In this document: one piece after another, positions 1 through 64,000 of the stretch
Layout: the number at the start of each line of letters is the position of its first letter
Numbering within the stretch: position 1 is the first letter of the stretch
Assembly: GCA_030264375.1 (NCBI GenBank)
Contig: JASCQW010000027.1
Span: 39,374,116 to 39,438,115 of the forward strand
Direction: 5' to 3'
Origin: Carcharhinus longimanus
Lineage: Eukaryota
Length of the DNA stretch: 64,000 bases
Made by a program: the position numbers and the translations under genes
The notes under the pieces: generated by a model
What the model was told of the DNA's origin: nothing
What the model saw: the letters and a program-made list of their open reading frames with translations, nothing else
Database searches by the model: none

Positions 1-290
1 TATTGAGAGAGGTAGATGAAGTGAGAGATATTGATCTCCAAGTGCACAGGTCCCTATAGGTAGCAGTACAGATAGATAAGGTTGTGAGGAAGGCATATGG
101 AATGCTCTCCTTCATTGGTAGAGGTATAGAGTACAAAAGTAGGGATATAATGCTGAAACTGTATAAGACACTGGTGAGGCCACAACTGGAGTATCATGTG
201 CATTCCTGGTCATCATATTAGAGGAAGGACATAATTGCTCTAGAGAGAGTGCACAGAAAATTTACTAGAATGTTGCCAGAGCTGGAGAGT
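1..290 (+). mobile_element. CR1-like LINE fragment (RT C-terminal region)
   Basis: encodes LYKTLVRPQLEY-type motif. Confidence 0.8.
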
Positions 291-651
291 TGATTTGATT
301 TAATTTATTAGTGCCACATGTATTTACAGTGAAAAGTATTGTTTCTTGCATGCTATACAGGCAAAGTATACCATTCATAGAGAAGGAAATGAGAGAGTGT
401 AGAATGTAATGTTACAGTCATAGGTAGGGTGTAGAAAAAGATCAACTCAATGCAAGGTAAGTCCATTCAAAGTCTGACAACAGCAGGGAAGAAGCTGTTC
501 CTGAGTCGGTTGGTACGTGACCTCAGACTTCTGTATCTTCTTCCCAAAGGAAGAAGTTGGAAAAGAGAATGTCCGGGGTGCGTGGGGTCCTGAATTATGC
601 TGGCTGCTTTGCCAAGGCAGCGGTAAGTGTAGACAGAGTCAATGGGGATGG
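291..651 (-). mobile_element. Rex1/Babar-type LINE 3' end
   Basis: HPGHSLFQLLPLGRRYRSLRSRTNRLRNSFFP; short-repeat tail; similar to 3288-4305. Confidence 0.75.
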
Positions 652-751
652 NNNNNNNNNNNNNNNNNNNNNNNNNNNNNNNNNNNNNNNNNNNNNNNNN
701 NNNNNNNNNNNNNNNNNNNNNNNNNNNNNNNNNNNNNNNNNNNNNNNNNNN

Positions 752-1290
752 TCCTTGGTCTCGCTTGAACATCCTCTCTCTAATATTGTAATGTCATCTT
801 TTATTAATACTGCCATGCTGCAATCCTTCTCCCCCACCCCTTGTCTTCCTTTCTTATCTCTCTTAAACACCTGGAAATATTTGATGCCCAGTCCTGTCTT
901 TCCTTGAACCTTTAGTAGCAGTAATATCAGAATTCCATTTGTTGACCTGTGCCAGTAGTACACCAATCGTACTAATCACACTCTGTGCATTCATATAAAT
1001 ACACAACAACCCTATTTAGGCTTTTTTTTACTTCTCCCCTTACACTGTCTCCTTCTAATAACATACAAGAGCTTACTCTAGTTCTATCAAACTCTCCAAG
1101 TATTCTAATCACCTTGATACTACTTTTTGATATATCCTCCTTATCAGTTAATACTTCTCTACTTCCCACTTCCAGTTTTTCTCCTGTCCACTCTGAATTT
1201 CCCCTCAACTTCCCATTCTCCCTGCCAATCTGCGACGTTGGTATCTTAACCATATCTACTTACCCAGTTCTATAAACTCGAATGCCGCTA
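752..1290 (-). mobile_element. CR1-like LINE fragment (endonuclease start)
   Basis: degenerate APE-like text (YMNAQSV; FKRDKKGRQGVG; AVLIKDDI). Confidence 0.6.
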
Positions 1291-3287
1291 CCTAACAAAA
1301 CTCCACAAATCCCAACTCTAAAATTTTCAATTGACCGAGCCCCATTCTTTCTATTTCGCAAGGCTGGGGAGGGGTAGGTGAGTTACAAATGTTCACGATA
1401 ACAACTCCTTCCATTTTTCTAACACTTCAAACACAATCTGACACTAAGGACCCGATTTTACCATCAAGTTGCAATCATTTTTGGGTGCAAAAACTTGAAA
1501 AATTCAGGCATGAGATGAGTAGCGTGATTGGTGCCTGCCTCCATGCTGGTTCCCCCTTTACCAAGGCTCAAAAATAGCCATGATTGGGACCGCTCTCAAA
1601 ACAGGCGCGATAGCCATTTAACTGCATTTGCATACATTTAAATTGACTTAATGGGCTGCATGCCCAACCTTACTGGCACTTCCCCCTTTATGTTCGTCCA
1701 TCCAGAATTGGCATGAAACAGACATGCTCCACAAAAGTCCAGTTCAGGTGCTTGAGCTAGTGAGGAGATATGCCTCACATCCTTTAAAAAGTACCTGGAT
1801 GAGCACTTGGTTTGCCAAAAAATTCACGGCTGTGGGCCAAGTGTTGGCAAGTGGGGTTAGGTGGGCAGGTCAGAGCATTTCATGCGTCAGTGCAGACGCA
1901 ATGGGCCGAATGTCCTCTTCTGCACCTTGGTAATAATCTATGATGTTACAAACATGGGAATAGATAGTCTTAGTGATAGGATGTGGTCAGAAACATATCT
2001 CAGAGTCAAATGTGACACTGTGATTGTGAAAGGACAGTTTCAGCCTCAGACAGTTAACAGGAGAGGGATGAAGTTGGTGTCTAGGAAATGGAGGTTGGGT
2101 CCTAAAGAGAAGCTTCAATCTTTCTTGCAAATTTCTGCTCATCCCATATTGGATGTTGGAGACACACTGGAGAGGTTGAGAGAGTTGGGGGTGAGGTGGA
2201 ACCTGGTGTCACCAGCACACACGTGGAAACCAATGTTGTGTTTTCAAATGATGTCACTGAGGAGCAACACACTTATGGCAAGTAGGAAGGGGCTATGGAT
2301 AGATGACTGGGGGGACACCAGACGTAATGGTGCAGGAATGGAACAGAAGCCACAGGAAGTGACTCAGATAGAACTGGATAAGCAAGAATGGAAGTAAGCC
2401 CTCCCTTTTCCCCTCATGAGGAAATCTAGAATTTGGGGCACAGTTTAAAAATAGCAACCCCCCCCTCCCTGTTTAAGACAGCGGTGAGGGGGAATTACTT
2501 CTCTCAAAGGATCATTATTGTTGTTTGGAATTCTTTTCCCTATTCAGCAGCGGAGGCTAGGTCATTGAATATATTGAAGGTTGAGTTAGACAGATTTTTT
2601 AATGACAAGAAAGTCAGAGGTAATGAGGGGGCAGACAGGAATTTAGAGTTAAGGCCACAATCAAATCAGCCATGGTCTTATTGAATGGTGGAGTGGATTC
2701 AAAGGGCCAAATGGCCCTGCACAACGAAATACAATCTGAGAAATGCAACCTGTCCAAATAATCTAACCCTTTTAATCCTGGTAATATTCTGAAAAATGTG
2801 TGTGGCACCCACTCTACAGTCTAACCCTTTTAATCCTGAGGTGGGATGGCCAGAACTGTATGCAATGCTCCAGATGCAGTCTAACCAGAGGTCTGTTCAG
2901 ATTTAACACAACTTGCATCCCTGCATCTTCCAGCCCTGTTGACATAAAGACCATCATTCCACCTGACTTATCAATTATTTTATTATACCTGTAGCTTTTA
3001 GCTATTATCGTACTTGGAGCCCTAGCTTTCTCTGTTCATTCATGGTTTCTAGCCTCTTGCCATTTAGAAAGATTCTAAATCATCACTCTTTGGTTCAGTG
3101 TGGATGGTTACATATATTCACATTGACTTCCATCTGTCACGGTTTTTCCCATTCATAATCGGTTCATGTTCCTTTAGAACTTTCTTATCTGATCTATAAT
3201 ATTTCTTATCCCACCTTATTTGGTGTGATCAGTAAACTTGGATATATGTCCCCCGGTTACTCCATCCAAGTAAATTGTAAATATGTT

Positions 3288-4305
3288 TTGATTTGATTTA
3301 TTATTCTCACATGTATTAGTATATAGTGAAAAGTATTGTTTCTTGTGCACTACACAACACATACCATATATAGAGAAGGAAAGGACAGAGGGTAGAATGT
3401 AGTGTTTCAGTCATAGCTACGGTGTAGAGAAAGATCAACTTAATGTAAGATAGATCCATTCAAAAGTCTGATGGCAGCAGGGAAGATGCTGTTCTTGAGT
3501 CAGTTGGTATGTGTCCTCAGATTCCTGTATCTTTTTCCCAATGGAAGAAGATGGAAGAGAGAATGTCCGGGGTGCATGGCTGCTGTTTTTCTGAGGCAGC
3601 AGGAAGTGTAGGTAGTGTCAATGGATGGGAGGCTGGGTTGAGTGATGGACTGGACTTCATTCACAACCCTTTGGTCAGAGCAGGAGCCATACCAAGCTGT
3701 GATACAACCAGAAAAAATGCTTTCTATGGTGTATCTGTAAAAATTGGTGAGAGTTGTAGATGACATGCCAAATTTCCTTAGTCTTCTGAGAAAGTAGAAG
3801 TTGGTGGGCTTCTTTAACTTTAGTGTTGACATTGGGAGGGGGGCCAAGACAGGTTATTGGTGATCTGGACACCGAAAAACGTGACGCTTTTAACCATTTC
3901 TACTTAATCCCCATTGATGTGGACAGGGACATGCCCCCCACTACACTTCCTGAATACTATGACTAAGTCCTTCGTTTTGTTGTCTTTGAAGGAGACATTA
4001 TTGTTGTCGCACCAGTTCACCAGATTCGCTATCTCTTTCCCATACTCTGTCTCATCATTGTTTGAGATCCGACCCACTACGGTGGTGTCATCAGCAAACT
4101 TGAAAATCAATTTGGAGGGGAATTTGGCCACACAGTCTTAGGTGTACAAGGGGTATAGTAGGAGGCTGAGAACACATTCTTGTGGGGAACCAGTGTTGAG
4201 AATTAGTGTGGAGGAGGTGTTGTTGCCTATACTTACTGATTGTGGTCTGTGAGTTAGGAAGTCCAGGATCCAATCGCAGAGGGAGGTGCCGAGGCCCAGG
4301 CCACA
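3288..4305 (-). mobile_element. Rex1/Babar-type LINE, 5'-truncated and decayed
   Basis: IFKFADDTTVVGRIS RT motif; YFLRRLRKFG; HPGHSLFHLLP. Confidence 0.85.
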
Positions 4306-4309
4306 AAGT

Positions 4310-4735
4310 TTGTTGTAGCTACAAGGAGAGGTTGGAGAAGTTTTCTTTGGAACATAGAAGGCTGAGTGGTGACATGACTGAAGTATTTAAAAGTGTGAGA
4401 GTTAGGGAGAGAGTAGACAGGAGAACCTGTTTTCTTTGACAGATCATTCAAAAATCAAGGGTCATAGATTCAAGCTAAGTGACTGAAGGATTAGAGGGAA
4501 CATGAGGAAAATCGTTTTTAGAGAGGGTGATGGATGTCTAGAATTCCCTGAGTTAATGGTGGAGGCAGAGACCCTAAACTCATTTAAAATTTGCACCTTA
4601 AGTGCTGTAACTTGCAGGGCTATGGACCATGTGCAGGAAGATGGCATTTGAAAGGACACCTGGCATCTTTGGGTCAGCATGCATAACATTGGCTGAATCA
4701 CCCCCTTCTATACGAGGTCATTTTTATGGTTTTAA
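4310..4735 (+). mobile_element. CR1-like LINE 3' end
   Basis: [17 protein letters not shown] motif followed by a 3' UTR-like tail. Confidence 0.7.
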
Positions 4736-6917
4736 GAGCTGTTGGGGACATAGATTTAAGATTCTGGGCAGATGCGAGAGAGAACTCATCAAATGGTAAT
4801 GAACAAACTCATAGTGTGGAAGTGGATCTGGATTTTCTGGCGAGCCGACATGAACTTGGGCCACAGCGGTGGTGGGAGGCAGTGTTCCCAATATGACTCA
4901 ACAGCCAGAATTTTATGTCCCCTCCCATCTTGTGGGACATTACAGTCCCTCCAAAGTAAACAGCAATTTTACATGTCCCAGTTCATCTGTCAGTGGGAGA
5001 CAGGCCATGGTTGGGCCAGTAAGTCCTGGCCCTTGACCCCTCATAACTCAATTTACATTCTCTAACAGTCAACTTGTTAAATCACTCTTTTGCAAATTGT
5101 TAATACATTTCTTCCAACCTCACACAACTTTCCTAGTTCTCATATGGAGTGTTTTCTCAGTGGCACAGTAGCCACTGAGTGGAGGTAGGCTGCTGTTCTT
5201 CCCGCGAGACAAATTCAGATGCCTGTGGTGGGTGACTGTGAGCAACTCCAATTTGGGAGAACCTGGCTAAGACTGGTTAACTATGGTAAAGCTGCATTTT
5301 CCAGAAAGCAGCCTTCCCCTTCCTAAACCAGCACGTCTGCTGAAATTAAAGAGAGGCATGATTTGCTTGTGGTGTGCAGGGAGAGCAGAGAGAGACGTGG
5401 CTGGTGAAAGTAACTGTTCATGGGGCAGGATTGAACTTCACGAGCTTGGTGTTTGAAACGTGAATGTGCTGGTTCTCCTTACCTGACCACAACATTTCAA
5501 TCAGGATTAAGCTGATGTGACCAGTTAGTTTCCCAACCAAAGCTAGCACTTAGCAGCACACCTGGCTTCTTGCAGTGCGATGATCTAAACTCTGTGTTCA
5601 TGTAGATCAGGATTTGAACTTTAAGAACCATCACTTTCCCTTTTGGCTTCATTCCAGACAAAATGTGACACAAACATGGCATGGCGCCTTGCACTCTACA
5701 CAATTTTCCATTGAACTTTAGCTTATTAAGAAAATATATACATATATACATATGTGCCCATGAGGTTTTGAAGTTCCATAAGTTATTTCAGTTCAACATC
5801 TCAAGAATATAAATTGTGTTACTTTGTGGTTACATAACACCTGGAAAATGTTAACTTTCCTTTCAGCCTCAGCCTGTAAGTGGCCTGGGTGGGAGGAAGT
5901 GAAATTAGAGTGATTTGCCTTTAAATTTACTAAAAAAAAATACACATGAAAACGTCTTGATTTTATGAAAAAAAAGCATTCATCAGTGTACAGAATTCCT
6001 ATTTCTCGATTTCCACAAATAATGAATTTCTAAGGCTCAACAATAAAAACTTCATGTATAAAATGTCCTAAAAATGGAAAAACACAATCAATGAATGTTG
6101 AGCTAAAGAAAGATATTGCGCTGGCTGACTAAAGATTTGGTTAAAGATGCGAAGTTTTAAAGGAGTGTTTTATGAGAGGAAAGGGAGCTGGAGAAGTGGA
6201 GAGGTTTTGGGTGACAATTTTAGAGGGGTCTGGACAGCTTAAAGTATAGTCACTCTTCAAAGTGCCAAGCTATTATAGGTAGTGTTTTACCGCACAGACT
6301 TATCCTTTGAAATGAGATGATGAGATGCTCTCGACATTGAGAAGTAACAGGAAAATGCAGTGATGAGATGAGCAAAGAGTTCTAGAAGCCATTGAATTCA
6401 TCTTGTAGTTTCATCCTTCCCATTGTACAGCATGACTTGTCCAGACTTGAAACATTAACTGTATTCTCTCTCCACAGATGCTGTCAAACCTCTGGAGATT
6501 TTCTAGCATTTTCTGTTTTTGTTCCAGATTCCAGCATTCGCAGTAATTTGCTTTTATCTTAAGCTGAGGTCTGGCAACCTCTACTCATTTGTCTTAGATG
6601 TCAGATCCTCTGGAGACTTGATCTGTTTCCATTGAAAAGGCACTCGAATATAGTCATCAGTGATTTATATTGCCTCTATGACTTATTTCAGCTGCAGGCA
6701 GTGTAGTCACCTAAACTGACCTCTTCCTGTGTCAGTAATCATAGTGTCTTTTTGTCAGTCTCAATCCTCGTCTATCTGCTTGTGGGTGAAATGCACATGG
6801 TGGATGTTGTCAGCAGACAGGGATGCAAGGATTACAAATGATTGTTGTGATGAAGACTACTTTGTTAGGATTCAACTTTGACAGGGTCGTGGTTGTTCCT
6901 ACATCATCTTGTTTGTC

Positions 6918-7220
6918 ATAGAATCAGTATGGTACAGAAGGAGGCCATTTGGCCATCCAGTCTATACCAACAACAATCCCACCCAAGCCCTATTCCTATA
7001 CCCCCACACATTTAGCCTGCTAATTCCCCTGAAACTAGGGTCAATTTAGCATGGCTAATCAACCTAACCCACACATCTTTGGACTGTGGGAGGAAACCAG
7101 AGTCCCCGAAGGAAACCCATGCAGACACGGTGAGAAATGCAAACTCCACACAGTGACCTGAGGCCGGAATTGAACCCGAGTCCCTGGTGCCGTGAGGCAA
7201 CAGTGCTAACCACTGTTTCA
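6918..7220 (-). mobile_element. HE1-like V-SINE
   Basis: tRNA-like head with B box and V-domain core (..ttcctcccacagtccaaagatgtg..). Confidence 0.8.
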
Positions 7221-7304
7221 TTTATTTAATAAAATGTGGCAAGTCATCAGTCCCATTAGTGGTTAATAGATGGCAAATGAAGAAACACAAATTTCCTATA
7301 TTAC

Positions 7305-7690
7305 TTTTTTTATTCCTTTGTGAGACATGGGTGTTGCTGGCTGGCCAACATTCATTGTTCATCTCTTGTTGCCACAAGAAACTGTGTGTCTTGCTCTGCC
7401 ATTCCAGAGGGCTGTTGAGAGTCAACCACATTGCTGTGACTCTGGAATCACATGTAGGCCAGACCAGCTAAGGATGGCAGATCTCCTTCCCTAAAGGACT
7501 TTAGTGAACCAGATGGGTTTTTCCGATAATTGACAATAGTTTCATGGTCATCAGTAGATTCTTAATGCCAGATTTTTTTGTTGAATTCAAATTCCACCAA
7601 CTGCTGTGGAAGATTTGAAGCCGGGTCCCCAGAACATTAGCTGAGTTTCTGGATTAATAGTCTAGCAATAATAGCACAAGGTATTAACCT
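7305..7690 (-). mobile_element. Deu-domain-like SINE
   Basis: core GGAAGGA..TCTGCC.TCCTTA.CTGGTCTGGCCTACATGTGA.TCCAGA shared with 29760, 47750, 52920 and 61080. Confidence 0.7.
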
Positions 7691-9734
7691 TCCAGATTTA
7701 CAAACTAAAGGTTTGATATTGATATTGGCAAATTTTTGTTCAAGTGTAAAGCATGATTGAATAGTATTTGACTAAAATTAATACCAGTGGATAATGCATG
7801 ATTTGCATTATAAAGATTTTTCACCATGTTAAATAAGGTCAATCATCTTCAAAAATTAGACATGCGCATGTCTTTTTGTCACATCTATCATGCTGCATTG
7901 CCACCATAATTACATATTTACAAAAAATATAGTTGCTCTTCTTCATTCATGTGGTGGTGCCAATGCCCATTTAGCAGTTATACCAAAAACTAATTTTATT
8001 TGAATAATCCCACAAACACAAAATTTGCAGTGCTATTCACTGACATTGTACATTGGTCCTTGAGTTCTGAATCACCAACTAAATGAATTATTATGGTTTA
8101 AATTAGCGTGATTAAATTACACCACCAGCAGTTTGTACTCCTTTTTTGTGGTAAATACATATGCAACATAACATATCTGAAGCAAGAGGTAATACTTATT
8201 TGATATAACATGAATGTTTAATTCTAAATCTGCTTTTTAAAAATGTTCTCAGGATGTTGACAATACTGACATGGCCACAGTTATTGCTGCCCATGGCACT
8301 GGGAATAAAAGTTGGCCATTCAGCCCCTTGAGTATGTGCCACCTTTCAGTTAAATCACAGCTGACCTGAATCTCAATTCCGCTGACCTAAGCTTTGCTTT
8401 AAATGACATGATACCATGAGTTCCGGATTTCCACTGCCTATTGCGTGAAATGAAATCAGAAATTGCTGGCCTGGCATTGAGAAACTTTTTCTCTCTCCAC
8501 AGATACCTGTTAAGCTGTTCCAGCACTTCCTCTTTTCATTTCAGATTTCCGGCATCTGCACTATTTTACTCCTTTGTGACCTTCTGCATGAAAAGATGCT
8601 GACGGCCTTCACTCCTAAATGACCAAACGCTATCTTTATGTAAAGCAATGGAAAAGGATAAGGTACCTTAAAGTTCAAAGGCAGAGTGCATTTGGTGAGA
8701 ATTAAGGAACAATTACACTGCTGGGCATGTACTTACTGGAGGCTGCCAAATAGTGGGAAGGGCATGGAGGAGCAGGAAATTTGCAGGATTTAAGAACTTT
8801 AGAGTACATAAATTAACCTCATATAGAGGGGGGAAAAGCACATTTCAGAAATATATACAGGAGAATTTTCTTAATCATTTTTTCCAGTCCAATGATGCTG
8901 GATGTTGTTCAGTGGAAGTCAAATAAGTGGGGCATTTGGAAAAGTGATCATAAAGACATTAGTTTTAGATCAATTACGGAAAAAAAGGGGCTGGGGGTTT
9001 TTGGGCTCCACTGGGGTTTGGGATGGAGGCGGATGGGGCCCGATCAAACCAGCATCGGTTGGCATGCCGCTTTCCTGAAGTTGTTTCCAGTGCCAGTGGA
9101 GGCAGGATCAGGGCTAGCACATGGTGGGTAGCCAATCTGTCTTATGTGCAATTAAATGAGACCAACATGAGCTTTTAGTTTCCTGCGAAGGAAAGGTCCA
9201 TTTCAGCTTCCTGCAGGCCCAGCAGCAGGCCAAGGTGGAGTCCAATGCTTTAGGCAGGTCTACGGGCAACCATACATGGCCGGATCCAAGAATAGCCACA
9301 AGCTGACCTGCAAGAAGGTGACCATCCTATCTGCCAACACTGCCCCCCCCTCCCCCATCAACTACTATGGTGGCCAGGGTGTAGGCGTCATTTCTGCTGA
9401 ACGTTTTAGAAAAGCTGGTGAGAAAGCGCGGCCATGTTGAAGCACTCCCTCTGTTACTCACCTGTTGACACAGTCTGCTGCTCCACTCAAGCTGGAAGGC
9501 TTCTTGACTGGCTCTCCAGCCTTCAGAGCCAGCTTGCCACCCTTAATAGGACAGGGGACTTGTCTCTGTAAGTGACTATTTTCCCTTGGAAGTAGGTTGG
9601 ACCCTGGAAGCAGTCCCATCCTCTTTTTCCTGGCCCTGTAGCCAAAATCCAGCCATGGGGAAAAATCAAGTTTGAAAACTCTCAACTGGAGGACTAATAA
9701 CTTCAATGGGTTGAATCTGCACTGACATAATTAA

Positions 9735-12030
9735 CACTAAATCACACTAATCTCATTTTCCAGCACTTGTCCCCATATGTTGTGGTATTTCAAGTGCTCA
9801 TCCAAATACTTCTTAAAGTTATAAGCTTTCAGGCCTCCACTACCTTCCCAGGCAGCACACTCCAGATTCTCAACACCCTCTGAGTGAAAAATATTTTTCT
9901 CAAATCCCATCTGAATCTCCATCCTCTTATTCTAAAATTATGCCCCCTCGTGACTGACCCCTCAACCAAAAACAGCTGCTTCCTATTTACCCTGTCCGTA
10001 CCCTTCATAACCTTATACATTCAATCATGTCCCGCCTCAGCTTTCCCTGCTCTAAAGAAAAAAGTCTCTCCTTATAGCTCACATGCTTCATTCCAGCCAA
10101 CATTCTGGTGAATCCCCTCTGTATCCCCTCTATTGCAAACACATCCTTTCTATAGTGAAGTGACCAGAACAGAGCTGTAGCCTAACCAATGTTCTGTACA
10201 GCTCCAACATAATCTCCTTGCTCTTATTATCTATGCCACTACTGATAAAACCAAGTGTCCCATATACCTTCTTAACTACCCAATTTACCTGCGCTGCCAC
10301 GTGTAGAGATCTGTGAATAAGTATCCCAAGAGCCATCTGTTCCTCTGAGCTTCCTAATGTCCTGCCAATCATTAAATGCTCCCTTCTTTGTTACTTTGTC
10401 CAAAGTGCGTCACCTTGCATTTATCAGGGTTGAATATCATTTTCTACTGCTCTGTCCATCTGACTAACCCATCTATATCTCCCTGTAATCCACAACCTTC
10501 TTCCTCACTATTAACTATGCTACCAACCTTGGTGTCATCTGCAAACGTATTTATCATTCCCCCATATTCTTAACATTTATATGTATAACAAACAACAGGC
10601 CCTGCACTGAACCTGGGTACACCATTAAAGTTTATGTATTGGTCACAATTAGGCTTACATTAACACTGCAATGAAGTTAGTGTGAAAATCCCTCAGTTGG
10701 CAAACTCAGTGCCTGTTTGGGGACACTGAAGGGGAATTTAGCATGGCCAATGCACCTAACCTGCACATCCTTTGGACTGTGGGAGGAAACCAGAGCACCT
10801 GGAGGAAACCCACACAGACATAGGGAGAACGTGCAGACTCTGCACAGACAGTGATCCAAGATGGGAATCGAACCCAGATCCCTGATGCTGTGATGCAGCA
10901 GTGATAATCACTGTGCCGCCCCACACTGGCCTTCAGTCATTCAAACAGCCTTCTACTATCACCCTTTGTGTCCTATTCCTCAGCCAGTTAATTTTGGATC
11001 CATCTTGCCAAGTTTCCCAGAACTCCATGTGCTTCAGCCTTCTCAAACAGCCTTCCATGTGGGACCTTACGAAAGACTTTGCTAAAATCCATGTAAACTG
11101 AATCAACTGCATTTTCCTCATCCACAAACTCAATCATTTTTTCAAAAAATTCAATCATATTCATTAGGCATGATCTTCCTCTGACAAAGCCATGCTGACT
11201 ATCCCTGATCAATCCATGCCTTTCTCTATCCTCGCTAGAACATGGCACCAGGAGCTATCCAAAGATTACAACCTTAGAGATCATACTTTATAATCTAATG
11301 CGAATTCTTGATGCAAGTCCTCATTCTTTGGTTTACCTATATTGTTGGTACCAGCATGTAGCACGACTTCTAACTCATCACCCTCCCCTTTCAAGATGCT
11401 CTGCAGCTGTTCAGTGACATTTCTGATCCTGGCATCAGGGAGGCAACATATCATCCTGGAATTACGCCTTCAGTCACAGAAATGTCTGCCTGCTCCCTTG
11501 ACTAATGAATCTCTTATCATTATTGCTCTTATTTCCTTCTTCCTCAGCACCAACCGCTACCCACAACCCCCCCGCCCCCCCCACCAGTACACTCAAGCTG
11601 CTTGTGGTGCCAGAAATGTGGCTTTGACTTCACTCCTCTGAGGCACCAGAGCCCTCAACAGCTTCCAAAATGGAATATCAATTTGTGAATGGGACCCCAG
11701 GGGCCTCCTGCACTACCTGCCTGTTCTTCCTGGATTGCCTGGTGGTCACCCATTCCCTTGTTTCCTCTAAACCCTTGACCACATCACTAAACATGCGATC
11801 CACATAATTCTCAGCCTCGCGAATGCATCGCAGTGTCTCCATCTGCTGCTCAAGTTCTGAAGCCCAGAGCTCCAGTTTCTGCAGCTGGGAGCACTTCCTG
11901 CACACGTGGTCATCTAGGACACTGGCAGAGTTCAAGACTCCCCAAGTGACAAGCCACACATTCCACTCGGCTGTCCTCATCTGACATGCCTTAAATGTAA
12001 AATTTACCACTTAGACTAGAACAAACCTAG
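9735..12030 (-). mobile_element. CR1-like LINE, internally deleted (ORF1 zinc-finger/esterase plus ORF2 RT pieces), interrupted by a SINE
   Basis: HVCRKC..LELWASELEQQ; CLPDARIRNVTEQL..VVLHAGTNNIG; QHGFVRGRSC..YMDFSKVF. Confidence 0.85.
10625..10925 (-). mobile_element. V-SINE (variant 3' tail) nested in CR1
   Basis: B box GGTTCGATTCC; V core; tail shared with 36770-37000. Confidence 0.8.
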
Positions 12031-12249
12031 ATACCGATAATAAATAATACTTTTCCCAATAAATAATGTTTCTTTTAGCTTCATTTAAACACAGTCCCAC
12101 TTCTTCACTCCAAAGATGCCAGCTAGTTCCTCTTTTTCGATTTGAGACCAAGTTTTTTCAGCATTGGTCAGAGACCTCGAGGGATAGATGATAGGCTTTT
12201 GCGCACCATCTTCCTTCCATCTTATGTGATAAAACTGTTCGAATCTGTA

Positions 12250-13055
12250 AGGAGACACATGGTTATCTGTTTTGGCAGAAAAAAATAGAAACGCAAATTA
12301 TTACCTAAATGGAAAACAGGTTCATAATGCGTCCGGGCAGATGGATCTGGGTGTCTATGTTCATGAATCGCAGAAAGTCGGTATGCAAGTGCAGCATGTA
12401 ATAAAAAAGGCAAATTGGATGTTGGTATTTATTGCAAAAGGACTGGAATATAAAATTAGAGACTGTTGTTGCAATTGTATAGGGTGTTGTTAAAATCACA
12501 TCTGGAGTACTGTGTCCAGTTTTGGTCTCCTTATTTGAGGAAGAATGTGGTGGCGTTAGAGACAGTTCAGAGGAGGTTCACCGGATTGATTCCGGGAATG
12601 AAGGGTTTGACCTATGAGGAGAGATTAAACAGTTTGGGCTTGCACTCGCTGGATTTTCGAAGGATGAGATGGAATTTGATCGTGCTACTTAAAAAGTTAA
12701 AAGGGATTGATAAAGTAAATGTAGACCAAATGTTTCCTCTTATGGAGCAATCTCGAACAAGGGTCACAGGTATAGGTTGTGAGGCGGTAGATTTAAAACT
12801 GAGTTGAGAAGGAACTACTTCTCACAGAGAGTGGTGAATTTGTGGAACTCGCTGCCTCTTAGCACGGTGGAGTCTGAATCATTGAATGGTTTGAAGAGGG
12901 AGATAGACACATTTCTAAAAAAAAGGAAAGGGGGATATAGGGACCAGGTGGGGAGGTGGTATTGAGACCAGGGAGATCAGCCATGATCTGATTAAATGGT
13001 AAGGCAGGCTCAAAGAGCTGAATTTGCCTACTTCAGCTTTTAGTTCCTATGTTCA
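12250..13055 (+). mobile_element. CR1-like LINE 3' portion
   Basis: HLEYCVQFWSPYLRK..VQRRFT motif. Confidence 0.85.
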
Positions 13056-14329
13056 CAGGTAAGAATGATCTGAGGGATCACCATAAACTAAGACTGGTTG
13101 ACTTCAATGCCAGTTCAATATGTTCAAAGGCTTCTTTCTAATGCTCTCTCTAATATCATCTCTTGCCTTCTTGAGCAGTGTGTGTAGTGGTGTCAACATT
13201 GTAGAAAGATTAGGAATAAATTGTCCGTAATAATTCACCACTCTTGAAAATAGTTTCAATTCTGACACATTTTTGGGGGCTGATGCTTCCTTAATTGCTT
13301 TTATCTTCTTGTCAATGAAATGCAGCGCTCAGGTGTCTAATCTAAACCGAAAGTAAGTTACTCCACGAGCCTTCTTTAAAGTAATTTCTGCCTTTGTTCA
13401 TAATTTTTTTTGAATGGCCATGTTGTTAACACCACAGACTAGCCTGTCTCTCAATATGTCATTGAGCACATACTCCATGATCCAGATTCCTAACTGCCGC
13501 ACTCAGCCCCAAGATTTGTGTGCTTTGGCCAAACAGGTCACAGCATCATCCAAGAACTTACCCCTTAAATGGGGCGCACCACCACACTCATGTGCCTTTC
13601 GACTCCCAGCTCACCCTGCTATCTGACATGATTATCTGCAGATGGTGCTGCCATAGACTTCTGCTTTCTATCCTAGCCTTTTTGGCTTTCAGATACCCAA
13701 GAACTGATGTCTACCTTGCCACAGCAACCTAGAAGAGAGCAACAGCTTGGCATTTACGAATGGGCCCTGCCAGACACTCACATCCACAAGATACTGGCAC
13801 CACGCATACTTTAAAAGGTCTTGGGATCAGCTCTTCGTGAGTCAGCAGGCACAAATAGACTGTAACATGGCCAGGGATAAAAGATAGTATGTGTGTTAAT
13901 GCTCCTGAGGGCAACAGTCCAGGAATGCTGCAGATGTAGGGCTTTGAGGAGTTATAGAACATTGTTTCATGCACACTAAGATGCTAGGTGCATTGGCTGG
14001 CCTGCCAGACAATCTTTTATCACAGACAAGGAGCACAGAAGAGTCTGGCTCCACTTTCATAGCGGGTATAGCATAGAGCTTGCCCCACTGTATCACTGCA
14101 TTATCAATGAGTGATTCAGTTCATAATGTCCCTGGACTAATTCCACAAGCTCCTCAAACACTTTGGAGTTGGTGACTTCACCTTGACGTTGTGCTGTAGA
14201 ACTGATGAGCCAATATCTGTTGCAGCCTGCATCTGAATAAGTCACCTACGCCTTTGCCTTCCCTGTGAGATGCTGGAACAAAGGTGCTACTGATTTGATT
14301 TTGCATCCAGCCATTGAATGAAGTCAAAA

Positions 14330-15870
14330 AAGGAAGCAATTTGTTAAAGACAAATTGTGTTTGTCCAACTTAATTGAGTTATTTGATTAAGTATCAAAGA
14401 AGGTTGATGAGAGTAGTGCACTTTATGTTGTGTACATAGGATTTGAGAATGTTCTTTTTAAAGTAACATGTAATAGACTTTCTGGCAAAGTTGAAGCCCA
14501 TGGATAGGTGGCTGTGAGGATATGAAATTGGCTAAGGGATAGAAAGCAGGTGAGGCAGGTGATTATTTTTCACACTGGAGGAAAGCAAACCATTGGGTGC
14601 CTGTCAATGATTTGTGTTGGGATCATAGCTCTTTCTGATATTGTGTACACAAGGCATAATTACAAAATTGGAACTGAGACAAAACTCATAAATGTAGTAA
14701 ACAGTGAGGAGAATAATAACAGACTTCAGGAGGATAAAGGCTGGTGAAATAGGCAGACACATGGCAGATTAAATTAAATGCCAAGAAATGTGGAAATATT
14801 CATTTTGGTACAAAGAATGAGGAAAGGCAATCTAAACTAAATGGTATAATTTTAAATTGGTGCAGGAACTGATGTTGCATATATACTCGGCAGAATTCAC
14901 CCAAAAAATGACTAAGTGTCATCTCCGGCAGCAAACATAATGCAATTCCCGCTGGCTGGGTGAGTGCAATCTCAATCGCAATCCATCCACAGTTAAGTCA
15001 TTTTTTGGAAGGGGGTGTGATTTGCACTGCTAATAAAGGGATGGGATCTAAACATGCGAGCAGGTCAGGTTCCTCAGAGACTGGGGCTCTTTTTTGAAAG
15101 GCACTGACTGGTAGGCAGTAATTAGTGGTACCACAGGGATCTGTGCTAGAACCCCAATTGTTCACATTATATATTAATCATTTGGAAGATGGAACTAAAT
15201 GTATAATCTCCAAATTTGCAGGTGATATAAAGTTGGGTGGGAGGGTGAGCTGTGAGGAGGATGCAGAGATGCTTCAGTGTGATTTGGATAGGCTGAGTGT
15301 GTGGACATACAAATGGCATATTATTGCTACCAAAGTGGATAAGCAATTATCCACTTTAGTAGCAATAATAGGAAGATGGATTATTTCTTGATTTGGTGTA
15401 AATTGAGAGGTAGATACTCAGCAAGACCTTGGTGTCTTTGTATATCTGTTGCTGAAAGCACGCAGATACAACAGGCAGAAGACAAATGGTATGTTGGCCT
15501 CCATAGCAAAAGGATTTGAGTACAGGAAGAAAGATGTTTTACTGCAATTCTATAGGGTTTTGGTGAGGCCACACCTGGAGTGCAGTTTTGGTGTCCTTTT
15601 CTGAGGAAGGACGTCCTTGCTATAGAGCGAATACAGCGAAGGTTTATCAGACTGATTCCTGGAATGGCAGGTCTATCGTATGAGGAGACACGAAGTTGGT
15701 TAACATTGTGTTCATTTGATTTTAGAAGAGTGAGAGGGGATCTCATAGAAGCTTATAAAATTCTAATAGGGTTCAACATGTTAGATTCAGAAAGAATGCT
15801 CCCAATGGTGGGGGAATCCGGGACTAGGGGTCATAGTTTGAGGACAAGGGGTAAAACCATTAGAACTGAA
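14330..15870 (+). mobile_element. CR1-like LINE fragments, with a small MITE-like insert at ~14885-15100
   Basis: VPQGSVLEPQLFTLYIN..SKFAGD; QFWCPFLRKD. Confidence 0.8.
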
Positions 15871-15877
15871 ATGTACA

Positions 15878-16190
15878 ATTGTCTGTACCTTTTAAGACTT
15901 GATTACCTGTAAAGACTCGCATTCCAACCATTATTTTGTAAATTGAGTTTGTGTNNNNNNNNNNNNNNNNNNNNNNNNNNNNNNNNNNNNNNNNNNNNNN
16001 NNNNNNNNNNNNNNNNNNNNNNNNNNNNNNNNNNNNNNNNNNNNNNNNNNNNNNTTGTCTGTACCTTTAAGACTTGATTACCTGTAAAGACTCGCATTCC
16101 AACCATTATTTTGTAAATTGAGTTTGTGTCTGTATATGCCCTGTTCGTGAACAGAACTCCCACTTACCTGATGAAGGAGGAGCGCTCAAA
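15878..16190 (+). mobile_element. Penelope-like element terminal fragment spanning a gap
   Basis: reverse-complement similar to 60150-60280; ends in CTGATGAAGGAG..GCTC. Confidence 0.7.
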
Positions 16191-16199
16191 AAGAAAGCT

Positions 16200-16990
16200 T
16201 GACAGCAAATTCACTAAATAATTTTGAAAAGGCAATGGATAAGTGCCCAGAGAGAAAGTTTTCAGGGATGTGGAAAAGAGCAGGAAAATGGGTCTAAGAA
16301 CTAACAGACATAATGAGCCAAATGGCCTCCTTCTTTGCTGTATCAGTCTATGATTGGAAAGTAAATAGTATGCTATAATTTATTGCAAGGGGAATTGAAT
16401 ACAAAAGTAGGAAAGTTATGCTTCAATTGCACAGAGCATTGGTGAAACCACATCTACAGTATTGGTCTCCTTATTTGAAAAAGGATGGAAGTCCATTGGA
16501 AGCAATCCAGGCAAGGTTTACTAAACTAATACTTGGATCGGGTATGCTATCTAATGAGCAATGATTGGACAGATTAGGTTTGTAGCCGCATGAAGTTTGC
16601 AAGAGTAAGAGGCAACTTGATAGAAACTTATAAGATCCTGAGGGGTCAAGATCGGGTCAATGTAGAAAGAATGTTTGCTCTTGTAGGAGAATCTAGTGCT
16701 AGGGGCCACTGTTTAAAATTAAGGGGTCATCTGTTTAGAACAGAGGTCAAGAGGTTTTTTTAGTTTTGGCTGGTTGTGAGTTCATGGAACTCGTTCTCAA
16801 AAGTCAGTGGAAGTAGAATCTTTAAATATTTTTAAAACAGATGTAGATAGGTTCTTGTGAAAGAAGAATTGGCAGATTATCGGGATGGGTGGGAATATGG
16901 AGCTGAGGCTACAATTAGACCAGCAATGACCTTAATGAATGGTGGAGCAACTTTGAAGAATTGAGTTTTAATACTTTTAATTCATTTAAT
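16200..16990 (+). mobile_element. CR1-like LINE fragments
   Basis: decayed RT C-terminal and 3' UTR motifs. Confidence 0.65.
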
Positions 16991-18949
16991 TCAATTTCTC
17001 CTTGCTCTGGATGCCTCCACAGGTAAATTTGTTTTTGCATATCTGCAAATTAAATTTTTGCAACCTGTCCTCATAATTTAGCCTGTTTAAGGCTGATATC
17101 GCTGATTAAGTTTTAGCCTTTATTTCTCCCACCTCCTCCAATGAGTTATACTTTCACTGTACCTAACCACCCATCTCAAATCCAACCCAATCAGAATGGT
17201 TATTCTAAACGTAACAATTGCTTTTTCAAATGAATGACTTGTTTGGTCACTTCAGAGAGGATTAAGAGATATCCACAGCGTGGAGCTGAGTTACTATACA
17301 CCACAACAGAGTCTAGTTGACAGATTCAAACATGTGCTAATTTTTTTTAGAGAAGTACACTCTTTTTATATTTCTAAATTGCACAATTTTTAGAGGCATT
17401 TTTAATGTCAATACACTGGTGTCTATTGCATCACGTTGTGCTTTATTATTGGCCTACTCTATATATTTTGCTTAATTTTCCCCATTTTTGATTATTTAAT
17501 TTGTATTTTTATTGTTTTCAAAATGCCTAATATCTGAAAAGTTATTAGCTATCTGCCAATGAATTGTCTTTTATCTGCAGAAACATCCTTTCCAGCAGGG
17601 GTAACTGTGAGTTTTTTGTTCAGTTCTGTTAAAATCTTTGTCAGAAAGAATAAGGAATTGATCGAAGTATAGAAAACAGCAGGATATTGTGTCAGGCATA
17701 TGCTGAGTGAGCAGCCTGAAGGATCAGTGTTAGGGAAGTGATAATTCAAATTTTAATTGTCTTTCATTCAGAAGCTGAGTGCAAACTAGCCAAAATTGCA
17801 GATAACACCAAACAAGAAGAAGCAATTGACTCTAATGAGGTGGCCCAGGAACTATAGAATTATTTTAAAAATGCACAACAGGACAAGTCAATTGGCAGAT
17901 GACATTTAACATGGACAAATGTAAAGTCAGCACTTAGGAAAAAACAGGTACAAATTATTATATAATTGTTTGAAATAACTAAGGATGAATTAGGTCTGGA
18001 TAGACTTGATAATTTATGGTGCAAAATTTTATTCAACAAAAATCAGCTATGAACATGCTAGTATTGCATGCCCTACACTATTTTAAATTAGAATTAAAAC
18101 CTTAATTTTAAACAGAGAAATACATGCATAGAAAGCCCAGAAAGCGTAATAACATTAAGTGAATTTCACCTATCAATGAAGCAAATATAATGCTAACCTA
18201 TGTAGACAAAATAGTAGTCTCGACAGGGATACTGCAAAAAATAGTTGTCTGCTATGGTGAGGAATTTTCTGGCTGGATAAGGGAAGGGATGGATGGCCTT
18301 CCTTAAGTGTTTTTATCTTTTGTTCATTTGGCTGCCACAAATGTTAATAATCTGAATTTTACATTGAAATATTACATAAACGATATGGCACACAAACAGG
18401 ACAGTTAACCCAAACAGTCTATGCTGGTGTTTATGGTTCACACAAGTCATGAATATTGTCTACGGACTACCTACACCTTTTGTTTAAAAGAAAAAAGTAC
18501 GTGGAAACATAAAAAATAATCATTTGTAAACAAAAAAGATTTAATGCTGGCTGTCAGTTGAAAATTATCTAAACAATTCTAATTTCACAGTACATAGAAA
18601 ACAAATTCTATATGACCTTAAAGGAACATGTCTACTATATTGCTTATTTATAAAGGACTAATTGCAATCGTTAATTTTCAGAGTGCAAATGTGCTTCATT
18701 GATTTTCCATGGTAAAAGAGATTCCCCAGAACAGCTGCAATTGTAATTCAGTTGTTCACAATGAAAAAAGTGTCTTGTAATTTATGGAATATAACAGGGT
18801 GTGGAAGGGAATTTCCAGAAAGGGCAATCGCTACTGCATTTCTTATCAAGCTAACTTCTAGCAAGAATGTCAAAGCTGACAGCACTGGTAGTGTTTTCAT
18901 ATTTCTAACCGCCCTCCCCACCCTCAACACCATGGATTTTTTTTGGCAG

Positions 18950-20350
18950 GCGTTCAGGATAATGGTTGAGAATCGCTTCAGGGGCGAGAAGCTGGAGCAA
19001 GAGAGGTGTGGGGAAGGAAAGACGGTCAAATGTAAATACCACGCAAAACAGGTTGTCTCTGGCTGGCAGGCAGCTGCCGGCCCTGGGAACGCACGCGGCT
19101 TGGCGAACCTCGGAACAGTGATGGAGTTCGCCGCACGCGCTGCTCCCTTCCAGCCCCTCGTGCTTGTCGCCTACACCTGTTGGGGCAGCAACACCGTGCC
19201 TGCTCACCCGTTAGCGCGCATGCGGCACAGTCCGCACCCCTCAACACCCGCCACAATCCGCGCGTGCTGAACACATCGACGCACCCCATTCCCATCCACG
19301 CTGCCTCTCCGCTCCACAAACACGCGCATGCGAAACTCATCCCACTCAGGACACCCACGGTCCTCCCCCCCACGTCCTTCTCTACCTGCACCCCACAACC
19401 CGCGCATGCGAGATTCATCATCCCCACTACATCCGCCCCCCCCCCCCCCCAGCCCTGAGCCCAACCAACCTGGTTTATCTCTCCCTTTCTTACACTCCGC
19501 GCATGCGAGATTCTGAACTACTTCGACAACGTCTTCCCCCCCTCGCCCCGGGCCCGTGCTGCCGCCCCCACCTCACAAAATTCGCGCATGCGAGATTCTT
19601 AACTAGCTCGACACCACACCCCCTACCCAATCTGGCTTCCCTGCCCCATCCCTCCCCACAATGAGCGCGTGCGATATTCATGAGTCCTTCGATCATACCC
19701 TCCCCACCTAAACCGGGCTTCCTCTCTCCCCCGCCCCCCCCCCACCTCACCCCGCACCCCCCACCGGCCAGCGCGTGCAGTGGGGCGGGCGCGAGGGCGT
19801 TCCCGGGGAGAACCCGCCGCGATTTGAATCGAGAGGATTCCAGATGTGGGGCAGGTTTTGTGGAATAGGGAGCTGTAGTCAGTCACAACAAGTTACCACC
19901 AACAAATTCTTGAGGGGGATGGGGGTGTGGGTGGTGGGCTGAAAACAAAAAGTGTTACTTGGGATCAGAATCCCCACCCTCGTAACTCCCTCCCGTCGCA
20001 CCATTTTACTAGCTGCTTGAGCCCCACTTTCTCCCCCCTCCTCTAAAGGGGGAGGTGGTGGGAAAGGGGGAGGTGGAGGTGGGGTGGGAGGGGGGGAAAA
20101 CAGTGTCAATTTTTTTTCTCTGGCCGGTGCTGAGGAAAAAGCAGCGCTGACGGATCGACTCCCGCCCAATGGACACCTCCTTCGGGTACGTGTGAAAGCA
20201 ATGGTGTGGAGGCCGGGGGGGGTGGGGGGGCGACAGTTAGCGGCGTCACGTGGCTGCGGGTTTGGGGGGGTTGGTGGGAAAGGGGATGCCCACTCTTTCC
20301 CGGTTCATGGTGGGCATGCAAGGTGGGAAGGAGAGAGACACTCTAAATAA
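18950..20350. promoter_or_regulatory. CpG island / distal promoter-like region
   Basis: high GC and CpG density in an AT-rich background; NRF1-like motifs, GC box 19782-19789, TTTGAA 19823-19828. Confidence 0.75.
19215..19780 (+). repeat. degenerate ~80-105 bp tandem array with conserved CGCGCATGCGAGATTC core
   Basis: cores start at 19215, 19259, 19323, 19401, 19498, 19583, 19664 and 19770. Confidence 0.85.
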
Positions 20351-20467
20351 ACACACATCTCCCTCTCCCCCTCCCTACCCACTACCACCACCATTTTCCT
20401 CCCTCCATCCCACAGATGCCGGCTTTGGGCTGGGGTTGTTGGCACAGCGAGGAAGTCGCACAGCGAG

Positions 20468-20582
20468 GAAGTCTCACAGCACCCGCTTAAAGTCCCAACA
20501 TGTCTGATGAAGGAGCAGCGCTCCGCAAGCTCGTGCTACCAAATTAAACCTGTTGGACTTTAACCTGGCGCTGTGGGACTTC
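20468..20582. mobile_element. Penelope-derived hairpin fragment with hammerhead-like core
   Basis: inverted arms similar to 60081-60115; CTGATGA at 20504. Confidence 0.7.
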
Positions 20583-23279
20583 TGACTGTGCCCCACCCCC
20601 ACAGTGAGAGAGCAGACAGTGTGCGACGGGGTGGAGGGAATTTAATGGGTGATGTGGTTTGCACCATCGGGTTATTGAACTGCTCTTTCCAGCGGGCATT
20701 GGGGGTGGATGGGTGGGTTTTGTTTGACGTTTGTAGAGATCTGTGCATCTTCGTGTTTATTTGTTGATCGTTTACAGAGCCTTATTTATGTCGCGTGTAT
20801 GTATTTACCGTTCCAAGAGATTTATTTCCCTGTAAACAACCGGTTGGTTGAAGTTTGTGTTTTGTTTGCGCTAGTTGTTGACATGCCAGTGCCTGTGTCG
20901 AGATGCACCTTTGGGCATCGGGCATTTGTGACTGACCTGGACCCAAACAAAAAAAAGAAAAATGCTGCTGGAAATCCGATTTTGTTTTTAAACGAGAGAA
21001 AGAGGGAAAATGTTGAAAACCACTCAGCAGGTCAGGCAAGTGGAAAGAGAGAAAGGGAAAAAGTTAAGTTTTCAACTCCAAGACTTATTTTCTTTCATAA
21101 GGACCTGGAAGAAAATGAGAACTGCAACAATTTTCGTCCATTGGTGAAGTATTTATTTACTCATTAGCCCTGCCATTGTTTTTGACAACAATTTTTAATG
21201 CTTTAATCTCCAGAAGCCTGTTGAGTGTTGCTCCAGCATTTTCTGACCCTTTCATTGCAATCCATACTGGAGAAAGAAAAAGCTGTGACAAGAGAGGCAG
21301 GCAGTGACACTGCACCTGGTTAAAGTGACAGATCTGCCTTATTCAAGAAATGTAAACGTTGGATACTATGATATAAAGATTTTTTAAAGCCGCCTTTCCT
21401 GTAAATCAGCTTGGGAAACCTAAGACAGGGTGATTTTCAGAAAAAGAGCATCAGCTGACGGAAATGCAAAGTAACTGGATTATTTTGCACAGGTAAAGGA
21501 AAGGTGCAGATACCTGGAGAAAGGAATTGATGGGACAAATATTACTACTAAAGNNNNNNNNNNNNNNNNNNNNNNNNNNNNNNNNNNNNNNNNNNNNNNN
21601 NNNNNNNNNNNNNNNNNNNNNNNNNNNNNNNNNNNNNNNNNNNNNNNNNNNNNNNNNNNNNNNNNNNNNNNNNNNNNNNNNNNNNNNNNNNNNNNTTGGC
21701 ACGACCAAACAAAAAAAATGCAGGCCGGGACAAGTGTGTTCGTCGAATATTAAAAAATGTTAAAGTTGGTTGAAGGTTCAGAGTCTGCCAAGAACCTAAT
21801 GTGAAGTTATTTTCCCTTCTGAATTTAAGAAATGCAACAAAAAGAAGCCCTAACCAAAAAAGCAAGTGCAGCACGTTGCCACAAATTTTAAATTATAAAC
21901 GGAATGCCGAAGAGATTCCAAATGGTCCCAGACTCAACATGGATCTACACTGAGATATTGACATTTGAAGTAACAAAAAAAACTATTACCATAAATCCAG
22001 AGAAAATAACTTTCTGGGCTGAATTTTGCAGCAATAAATTACAAAGTGACAAGTTAACAGGTATTATAGATTCATGGCAATTAAAAATTAAATGCAAGTT
22101 TACCCGAATTAAGTTGTAAACGCAACAAATTACAGACCTTGCAATATTTTGTTTATTTAAGCATTAAATAGTACAGCATTAATCAGATGGAGTTAAGTAT
22201 ATGGGCAAAACATTTAGGAATTTTAGTTGTGGGGAGACTTAGTTATTTTGAATTTGGTTTAATCTGAAGTTTCTGCATATTCTCTGCAGTCCACCTGTGA
22301 GAAATATGACCCCAAAATCTTGTGTCAAGCGACTCCAAGTGCTTTATAGGTTTATTGTCCCGTTGTATTACACACGTGCCAGGAGTGTGCAGGAAAGAGG
22401 AAGTCTATCACTGCGATCCAAGATCCCAAATTACTGCTTTCACTAAATCTGTAAATCTATTGCTGTGGACAATACATCTAGAAATGTTGCTTTATAGGAT
22501 CTATAACATAAATGGAGATGTTAAGTTTTAATTATAGCAAAACATAACCTAGAATTTTAATCCATGTTTTTTGAATATCACAAGAATGTAGCAAACGTTT
22601 TTATAATTAAGCTTGAATTTCGGAAGCTGCATAGAGGAAAAATATACATTTTGCATTGTTGTTTTTAACACCGATACGTTTGCGAACAAAGGACCCTCGT
22701 TACTCCATATTTAGGTTTTATTGCAAAACTGCAGGTTGCGCCATCTATAGAATAAGCACTCGACTTTTCGTTCAGTCTAAAATGTGTCATATAATCACTT
22801 AAATGTGTAGCCTGACTTTCTTGTAGGTATAAATGTTCATAAAATCATATTTTCTAATAAACCATTTTGTACTCACTTCCAAGAAACAGTAACTGGGACA
22901 TAACTTCCCCCCCCTTCCACTTTTCCTCAAGCAACATTTCACTAATAATCAAACTGTTAAACAAATTTATTGGGTTGTACAACATCTCTGTTTGCGTCTG
23001 ACTTTCTCTCTGCGGGAGAAAGTAATTCTTTTAGAAACAATATGGTAATTGTATAGATTAGCTGCAGGGAACCCCGCGACTGGATGCTGCGAAAGAGCTG
23101 ACAGATGAAGGACAAAAGCACATTATCTTTACTTGTTTACTTTCTAAAACTCGTTGTGGGGGCGGGGGGGGGNNNNNNNNNNTGATTAGTGGGAAGCATG
23201 AACAATGTGGGGGGGGGGGGAGTTGTGGTACCGGACAGAGCGGGGATTGCAGGAAAAAGGCGGGTTTCACCGAGGACCG

Positions 23280-23479
23280 CCAAGTAGTACGCAGTGCGCC
23301 TGCGTACTACTTTGACTCTGCTTTGGGCGCGAGATTTGGCGGGAGGGGAGGGTCCAAGGGCTTTGTTTGTAGGAATCTGTGTTTACAGAGCGTACACTTT
23401 AATCTCAATTTGCTTCCTCCTCGTGTGAGTTTGGGTGATCACTTGCAGCGACACTTCTTCCGCACTCTGAGAGAGACTC
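23280..23479 (+). promoter_or_regulatory. MYB: MYB proximal promoter / 5' UTR
   Basis: E2F-like TTTGGCGGGA 23335-23344 and TGTTTAC 23380-23386; resembles the mammalian MYB TSS region (recalled); lies directly upstream of the ATG. Confidence 0.8.
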
Positions 23480-23502
23480 ATGGCTCGGCGGCCACGGAAT
23501 AG
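23480..23502 (+). CDS. MYB: c-Myb coding exon 1 (MARRPRNS)
   Basis: ATG GCT CGG CGG CCA CGG AAT AG|gtaac; matches the c-Myb N-terminus MARRPRHS; phase-2 donor. Confidence 0.93.
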
Positions 23503-25759
23503 GTAACAATTCTATGTTTTGGCTGCTGCCTAAATGAACAAAAGTGATTATTGCAGAAAGAGGAAGAACTTTCACTTGAAATTTTGTTAGCTTTATACTG
23601 GTTAGAGAAGACTTGCTGAGTAGCGAGCCAGAAGCTCGCTCCTGCTCGTACTTCACATAGCTAAATTATGAATGGATTCGCGTCCTTTTATGTCTACTAC
23701 GCGGAGTTTCTGCAATACACTTTCCAATCGTAATTGAAAAGCTGGTTACAATGGAGATTATATATATATATCGGTCGTTGAATTTAGTGTCCTAAATTAT
23801 GTGGGCATGCTGTAGAAAGCAGATTTAAAATGCAGAACTTTCATTCATATACGCAAGTTCTGAGTGGCAACAACAATCAGTCTTAAATTGAGAAGGGCAT
23901 TGCAGTATCTCGTAAGAATCCTCTGTACGGGCTGAAGAGATACACTTTACATGATATGTCTCCAAAATATTCACCTAAGTGGAGCTGCAACATTAATATT
24001 TTTGGTCTTTTCGCACGTTGTTCACATAGGAAATACTTGACTGTTCGTGTTTATATGTTATGTAGGTTCTCAGTTGCTATGTTCAGCACCCACTGAACTC
24101 CGCACGAGTATGAGACAAGTTATTGACGTAGCCGAATGCTTTCATGCATGAAAAGAAAATAAGTGTATCCAGTATTGAGCAATGAAGTAGATCACATATA
24201 TTGCTAGTACATGGGCTGTGGAATGACACGTGGATTTTAACTTGTTGCAAGTTGTGTGAAACTGCCGAACACAAGATCCTGACCCTAATTTTTCAACATA
24301 ATAAGGTGGTTCCTGGATGTGTCATGATATGATCTCGGCGAAGGCTGCTACCTAAGTTGTCAAAGTTATACGTAGCAGTGGCTGAAATTGCTAAGAGCTT
24401 TTTCTCCTATTTAATCAACATTTGTGGTCACAGAAAACTGAATATATCAGATGCGTTATCGAAATTAAAATGTGAATGAAATAGGGAACAGTGACACTAG
24501 CAAGTGTGTGGTGCACTACCAGAAGCCGCGCAAGGTCCTTTGTATGCTGAACGTATGGAAGTTCCATATGGCCGATCTACTCTTAAAAGAAACTAGTTTC
24601 CAATAGGATTCTTTCAAAATTTCAGGACTACCAAAAATACACAGAGTTATAGTATTACGGCAATTTTGTGGTTCTTTTGAATTTAGTGTAACAAGCATCT
24701 ACAGATTGCGAATTTGACTAGTTAGTCAAGAGGTCCAGTTGTCATACTTTAACCCATTAACTGCTGAGTTGGTGGTTTAATTTCCTCGCGTCTATGGGTC
24801 ACTAACAAAACTGTCTATAATCTGGATGTAGGGACATTATAACCACGATGCTGTGAACTCAGCAATACATATTTGATTTGTAAAAAGTTTGCCTTTCATT
24901 CTATTTTCAGTAACAGGTTGGTTTGATTTTTTTTCTACAAGCAATGTTGAATCAAATCATTTTCAGTTATATTTAAGCTATAGACACACTTGAATTTTAA
25001 ATATTTAAATTTCATTTGCCTATGACATTGAGCCTTGTAGACAGATACTAAGAAAATTAGTGTATTTATTTAAATTTAGGAATTGTTTTATTGTGTCCAA
25101 ATGAATATTGTCACCTCAAGCACTCTTAAGTCAGCAGTATACTAACTGGACTTCAGGAGTGCATCCTTACTGCAACAATGTGAATTCCTCTGCTTTCCTC
25201 GCTGAGTGAAACTGTCAATTATTGCTGAATTATAGACTATTGCTCTAAATACATATTGGCTAAGATGTGGATTGTGAGTACCCTAACACAGCCAATAGGA
25301 AGAGAAATACCTTCCATTAATTTAGGGTGAATTTGAACCCAGGTGAGAGAGTAGTTAATTGCATATTTCAGTTCCTGTCATCTTTGCTGTGTTTTTTGCT
25401 GTGGACCCATGCTAAGTTTAAATTGTCCAAATAACTTTCTAGAGCAAAGAAAGCACCTATGCAAGCAATAAGGTGTGTTCTGAACTTAAACATTGCGTAT
25501 AAACATCTCTCTCAGGCATTAAGGAAAATCAGTGACAAGGGCGTGGCCCTTGATGTTACAAGTTGATTCACAATCTCCAAAATAATGAGTTGACATTCCT
25601 GACCTGGTATCCAGACCAATGTTCAAGTGGGGCAGTTCTGTTGGTTCTTGTCCATACCACTAGATGGGGTGATGTGTTAGGTGAGAAAAAATGAAGAACA
25701 TTTTGAATCATATGCCTGTTGGAACAGTGCCTCCTGCAGGCTGAACTTAGAGAATCCTA

Positions 25760-27330
25760 CATTGCAGAAGGAAGCCATTCAGCCCCTCGAGTCTTCACCA
25801 ACCACACTCCCACCCAGGCNNNNNNNNNNNNNNNNNNNNNNNNNNNNNNNNNNNNNNNNNNNNNNNNNNNNNNNNNNNNNNNNNNNNNNNNNNNNNNNNN
25901 NNNNNNNNNNNNNNNNNNNNNNNNNNNNNNNNNNNNNNNNNNNNNNNNNNNNNNNNNNNNNNNNNNNNNNNNNNNNNNNNNNNNNNNNNNNNNNNNNNNN
26001 NNNNNNNNNNNNNNNNNNNNNNNNNNNNNNNNNNNNNNNNNNNNNNNNNNNNNNNNNNNNNNNNNNNNNNNNNNNNNNNNNNNNNNNNNNNNNNNNNNNN
26101 NNNNNNNNNNNNNNNNNNNNNNNNNNNNNNNNNNNNNNNNNNNNNNNNNNNNNNNNNNNNNNNNNNNNNNNNNNNNNNNNNNNNNNNNNNNNNNNNNNNN
26201 NNNNNNNNNNNNNNNNNNNNNNNNNNNNNNNNNNNNNNNNNNNNNNNNNNNNNNNNNNNNNNNNNNNNNNNNNNNNNNNNNNNNNNNNNNNNNNNNNNNN
26301 NNNNNNNNNNNNNNNNNNNNNNNNNNNNNNNNNNNNNNNNNNNNNNNNNNNNNNNNNNNNNNNNNNNNNNNNNNNNNNNNNNNNNNNNNNNNNNNNNNNN
26401 NNNNNNNNNNNNNNNNNNNNNNNNNNNNNNNNNNNNNNNNNNNNNNNNNNNNNNNNNNNNNNNNNNNNNNNNNNNNNNNNNNNNNNNNNNNNNNNNNAAA
26501 AAATTGCCCCTCTGGACACTTCTGTATCTCTCCCCTCTTACCTGAAACCTATGCCCTCTAGTTTTAGACTCCCCTACCTTTGGGAAAAGATTTTGCCTAT
26601 CTACCTTATCTGTGCCTCTATTATTATTTTATAGACCTCTATAAGGGCACCCCTCAGCTTCTTGCGCTCCAGAGCAAAAAGTCCCAATTTATTCAGCCTC
26701 TATAACTCAATCCATCAAGTCCAGGTAGCATCCTAGTAAATCTTTTCTGCACTCTTTCTAGTTTAATATATTTAAAGCTTTTAGTTAACTTATTTTCAGA
26801 AATTTTGAGCTAATTTCCCCTTTTTCTTTAGTTTTCCAATGGTATTAAATTTATGCAGTGCTCTCATCTATTGCTGGTCTAAAGCTTGGAGCTGAGAGTA
26901 CACAAATGTGACATTGAGTGATAACTCTGTTATATCCGTTTTTGAGGGAAACCCTGAACTAATCTTGCCTTTTCATAATGGCAGCATTGAACCCATAGAA
27001 ACATAGGAGCAGGAATATGCCATTCAGACCTTCAAGTCTCCTCCGCCATTCAATAAGATTATGCCTGATCTAATTGTGGTCTCAACTGCAGTTTTCTATC
27101 TATCCCCCATGAGCCTTAGCTCATGTCTATTAACAATCTGTCTAAATCTGCCTGAATAATTTCAATGACCTAGCCCCAGTGCTTTCTGGGGAAGAAAATT
27201 CCACATGCATTTGACCCTCAGAAAAAATCTCTTCATTTCAATCTAAAAAGGGAGGTGTCTTATTCTTAAACTACATTCTCTAGTTCCCACGAGTGGAAAC
27301 TTCCTGGTATCCTATCAAGTAGAATAGGAT
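25760..27330 (-). mobile_element. CR1-like 3' fragments in MYB intron 1 (largely gap)
   Basis: antisense CR1 3'-end text on both sides of the N run. Confidence 0.6.
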
Positions 27331-28180
27331 NNNNNNNNNNTGATAATAGAGGACATCACTGCTGAATCCAAATTATGACCTCATGTGACATCCATACATA
27401 CACACACCTATGTAAGTTATTAAAAGTCAAGAATAGGAACTTCATCCAAGTTAGATATTCTTCTCTCTACGTAACTATGGGTTCTGAGGTCAATTGGTGG
27501 TTCTTTCACTACCTCAGCCAAGGTCAGCTAACTCATTGGAGATCAGAGTTCTGACTTTGCCTGTATGGCTCAGCTGTGCATTATATGAAGGGTACATTTG
27601 CCTAATGCAGGAATTAAAAAAAGTCATAAATCTTATTTCTTTAGCACTGAAATTTTAAGTGGACAAAAACCTATTAATCTGTAATAAAACCACTTGTATT
27701 CTAGAATTATATGGTCAACTTATTAGGTATGATTGTAAAATATGCTAATGAAGCTTCTTGTGAATGGAAATATACTGCTAACTTAATGTTTTTACTGATC
27801 CATTAAGTGTCTTACACGTGTTAATTCTGAGCCATTCTCTCATTAATAGGATTATTTTGCTATTTGAGAGTATGTTTTAAGTGATCTGGCTATCAAAATA
27901 GAAGTAAACAATTAAAATAAGGATGCATTTAACTGTGAAGTAATTGGATTGTACTATTAACGATTTAATTGTAGTAACTCATGCTTTTCCAGACAGTACT
28001 GAAAAGGTTATTTGGAATATACTTGTGAATGCTCTACTGAACCTAAATATCTGATATTTCCAGATTTTGAATTTGAAAATACAGTAATTGTTTTCCTCTT
28101 TGTTCAACCGTGCAATTTTCTTTGAAAAGAATATGAAAAAAATTATTGCTGCTGAATTTTTAAAAGTATTTTGTTTGTAG

Positions 28181-28298
28181 TTTATACAGTAGTGATGAGG
28201 AAGAAGAAGAGATTGAAATGTTTGATCATGATTATGATGGTCCACAACCAAAGTCTTGTAAACGGCAATTAAGCAAAACCAGGTGGACACGTGAAGAG
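28181..28298 (+). CDS. MYB: c-Myb exon 2 (LYSSDEEEEEIEMFDHDYDGPQPKSCKRQLSKTRWTREE)
   Basis: tttgtag acceptor and gtatgt donor; 118 nt; acidic CK2-site region and start of R1. Confidence 0.97.
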
Positions 28299-28470
28299 GT
28301 ATGTCAAGATTAATTGAACATGCTCTTTTTAAACACCTCTCAGCTGAAAGTGTAATCAAATTAAACTAAAAATGGTTTGTCATATTCAAGTTATACCAGG
28401 TTACTTTGATTTGCATAATTGTGTATGTCCAGATCCAATAAAAACAAAATAACACTTGTTTTTTTTAAAG

Positions 28471-28542
28471 GATGAAAAGCTGAAGAAATTAGTTGAACAA
28501 CATGGAACAGAAGACTGGAAAGTGATTGCCAATTTCCTTCCA
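28471..28542 (+). CDS. MYB: c-Myb exon 3 (DEKLKKLVEQHGTEDWKVIANFLP), R1
   Basis: AG/GT boundaries; 72 nt; Myb repeat 1. Confidence 0.98.
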
Positions 28543-29420
28543 GTAAGTGCTATCTTCTGTGGTCTTTACATATACTTCAAAATGTTATTCTTACTTTAAG
28601 TAAAAATATATGTACCGATTTTCTGAAAATTCATTGTTGTTCTTGTTTGAAAATAGTATAACAGCATGTATAAATGTTAAGCCTATATGAATAATAATAT
28701 TATTATTTTAAAGATAATAGTAATATTTTAAAGATAAATCCAATTGCTTATCATCACCTCACCATGACTCAATGACCAAGTTTGAAATGAGGTTTGACAA
28801 AGGATTTACTTTACAGTACCTGGTTGAATAAGTTTTCTAATTGCAATGCTCTTCCAGAGAGTTGAATGAGTTTAAAAATACAAATATTATGCAGAGATGT
28901 AAAACTTTTGGGTCAGAACAATAAGATATGTCATATTCCATGGGACACATGAGCACGTGTATTGAATGACCCTTAAATGGGTTGTTTAATTTCTGGATAA
29001 TTTATGGATCATTTAATTTCACTTTCAGTAATCAGAATTGAACAGTCTTACTGTCAAGCACCTGGTAAACTATCTGACACCTGACTTGCCACAGCTGTTC
29101 CATTAATATTACATGTGATTTGATGTTAAGAACTGAAAAGTATGCCATACCGAAAGACAAAAAATATTTTAGTTTAAATTTTTAAATAGAATAATTTCCT
29201 CACCATGACAAATTGTTATGTTAAATGGCTATTGATACATGCAGTTGTTGTATTTGACAAGTTATTTCCCTTGTCTTACACAGATGCTTGAAAAGTGAAA
29301 TGCAGAAATGAAACTTGTCTGCTGAGTATTGCATTGAATTAAAGCCACAAAGTGTTGTACATTTTCTTGAAAATGCTTTAAAACATTAGAATTAGTTCCT
29401 GTATTCCTTTACAAATCTAG

Positions 29421-29513
29421 AATCGGACCGATGTGCAGTGCCAACACCGATGGCAAAAGGTTCTAAATCCTGAACTTATTAAAGGCCCTTGGACAAAGGA
29501 AGAGGATCAAAGG
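29421..29513 (+). CDS. MYB: c-Myb exon 4 (NRTDVQCQHRWQKVLNPELIKGPWTKEEDQR), R1/R2
   Basis: AG/GT boundaries; 93 nt; canonical Myb repeat sequence. Confidence 0.98.
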
Positions 29514-29759
29514 GTATGGTCATTTATTAAACAGTTGAGTAGTAGAAGTGTGTTATTTTTTCGCCTGGCTTTTGACTCAACCTGACAGACCAGAAACTCA
29601 CCACTCACCCAAGAGAAATGTCAAATATTGGAGGGCCATGTATATAGAGGAAGGAGGGGAAACGGGAGTAAGGATTATCATGTCCTGGATTGCATACCTC
29701 CCAGAAGTGCATACCTTAATGGTAGGTGACTTGATTGTAATCTGGATGTAATACAACTT

Positions 29760-30112
29760 TTTTTATTTGTTCAGGGAATGTGGGCATCACTGGCTGGGCC
29801 AGCATTTATTGCCCCTTCCTAATTGCCCTTGAACTGGGCATTTGAGAGTCAGCCAAATTGCTGTGGGTCTGGAGTCACATGTAGGCCAGACCAGGTAAAT
29901 ATGACAGCTTTCTTTCCCTAAAGGACATTATATGGGTTTTTACGACAATTGACATTGGTTTCATGGACATCATTGGACCTTTAATTCTAGATTTTTTTTA
30001 TTGATTTATCAAGTTTAACCATCTGCCATGGTGGATTCAAACCTGTTCCCCAAATAGTCTGGGTTTCTGGATTATTAGTCTGGTGACATTACCACTACGC
30101 CATCACTTCTCC
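29760..30112 (-). mobile_element. Deu-domain-like SINE
   Basis: same core and tail as 7305-7690. Confidence 0.7.
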
Positions 30113-30199
30113 TAAAAAAGGAGAAAAATAACTTGGAAATGGTTTGTGAAAGGAAAAGGAACGAGAAAAGTACCTTTCTGCCCAAAAGGTAAAATATGC

Positions 30200-31305
30200 A
30201 ATTTATTTAATGGTATGTTGTCCTTTACTGCATGTGGTTAGAGTATAAAAGTAAGAAATATTATGGAGTTTCTGTGAGATCACACCTAAAGTGCTGTTTC
30301 CAGTTTTGGCACTTTACTTAAGAAAGGATATACTTGCTTTTGAAGGAAAACAAAGTTTCGCTAGATTGATTCCTGGGCTTAGAAGGTTGTTCTGTCAGGA
30401 ATGATTAAGTAAAATGGCCCTATGGAGTTTAGAGGAATGAGCGATGATCTCATTACAACATAATTCTGAGAAAGTTTGATGCTGCTGGTAGCTGTTGATA
30501 GGCCCTTTCCCCAGCTGAAGATTCTAGAACTATGGTGCATAGTCTTAGAATGAGGGGGTGAGTCATTTAGGACCAAGATAAGGAGAAATTTTAGGGGCGA
30601 TTCTCCGAAAGGTGCTGAATTGGCTGGATAACTATTCTAAATCCAGACTTCTGACAGTTTAGCTTCTCACTTGAATCTCCACACTCTGTGCACTGAAGAG
30701 GTCCCAGTTGTGAATATCATCAAAAACCCAATAAGGCGGGGCCAAATCACGCCAGAGTTTGACAGTTCTGGAGCTCTGCACATGTGCAGTGGCCCCAAAC
30801 TGTCAACCTCCCATTTGCTGGCCAGCTCGATTGATGGGAGATTCAATCAAATTAACAAATATACATATTTAAAATACATGCAGAAAAGATTTAATATATC
30901 TTTTAATATATATTTATATACATCTACCTTCCCGTCGGTTTCCAGCGTGGTCTGGCCGGCGACTGTTCGCCAGCTCTGGGAGATGCGCATGCGTTCCTGG
31001 TACAAGCACAAATCTCTGTTCAAGGCTGCAGGCGCGTGTCTCTCACCACGACCTGCCAGAAAAGCTGCGGGCTATAATGGAAGAAACGCGGCCTTCATTA
31101 CTGAGGGTTAGGAATCATTGGAATTTTCTACTTCAGAGGGCTATGTTTGCTCAGTCATTGAGTACGTTCAAGGCTGAGATTTTTGGATGCAAAGAGAAAT
31201 GTGGGATATGACGATTGGATGGGAAAATGGAATTATGACTGAAGATCAGCCATGATTTTACTGAGAGGCTTGTGGCCTGTTTCTGCTCCGATTTCTTGTA
31301 TTCTT
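30200..31305 (+). mobile_element. decayed CR1 interrupted by a MITE-like element (~30592-31090)
   Basis: CR1 text resumes after an insert that begins GGGGCGATTCTCC. Confidence 0.6.
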
Positions 31306-31794
31306 AAAGTTGCTTAGATATCATGCTGCGAATAATATATGACATAATAAACAATCTTAATAAGCTTGGAATGCCATAACTGTTTAATGATTTTTTTTCA
31401 AGAACGTTTGAGGTCTTGAATGACCTCTTCACAATTCCTAAGTTTTTAATGTCATTAGTTGCAATTCAGAACTGTTGCAAGGAGGACAATTGAAAGAACA
31501 TTACAACAGTGTACATTAGAGTTTTTTCATACTCAGGAATACATTTCTTTAATGTTGTGGGTGCTGTTATCTAGTAGTTCTTACTCCTCTGTCTGTGCTT
31601 CATTCAAATATAAAATATATTACATACCTTATAAATTTTAGACAAGTAAGAAATTATTAAAGAATGAATATTGTTTTGTTTACTTAAGAATTCATAATTT
31701 ACTAAACTATTTTAAGATAAATTTTATAATTCAGAATAATGTTAAATCTGCATAACTTGCATAGGGCATTTCTAAAACAAAAATTTTGTTATAG

Positions 31795-32015
31795 GTGATA
31801 GAACTTGTTCAGAAATATGGCCCAAAACGCTGGTCTGTTATCGCAAAGCACTTAAAAGGCAGAATAGGAAAACAATGCCGGGAGCGGTGGCACAATCATC
31901 TGAATCCTGAAGTGAAAAAAACTTCCTGGACTGAAGAGGAAGATCGAATTATATATCAAGCGCATAAAAGACTTGGAAATAGATGGGCAGAAATAGCAAA
32001 GCTACTTCCTGGAAG
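31795..32015 (+). CDS. MYB: c-Myb exon 5 (VIELVQKYGPKRWS...WAEIAKLLPGR), R2/R3 DNA-binding domain
   Basis: ORF-track 31795-32019; 221 nt; ag|gtaag donor. Confidence 0.99.
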
Positions 32016-34739
32016 GTAAGCAATGTTGAAGCCTAACCTGCAGAAAATAAGAGCCTGAATTCTAGTGGATCATAAAAAAAGTTACCCTGTAATAAATTAT
32101 AGAATGATAGCATCCATATTACCATACTGTATAATAATGAGGATCTTTGGAACACTTTGCAACCTCTAGCGAGATAAATTGAGTTGGTAACAACAACATG
32201 TAATTATTGGAGGAATTGTCAGAATGTGTGTGGGAAGCTTAATGAATGGGAGCCAAAGGGATAATTGGAACTGGGATATAAGAAACTATGCAAATTTGCA
32301 GATGACACTAAATTAAGGCACATTAAAATAAAGAGGAAACTCAGAGATTACATTGACTTATTTAAATATTTAAGTAGACAGGACAATGGCAAATAAAATT
32401 AAAAGGAACTGTGCATGAAGTAATGCATGTAGAAAGAAATTTGACGATGCAAGTACAATGACATAGCTAAAGAAGAAGTTAAAAGGCCTGGAAATCTTAA
32501 TTAAACCAATGTTTGATATGTCTAATCAATGCAAAATGGCCCTCAACAAAATTAATGAAATATTATAATCAAAACAGAAGAATAAATACAGGTCAGAGGG
32601 TGCCATGGTCTAATTGTGGAGTACTCTGGTCAGACCATACCTTGAAAATTTTACCCATTATGCTCACTGGAGCACGAAACTGACAGATGAATACTGAAGT
32701 CTGCATTGAGATGATCTGTGAGGCTAAACCCTATTTGAGCTATGAAAAAGATGAGTAGTGGAGACAGAAAATCATGTCAGAACCAATTAGATGCTGCAAC
32801 AGAGGTACTTTAGGGTCCCTTTGGATGCACTCATTGACTGGCTTTGATCTCTGAAAAATGGGGAGGCTTTGGGATGGTAGATGCTAAATTGGTATTCATC
32901 TCAGAATGTCAAAAATGAAAGTGTGCAGGGATCCCCAGTATGTTGATCCTCTTGAATCATTGACAAATCACTTGGAGCTGGATCATATAGGTGCCAAATG
33001 GATGACTTGTATTCCCAAAGACATGCTCAATGATGAGCTTGTGATCGGTATAAGAGCAACAAATTGCCCACATTTACGAGACAAGGATGTCTGAAAGTAA
33101 GACGTTTGAGTTGATATGTGGATGACACATGGAAATGGCTGCATGGGATGTCCCTTGCTGCTGACTGGAGTGCCTGGAGACAAGCTGTCAGAAAGGGTGT
33201 AGGATAAGCAGAAGATAAAAGAAACATCCAGATGGCAGAAAAGAGAGCCCAAAAGAGGGAAGAAGCATCAGTTAGCCTTGGATCAATGCTATTCATTAAT
33301 GCCAGCTGTGGGAGGGACTGTCACTCATGAGTCAGCCTGTGTTGCCACAACAGATAAGTTCTATTCAACACCATCGGACAGTCCATCTGAAGTGGAAGAG
33401 TGCCTTCCCTCTACTATAAATCTCAAAGCTGATCCATCTACTTTTGCTTTTAATCAAATCACAATTGAGATGTGGCATTCTGCTCTAGGAGACAAATTAC
33501 TCTTTAAATATTTTAATAAGACTTCACATTTTTTCAATATTTAACATTTAGCCCTGATTGACCAAATTTCCCATGCCTTGCGGAAACTCAGCGGCTAAAG
33601 GGAGGTGAGAAATATTATAGTATCTAGCAGATATGTGCTTTTTTAACACTGCATGTGAGTTAAGAGAAGAATTGTTTTCCCTTCGTCCCCAAAGCTTAAC
33701 TGTGAATTACTACTGTGAGCAACTGGCTAACTTCCAAACCCCCAACAATGTGTAGGTAGGTGAACCCTTCATTCATTCTGAACTCATCCGAGGTGGAGAA
33801 ACTGGTCAATGCTCATAATTCGCTTTAATAGTTTATTGTAACATTTCTAAACTGAAAACCGTCAGTACCCTGTCCCCCTTGTAAGTGAAATCATTATCAT
33901 ATCTAGTTTCTCTGTAACTTCTGAGCTTCACTTATGCTCAGAACCTTTGAATTGCTGCTTCTGAAAAGTTGTTGCTTTGGTTCCAGCTGTTCTTTTAGGT
34001 TAGATCCAATCCCCACATTAAACTTAGTTTCTGAGAAGCCTTTTACTGTGCAGTACTACCATTGCAGTGCTGCTGTTTTTACTGTTCTGTTTCTACTGTT
34101 ACTGCTATCTGCTAGTAAATTATCCTTACTGGTAAACATATGTTTCTTTGAACTACCAAAAAAATCATATCTGTGACAAAGATTGCCACAGACCCCTCGC
34201 GAAACCTGTGTCTCCTTACATATTATAACGGTCTCATACCTGGATCATGAATAGACCATTAACAAACAAAGGCGTTGTGATGGAGAAGAGTCTGCTTATC
34301 TGAGATAGCTTTTGCTCTAAACCAAAAATTCTCTGAGATTAGCATTTCCATAGATTGAGGCCACATTCACAATGGTTCCACAAAGCTTGTTAGCCTGTAG
34401 CTATTATTTACAGTTCTATAGTTTTGTCAACAGGTGCTTAATGGTCAGTACACATACACATCAAATGGCCTAATAGCTTTGTTAGCTGTCTCTCAACTAG
34501 CATAGTGAAAAGTCACTCGGATTTTGAAGGTCTCAGATTTTCAAGGTCCTGTAGAATGTTGGGAGGCAGAATTTGGCCAATTTCTGAAAATTGTCCATTA
34601 CAAATAATCTTTTTGCAGTACATAACTTTGTGCTTTAAATGTTGACTTTGTTTAAGTTGGAATTGTTCTTGCTAAACGACTGGTGACACATGATCTCCTA
34701 CAGACCATGTATTTTGATCCTCCTTCCTATGCACTGAGG

Positions 34740-36770
34740 GTGTGGAGAGTCTACAGAAGGATCTAGATAGGCTGGGTGAATGGGCCAGGAACTGGCAAAT
34801 GGAATTTAATGTTGGCAAGTGCGAGGTGGTNNNNNNNNNNNNNNNNNNNNNNNNNNNNNNNNNNNNNNNNNNNNNNNNNNNNNNNNNNNNNNNNNNNNNN
34901 NNNNNNNNNNNNNNNNNNNNNNNNNNNNNNTGACCGGCGCGGAGGGTCTGTCCTCTTCGCTGCAGACTAAATCAAATCAGTCACTCAGAAGCAAAAGTCA
35001 TCCCGTGGTGTTGCTGGGAATTTGCCCCACCGCTTGCTGTATTTCCCCCGGAAGGAACAGAGATGAAGCTTCTGTACAAAGCATCAGCACAGGCTTTGAC
35101 AGTCTGAACTGTTCCGTCGCTGAGAGTTACCCATCGGAACGGGGCTCGGCCAGGACCAGAGTCACACACACACCCGCTGTGGGCATCATCCTGCCCAGGA
35201 GGCACCCTGGGCTACTACCTGGAGAAAGGCCACTCAGCCCATCGAGGGTAACTGGAGCTCACACATCCCTCTGGACGTCGGGGAAATGGCAGCCAGCTGG
35301 ATTGTAGGCTTCTGGCCGTTACAGGCCGCACGGACCATGTGACTGTAAAGGGAAGATGGCTGCCTGGAATCTCTCGGCCTGGGGCTCAGGCAGCACTGTG
35401 GGGATGTGGAGGGGGAGGAGGGGGCAGGTCTCAGGGAGGTCTTGGCATGCTGGAGCAAAGGCTTGTGATGTGAAACACTGTGAACCGCAGCCATCACAAT
35501 CACCCCACCCCCACCCCCTCACCTCAGGGTGACAACCTCCGAGATCGCAGCTCACCAGGCCGATGGCACACTGTCAACTCTCCCACTGACACAGAAACCC
35601 CCGTCCACTTGGTAAGAATCTCACTGCGATGTACGGGCTCTGGTTGAGGTGATGATCGTAGAGCTGAGAGTGAAGGACGGATTTTTCTGGCACTGTGTCT
35701 CAGGCAGTAAACAGGAAGCACCCTCAGGAATATTATCTACACGTGAGAAACAGAACAAAATTAACGCTTCAACTGGTGCCACTGGCATTGATAAACTGGC
35801 ACTGGTAACACCAGTGACACTGGCAATGGTGACACCNNNNNNNNNNNNNNNNNNNNNNNNNNNNNNNNNNNNNNNNNNNNNNNNNNNNNNNNNNNNNNNN
35901 NNNNNNNNNNNNNNNNNNNNNNNNNNNNNNNNNNNNNNNNNNNNNNNNNNNNNNNNNNNNNNNNNNNNNNNNNNNNNNNNNNNNNNNNNNNNNNNNNNNN
36001 NNNNNNNNNNNNNNNNNNNNNNNNNNNNNNNNNNNNNNNNNNNNNNNNNNNTGTGTGAGTGTGCATGTCACAGTATTGTTTAAGCTTTGGCAAATGCATG
36101 TTGAGAGTTTGATCCAAGGTTTTGAACTTGAGGGTTTGAGATACGAGGCGAGTGTTTGGAGATTTACCAGTACAAAGAACACAGAAAGGCAGCGTGCAGG
36201 TACAGCAAGCAATGAGGAAGGTGAATGGACTGTTGGTCTTTATTGCGAGGGGATTGGGATACGGGAATAAAGACATCTCGCTCCAGTTGGGCAGGGTTTC
36301 GGTGAGATCACATCTGGAATACCGTCAGCAGTTTTGGTCTCTACATTTCAGAAAGGATAGACTCACGTTGGAGACAGTTACAGCGAGGGTTCACTGGATT
36401 AATCCCTGGGAAGAGGGAGATACCCTGTGGTGAGAAGCTGAGATTATTTTCTCTGGAGTTTCGAAGAATGAGAAGTGATTTCATTAAAAAGTACAGAATT
36501 CTGAAGGGGTTTGATGGGGGGGTACGCTGATTGTTTCCGCCGGTCGGGGAATCTATAACACGGGAGCAGAGTCTCAGGATGAGGGGTCGATCTTCTAGAA
36601 CTCGGACAAGGAGACAATTCTTTACTCAAATTTGTGAATCTTTGGAAATCTCTCCTGCAGGATATTCTAGGTTCTCCATTGCGGAATTGTTTAAAGGCTG
36701 GGATAGACAGGACTTTGGTCTCTCCGGGAAGCGAGAGATATGGGGAGTGGGTGGGAAAGTGGAGTGGATC
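34740..36770 (+). mobile_element. CR1-like LINE pieces split by gaps and a GC-rich insert
   Basis: LQKDLDRLGEWARNWQMEFNVGKCEV; VRSHLEYRQQFWS. Confidence 0.7.
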
Positions 36771-36771
36771 A

Positions 36772-37000
36772 GCTATGTGGAGTTTGCACATTCTCCCCGT
36801 GTCTGTGTGGGTTTCCTCCAAGTGCCCCGGTTTCCTCCCACAGTTTGAAAGACGTGCTGGTTAGGGTGCACTGGCCGTGCTAAATTCTCCCTCAGTGTAC
36901 CCAAACAGGTGCTGGAGTGTGGCGGCTAGGGGATTTTCACAGTAACTTTATTGCAGTGTTAATGTAAGCCTACTCATGACACTAACAAATAAACTTAAAA
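36772..37000 (+). mobile_element. 5'-truncated V-SINE just upstream of exon 6
   Basis: V core and tail match 10625-10925. Confidence 0.75.
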
Positions 37001-37025
37001 CTATTATTTGTCCATAAATTACTGA

Positions 37026-37298
<273 letters not shown>

Positions 37299-37742
37299 TA
37301 AAATTTTTTTTTGCTTTTTAATCTCTTCTAGTAACTTGATGGTTTTTGTATACTAATCCTGTAGTATGCATATCCATGCATTAATTTTGAAAGGTTAGTG
37401 GAATGAAAGCTGCCCAATTTTTTTTTCTGGAAGGCAGCTTTGTAGTTAAATAGTAGTTTTACTTTTCATTGAAGTTACTTTTATGCATAAATTAAAAATA
37501 AATGCTACATGTCCTTAATTGCTTACAAGATGAGCTTTAATAGGGACTTGAGTGCAAAATAATTCTAAATAGTTGAATTTATCATTAGAATCTGAAATAA
37601 GTTTTCTTAAAATATAGAAAGTTGCAGCTGTTTCAGAGATATAAATATTTATTACTCTTTTACATGATTTACAAATCATGTAAATATAAAAAGATTAATC
37701 CCAGCAGAATTGATTTTAACCATGCTTTATTGTTTTTCCCAG

Positions 37743-37823
37743 ATTTCTAATTCGGTGCCCTACCCAGTAGCTCTACATATGAACATGGCCAATATTCCCC
37801 AACCAGGCACTGCAGCTATTCAG
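37743..37823 (+). CDS. MYB: c-Myb exon 7 (ISNSVPYPVALHMNMANIPQPGTAAIQ)
   Basis: tttcccag acceptor and gtaggt donor; 81 nt; PYPVALH motif. Confidence 0.95.
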
Positions 37824-38151
37824 GTAGGTTGAATTTGTTTTCTTCCTGATCATTTTTATATGAGCTACAGAGACCACTATTCTTCAAGGTTAGTTTAAAT
37901 TCAATGAATTCATCCTTCAGAAAATATATGAACAAAATGTCGTTTTGAAAGAAATGTATCCTCTCTATATTAACAGCAAGTCATTATTATTTATCCACGA
38001 AAAAGTTCATTTAGTAATTGGTTTTGACCTTCATGGTTGCCTTGACCTCAGCTGTGGTAGCTGAAGTCCGAAAGTCTTAATCAGTATAACATTATATTTA
38101 AAGTCATATCCTTTGATCTTTTCTTTCTTTTCCCTCAACTCTTAATTTCAG

Positions 38152-38256
38152 AGGCACTATAATGATGAAGATCCTGAAAAAGAGAAAAGAATAAAGGAAT
38201 TAGAGTTGCTACTAATGTCGACTGAAAATGAACTGAGAGGGCAGCAGGCATTACCA
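38152..38256 (+). CDS. MYB: c-Myb exon 8, transactivation/KIX-binding domain (RHYNDEDPEKEKRIKELELLLMSTENELRGQQALP)
   Basis: LMSTEN motif; 105 nt; AG/GT boundaries. Confidence 0.98.
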
Positions 38257-39605
38257 GTAAGAATGTCACTGTGTGGCTTGGATAAAGGGCTAGCAGCTTC
38301 ACCCCAGTGCTCCTCTCTTTCATTTCCACCTTTTAAAGGCTCTATATTAATTTTAAATCTGTGAAACCAAAAATTAATTTTAAAATTGATATCTCTGCAA
38401 GATAACTAGAGTAATAGTGGATGCATTTTATGTTGAATTCCAACATAAGTTCATTTCCAAAAATCTTAAAAGTTACAATTTGATTAAATACATTTAACAC
38501 TGATTTACTGAAGTATTCTCATAGTATCACACCCAAAACAATTTAATTTGCTGAAAAAACTAATCTAGAGCCTATTTCCAAATCTGTCATTTGCTTTCTA
38601 AGGCTGTGCTCTTTTTTGCATTGCATTTCATTGCTTGCCTACATTAATTTTTAAGGTGCATGTTTGACTGTTTACTTCAATGTTCTTTTTAAACTATGCA
38701 TTATTTTCCTGGCTGGTTATATTAACCCATTTTGTTTAAATTATCAGCAGATAGTGATGCATGACAAAAACATGTGCTGGCTTTTCAATCAATTCCACAA
38801 TGTATGAACAGTATTTCAGTTATAAAAGCAACAGTACTGGTTTTGGTTTTACTGTATGTGGTAAAAGCCAGACAAACCCAAGTGACAATAAATGTCCAGC
38901 ACACTCGGAGGGGGTTTTGAGAGGGTATTGTGGTACATGGGTTTGCATGAAAAATAACCTGCATGAGAATTTATGTAACTGTACTAATAGTTTACATTTA
39001 GAAACTATGTAAACCTGGTTTTATTTTAAAAGTTTACCATTTCTTCCATCATCTGACTACATATTAAGCTTGTCTCTAATTTCTGCTCTATTTTCTGATA
39101 ATTTTGATTTGCACACCCCTGTGTTGCGTTGGTGTGAGCTGCAGCATTAAAAAGGTTAGCTGCAGTAATTCACTGCTACAAAAGCAACTCTAACTCACCA
39201 TTCTAAAATAGCCTGCAGTAGAATATTAACTAGCTCAGGATGAAAGCCACATGGAACACACAACTACGTAAACTCTATTATGTTGCCCAAAAATGTTCTT
39301 TAATTAGACAGAAGCCATGGCCCAATTGTTTTATTGGCTAAAGAAGATATTTAAACCTTGGTTACTATATTGTAATACCTGAAATTTTTTGTTGAGGGAA
39401 GAAAAAAGTCAAGAATATGTTTAGCAAATGTGAAGTAGACAGTAGGGCACCATTTTTTTGTAGTGCAGAAAAAGCTCTTTACATAGTGTTTCAAAAGTAA
39501 CTTACAAGAATGATGCAACTACTAAAATGCTTCTGCTAATATCTGATTCAACCTTGTGCAATCTGATTACTAACTTCCTTTACTTTCTCTCTTCCTTTTC
39601 TGCAG

Positions 39606-39860
39606 TCTCAGGCATCAGACTACTCTAGTTGGAATGGTACGGTAGTCATTGATAATGCAGGCGTTCACAACAGCAGCGTGGCCATTACTTGCCTGGGAGA
39701 ACATAGGCAGCCAGCACATCCACCTCATGTGGATCATGGTTGCTTGCCAGAAGAAAGTGCATCACCAGCAAAATGGATGATTCATTCTAATGGAATACTC
39801 TCACCATTGAGAAATGTTCCAAATTCTGAATACACTGAAACACTTCAACTCATAGATTCA
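39606..39860 (+). CDS. MYB: c-Myb exon 9 (SQASDYSSW...HGCLPEESASPAKW...EYTETLQLIDS)
   Basis: long pyrimidine tract plus cag acceptor; gtgagt donor; 255 nt; LPEESASP motif. Confidence 0.95.
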
Positions 39861-40674
39861 GTGAGTGACTTTATCAGTTTTGGGGTCTTTGGTTAAAGTC
39901 AGATGTGCATAGCTCATGTTTTTACATAGGATTGCACCTTAAGTGTGGGATTTGAAATTATGGATAATAGATTAGTCAGTGTCACAGGTTTTAAAAAAAT
40001 AGCATTATCAAAATATTTAATTGCTACACTTAATTACTTTATTTGTTAACCTTTAAATACTAACATGGTACATGATGTGAAATTCAAGGTAACAGTGACA
40101 TAAAAGCAAAATTTCTGTGTATGAAAAGTTCATCGTTACAGTTTTCAACATCAATGGGGTTGTAAAACAGGCATTATTAGACTGACTGCTCCTTATATAC
40201 CTCACTGGAAAGGAGAATTGGGTGAGGTGTAGAATAGGCAGCTGATTAGACATCGCTCATTTTGCAACTCTGTCAAAGTTGCATGTTCAACCTTATTAGT
40301 TTGCTTTTTCAGTATCGTGAATCGAGTTGCACTGTTAAACCTTAAAATAAGTTTGATTTGGGGGGGGAAATGTACATAAGCCTTTAATTAATTTTAATAC
40401 ATTCACAGTCAATAGGTAAGATTAGCAGAGGCCAAACTGATTTGGGAAAACAAGTTTATATACAATGCATTGCATTTACGTAGCCTGTATAGATCTTACT
40501 GTGAAAATCTTGGAGGAAGAATTTAAACATTGTTTTTAAGACTGACTTAAGTACAAGTAGTTGAAAAAAGGGTATTCCCAGCAAACATTACCTTGCCTTT
40601 GAAAGCTATAGCATTTAGTTACCCAGGTGGCACTGTTCGCCGTTTATAGCTTCGTGCCTCCCAAATTGTTTCAG

Positions 40675-41037
40675 GATCCATCTACTTGGGGTGATATCAA
40701 CAGTTTCGACTTCCTTGAAGGGGAAGACAACACACCTAGCAAAAATGTTACAGCCAAAATCATGCAGCTTCAGCACAAAGAGAGCAGCGTTTGCCAGTGT
40801 GAAGGACTTACTAACACAAGCCTAAGCAAAAGCATGGTGTGCCAGGGCTCCCCTGCTTCGCTCAGCTCACTCTCTCCTTCAAAGTTCAGCACTCCGTCAA
40901 CTATCCTTCGCCGCAAAAAGAGAGGGCAGCCTAACCAATCAACTAGTAGTGATAGTAATTGCTCCACATTAGCTGACTTCAGCTGCTCTACTCCTAAGCG
41001 TACCCATGTCAAAGGTCTACCCTTCTCTCCCTCGCAG
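40675..41037 (+). CDS. MYB: c-Myb optional exon 9B (9A in mouse/chicken naming), 121 aa (DPSTWGD...KGLPFSPSQ)
   Basis: 363 nt, phase 0/0; ends in LPFSPSQ like the p89 alternative exon. Confidence 0.92.
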
Positions 41038-42257
41038 GTATATGAATAGTAATCAACAGATATTACTAATACTGCAACAGACATGAAATGGTTAACAATT
41101 TAGAAACTAATTCTATGGAACAAATGACTAATCAGTTTTGTATTCACTGATTTGACTATGTATTTTTAACCCACTCACTACTGTCCCTCTGACCACTCTC
41201 TCAGATCAGCACAATGCTAATTAGTTATGCTTTCATTTTTGTGCATTAAAATGCCAACATTTTTCATTGAGTTCTCTAGAACATGATTGGCTTCTCTTTT
41301 ACATTTTGTATTCAGTTTAGTCAAAAGTTGTGTTTCCTGTAACCAAAGCTTGGCCTGTTTTTCTCATTTCCCAAGTACAAAGGTTTCCTATGTTGCAAAT
41401 TCAACACAATTTTTTTTGCATCTTGATGCATTTAACTTGTGTCCTTTTAGCTGAATTATTCTAAGACTGCAATTTTAAATGCTATTATTGAGCTTATTAA
41501 AAAGTAAGGCATGATCACTCAGCTTGCCATTAAAGTTATCGGGATCGGCTATTGGATGCAAAATTTCTGCCTGTCGTAAATATGACCAACAATGTAAGGG
41601 GATGTGTTTACTTTGAGCTTATTGCATTCCTACTCCCTGGAACTTCATTAGAACTCAGCGCATGTCAGGTGGGATAGGTCTGGTGAGAGTATTAGCTGAG
41701 CAATGGGCTGATGTGGGGAGGGTCTAGGGATGTAGACTGAGATCAGGCTGTATCTGTAAGATTTAGGTACAGTTATTTTTAATTTCTAACTAGGCCCCTT
41801 TGTAAATTAGATAACTTCATGACACCCCAGAAAAGTTGTCACAATCAGTATCAGAAGTTCCACTGAACAATGCAAACAAAGATATAGTATCTCTTGCTGA
41901 TCTGTGGATTTTCAGGGCCTATGTTTTCCTCTTTGTTTTAACATAAGGATAACAGATGTTTAAAAGTGAAATGCTTCCAAATTTAAATTCTGAAATTTTA
42001 CATTTCATTAGTATCATCCTGTTACAACCTTTTATTAAAACTCCTGAAAGTCACATTATGAAGTTACTGGAAACAGAACTTTTTTCTCTTAGGTATCATG
42101 TTGTGTTCTGTGATTGCACCTATTAGTAATTTTAATTGTTTGAAAATCATTTCTGTTAGAGGTTAACTTTTTTTTAGCCCTGGCCTCTGCAGATGATACT
42201 TTACACTTCAGTTTTTGGTTGCATTCAGTTCAATCTAATGGCTCTTTTCCTTTTCAG

Positions 42258-42397
42258 TTTTTAAATACATCCACAAATGACCACTTAGAAATGGAATCTC
42301 CTGCATTAACTTCTACTCCAGTGTGCAATCAAAAGATTGTTGTAACAACTCCACTACATCGTGACCAAACACCTAAGCCTCAAAAAGAAAATGATGC
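42258..42397 (+). CDS. MYB: c-Myb exon 10 (FLNTS...[16 protein letters not shown])
   Basis: ttttcag acceptor; gc|gtcagt phase-2 donor matches the phase of exon 11. Confidence 0.9.
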
Positions 42398-42699
42398 GTC
42401 AGTATGCTTCTGCTTCTTGTCAGTTTTTGTTTGCTTTCTCATAGCATTAATTAATAAAGAAAGCATCTATGAGGATTTGTCTTCTTTGTGATAGTTTTGT
42501 TGTGAATTCTGATATAGAATATATATCATTTGTTCAGGAAATTGTCTTTTTGTCATAATTGAATGCAAGTGTTTTGTCTAAATATTTTGTTACCTGATTG
42601 ACAGTATTTTAAGAAAATAATGGCCAGTGCATAAAGAATTTATTTTATTATGTACTACAACTATGGCTTCCCACTAGACAGATTTACAACGTTATTACA

Positions 42700-44720
42700 T
42701 TTTTTACATTTGTTCATGGAATATGGGTGTTGCTTGCTGGCCAGTATTTATTGCAGTCCCTAATTGCCCGTAAGAAGGTGGTGGCCTTCTGGAACCGCTG
42801 TAGTCTCTCTGTTATAGGGACACCCACAGTGTTGTTATAAAATTTATTTATTAATGTCACAAATAGGCTTACATTAACACTGCAATGAAGTTACTATGGA
42901 AATCCCCCAGTCGCCACACTCCAGCACCTGTTCATGTAGGGTTAGGAAGGGAGTTTTGGGATTTTGCTCCAGCAACAGTGAGGTATGGCTATTTGGTTCC
43001 AGCTCAGGATTGTCTAGCTTGGAGGGCAACTTCCAGGATGGAGGGTTCCCATGCATCTGCTGCCCATGTCCTTTCTGATGATAATGGTTGCAGGTTTAGA
43101 AGCTGTTGCCCACAATTTTCCCAAAGAAATTCTAAGTCCACAATTTGTGTGAAAACTGGAATAGCTCCTGGCTTATTAGCAGGATTTTCAGATTGAATCT
43201 CCCACACTCAGAACGCTGAAGAGTGCCCTAGTTGGATTCCCTCTGAAAATCTGTGGGCGGGGCCTATTCCAGCTGTGGTGCTGAGCAGGTCACTGCGAAT
43301 GCGCTGATCTGTCAGCGCCGAGATCAGCGCAAGAGCAGTGATCCTGCACTGCTGGCCTCCTAGCCCGATTGTTGGCCAGCCCTGCAAACACCCATCGTTG
43401 CTCCTCAGTGCCCCCACTTCCCCTCTCCCTCCCTCCAATCGGTGGTCTCCTGGGCAAGCCCCAATGTCCCCAATCCATGGCCCGCTCTGATCACCGTCTT
43501 CCCTCCCTCTACCATGGATCCCATTGCAGAATGGCAGTGAGATCTCCACCCCCTCTGATTGCCTACCCCCCACCCCCGCCATAGGCACTGCCCCCTTCCG
43601 ACCCTGTCCCTTTGGCACTGCCTGATGCCTGGTGAGTTGTGCCAAGCTGCCCCTTGGGCATTCCCAGTTTGCCCTTTGGGCAGTGAGGGGACCAGACTGG
43701 CACTACTCAGGGTGCACCCCTCCCCCCGTACTCCTGACCTCCAGGAGGGAGCTTCCATGGCCTCTCTTCACTCCAGCAGGGTCAGCCACCTGTTCCCTCA
43801 TTAGCGGGGAGCAATTGCAAATCTCTGGAGTGAACCACTCCTGGTGGTGGGGTTGGCGGTGGTTTTGGAGGGGGGGGAGTTTGCTAGCGGACCAGGAGAC
43901 TTTATCCCAGGCCTGCTAATGATATGTAAGCGCCGATTATAATACTGAAATCAGCCCTGTGCCGATTTCCAGCACAGAGCTGATGACGCGGAAAAACTTT
44001 GCCAGAAAGACTGTGGTGTCCAGCAGGAAGCCCGCAATACATCCTCTGATGTCAGGGAGCCTTGGTAAGCTGCTGCTTTGCAGATCTTCAATGGTACACA
44101 TTGCTGCCCTATGAATTAGTTGTGGAGGGACTGAACATTTATTGTGGTTAATGGGGTGCCAATCAAGTGGGTTGCTTTGTCATGGATGGTGTTGAGCTTC
44201 TTGAGTTGTTGGAGCTGCACACATCCAAGCTAATGGAGATTATTCCATTACATGCCTGACTTATGCCTTGTATATTCCACTTCTCTTCCCAGACCTAATG
44301 GAAAGTAAACTTTTGTCCATTTCCATAGCTAGTAATTCCCAGAACAGGTTGCTAGTCTGTCCTCAGGCTTATAGCTCAAGGAGCATCACTCCACGTAAAG
44401 CATGCTGACCTGGAGTCTCTCCCATTCTTACCACCAGCCATTGGCACGTCGGAAGGATTTGTAGGTTGATACACTCAACCTGTTTGACCACGTTATGAAC
44501 GCATCTTCCGTGGCCATCAAGTCTAGGGGTGGGACTCAAACATGAAGTTTCTGGCTCAGAGGAAAGGACGCTAGATGGTGGACACATTATGTGGAGTCAG
44601 GAGGTGTGTTACTCTCTGTAGAATTCCTAGTTAAAGTATTCATATGGCTGATCCAGTTCAGTTTCTGGGCTAATCCAGGATGTTGATAGTGAGGGATTCA
44701 ACAGTGATAATGGTCTGTAA
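42700..44720 (-). mobile_element. LINE 3' portion (same family as 61080-63720) with nested inserts, including a GC-rich MITE-like element at ~43105-44040
   Basis: antisense SPLAWMCAAPTT motif; 44570-44715 similar to the reverse complement of 63590-63720. Confidence 0.65.
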
Positions 44721-44952
44721 GAGCCATAGTGTGACAGATGAGCACTTATTCAGAGTTTACACGTGAAGTACATGTCTCTTGATATTGTTTTTATGCACCT
44801 TAACAAGTCATGTTAAAATTAGCAGTTGAGGAGGACAAGGACTGAAAGATCTTGTGTGTTCATTTCGGCAATATAAGCAGGGAAGTTTAAAAGTGATATG
44901 TTGATGTTGAATTTTTAGAAAAATAGTAATCCAGCTGTTCTTGTTTAATCAG

Positions 44953-45067
44953 TTTCAGAACTCCAAATATCAGACGATCAATATTAGAAGGCTCACCGAG
45001 AACACCCACACCTTTTAAAAATGCACTAGCTGCCCAAGAAATCAAATATGGACCTTTGAAGATGCTG
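44953..45067 (+). CDS. MYB: c-Myb exon 11 (FRTPNIRRSILEGSPRTPTPFKNALAAQEIKYGPLKML)
   Basis: TPTPFK motif; AG/GT boundaries. Confidence 0.97.
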
Positions 45068-45166
45068 GTAAGAAAGTCTAGGTGATGGCTTAGCATTGTG
45101 TAAATATTAATTTGAAACTGATCGATAGAAAGATTTTGATAACATTTCATTTTCTTGCATTGTAAG

Positions 45167-45286
45167 ACACCGTCTCATCTTGCAGAAGAGACTCGAGACA
45201 TAATTAAACAAGAAGCCAATGAAACTACAATTATAAGTAGTCTTCATGAAAATGGGCAACCCCTTTTGAAGAAAATTAAGCAAGAA
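45167..45286 (+). CDS. MYB: c-Myb exon 12 (TPSHLAEETRDIIKQE...LLKKIKQE)
   Basis: two IKQE SUMO-consensus sites; aag acceptor; gtaagt donor. Confidence 0.9.
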
Positions 45287-45984
45287 GTAAGTTATTTCCT
45301 TTCTTTATAACAGGTCTCATCCACGCACAGAACTGGCAGAAAGTCTAGTGCTAGATTTAGGAGATTTCATTTTATTGAGAATACATATGCAAGCGATTAA
45401 AGAACCACCCCTTGCACTCTGATTCTTACTCCAACCTTGTTTCTATTCTTAGCTTATTGGAGGCAGTAAAGTCTGGAAATTTTATATTGTTATATATAAA
45501 TGCTTAACATTGCTCTATCAAGATTCTAACTTACTTTAATGAAGGTCTTAACCTGTTTATTTTAAATGGGTTAACAACTATTAAAATAGTCGGGAGAGGA
45601 ATTTAAAGCATATTGTACAATAATATCTCTCGTAATTCCCAGGTTATGTTTTTAAACCTCGATTACACCATGCATTCTTTATATCTGCAAGGTTAATAGT
45701 ACAACATTGATGCATTACTATATCAATATGCTTTTTTTAAAATAGTTTTGAAACTTTTATTCATGAAACTCTTGAATTCTTACAATTTATCAAGCAGGAT
45801 CTAAAACACAAAATGTTTAATGGTTTTAACCAAGTCTTTTTTAATTCTTCTTTTACTTGGATGTCTAGGTAAAAACAGGGATGGTACTAAAAATGTTTTT
45901 GAATATTGACTTTGTGCTGAACTTCGCTTTCTGCCAAAATAAGTAGACTTTCTAGCTCTAATTCTCCGGTTGTTCACACTGGCA

Positions 45985-46158
45985 GGATTCTCCAGTCCTA
46001 CTGGCAGTGCACCACCACCCCATGAGTTTTGTGGCAGCATGGAGTGACATCAATGGGAAATCCATTGACAGTGGCAGGACCAGAGAATCCTGTCACTGGC
46101 TAACAGTGCACTGCCTTCCACTGCTGGGAAATCCACGGCTGGGAATCTGGAGAATCCC
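45985..46158. mobile_element. short MITE-like element
   Basis: terminal inverted repeats GGATTCTCCAG...CTGGAGAATCC. Confidence 0.55.
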
Positions 46159-46259
46159 TCCCTCCATTTGGCTGTTTTGGTCCATTGTAAAACTGACATT
46201 GCCTAATGGATCATCTTGTTTGTATGTCAAGAAGGCCTTCATTCAGAGAATGAGGATCA

Positions 46260-47440
46260 TTGAATAGAATTGCATGTAATGTATGGCACAGAAACACGCC
46301 ATTTGGCTGAACCAGTCGATGCCAGATTTTATGCTCCACTTGAGCCTCCTCCCGTCTCTACTCATCTAAATCTATCATCATAGCCCTTTACTCTCTTATC
46401 CCTCAATGTTTGCCTCACTTCCTCTTAAATGCATTTATACTATTCACTTACCTTTTTATTTTTTTATGGGATGTGAATGTTGCTGGCAAAGCCAACACTT
46501 TGTTGCCCATCCCCAATTGCCCTTGAGAAAATAACCACTTGCTATGGCAGTGAATTCCTCATTCTCCACACTCTTTGGGTAAAGAAGTTGATACTGCACT
46601 CCTCATTGGATTCTTTGTGATTATCTTATATTGATGGCCAGTAGTTAAGCTTGTCCCCACAAGATGAAACATTCTCTCTGTATCTATGCTATCCAAATCC
46701 TTCATAAAGACCTTATAATCAACTTTCATTTTCAGACCCAGCCTGTAAAGCTTTACAGGTGTTTATGCTCACATGTTTCTGATATCATCCATGTAAATCT
46801 TCTCTACAGCCTCTCCATTGAATCCTCATCCTTTTTACAGTATGGCTACCAGAATTGTATACTTGGTGTGGTCTAACAAAGATTTTTTATGTACACTCAA
46901 GGAATGTGCATTTCACTGATTAGGCCAGCACTTATTGCCCATTCCTAATTGCCCTTGAGAAGGAGTTGTGAACATAGTGGTGGTCCCAGTACTTACCTTT
47001 ATAGAATACCACTTCCAACCTTCTGCTACTCTGAATAACTTTCCTTTATTCTCAGTCTGTTTTCTGTCTTGAAGCCAGTTAGCAATCCATTCTGTCACTT
47101 GTCTCCTGACTCCACATCCTCTGATCTTACTCATTAGCTTACGAGTTAACTTATCAAAAGCTTTTTGAAAAGACTGATGAATTACATCTACCACTTTGGT
47201 AGGAATAATGGTAGGAAGGATTATTACTTACGTGGAGAAAAACTGCAGCAGGCGACGGTGCAGAGGGNNNNNNNNNNNNNNNNNNNNNNNNNNNNNNNNN
47301 NNNNNNNNNNNNNNNNNNNNNNNNNNNNNNNNNNNNNNNNNNNNNNNNNNNNNNNNNNNNNNNNNNNTGATCTTATTGAATGGCGGGGCAGGCTCGAAGG
47401 GCTAGTTGGCCTACTCCTGCTCCTATTTCTTATGTTCTTA
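46260..47440. mobile_element. CR1-like fragments in both orientations
   Basis: VDVIHQSFQKAFDKL on the minus strand; CR1 3' end on the plus strand. Confidence 0.65.
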
Positions 47441-47548
47441 TTACATTGTCTACTCTCTCTGTTATATCCAGATAATTAAATACTGTTTCTTGGTATTTCA
47501 GATGTTTTGCCTGATATTCCAGCAGTGTAATCATTATATTTATTTCAG

Positions 47549-47656
47549 GTGGAATCTCCTGATAAGAAAATGAGAAAGTTCCTTACATTGGCACCATGGG
47601 AAAGGGAACACTTGCATTCTCAGCTTTTCTCACAGGGTCCTTTGGAAGAAGTGCCA
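47549..47656 (+). CDS. MYB: c-Myb exon 13 (VESPDKKMRK...GPLEEVP)
   Basis: completes the EVES motif across the junction; 108 nt. Confidence 0.92.
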
Positions 47657-47749
47657 GTACGTATGCTAAACCTTTCTACACTGTGCTCTCTTTCAACCAT
47701 TTCAGTTAATAAGATAGCAGTTCATGTTCAAATACAATGCATTGTCAGC

Positions 47750-48165
47750 TGTTGTGGAGAGATGGTGGTGTAATGGTAATATCATTGAACTAATAAACCA
47801 AAAGCCCAGGCTAATCCCCTGGGGCACGGTTTCAAATTCATGGCAGAAATTGGTGGAATTTGCATTCAATTGATGAATAAATTCAATTGGTTCTTAAAAA
47901 TATGGAATTAGAAGCTAATCTCAGCTATGGTGACCATTAAACTATCATTGATTTTCAGAAAATTCATCTCATTGATTAATATATTTTAGGGAAGGAAATC
48001 TGCCATCCTTACCTGGCCTTCGTATGACTTCAGACTCATAGCAATGTGGTTAACTTTTAATCACCTTCTGAAATGGCCTAGCAATCCATCAGTTCAAGGG
48101 CAATTAGAGATAGGCAACATATGCTCGTCTTGCTAGCAACACCCATGTCCCAAAGAAGATTTTTT
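47750..48165 (+). mobile_element. Deu-domain-like SINE
   Basis: tRNA-like head, Deu-like core and LINE-like tail. Confidence 0.7.
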
Positions 48166-49595
48166 TAAAAATGAGGAATGGATTGTATCATCTTGTGTTG
48201 TTGAAAATAATTCCAAAACTCCATCACTGAAGACCATCTTGGTGAACAAATTCTGAGTTCTGCAAAATGATTGTACCCTGCTTCCTTATAAGAATACTTC
48301 TACTGTGAACACATCCTAACTGCTCAATGTTACACTAGTGAGCTGTGGCAGGGAGATAGCATTTGTAGCTCACTGGCCAAACAGTAATGAAGCCCAGCCT
48401 CTAAAATGGACTGGCCACCTAACAACACTAACATTCAGTAAATGGGCATGCTCCACCTGGTAGTGACAATCTACCTGTAGGGTTCTTTCTACTCTGATAT
48501 TAGATGACCCTGAATACAGGATATGAAGATATAAGGAAAATGTTTTTGTTTTCTTTAAGTCTGACTTCACACACAAGGCTCTGCAGGGACCACATGTACC
48601 AAAAACACAATGTGCAGTTGGTGTCCTACCATGCAAGGAACATTATGTTTGTGAATGCTTTCTATCCTCATTTTCAACCTGTGCCGGCAGCTTTTCCTGC
48701 CATTCTCAGGCTACCACTATGAACGAGAGGCTTCTTGATGATGAGGGTCACCCAATAAACAGATGGCTCATGACTTCCCTCTGTGCTTTGAACACAAATG
48801 CACAGGGCATATATGATGAGAATCATGCTGCCACCAGGAAGGCTTTGTAGAAAGCATCGCTGTTCTAGAACAATGGTTCTGTTATTTGGACCACTTGAAA
48901 GCAGCAATTTTTGCTGAAGTGTGTCTCCAAATTTTTGGTTACCTGTTGTATGCTATACAATCTGACTCACCAGGGTGCAGTTCTTGCCATTAGGCCTTGC
49001 AAGAAGGAGCTGGATGGGAGGAAGCATTTGAGACTCCATCACTGAATGGTTAATCCCAAAATTATCCAATTATCCCATCACCACTAATGCTCCACAATTT
49101 TCCACCTATCCATCCCTCCACTAGGGACAACCACAGCATTCTCTTGTTCAAAATCCTGAAATAAATGACAGCCCAAAAAATATTGAGTGACAACCATATC
49201 GAACATTATTCCAATAATACATACATAAGCTGCATCTTTGTACATTCTCTTAATATTAGTCTTGTGGATCTCTGTCTCACATTCATGTAGCCAAGGCAGT
49301 TTAAAGTCTAACTTTCTGACTTGGCTACAGCAAGTATTGAGCTGGAGAAAACTTTCAAGGGCAAGTTTTAATTGAATACCAGATATTTTGTGATAAAAGA
49401 GGAAATGAAGATTAAAATTACACTGGATAGCTTTCATGAACATCCATATGCGAGGAGAGGTCTGGAAGTAGATCAGCTGGCAATCATCACACAAGTTGAT
49501 AAAACATACCGAAGAAAGATAGAGGAAGGGAAAGAAATTACCCTTTTAAAAAAGTATAAAATGGAAATTGATTTTGATCATATGCTTCATTCTAG

Positions 49596-49712
49596 ATGCC
49601 AAATCTCCTGACTAGTTCTGTATTAATGATGCCTGTATCAGAGAAGACTGATGATTTTCTTAACAAAGCATTTGCAGTACAAATGAGCAAGCAAATGGGC
49701 AGTCCCTTGCAG
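49596..49712 (+). CDS. MYB: c-Myb exon 14 (MPNLLTSSVLMMP...GSPLQ)
   Basis: LTSSVLM motif; tag acceptor and gtgtgt donor; 117 nt. Confidence 0.9.
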
Positions 49713-51379
49713 GTGTGTATAAAATGTCATGAACAAAGATTAAGCTACAAAACCGAGTTTTGCAACCTTACAGCATGTAATTTGCTAGTATTCTGATTCA
49801 GTGTGTAATATTGTACACAATACGTGTAAAATTCAAATTTATCAGAGGCAACAAACTGGTGTTAATGGATTGTCTACACCTTACCAGACTTTTCCATTGA
49901 ATTCAGTGGATGGGGTGTACAATAGGCAGCCACGTTGTTGCCCTGCAGAAGTTGAATTTCATCTCATCATCTTATGCAGTTTAATTGCATTTAATCAATG
50001 TGAATGTAATAAATAATTATAATTTATCTGAATTGATCTATATAATTTATCTAACTATAGTTTATCTGAATTTATCATGTTGTAAGCACAAAGTTATAGT
50101 TTTTATATCGCATAAGTTTGCAAAGTTTACATTCACTTTAAAACATTTTTACATTTTTATAAATCAGAAATATATGTTATGCATTTAAAACCAGCATTCA
50201 GAACATAAAATTGTTGTAGTTACATATCCTGGGGTACTTGTCCACGGTGGTAATTCTATTTTTTATTTTTCTAGCAACCAAAATGTTTGTTTATAATTTT
50301 TGCGGTGTGCAGTTTTAAGATTTTACAAGTAACTGGTTAAAACAGGAGGGTGGTGGCAAGTCTTTGACATTGTTATATTGAGGCATTATTTTCCTTTCTG
50401 TTTGTTTAATTAATGTTTTTGGAAAATAATAAAAACAAAATTTAGAATTACATTTGCCAAGAATCCAGTGTACATTTAGGTTTTTTTAATGCTGCTTGTG
50501 TGATTATTAAAGTAATTGAATTACTGAAGAACGTCAGATTTTTCCCTGCAGGTACTAATTAACAGCATCACATTCTTATAGCTAAAGAATTACATGGTAC
50601 AACATTAGGCTCACTAAATGCTNNNNNNNNNNAGTCCTAAATTTTCTATTGTTTAAATGCTAAAATGTGAGAAGCTCGTGCTTTGAATTTTCATTCATCG
50701 AAGCCTGAAATTAAATCTAACTATATTTAACAGAAAACAAATTGCATGTTGCCTGGACTGGATTCAATCCCAAGACCCAGAGATTTTTCATAAACACTTC
50801 CAACCCACTATACTAACTATTTCATCAAAATTTGTTTCATTATTCAATTAGTCCCTATAGAATTCCAAAATTTAATCTTTTCTGGGATGGGGAAAGTTTG
50901 ATGGTGTAATTATTGTGTACATTCTGTACTTGAATGTGAAATACTGGCAGCTGGACTCGTGTAATATATTTTCAGGTATCCCAGCTGGATTTGAGAAGTC
51001 CCTGGACCTGGAACCCTGGTTAGCTGAAACTCAGTTCCAGCACTCCATACGGCCAGTAAGAGATTCATAATAGGAACAATTAGATATTTAATTGTTCTTT
51101 TCATTTAATTGCATCTATATTTTCCTTTTTTGTTAAATGTGAATTGTTTTAGTGAAAATGAAGTAAATACTTTGAGGTGGCATTATTTATCACAATATAC
51201 TTACTTGCAGAATTAGAAAGGTTTAATGAAAAATGTAGGTAACTACAATGGGATAAATTTAACTTTTCCCTATATCTGCTAGTTGGCCATAGTGGAGTCT
51301 TGAACTCCAGGTTTTAGGCAGAGGATTTAATTGTTCAGTTTTCAAACTGAGATATAATTTCTGCTGTCTTTTTTTGCAG

Positions 51380-51493
51380 TTTGCTAATACCTGGGAGGCT
51401 GTGGCTTGTGGGAAAACAGAAGATCAACTAATTGTAACTGAACAAGCGCGCAAATACATGAACACATTTTCTACCAGAACATTAGTAATGTAA
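51380..51493 (+). CDS. MYB: c-Myb exon 15, terminal coding part (FANTWEAVACGKTEDQ...RTLVM*)
   Basis: C-terminal RTLVM is typical of c-Myb rather than A- or B-Myb; TAA at 51491-51493. Confidence 0.97.
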   Translation, partial: FANTWEAVACGKTEDQLIVTEQARKYMNTFSTRTLVM

Positions 51494-52735
51494 TCTTTTC
51501 CATCTAAGCATTAAGAAGTTTTGAAACACATACTGTTGAGTGATGATCAGCATTTCTTCTTATGAAGTTTCCATTGATGGATGTAGAGTAATGTTGTATT
51601 ACAATAATTCAAAATGGCACAAATTTCATTCTTCACTAAGCACGTTTCTGTTGTTTGTCAAACTAGAGAGGTTTAATGTCACCAGCCAAAAAGACAAGTA
51701 TCACAGTTACCTACATTACAAGATGCTTGAGGTTACAACAATTACTCCTTGTATTTAAAAAAGGATTGAATAAATATTTTCAGTTGTGGGCAGCAGACTA
51801 GAACATATCAGTATTTCTTTTGTATTGGGTGGCGGAAAAGCAATTAGTCTTTGGAAGTACTTCAGGACTAATGTAATTTAAACATGTAAGTTAATAAATT
51901 AAATGAAATGCACTGTTGACAAAATAGAGGTATAGCATTACTACAAACCAAATTAGATTTTTTAAAAATCAAGCTTTCAAAGACATAAAATTGACAGGGT
52001 TTGAAGTATTGTTTTTGTTTGTTTTTTTGGGCCTTGTTTTAAGCCATATATATATTATATATACATACATATATATAATATGTATGTGCATGTATGTTTT
52101 TGTGTGTAGCTTGGATAATACTGATACTGTATGTAAAAAAAACAAAAAGTTTTATGTATGAAAAATGTATATTTTATCCAGTAAGTTAATTTTGTAAATG
52201 CCAAATGGATAATGTGTTGTGCTGCTAAAGACTTTAGCATGTAGACATGCTGCATGAAATGGGCAGCAGAGTTATCAGAGAAAATGGTGTTAGCTGATCA
52301 ACAATGCACTGGTAGCTAGAATTTTTTTAAACCTAGCATTTACAAATACAAACCTTTGGGAAGTAAAATGTTTTGTCTTGTTGTGACAAAATGAATATGA
52401 TGCACCTTTTGTATTTTGGGAGAACACTGATACATTCACTAATTTTTTTACTTTTGTCCCATTCATTTCATATTTAATTCAAGGCACTCTGGCCCAGATA
52501 TATTTTCAATTCATTGAACAACTCATGCAAGAAGTCTTGGTTTCAATCTGTTTGCTATATCAAGCGCCTCTGATATACATGTACTGAACACTTGATTTTA
52601 AAACAAAATAGTTGATTTTCAAAATGTACTACCTTAGTATCAGTTTGGTGCAATCACCTGCACCAACATTTCGATTACTATTGTATATCCACTGCCATGT
52701 ACAGAAAATAAAGTGTGTTTTTTACTTAAAACATT
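51494..52735 (+). other. MYB: MYB 3' UTR
   Basis: AT-rich, no recognisable TE, multiple miRNA seed matches, ends near AATAAA. Confidence 0.8.
52707..52712 (+). terminator. probable polyadenylation signal
   Basis: AATAAA with upstream TGTA motifs and a downstream U/GU-rich tract. Confidence 0.7.
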
Positions 52736-52919
52736 TATGTTTCATTTTATTTTAGGAAGTTAATGATGCACAAACTATAACTTCTAAGTTGAATTATTTT
52801 TAAATGTATGTGCCTGAACTTGGACTAAGGACTTTATTATTCTACGATCTCTCTTATATGGATTTTTTCGTATATAATTAAAAATGAGTTAATATCAGCA
52901 TTGATTTTTCCAGTACTTG

Positions 52920-53268
52920 AGAAGGCAATGGGCTAGTGGTATTATCATGACTATTAATCCAGAAACACAGCTAACGTTGTGGGGACCCGGGTTCAAATCC
53001 CACCACTGCAGATATTGAAATTTGAATTCAATAAAAAATATCTGGAATTAAAAATCTACTGATGACCATGAAATCATTATCGGAAAAATCCATCTGGTTC
53101 ACTAATATCCTTTAGGGAGGGAAATCTGATGTCCTTACCTGGTCTGGCCTACATGTGACTCCAGAGCAATATTGTTGATTCTCAATGTGGTTAACTGGCA
53201 GCCGATGGGCAATAAATGCTGGCCAGCATTAATTGCCCACGTCCACGGCCCACAAATGAATAAAAAAA
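52920..53268 (+). mobile_element. Deu-domain-like SINE
   Basis: B box GGTTCAAATCC; core; GAATAAAAAAA tail. Confidence 0.75.
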
Positions 53269-55417
53269 CTTTTAAAATTAAGGTTAAGTTTACGTAATTT
53301 TGGTATAATGTTGCAAAAAACATCTGTAACATAATTACAAAATAATAGTGAAATGTTTAGATATAGAGGATCTTGCATCAGTCAGTGCTTCCCACATTAT
53401 TTAACAATGTGACTTCATTTTAACACTTGAACACTAATGTAACTCACTGAATCTATAGAGTACCCTTATAAAGATTAAAAATTGAATACTGTAGTTTAAA
53501 ATTCCATCTGTTCTATAGAAAATATTCTATAAAACAAGGTTACAATCCACCAGCAGTCAAAACAAAATGGCACTCTAGCAGCGTAGGAATATTCAGTATA
53601 TAATTATTAAAGTTCATTTATGTATTCTCTTATCATAAATATGAAAATGTATTTTAAAGTACTGTGTAAAATTAATCATTTCTTGTATTTATGTAGCTTT
53701 CAGCGAAGTTCTCCAAGGCCTGAATCTTGCAATCAGCATGGCCTGAAATGAATGCGATATGCACTTCTTGAAGCGATTGAATCCTGTCTGCAAGATCACG
53801 CTGGCTGGCCAATTAAGTGGCAGCCAGTGTGAAACATGCACTAGGGAAAGGCTCTGCAGTGCTTATGGAAAGGGAAGAGGATGGGTGCCGAGCAAAGTGA
53901 GGGTGGACTTTTCCAACATGCTTCCTGAAGACTGACGGCTGCTGTGAAGAGTAGTTGCTCACCTCAGTGTACAGTTGCAAGACTATAAATCAAAGACTTG
54001 CAAATTCAAACATATGATAGCTTGTACTTTGTATCATCCCGGGTGTTTTATTCCGTCCTAGAATGTATTTGTTGCAAAAGTGTGTGGCTGATTGGCCCAT
54101 CGTTCAGCTGTAAAAGTAGATGGGCTGTATAAAATCACCACCAATTGCCTCCCTAAATGAATGAATTGTCAGCAGTCAGACTCCTGCGCATGTGTCCTTG
54201 CCAGCTGTAATGCGCACGAGTGCAATGAGATGAGGATTGCACTTCTTGCAAGATTCCATGCGCTTCTGCTCAATGTAAAATTACATCCCATATTCTTTGG
54301 CAACAAGACTCTTCTCTCTGACCCAGAAAGGCCATGCATGAATCGTGTTCCATATTGTTGCCATAAAAATGACAACCCTGGGAGAAACCTCACAACTGCT
54401 GCCCACTGGTGCAAATGCAGCAACACTAGCTTCTCATCCAAGGTTCGTGGCGTACATGTGTTCTTTATGAAGCCTCTCAGCCCGTCCGCTGGGGCAATCA
54501 CTCTTTTCTGTCCCAGCTCAGAGAGCGATGAAATAGGAAAGGACGGCACTGATTTAAATGGTGCAGGGTACAATCTTGAAGGAGACAATAAGGAACAGAA
54601 GCAAGCCATTCAGCCCATTAAGTCTGCTTCACCATTCAATAAGACCATACTAATAAAACAAACTTGACAGGCTCGCAACCTCATTTGCTGTTTCTGTGAC
54701 TCCAGTGGGGATTGTGACCCACAGTTTGGGAAGCTGGCATAAGTGCTTATATATTTCATGAGACAACTTCTAAGCAAATAATCCAAATTGAGTCTAAAGC
54801 TTAGAAAACTGTTTGCTCCAAATGGCAAGATGTGATAAGCAGAATGCCCCAGGGATATGTACTGGAGCCTCAACTTTTTAATGGAAGTATTAATGATTTG
54901 AGTCTTGAAATAGTGTTGTATATCTAAGGTTGCTGAGGCACATTAAGTTGATTGGGGGTCTAAAAAGTTGCGGGATCTAGCCTAGAGTGGACAAAGCTAT
55001 GACACAAAGGAGTTCAATCTGGAGGAAGAATTAGATTATCCACTCTTGATCTGAGGAAGTTATGTATGAACATTTTCTTATAGAGACTAGGAGTTCTGGA
55101 GGAGGAAAGGGATGCAAGTGTCCATGTATATTAATCACTAAAAAAAAGTGCACAGATACAAAAATAATCAAAAAAAGCCAGTACAGAATAGTGAAATGTT
55201 TTTGAGATCTTGCTTCAGTATAATTGCCTTATAACCATGATATAACAGTGCCCACATTTTCAAAAGCACGTTTATATCTGAGAAATAAATTTGCCCTTCC
55301 TGAGGTTGTGAAAGGTGGAACATAAAGGAACATAACAGTTGGAAACACTAAGAGTTCACTATCCTAGCGTTGCAAAGTCAAAACCAGAATTATAAAGTTA
55401 AAATGGTGTCACTTTAT

Positions 55418-55560
55418 AAACAAAAACAGCAAATACTGGAAAATCTCAGCCGGCCTGCCAGCATCTGTGGTGAGAGAATAGAACAAACGTTTCGAGTCTG
55501 GATGACCCTTCCTTCGAGCTCTGATGAAGGGTCGTCCAGTCTCAATGTTGACTCTATTCT
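55418..55560. mobile_element. palindromic Penelope-related element with two hammerhead-like cores
   Basis: inverted arms around GAGCTC 55516-55521; relatives at ~6435-6560, ~8450-8570 and ~20960-21250. Confidence 0.6.
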
Positions 55561-56250
55561 AGAACATAGAACAATACAGCACAATACAGGCCCTTCGGCC
55601 CTCAATATTGTGCCAAGCTATGTCCAATCCCAAGATCAAGCTATCCCCTCCCTATAATTCTGGAGTGCTCCATGTGCCCATCTAATCTGTCTGTTCCTCC
55701 ACATTTCTTAGAACCCTGCCATTGACCCTGTAATCCGCATTCAAGTTTGTCCTACCAAAATGAATCACCTCACACTTATCAGGGTTAAACTCCATCAGCC
55801 ACTTTTTGGCCCAGCTCTGCATCCTATCAATGTCTTTTTGCAGCCTGCAAGAGCCCTCCACCTCATCCACTATCCACCAACCTTGGTGTCATCAGCAAAT
55901 TTACTAACTCACCCTTCAGCCCCCTCTTCCAAGTCATTGATAAAAATCACAAACAGCAGAGATCCCCTGTGGTACACTGCTGGTAACTGGCCTCCAGTCT
56001 GAAAATTTTCCTTCTGCCACCACCCTCTGTCTTCATGACATAGCCAGTTACTTATCCAATCAGCCAAATTTCCTTTTTTCCCACACTTCCTTATTTTCTT
56101 CATGAGATAAGGTTCCCCACCATGGGAACCTTATCAAACACCTTACTAAAATCCATGTATATGACACCAACTGCTCTACCTTCGTCTACACGCTTAGTTA
56201 CCTCCTCAAAGAATTCAATCAAATTTGTGAGTCAGGATTTACCTCTCACT
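55561..56250 (-). mobile_element. CR1-like LINE fragment
   Basis: LQKDIDRMQSWAKKWLMEFNPDKCEVIHFG. Confidence 0.85.
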
Positions 56251-56589
56251 TACCTCTGACTATCACGGATGTCGCTCCTTATCGCCAGTGGATTAAAAAT
56301 CTGAGACTCATATTCCTATTGCCAGCTGCTGCCTTCCTTGCAGTTATTTGAGTTTGAAAGGCTTGTCCCTTCCTTTAATGTCCTAGAAGGTTGAGAGCCT
56401 CCTGCACTGCCTGAGCATTTAATGACTGCTCCTCTTATAAACCGTGCTAACACAATGGATAAGGTGCCAATGGATGAGTCTGAGCCCTTCTTCCTTTTAT
56501 TGGTTCAATTAAGTTGGAGTACCCATCTCCAGGCACCCAATCTGCTCTGACCCAGCTTGCAGCCTGTGCATCTCTATCAATACCTCAAC

Positions 56590-56865
56590 ATAAAATCCCT
56601 ACAGTACAAAACAGGCCATTTGGCACATCTGCACCAACTCTCTACAGAGCAACTTATCTCTCCCTCTCCCTTGCCCTTTTCCTGCAACCCCACACATTTC
56701 TCATGACCAGCCATCCAACTTGCACATCTTTAGATTGTGGGGGGGGGGCCGGAGCTCCTGGAGAAACCCACGCAGATGCAGGGAGAACGTCAAACACCAA
56801 ACACACATTCACCCAAGTCCCTGGAGTTGTGAGGCAGTAGTGGTAACCACTGTGCCATCATGCCA
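56590..56865 (-). mobile_element. HE1-like V-SINE
   Basis: tRNA-like head and V core. Confidence 0.7.
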
Positions 56866-57974
56866 CCTCAACATATCCTCAACAAGTTCTTAATAACTTC
56901 TTAAACTAATTTAATTGCAATTATCAGCTGAGCAGTTGGTTTCTGGGGGCTGCCCACCTCCTGTCCTTGTGGTGGGAACAATAATGTGGAGCCAACCTGT
57001 CAGCAGGGATGGTATTCTCATCCCCTCTTTTCCATCCAGCAGGATTTAAAGATTCAGTCCCGTGAGAGCGGTACCATAATTTAGAAGCTGAGAGAAAGTG
57101 GTGCAGGAGCGGGAGGGGGGAATAGTTTTCTTGGTAAACAACTTCTAAAATGTATATCCTTGTTTTATTTTGGCCTGAGGTCTGAGACGTTGCTGTGAAG
57201 CACATCCAATGAAGAATATTTCAGACAATATTTGGTCTTCTTTCAACGATTAATCTTGAAGAACCCACAACTTTGATCTCTAGTCTTATGTGTATCAGGA
57301 AAAAATATGCTATTCTGGCTCTTTACTAAGAGCAGAGAGTGCAACAAGCTGCTGTCAGCAACACTAATTTGTTCCATATCTCTGGGATAAAGGTGTGTCA
57401 GGAAAAGGGGCCCAAGAATTCAGAGATGGGAAGAATATAATTGTGCCACTGTTATTCTATATACAACATAGGAAAACTATAATATAAAAAATTGCCAAAA
57501 TCTTAATCCTAATACATCTGATGAAAATGCTAAATATGACTGAACTGTGTGCTAACAAATAACAAAATCTAACTAAAAACTAATCTTAGGGCTGGATTTT
57601 CTTCAGGATGTGAGTGAGAATAGTCATACTTAGTTTTTCTTTGTGGAAATCTAATTTTCCTCAGCTGTCCTGGCCCATACTATTTTCCTTTAGTCTTTTT
57701 GTAGGTCAGCCATGCCTCCTGAGCAAAACACATACTCACCCTAACTGATATTGAGTTACTTTCTCAGGAGGCTAAGGAAATTTGGCATGTCCACCACGAC
57801 TCGCACGAATTTTTAACCATGCACCAGAGAGCAGCCTTTCTGGATGTATCACACCTTGGTATGGCCAAGACCACAAGAAACTATGTTGTGAATATAACCC
57901 AGTCCATTACACAAAATGGCCTCCCCTCCATTGACCCTGACTACACTTCCCAAGACTACACTACACATATTCCA

Positions 57975-58790
57975 AAATTCACTGGATCCCAGAAAGGCAC
58001 CGCTGGACTAGAAACGTGTTAATGTGATGCCCTTATTCAAGAAAGGAGAGAGGCAAAAAGTTGGAAAATAAAGACCAGTCAGCTTGATGTCTGTGGTGGA
58101 AAAGTTACTGGAGTCAATCAATAATGAGGAGGCGACTGAGCATCTGGAAAAACAAAGCTCAATTCACCAGTGTCAACATGGTTTTGTGAAGGGCAAATCT
58201 TGATTGACAAACCTGCTAGAGCTCTTTGAGGATGCAACTAGCAAGATGGATAACAGGGATCCTGTGGATGTGATCTATCCGGACTTCCAGAAAGCATTCG
58301 ATAAGGTGCCACACTACAATCTGATCCAAATTAGGTCCCAAGGGGTTGGGGGTAGATTAGTAGCTTGAATTGAGGATTGATAGAAAGCAGTGGGTTGTGA
58401 TAAATGGGTCCTTCTCTAGTTGACGATCTGTAACTATTGGGGTCCCGCACGGTTCAGTACTTGGACCACAACTATTTATAATCTATATCAATGATTTACA
58501 GGCAGGGACAGAGGATAACATAGTGAAATTTGCTGACGACACAAAAATAGGTGGAAAGCAGACTGTGATGAGGAGATAAAAAATTTACAAATGGATATTG
58601 ACAGGCTAGAGGAATGGCCAGAATCTGGCAGATGGTGTTTAATGTGGATAAATGCAAGGTTATCCATTTTGGCCAGGAAAATAAAAGGGCAAATTATTAT
58701 TTAAATGGGAAACAGATTCAAAAGGCATGTGTGCAGTGGATCTGGGTGCCCTTGTGCATGAATCTCAGAAAGTGGCTATTCAGGAGTAGA
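57975..58790 (+). mobile_element. CR1-like LINE RT fragment
   Basis: QHGFVKGKS; DFQKAFDKVPH; KFADDTK. Confidence 0.85.
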
Positions 58791-60075
58791 ATGTTACAGA
58801 ACATTGAACAATACAACACAGTACAGGCCCTTCGGCCCTCAATGTTGTGCCGAGCTATGTCCAAACCCAAGATCAAGCTTCTTTCAATGCTTAATCTTGA
58901 AGAACCCACGTCTTTGATCTCTAGTCTTATGTGTGTCAGGAAAGAATATGCTATCATGGCTCTTTACTAAGAGCAGAGAGTGCAACAAGCTGCTGTCAGC
59001 AACACTAATTTGTTCCATATCTCTGGGATAAAGNNNNNNNNNNNNNNNNNNNNNNNNNNNNNNNNNNNNNNNNNNNNNNNNNNNNNNNNNNNNNNNNNNN
59101 NNNNNNNNNNNNNNNNNNNNNNNNNNNNNNNNNACCACCTTACTTGGCAGAGCATTCCATACCCCCACTACCCTCTGTGTGAAAAACCTCCCTCTAATAT
59201 CTGTGTTGTAACTCTCCCCCCTCACCTTAAGTCCATGGCCCTTTGTCCTACATGACTCTATTATAGGAGGTTTACCTTTGCCTGGATTGGAGAGATGGAA
59301 CAGCCTGGACTTTGCAGCCTGTATTAATGATCTGAAATGAACACACTCAACAATCATGTTCATGCTTTCATGAATTTCTTAAATTTCCACAAATTCACAC
59401 AGTTTCACCTAATCCAAAATCCCAGCATTCTTTAAGACTTACTGATGTTTGAATTTTAATGTTTTCATTTTGTCTGCACAGAAGCTGGCAGCATTTTAAA
59501 CCAAACTTCCAATTGTTTTTAAATCTGTTAGCCTCTTCAAACTGATATTTCAATTTCTGATATTTGCTGTCAACTTCCTCCATTTAACAATGATTCATTA
59601 GTGACCGCAGAATATGGAGCTGCAACTTCCAAACTTCCTAGTGTCAAAGATGCGCTGGTGAATCCTTCTCAGACTTTTATAGGTAAGGCTTTGCACAGCA
59701 ATTGCCCAGAAGCGCAGACTTCCTACGGCAAATGTTGGAAACCATCTGAAAATGCAATTTAAATTGCTAACTTCACATGGTTCTGCGAGGGTTCTGCTGG
59801 TGTTGGGGCACACACAGCCTGAAAATCCCACTTATAGTTTGATCAGGGATAGTCACCATGACCTTGTCAAAGAGAGGTCATGCCAAACAAATTTGATGAA
59901 TTTTTCAAGGAGGGGATTGGGTGTGTAGATGAGAGTAGTGCAGTTGAAGTAGTTTATATGAATTTAAGCAAAACCTTAGCAAGGTCCCACATGGGAGACT
60001 GATTGAGAAGGTAAAAGCACATGGGATCCAGGGTAACTTGACACGTTGGATCCAAAACTGGCTTAGTGATAGGAC

Positions 60076-60585
60076 AGTAAGAAGTCTCACATCACCAGGT
60101 TAAAGTCCAACAGGTTTTTTTGGTAGCAAACGCTACTAGCTTTCGGGGCTCTGCCCCTTCATCAGGTGAGTGGGGAGTTCTGATCACAAACAGGGCATAT
60201 AATGACCCATACTCGGTTTACAGAATACTGATTGGAATGTGAGTCTTCACAGCTAATTAAGTCTTAAAGGTGCAGACAACGTAGTGGAGATAGCATTAAG
60301 CATAGAATAAAGAGATGTGTATTGTCTCCAGTGTTGGTGAACACTTCAGCGGTCATGGGCATTCGGTCTCTGATCTTTGGGTAAGTGTTCTCCAAGGCGG
60401 CCTTCACGACACACGACAGCAGTCGCTGAGCAGAGACTGACAGCCAAGTTCCGTACATATGAGGATGGTCTCAACCAGGATCTTGGGTTCATGTCACATT
60501 ATTTGTAACCCCCACGACTTGCCTGGGCTTGCAAAGTCTCACTTACTGTCCTGTCTGGAGACAATATGCATCTCTTTAACCTATG
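60076..60585. mobile_element. Penelope-like element: inverted terminal segment plus GIY-YIG C-terminal coding remnant
   Basis: GEHFSGHGHSVSDLWVSVLQGG..AEQRL.AKFRTYEDGLNQDLG on the plus strand; hammerhead-like core on the minus strand. Confidence 0.8.
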
Positions 60586-60590
60586 GTACC

Positions 60591-60937
60591 GTGGGTGGCA
60601 TGGTAGCACAGTGGTTAATACTGTGCTTCACAACTCCAGGGACCTGGGTTCGATTCCCAGCTTGGGTCACTCTGTGTGGAGTTTGCATGTTCTCCTCGTG
60701 TCTGCGTGAGTTTCCTCTGGGTGCTCCGGTTTCCTCCCACAGTCCAAAGATGTGCGGGTTAGGTTGATTGGCCATGCTAAAAAAATTGCCCTTAGTGCCC
60801 TGGGATGCATAGGTTGGAGGGATTAGTGGGTAAATATGTAGGGATACGGGGGTGGGGCCTGGGTGGGATTGTGTCGGTGCAGACTCGATGGGCTGAATGG
60901 CCTGTTTCTGTACTGTGGGGTTTCTATGATTCTATGA
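60591..60937 (+). mobile_element. full-length HE1-like V-SINE
   Basis: A box TAGCACAGTGG, B box GGTTCGATTCC, V core and (TTCTATGA)2 tail. Confidence 0.85.
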
Positions 60938-61079
60938 AAACAACTCTAGCCTATCAAATCTTTCCTCAGAGGTAAAATTCTCCAAACCTGACAATATATT
61001 TGTAAATCTCCTATTACCTTCTGGAATGATTACATTCTTCCTGTGTTGTCGTGGCTAGGACTGTATGCAGCTCCCTACT

Positions 61080-63720
61080 GGGGAGATTGTGACATAGTGG
61101 TAATGTCTAGTGATCCAGAGGCCTTGGCTAATGCTGAGTTAACATGGATCTGAATCACACTACAGTGGAATTTAAATTCAATTAATAAAATCTGGTGTCC
61201 ATAAAACTATCATCAATTGTCATAAAAACCCATTTGGTTCACCAATGTCTTTTAGGGAAGGAAATCTGCTATCCTTCCTTGGTCTGGCCTGCATGTGACT
61301 TCAGACCCACAGCAATGTGGTTCACTCTCAACTGTCCTCTGAACAGCCTAACAATCCACTCAATTGTTTGAAAAACCGTTATAAAATCCACAAAAAGGAA
61401 TGAAACTGAACAGACCATCTGGTATCAACCTGGGCACCAGAAATGACAATGGCAAATGCAGCCCTATAGACCCTTCTTACTTGTGCCAAGATTTGGAGAG
61501 CTGTTTCACACACTAGTCAAGAAAGTGACTGTCATATTCATAGAACTGTATCTTACAGACATCACCATCACCACACCTGGGTATGTCCTTTCTCACCAAC
61601 AGGACAGACCCACTAGAAGAGACGGCATAGTGGATATAGAGTGAGGAGGGAATTGACCACATCAGCTCTGGATCCTATGAAATCTCATAGTATTTGCTTG
61701 TTCATATTTGATCTGGTACCCTGTTGATTCCCATCTATCACACCCCACCCCCAGCCATTGATGAATCAGTACTTTTCTGGGTTGAGCACCATTTGGAGGA
61801 AATACTGAAAGCTGCAAGGATACAGAATGTGGTCTGGGTGGGGGACTTCTGTGTCCATCATAAAGAGTGGCTCCAAAACACTACTGCTGACAGAACTGGC
61901 TGGGTCCTAAAGTAGTCATGATGTGGAGATGCTGGCATTGGACTGGGGTAAACACAGTAAGAAGTCTTTAACCTGGTGTTGTGAGACTTCTTACTGGGTC
62001 CTAAAGGACATAGCTGCTACATTCGGTCTGCAACAGGTGATAAGGAAATCAACAGAGGGAATAACCTACTTGACCTCATTCTCACTGCCATTCACAGATA
62101 CATTTCTCCATGACTAGGAGTGACCACCACACATTCCTGGTGGAGATGAAGTTCTGTCTTTGCATCAAGGATATCCTCCACTGTGTTGTGTGGAGCTGCC
62201 ATCGTGCTAAATGGGATAGAGTTTGAACACGTCCAGCAACTCAAGAGTGGATATCCATGAGGCACTATGGGACATCAGCAGCAGCAGCAGAATTGTACTC
62301 AAGTACAATTTATAATCTCATGGCCCGGTATATCCCCCACTCTATCATTTGCTAGGGCATCAACCCTTGTTCAATGTCAGGGCAGCAATAAAAATGAAGC
62401 ATAAACTTGGTGAAGTTACAACATGGGACTACCTACATGTCAAATAGCGAAAGCAGTATGCATAGACAAGGCAAGCCAAGGCTAAGCAATTCCATTAATG
62501 ACTCAGATATAAGGTCTGCAATCCAGTAGTGAATGGTGGTGGAGAATTAAATAACTAAGAAGAAGAAGAAGCAGGGATGGAGCAGCCCAGCACATCAGTG
62601 CTAAAGATAAGGCTGATACATTTGCAAATATCCTCAGCTAGACATGCTGATTGGGTGATCCATCTTGGCTGCCTCCTGAGATCTCCAGCATCACTGAAGT
62701 CAGTCTCCAACCAATTTGATTCACTCTGGGTGATAGCATGAAACAGGTGAAGGCATTCAATACAGCAAAGGCTATAGGCCCTGACAATATTCTGGCAATA
62801 ATACTGAAGACTTGCACTCCAGAACTTGCCGTTCTCCTAGCCAAGCCATTCCAGTGCAGCCACAACACCAGCATCTTCTGGGCAACGTGGAAAAATGCCC
62901 AGGTATGTCCTGTATACAAAAGGTAGGACAAATCCAACCTGGCCAATTTCCACCCAATCAGTCGACTCTCAATCATCAGTACAGTGATAAAAGATGTCGT
63001 CAACAGTGCTAGTGAGTGGAACTTGCTCAGCAATAACCTGCTCACTGACTCTCACTTTGGGACCTTCCAGGATCACTTAGCTCTTGATCTCATTACTTTG
63101 ACATCAAGGCAGCATTTGACTGAGTATGGCATCAAAAAGTATTTATAAAACTGGACTCAATGGAAATCAGGGCGAAAACCTTCCACTGGTTGGAGTCATA
63201 CCTGACACAAAGGAAGATGGTTGTGGTTGTTGGAGATCAATCATCTCAATTCTGGAACATCACTGCAGGAGTTCCTCAGGACATCGTCCTAGAGCCAACC
63301 ATCTTCAGCTGCTTCATCAATGACCTTCCCTCCATCATAAGGTCAGCAGTGGGGATGTACACTGATGATTGCACAATATTCAGCTCTGTCCATGACTCCT
63401 CAGACACTGAAGCAGTCCATGCCCACATGCAGCAGGACCTGAACAATATCCAGGCTTGGGCTGATGTGTGCATAAATGTTATTTTCCACTTAAATGTCAG
63501 GCAATGACCATCTTCAACAAGAGAGAATCTAACCATCTCCCCATGAAATTCAAAGGCATGACCTTTGCTGAATCCCCTATCAACACCCTCCTGCAGATTA
63601 CCATTAACCAAAAATTGAACTGGATCAGCCATAAAAATACTGTGGCTGCAAGAGCAGGTCAGGGACGGGGAATTTTGAAGCGAGAAACTCACTGACTCTC
63701 CAAAGCTGTACACCATCATG
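61080..63720 (+). mobile_element. decayed non-LTR retrotransposon (APE endonuclease plus RT) with a SINE-like 5' end
   Basis: GYVLSHQQDR; WVGDFCVHH; KAIGPDNI; AGVPQD..FSCFINDLP..YTDDC. Confidence 0.85.
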
Positions 63721-64000
63721 TCACTGGAGTCAGTAACACAGAAAGACCAACCTGATGGGATTCTGTCACATACATATTAATGATTGCCATTTTGACATAA
63801 CAAGCTAATTGAACACTGACATTTTTCCATGTGGTTTAGCCTGTGTCCAGCCTGTCTCAATTTAACCAATTTTCTCTCGCAAAGTACCAATAGTCCAACT
63901 TAAGTCAGGGAGGCATACTTCAATCTATATCATTGTGAGTAAAATGAATAATTCTAAAGAGGTAGCCCACTATGGCATTTGTTGATGCTTTAATAGTGGA

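What the first reader, a model, noticed from the sequence alone, without database searches (positions are those of the whole stretch)
19215..19780. Periodic array of NRF1-like palindromes with divergent spacers upstream of MYB
Seen: CGCGCATGCGAGATTC is exact at 19401, 19498 and 19583, with variants at 19215, 19259, 19323, 19664 and 19770. Spacing is mostly 78-106 bp, and most cores are preceded by CACAA. The C-rich spacers share only weak similarity, while the CpG-rich cores stay intact. Known: GCGCATGCG is the core site of NRF1, which is methylation-sensitive. Inference: an old minisatellite whose motif is under selection, forming a homotypic binding platform about 4 kb from the MYB start. 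I do not recall this architecture at mammalian MYB.
Basis: partly seen in the sequence, partly recalled or inferred. Interest (0 to 1): 0.7.

Follow-up and report, generated by a model that had tools for sequence, protein, structure and literature searches.

The report
NRF1 repeats at second MYB promoter
Eight old tandem copies of a short DNA unit, each with a weak match to the binding site of the housekeeping activator NRF1, lie just in front of what is likely a second, upstream start of the shark blood-cell gene MYB, and similar arrays occur at 53 other places in this genome, so this is likely a common way that shark promoters grow rather than a device special to MYB.

Summary
The array is real: 8 cores, and the 16-mer occurs 3 times, only here in the genome. 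It is not a remote element. It fills the left half of a CpG island whose right half holds a predicted in-frame alternative first exon of MYB (20169-20185). A RefSeq model from another shark starts with exactly that peptide, and two rays have related starts. No copy is a full NRF1 site. Across four related organisms the 16-mers are no better conserved than the spacers (12/64 vs 23/138 sites, p=0.69); only NRF1-contact bases look spared (post hoc P about 0.05). One organism lacks a unit. The architecture is common here: 54 loci, including the likely HBS1L promoter, carry periodic NRF1-core arrays with locus-specific units. Spacers are diverged at 40 of 52, against 1 of 10 for a control motif. 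Best reading: tandem duplication of an NRF1-bearing module in a CpG-island promoter, as known from human germline NRF1 clusters and TERRA promoters, here with 30-100 bp units. This scan noted similar arrays before in other genomes. Binding, methylation and transcription are untested.

The parts
18700..18929 (.). Conserved non-coding block left of the island (left edge not determined); likely enhancer
   Evidence: Organism C: 1 substitution in 230 bp vs 21 in 337 bp of the array, p=2e-4. KLF-, NF-kB-, GATA- and MEIS-like words seen in the sequence (motif names recalled). ORFs overlapping it have no Pfam hit.
18900..20300 (.). CpG island holding the array and the alternative exon
   Evidence: 200-bp bins: GC 0.55-0.66, CpG o/e 0.67-1.08, except one bin at 0.20; the two bins to the left have o/e 0.14 and 0.27
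19090..19140 (.). Two further NRF1-like 8-mers (19090, 19132), possible outer units of the array
19215..19230 (+). Unit 1 core (9 of 10 NRF1 letters)
   Evidence: 4 variable sites among relatives
19259..19274 (+). Unit 2 core (degenerate)
   Evidence: 3 variable sites among relatives
19323..19338 (+). Unit 3 core
   Evidence: 4 variable sites; organisms E and F are closer to the array consensus at 19336
19401..19416 (+). Unit 4 core, exact 16-mer
   Evidence: 1 change (19404, a CpG transition) in organism C, none listed in D, E, F
19498..19513 (+). Unit 5 core, exact 16-mer; unit absent in organism E, likely the youngest duplication (with unit 6)
   Evidence: 90% identical to unit 6 over 31 nt; joint 19441 to 19583 with 47 letters between in X13
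19583..19598 (+). Unit 6 core, exact 16-mer
   Evidence: no change listed over 19583-19624 in organism E
19664..19679 (+). Unit 7 core
   Evidence: organism E has the consensus C at 19664
19770..19785 (+). Unit 8 core (degenerate), at the switch from C-rich to G-rich on the + strand
   Evidence: cumulative GC-skew minimum at 19765
19783..19830 (+). GC box, E2F-like word and CDE/CHR-like word; predicted start zone of the upstream transcript
   Evidence: motif positions 19783, 19800, 19823; motif names recalled; function inferred
20169..20185 (+). Coding part of a predicted alternative first exon of MYB (MDTSF plus a split Gly codon, phase 2); donor GT at 20186
   Evidence: Predicted from sequence first (note), then found as the N-terminus of P0026 = XP_067882328.1; related N-termini in Mobula birostris and Narcine models
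23480..23502 (+). Coding part of canonical MYB exon 1 (phase 2)
28181..28298 (+). MYB exon 2, common acceptor for both first exons
   Evidence: P0026 continues into this exon

Best explanation
The array is an old run of tandem duplications of a 45-105 bp module with one weak NRF1-like site per copy, lying directly in front of a predicted second, upstream first exon of shark MYB, where it likely helps keep that CpG-island promoter open through several low-affinity NRF1 sites. Shown: the duplications, one unit absent in a relative, single-copy status, the island, the in-frame exon and its match to an annotated shark isoform, and 53 other loci with the same architecture. Inferred: NRF1 binds the cores when they are unmethylated; the copies arose by the break-and-duplicate process reported at germline NRF1 sites; selection keeps several usable sites, not each 16-mer, so copies drift and turn over; transcription starts near 19770-19850 and splices 20185 to 28181.
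For: (1) Single-copy array in a CpG island. (2) Duplication origin: S5-S6 spacer homology z=3.3; units 5 and 6 are 90% alike; organism E has one unit fewer. (3) Promoter position: the exon was predicted and then matched 6 of 6 residues by P0026, a protein 91.7% identical to the window in a test exon; related starts in 4 Mobula birostris models and 1 Narcine model; GC skew flips at the right end of the array. (4) Class: 41 loci for the 30-60 bp pattern against 11, 3 and 0 loci for three control motifs at the same spacing. 54 loci in all, with units unrelated between loci (30 compared) and homologous within loci (47 of 54). Diverged spacers around exact cores at 40 of 52 vs 1 of 10 control loci (p=1e-4). 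All 3 Pfam hits near arrays are domain starts pointing away from the array, 0.3-0.6 kb off; the likely HBS1L promoter has its own 4-unit array. (5) 5 of 7 changes in the first 10 core positions among relatives fall on the outer flank or the central letters; contact positions show 2 changes vs 6.4 expected (P=0.046, post hoc). (6) Known process: PMC8559717; NRF1 binds 2-mismatch sites in TERRA 29-bp repeats (PMC6600276).
Against: No core is a full NRF1 site. The A after the 9-mer is the rarest choice in the class (8 of 172 cores) and matches a 10-mer with Kd 2.11 vs 0.31 uM (PMC10810270 Table 2, different flanks). The 16-mers are not better conserved than spacers (12/64 vs 23/138, p=0.69; units 4-7: 3 vs 6.7 expected, P=0.10). 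Two relatives carry changes in contact bases (19260 in D, 19404 in C). The array diverges faster than its left flank (D 7.1 vs 2.3%, E 8.0 vs 6.6%, F 9.4 vs 5.3%). 20 of 21 spacer pairs are not significantly alike. The exon rests on computed gene models: of 92 proteins held, 1 has this exact start, and the models give no genome position. The class was picked by requiring three exact cores; immediate flanks of control arrays were as CpG-rich as those of NRF1 arrays (p=0.35); only 3 of 38 loci screened gave a gene hit. NRF1 does not explain the conserved tail after the core in units 4-7.
Confidence: 0.6

Rival explanations
1. One reading: each core is under strong selection, and the array is a MYB-specific homotypic NRF1 platform whose copy number sets MYB output.
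For: Units 4-6 share an exact 16-mer while their spacers share little. The array is kept in 4 of 4 relatives that cover it. All but one of the listed indels fall in spacers (lists cut at 12 rows). Contact positions are rarely changed. Unlisted differences probably lie in spacers, which would hide a core advantage.
Against: 16-mers are as variable as spacers. One relative lacks a whole unit. The sites are the weakest type in the class. 53 other loci have the architecture. The block that is strongly conserved is 18700-18929, not the array.
Confidence: 0.2
2. Neutral relic: mutation-driven duplication at a once-bound NRF1 site. The cores look conserved only because CpGs decay slowly in an unmethylated island while C-run spacers slip quickly; the array does nothing for the promoter now.
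For: PMC8559717 (Discussion read) proposes that such clusters may arise as a neutral result of germline mutation. The array is at least as divergent as its flanks. Relatives differ by only 6-9%, so its presence in them is expected without selection. No perfect site is left.
Against: In the class, exact cores persist beside spacers of median 65% identity, which control-motif arrays almost never show (40/52 vs 1/10). At this locus, contact bases change less often than other core bases (2/28 vs 10/36, p=0.053).
Confidence: 0.2
3. The conserved unit is the whole 16-mer plus CACAA, read by a factor other than NRF1 (or NRF1 with a partner), or it acts as an RNA element in a divergent transcript that runs through the array on the - strand.
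For: The tail after the 9-mer is near invariant in units 4-7. Its 8-letter junction recurs once in the canonical MYB promoter, at 23329, next to an E2F-like word. The - strand is G-rich over the array and has a consensus splice donor at 19207 (sequence).
Against: Tail positions 11-16 are more variable among relatives than the spacers in units 1-4 (6 of 24 sites). The 16-mer occurs nowhere else in the genome. No Rfam match above chance; no Pfam match in 8 ORFs.
Confidence: 0.1

Closest known systems
Homotypic NRF1 clusters made by tandem duplication at germline-bound sites (Kaiser et al. 2021, PMC8559717; abstract, passages and Discussion read)
   Same: NRF1 motif multiplied in place by tandem duplication in open, CpG-rich regulatory DNA
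   Different: The human events are 5-20 bp insertions seen as rare variants; here units are 30-100 bp, 3-9 copies, old and fixed, with diverged spacers. Germline accessibility is not shown for sharks.
TERRA promoter 61-29-37 repeats with an NRF1 site in each 29-bp unit (PMC6600276; passages read)
   Same: Promoter CpG island built of tandem units, each with an imperfect NRF1 site; methylation-sensitive in that system
   Different: TERRA repeats are subtelomeric and shared by about 20 chromosome ends; this array is single-copy, interstitial, degenerate and sits before a protein-coding exon.
NRF1 consensus site GCGCATGCGC (PMC10810270; passages and Table 2 rows read)
   Same: Up to 9 of 10 letters; one intact half-site; central letters vary
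   Different: The last base is never C in this array. The matching single variant binds about 7-fold more weakly, and single half-site changes cut reporter activity about 3-fold in that paper.
Human MYB TSS1 and TSS2 (PMC7016764; passages read)
   Same: Alternative promoters change the MYB N-terminus ahead of exon 2
   Different: Human TSS2 is AT-rich, lies in intron 1 and truncates the protein by 20 residues. The shark exon lies 3.3 kb upstream of exon 1 in a CpG island and swaps 8 residues for 6, keeping the exon-2 serines.

Membership tests
NRF1 binding site | Two intact GCGC half-sites around a 2-bp centre | tested here: not met
   0 of 8 cores; the strict scan finds none in the window and 1 in the HBS1L island
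NRF1 binding site | Near-consensus site (one mismatch) of a type with measured binding | tested here: met
   6 of 8 cores have the 9-mer; the 10-mer of units 3-6 has Kd 2.11 uM in PMC10810270 Table 2, with different flanks
NRF1 binding site | Unmethylated CpG-island context | tested here: inconclusive
   Composition fits (o/e 0.7-1.08 over the array); no methylation data
NRF1 binding site | Bound by NRF1 in vitro or in cells | not testable with these tools
   needs EMSA or ChIP
Minisatellite / VNTR | Head-to-tail units homologous over their length | tested here: inconclusive
   Not reported by TRF; 1 of 21 spacer pairs significant, 4 more at p 0.06-0.09; cores in register
Minisatellite / VNTR | Copy number varies between lineages | tested here: met
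   Organism E lacks one unit: 141 bases replaced by 47
Minisatellite / VNTR | Copy number polymorphic within the species | not tested
   both read-laying runs went to other organisms
Dispersed repeat or transposon family | Homologous copies elsewhere in the genome | tested here: not met
   16-mer 3 of 3 here; the 601-bp query finds only itself and one 38-bp C-run; no BLAST hit to 29 other array loci
TERRA-type NRF1 repeat promoter | Subtelomeric, shared by many chromosome ends | tested here: not met
   at 39.4 Mb of a 123.7-Mb contig, single copy
Alternative first exon of MYB | ATG and consensus donor in phase with exon 2 | tested here: met
   phase 2, like exon 1
Alternative first exon of MYB | Annotated isoform with this N-terminus in another species | tested here: met
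   P0026 exact; Mobula birostris (4 models) and Narcine (1) related; all are computed models
Alternative first exon of MYB | Mapped transcription start and spliced reads in this species | not testable with these tools
   needs raw RNA reads, CAGE or 5' RACE

The most novel reading that the evidence does not exclude
Shark CpG-island promoters are often built by repeated duplication of whole 30-100 bp NRF1-anchored modules, independently at dozens to hundreds of genes, with selection keeping the NRF1 sites while the rest of each module decays. At MYB such an array drives an undescribed upstream promoter and first exon that is shared by sharks and rays and may go back to the jawed-vertebrate ancestor (similar starts in coelacanth and gar models). 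These arrays would be a dated record of how homotypic clusters and CpG islands grow.
Probability: 0.35. Interest if true: 0.65.

Novelty: new variant of a known kind. Interest (0 to 1): 0.42.

Why it matters
Whether homotypic binding-site clusters are selected or are by-products of germline mutation is an open question (PMC8559717). Slowly evolving shark genomes keep the duplicated modules readable, so 54 or more independent arrays allow a direct core-versus-spacer test across ages and species. The locus also points to a second MYB promoter in cartilaginous fishes. The array at MYB is a weak, ordinary member of the class, so on its own it is of modest interest.

Tried and rejected
No RNA holder was listed among 22 runs; this says nothing about expression. 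Organism G (X19) did not cover the array and was dropped. Dispersed repeat family: rejected. Structured RNA: 2 chance-level Rfam matches, both outside the array. Coding repeat: frames differ between units, and 0 of 8 ORFs hit Pfam. HBS1L promoter as the identity of this island: rejected, because HBS1L exons lie about 98-102 kb to the left and it has its own island 90 kb left of the array; its exon 1 was not found and may lie in the N block beside that island. TRF found no array. Gene search near other arrays: 150 of 957 candidate ORFs from 38 of 54 loci were scanned, 147 without a hit. The base tally at the end used a faulty microsatellite filter and was replaced. A search for extra units by flank similarity alone found 115 units (80 in the exact-core chains, 35 outside); read by eye most of the 35 differ from the core by 0-1 letters, but no formal tally was made, so an unbiased core-decay rate for the class remains open. 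No look-alike notes in other genomes. Paper searches listed nothing on NRF1 repeat arrays in sharks or on an upstream MYB exon; I saw those listings only, and read no supplements.

Full report
Observation. The 16-mer is exact three times and occurs nowhere else in the genome search. The 9-mer occurs 6 times in the window against 0 in 100 shuffles. Spacings are 44, 64, 78, 97, 85, 81 and 106 bp, and CACAA precedes 5 of 8 cores. A DNA search with the whole array finds only itself and a 38-bp C-run, so it is not a dispersed repeat. Two more NRF1-like 8-mers lie at 19090 and 19132.

Origin. Tandem Repeats Finder misses the array. With the 16-mers removed, 1 of 21 spacer pairs is alike beyond shuffles (S5-S6, z=3.3), and four more are marginal. 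Units 5 and 6 are 90% alike over 31 nt. One contig of organism E joins 19441 to 19583 with 47 other letters, a net loss of one unit. The array therefore grew or shrank by whole units: an old, degenerate minisatellite (shown for units 5 and 6, inferred for the rest).

The NRF1 match is weak. NRF1 binds two GCGC half-sites (PMC10810270, passages and Table 2 rows read). No core here has both; six have 9 of 10 letters. Read on the - strand, the 10-mer of units 3-6 is the single variant measured at Kd 2.11 uM against 0.31 for the consensus, in different flanks. Among 172 cores in 35 old arrays of this genome the base at that position is C 68, T 59, G 28 and A 8 times (9 unassigned), and this array has A.

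Contigs of four other organisms cover units 1-4; organism G did not cover the array and was dropped. Distinct changes: 12 in 64 core sites and 23 in 138 spacer sites (p=0.69). Units 4-7 show 3 changes against 6.7 expected (P=0.10). The seven NRF1-contact positions show 2 against 6.4 expected (P=0.046, post hoc). Five of the seven changes in the first ten core positions hit the outer flank or the central letters. The lists are incomplete: 40 of 71 differences for C, 12 of 22 for D, 20 of 26 for E and 13 of 25 for F; the unlisted ones for D, E and F probably lie in C-runs and at contig ends, which would understate spacer change. By whole-piece counts the array diverges faster than its left flank in D, E and F. 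The strongly conserved block is 18700-18929 (1 change in 230 bp in C, p=2e-4 against the array). So the 16-mer is not a conserved unit; constraint on the contact bases is possible but not established.

What the island is. The array fills the left, C-rich half of a CpG island; cumulative GC skew turns at 19765 and the + strand is G-rich to about 20340. From general knowledge of CpG-island promoters this marks a start site near the turn (inference). In the right half I noted an ATG at 20169 with a consensus donor at 20186, in the same phase as MYB exon 1, and predicted an N-terminus. A protein search with a MYB exon and two cluster look-ups then gave 92 proteins. P0026, a RefSeq model of Heterodontus francisci, begins with exactly the predicted residues and runs on into exon 2; it is 91.7% identical to the window in the test exon. 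Four Mobula birostris models and one Narcine model have related starts; coelacanth and gar models have weakly similar ones, whose homology is uncertain. Only 15 of 35 members of the main shark cluster were listed. These are computed models without genome positions here, but an exact match to a prior prediction makes an upstream promoter likely. The array then lies 0.4-0.95 kb before this ATG. Human MYB's described second promoter is different: it is inside intron 1 (PMC7016764, passages read).

The architecture is common in this genome. The island 90 kb to the left, 8 kb upstream of an HBS1L exon on the - strand and likely its promoter, has four units of about 50 bp, each with an NRF1-like core. 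Searches for three cores at 60-90 or 30-60 bp gaps gave 39 and 78 matches (reversed controls 3 and 13), which merge into 25 and 41 loci, 54 in all; counts are lower bounds. Three control motifs at the 30-60 spacing gave 11, 3 and 0 loci. The 30 loci compared first have CpG-rich centres, mostly in CpG-poor flanks; the 11 BLAST hits between them are short (23-114 bp) and lie mostly towards the edges of the 800-bp pieces. Within loci, spacers are homologous at 47 of 54 (best pair, z>3). Spacer identity is below 80% at 40 of 52 NRF1 loci but at 1 of 10 loci of the first control motif (p=1e-4). Young arrays are about equally frequent for both motifs (12 and 9), so it is old arrays with intact cores that are NRF1-specific. 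A few of the 54 are microsatellite-derived. The selection of loci required three exact cores, and an unbiased decay rate was not computed. Of 38 loci screened (150 of 957 ORFs), 3 gave Pfam hits: Filament, CAMSAP CH and Vps26. Each is the start of the domain, reading away from the array, 0.3-0.6 kb off.

Mechanism. Most likely (0.6): NRF1-bound, open CpG-island DNA in the germline is prone to breakage and local duplication; a module with one site was copied several times; spacers decayed by substitution and C-run slippage; several weak sites now add up to help keep the upstream MYB promoter unmethylated and active, with selection on the sum and not on each copy. Duplication, position and class are shown; binding, methylation state and effect are inferred. 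Rivals: strong selection on each core (0.2), neutral relic (0.2), another factor or an RNA element (0.1).

Comparison with what is known. Kaiser et al. (PMC8559717; abstract, passages and Discussion read) show that germline NRF1 sites gain 5-20 bp tandem duplications that copy the motif, and suggest that clusters may be neutral. TERRA promoters carry an imperfect, methylation-sensitive NRF1 site in each 29-bp repeat (PMC6600276, passages read). The array works like these but is a member of neither: its units are longer, older and single-locus. Seven searches listed no paper on such arrays in sharks or on an upstream MYB exon; the library lacks most subscription papers and I read no supplements. 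Earlier notes of this scan report NRF1 repeat promoters in an arthropod and another vertebrate (unchecked).

Verdict. Real; a new variant of a known kind. The MYB array is a weak member of a genome-wide class. The class and the second MYB first exon are the parts worth following. Interest 0.42.

Noticed in passing
window 18700-18929: Strongly conserved non-coding block (1 change in 230 bp in organism C, and that one shared by all four relatives) with KLF-, NF-kB-, GATA- and MEIS-like words (names recalled); candidate blood-lineage enhancer of MYB. Left edge unknown.
   Followed up: partly
L050 / G000:C27:39303670-39303870: Likely HBS1L promoter has its own 4-unit array (46, 49, 52 bp) with NRF1-like cores, one a perfect 10-mer, next to a 555-base N block.
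   Followed up: partly
window 19813-19829: CDE/CHR-like word at the GC-skew switch; would suggest cell-cycle control of the upstream MYB promoter (motif name recalled).
   Followed up: no
window 19202-19209 (- strand): Consensus splice donor just left of unit 1; a divergent transcript through the array is possible.
   Followed up: no
window 23284-23312: Inverted repeat of about 29 bp around an NRF1-like word in the canonical MYB promoter, just before an E2F-like word at about 23335.
   Followed up: no
L098, L099, L101, L043, L104: Several arrays, three of them on contig C191, pair the NRF1-like core with a YY1-like word in each unit; possibly a family of related promoters (seen in the matched text).
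   Followed up: no
L020, L045, L089: Arrays directly upstream of the first coding stretch of an intermediate-filament gene, a VPS26 gene and a CAMSAP gene.
   Followed up: partly
P0007, P0010, P0006, P0022, P0039, P0091: Several fish MYB models have other alternative N-termini spliced to exon 2; the coelacanth and gar starts weakly resemble the window's upstream exon.
   Followed up: partly
window 20442-20480: Young 16-bp tandem repeat (2.4 copies) in the right part of the island; abundant junk matches in relatives at 20469-20500 suggest a common repeat edge.
   Followed up: no

Follow-up and report, generated by a model that had tools for sequence, protein, structure and literature searches.

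Positions 20169-20185 of the window, which is the whole stretch of 64,000 nucleotides of Carcharhinus longimanus DNA that was analysed (G000:C27:39374116-39438115), very likely are a genuine first coding exon of c-MYB, alternative to the canonical one and predicted to be spliced to exon 2, because the N-terminal peptides of seven other species all map best to its splice donor. Judged from the gene models of other species, transcription and splicing of this exon are very probable in elasmobranchs and probable in C. longimanus itself, and translation probably begins at the ATG at 20169. We infer that this MYB gene has two promoters.

Gene identity and exon layout

The gene in the window is identified by its sequence as c-MYB of a shark-type genome, and not as MYBL1 or MYBL2, because of three observations. 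First, when exon 2 was used as a query, 62 of the 76 matches were chondrichthyan Myb proteins with 95-100% identity, and the exon 2 peptide together with the repeats resembles proteins named Myb. Second, the central LMSTEN activation domain was found at two loci of the genome, namely the MYB gene of the window and a paralog at C61, which is taken as MYBL1. Third, HBS1L is located upstream of MYB on the minus strand in a head-to-head arrangement, and HBS1L-MYB synteny is given in PMC5635590.

The coding part of canonical exon 1 (23480-23502, plus strand) encodes MARRPRN and two bases of a split Ser codon, and ends at a phase-2 donor (TAG|GTAACA). Exon 2 (28181-28298, plus strand) is common to both first exons and contains a Ser-Ser pair and an internal ATG (28218), which correspond by sequence match to human S11/S12 and human M21, respectively. 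At the end of intron 1 (28161-28181), a stop is placed seven codons before exon 2 with no ATG between, so that a shark transcript of the human TSS2 type would start at the exon 2 Met (28218). Farther downstream, a 121-residue exon at 40612-41046 is present in isoforms of about 757 residues and explains the gap to those of about 636 residues; we take it to be the known alternative exon 9B of mammalian MYB.

Anatomy of the candidate exon

The coding part of the candidate exon (20169-20185, plus strand) lies 3.3 kb upstream of exon 1 and 8 kb upstream of exon 2. When we reread the sequence, the in-frame TGA on the 5' side of the ATG (20148-20150, plus strand), the ATG at 20169, the 17 coding bases and the donor GTACGT (CGG|GTACGT, 20186-20191, plus strand) were all as written in the earlier note. 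From this ATG, the frame stays open through MDTSF and two bases of a split Gly codon up to a GT donor whose phase agrees with that of exon 2, and the predicted intron to exon 2 is 7,995 nt long. The candidate exon and canonical exon 1 indeed share phase 2 and keep the frame when joined to exon 2, and in-silico splicing gave the expected product MDTSFG-LYSSDEEEE, compared with the canonical MARRPRNS-LYSSDEEEE. The start context, which had been called moderate, has C at -3 and G at +4; since the canonical ATG belongs to the same Kozak class, this context is no argument against the exon.

When donors were scored with a 9-position donor consensus, the alternative donor matched at 7 of 9 positions, that of canonical exon 1 at 6 of 9, and five internal MYB donors at 6-8. 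Pairs of an ATG and a phase-2 donor with a match of at least 7/9 occur 17 times within positions 1-28100, and once within the island (18750-20450). Because 17 comparable pairs are found upstream of exon 2, the window sequence alone makes a weak case for the exon.

The neighborhood of the exon contains further features. A pyrimidine tract followed by AG (20028-20048, plus strand) resembles an acceptor site, and it could place the coding exon internally, behind a non-coding leader. An out-of-frame upstream ORF of 32 codons (19844-19942, plus strand), with a second ATG at 19919, is relevant only if transcription begins near the candidate CHR described below. Outside the exon and just 3' of the donor, a dispersed-repeat fragment (20460-20600) is of high copy number and contains an internal inverted repeat with arms at 20468-20495 and 20555-20582.

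The same N-terminus in other cartilaginous fishes

The protein search was performed with exon 2 alone, so that it was blind to the N-terminus, and the starts of the listed cluster members were read (15 of 35 members for the largest cluster). Among 134 shark-type proteins with exon 2, 82 have the canonical start, 17 carry the candidate exon peptide or a variant of it, 8 begin at the exon 2 Met, and the remaining 27 have another start or a missing one. The candidate peptide or a variant is present in 8 of 23 chondrichthyan species (7 without the diverged Narcine), all of them as predicted models; a model with this peptide was absent among the isoforms listed for the other 15 species, and it was seen in 0 of 6 chondrichthyan proteins sourced from Logan. 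MDTSFG itself is found in Heterodontus francisci (XP_067882328.1), Stegostoma tigrinum (XP_048387880.1) and Chiloscyllium plagiosum (X1-X4), where it sits behind an 89-residue 5' extension. Leucoraja erinacea (XP_055491928.1) and Pristis pectinata (XP_051881186.1) have MDGSFG, and Mobula birostris and M. hypostoma have MEGCRP-MDGTFS. The diverged form AEGSKP-VDGSCC of Narcine bancroftii (XP_069743367.1) has Val in place of Met, and the frame is kept via an upstream ATG. Looked up for one species in each of six genera, the seven species apart from Narcine represent five orders, and with Narcine two shark and four batoid orders are represented.

The earlier note had proposed to check conservation in other elasmobranchs. 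The exact N-terminus joined to exon 2 was obtained in three shark models and close variants in four batoids, which bears out the conservation of the ATG and the frame, as far as NCBI models of other species represent them. Each peptide was then placed on the window by counting the fewest base changes needed to encode it before each GT on the 5' side of exon 2. Among 1,467-1,470 GT sites, the candidate donor came out first for the peptides of all seven species, while it ranked only 14-23 of about 1,467 for the Narcine peptide. As a positive control, canonical peptides of gar, zebrafish and bird chose the canonical donor in 3 of 3 cases. Mapping of the 89-residue Chiloscyllium extension onto the island gave a score of 26.0, no better than shuffled controls (26.0 +/- 2.3), and a local likeness of the extension near 19880-19915 was dropped for this reason. 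Those Narcine bancroftii models that have a long N-terminus fall on the region of the proximal promoter (23214-23283), which suggests a further upstream start or a donor near the proximal promoter in Narcine. Based on these comparisons, it is well supported that the alternative exon predates the shark-ray split.

Here, we need to consider that the exon might be spliced as a non-coding leader, with ribosomes mostly starting at 28218 to give an N-truncated Myb like the human TSS2 product. The proteins that begin at the exon 2 Met (8/134), the Val of Narcine at the position of the candidate Met, the absence of a purine at -3 of ATG 20169 and the two out-of-frame upstream ATGs would agree with such a leader. 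We nevertheless consider it unlikely, as the candidate Met is retained in 7 of 8 species, the Narcine frame is preserved through its upstream ATG, and the canonical ATG shares the Kozak class of 20169. In addition, when compared with Chiloscyllium, the six coding residues are identical at 6/6 positions, whereas the six in-frame codons before them agree at 1/6. In batoid-shark pairs, only 2-3 of the last six residues are identical and the contrast between inside and before is small.

The exon could also be used in some relatives and be silent or vestigial in C. longimanus, and several well-annotated sharks are without a candidate-peptide model among the isoforms listed. This is very unlikely, however, because the ATG, frame, donor and peptide are intact in C. 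longimanus and identical to three other sharks, and the CpG island is kept. Contigs of a close relative, taken from non-RNA sequencing runs, span the exon and the candidate CHR. The piece containing the exon shows 10 differences in 403 positions and the downstream intron 29 in 949 (p = 0.72); the identity is about 94% for the island and about 97.5% for the exon piece, the latter being no better than that of the following intron. Among the differences listed (to 19553), 2 fall on the 40 core positions of the first four array copies, compared with 40 in about 620 bases overall.

A further explanation is that the models reflect functionless low-level splicing noise of a GC-rich region, or annotation carried from one genome to another. 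The 27 of 134 proteins with other odd or missing starts indicate that the models contain noise, 17 ATG-donor pairs arise upstream by chance, and NCBI annotation also draws on protein alignments (PMC12605758). By contrast, the exon is found in five or six orders, where it carries changes specific to lineages and has 5' extensions that differ, and copied annotation would not give such a pattern. The other odd starts do not recur across genera except among close kin. In the NCBI pipeline, as described for the buffalo annotation, alternative variants need full support by one long alignment or by the RNA-seq of one sample (PMC5737279), and the shark and ray models therefore probably rest on transcripts. 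Noise or carried annotation is thus a highly improbable origin of the shared N-terminus.

The distal CpG island and its motifs

The exon is located in a distal CpG island (18750-20250), a single-copy sequence in the genome and likely an upstream MYB promoter, which is the sole island passing our scan in the readable sequence from the HBS1L promoter region to MYB exon 1. Five copies of CGCGCATGCG and one degenerate copy, spaced 78-108 bp, form an NRF1-like array at 19215-19694 (plus strand), and the array motif matches the palindrome in PMC3874167 at 9 of 10 positions. GCGCATGCG has 5 copies in the island compared with 0.01 expected in shuffles, and the 15-mer array unit has three occurrences in the genome, all at the island. 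Six GC boxes (2.3 expected) and two CCAAT motifs (4.1 expected) were counted, and no TATA box was found in the island. We infer that the island is a TATA-less promoter activated via the NRF1-like array; such arrays may simply mark CpG promoters in the shark genome.

A GC-rich pentamer, a 4-nt spacer and TTTGAA (19823-19828) form a candidate CDE/CHR at 19814-19828 (plus strand), 346 nt upstream of the ATG. The earlier note had relied on a motif array and a CHR upstream of the exon. The five-copy array held up in our analysis, while the CHR hexamer TTTGAA is present without enrichment, with 1 found and 0.78 expected in shuffles, which is the chance level. As for the CDE, CCGCC at 19814 fits only a pattern written post hoc, and the other CDE pattern tried gave 0 matches. 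The upstream activator of CDE/CHR promoters is represented by the five NRF1-like motifs. PLK4, whose CDE/CHR promoter is activated by NRF1/CRE (PMC3874167), is likewise TATA-less and GC-rich, and in it, too, NRF1-like sites precede a GC-rich element that is separated from TTTGAA by a 4-nt spacer. The island differs from PLK4 in that its single TTTGAA is expected by chance and its CHR is a putative one. To count as functional, a CHR should be conserved, lie close to the start site (within about 200 bp) and bind DREAM (PMC4176359). It seems rather unlikely, though possible, that the candidate CHR adds late-cell-cycle control by DREAM/MMB. An E2F/CCAAT site conserved over the ATG was rejected as the cause of the conservation, because it is not enriched and the Chiloscyllium and Narcine peptides are incompatible with an E2F core.

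The island might instead be the promoter of the head-to-head HBS1L gene, or a mere enhancer, with the mini-exon being incidental. HBS1L is indeed upstream of the island on the minus strand, its first coding exon was not found in the sequence searched, and NRF1-like arrays suit housekeeping promoters. However, a separate CpG-rich stretch with four NRF1-like motifs is located about 8 kb upstream of HBS1L exon 2, and window positions 1-30000 contain no match to an HBS1L first exon. This stretch is likely the HBS1L promoter region (L020:9560-9900; G000:C27, about 39.3037 Mb); its tandem array of four GCGCGTGCG motifs, about 89 kb from the MYB island, resembles the array there. Since HBS1L has a CpG-rich NRF1-like array of its own, the MYB island is not needed for HBS1L, and we regard an HBS1L promoter or mere enhancer as extremely improbable.

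The proximal promoter and MYBL1

The proximal promoter contains a 20-bp E2F-type element (23325-23344, plus strand), which is identical in the MYBL1 promoter and resembles the human MYB E2F/MAZ site. In 2.68 Gb it occurs exactly twice, in the MYB proximal promoter and at G000:C61:66239292-66239311 (minus strand). The E2F/MAZ site of human MYB TSS1 (PMC5622404) is matched by the shark proximal promoter at 23325-23350, indicating that canonical exon 1 corresponds to human exon 1 and that human TSS1 is the counterpart of the proximal promoter, not of the distal one. No human counterpart of the distal promoter turned up in our searches.

Since the 20-bp element is common to MYBL1 and the proximal promoter and has a human match, the proximal promoter and the basic exon 1 would be the ancestral pair. 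The distal promoter, by comparison, does not look ancestral, and its unit seems to be an addition in c-MYB. We also considered the distal promoter as the ancestral A-/B-Myb cell-cycle promoter, and rejected this because the MYBL1 promoter matches the proximal one instead. The MYBL1 promoter region shows one island in 60 kb and is partly unreadable. According to PMC5635590, human Myb paralogs share no non-coding element; the 20-bp element may be a paralog-conserved element that is visible in a slow-evolving genome.

Age of the exon

Spotted gar models (for example XP_015202209) start with MNASRSHCSFG, and this peptide ranks 1 of 1,467 at the candidate donor, where it needs 10 changes in 32 bases against a mean of 18.6, and also 1 of 163 among GC-rich sites; if the last three residues are taken off, the rank drops to 70 of 1,467. 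The gar start represents a spliced exon, because its final Gly is impossible by read-through of the intron acceptor, and its first rank has a chance of roughly 3% given that 49 other non-canonical starts were compared. The coelacanth start MDCSRDCSFFS (XP_014354077), which was retrieved with the gar query, ranks 7 and ends in Ser, a residue that acceptor read-through also yields. From these peptides, an origin of the exon in jawed vertebrates can be proposed tentatively, somewhat short of being probable.

Other starts were rejected as the same exon. Sturgeon MNNSQDCFFC is unsupported with a rank of 71 of 1,468, as are the short gar MDS and arowana MDT starts in the donor ranking, and the exon is absent from the listed models of bichir, reedfish, paddlefish, bowfin, eels, tarpon and cyprinids. 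Tetrapod N-termini ending in FCS, LCS or FSS reached a best rank of 140 of 1,467 (among the best 120 of 1,055 matches), and they would come from translation through the end of intron 1 rather than from the candidate exon. Birds, turtles and crocodilians (P0233-P0285) show a recurring 13-residue start with an SFCS or FFSS ending. This suggests that TSS2-like transcripts whose ATG lies in the last part of intron 1, and which would keep S11/S12, are widespread in sauropsids.

A broader history can be drawn, which is doubtful as a whole. c-MYB would have gained a second promoter and coding exon after the split from MYBL1 and before the divergence of sharks and bony fishes, and kept them in sharks, rays, gar and perhaps coelacanth. 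NRF1-driven and CHR-gated, this unit would supply a Myb without the basic tail in dividing or germ-line cells, and would be lost or unannotated in teleosts and tetrapods.

Proposed working of the alternative exon

We suggest that transcription would begin in the CpG island and that 20185 would be joined to 28181, with canonical exon 1 skipped. The predicted product is a full-length c-Myb, two residues shorter, with MDTSFG (net -1) instead of MARRPRNS (net +3), which would retain the acidic exon 2 segment, the Ser pair and all DNA-binding repeats. The Ser pair is a CK2 site in human Myb (PMC7016764). The NRF1-like array would let MYB be expressed independently of the proximal E2F/MAZ-type promoter, and, if transcription starts near the CHR, the 32-codon upstream ORF would dampen translation. 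The alternative isoform is likely minor or tissue-limited. Because the peptide varies in Mobula and Narcine while the frame stays, selection has more likely acted on the second promoter than on the six residues. The exon would thus mainly serve as another on-switch for MYB, more likely than as a source of new activity of the protein. c-Myb is reported to be high in the gonads of most gnathostomes, the testes of elephant shark and gar being exceptions (PMC5635590), and a gonadal role of the alternative isoform is possible but unsupported. We found nothing on a MYB upstream promoter among the multiciliated-cell papers listed, and no usable paper on the role of the lost basic MARRPRNS residues.

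Comparison with known systems

Several NCBI isoforms (XP_067882328.1, XP_048387880.1, XP_043542121.1, XP_055491928.1, XP_051881186.1 and those of Mobula) have nearly the same N-terminus and the same exon 2 peptide as the predicted product. They are automatic models, some with upstream in-frame extensions that are blocked by the TGA in C. longimanus. We found no description of a shared exon or promoter for these shark and ray isoforms, and no published account of fishes with a MYB first exon farther upstream, in a search that mainly covered the main text of open-access articles, with few older papers on the c-myb 5' end. A look-up of terms in the Myb-evolution papers PMC5635590 and PMC3575645 likewise gave no such exon in fishes. 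The alternative isoform is thus already in automatic annotations and apparently undescribed in print.

The finding is modest, in that alternative first exons are common, the change is from eight to six residues, and the isoform is already annotated. Both the dosage of MYB and its N-terminus are important in blood formation and in cancer. TSS2, the one alternative MYB promoter that is well known, is located in an intron, truncates the protein and is associated with tumours. If our reading is true, a normal, spliced upstream first exon in sharks and rays would mean that switching of promoter and N-terminus is old in c-MYB, and the alternative exon would be a natural test of the function of the conserved basic first residues. 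Should the exons of gar and coelacanth be orthologous, there would be reason to seek a remnant upstream of tetrapod MYB.

One of the closest published systems is TSS2 of human and mouse MYB with its delta-N Myb (PMC7016764, PMC3389162), in which a second promoter likewise bypasses exon 1 and alters the N-terminus, and loss of the first 20 Myb residues altered the target genes. TSS2 is an intron 1 promoter directly ahead of exon 2, and its product lacks 20 residues, S11/S12 among them. In contrast, the shark exon is placed 3.3 kb upstream of exon 1, is predicted to be spliced, has its own ATG and keeps the Ser pair. As read here, the shark distal promoter has neither of the two features that define TSS2, namely the intronic position and the start at M21 without S11/S12, although both systems would provide c-MYB with a second promoter and a changed N-terminus.
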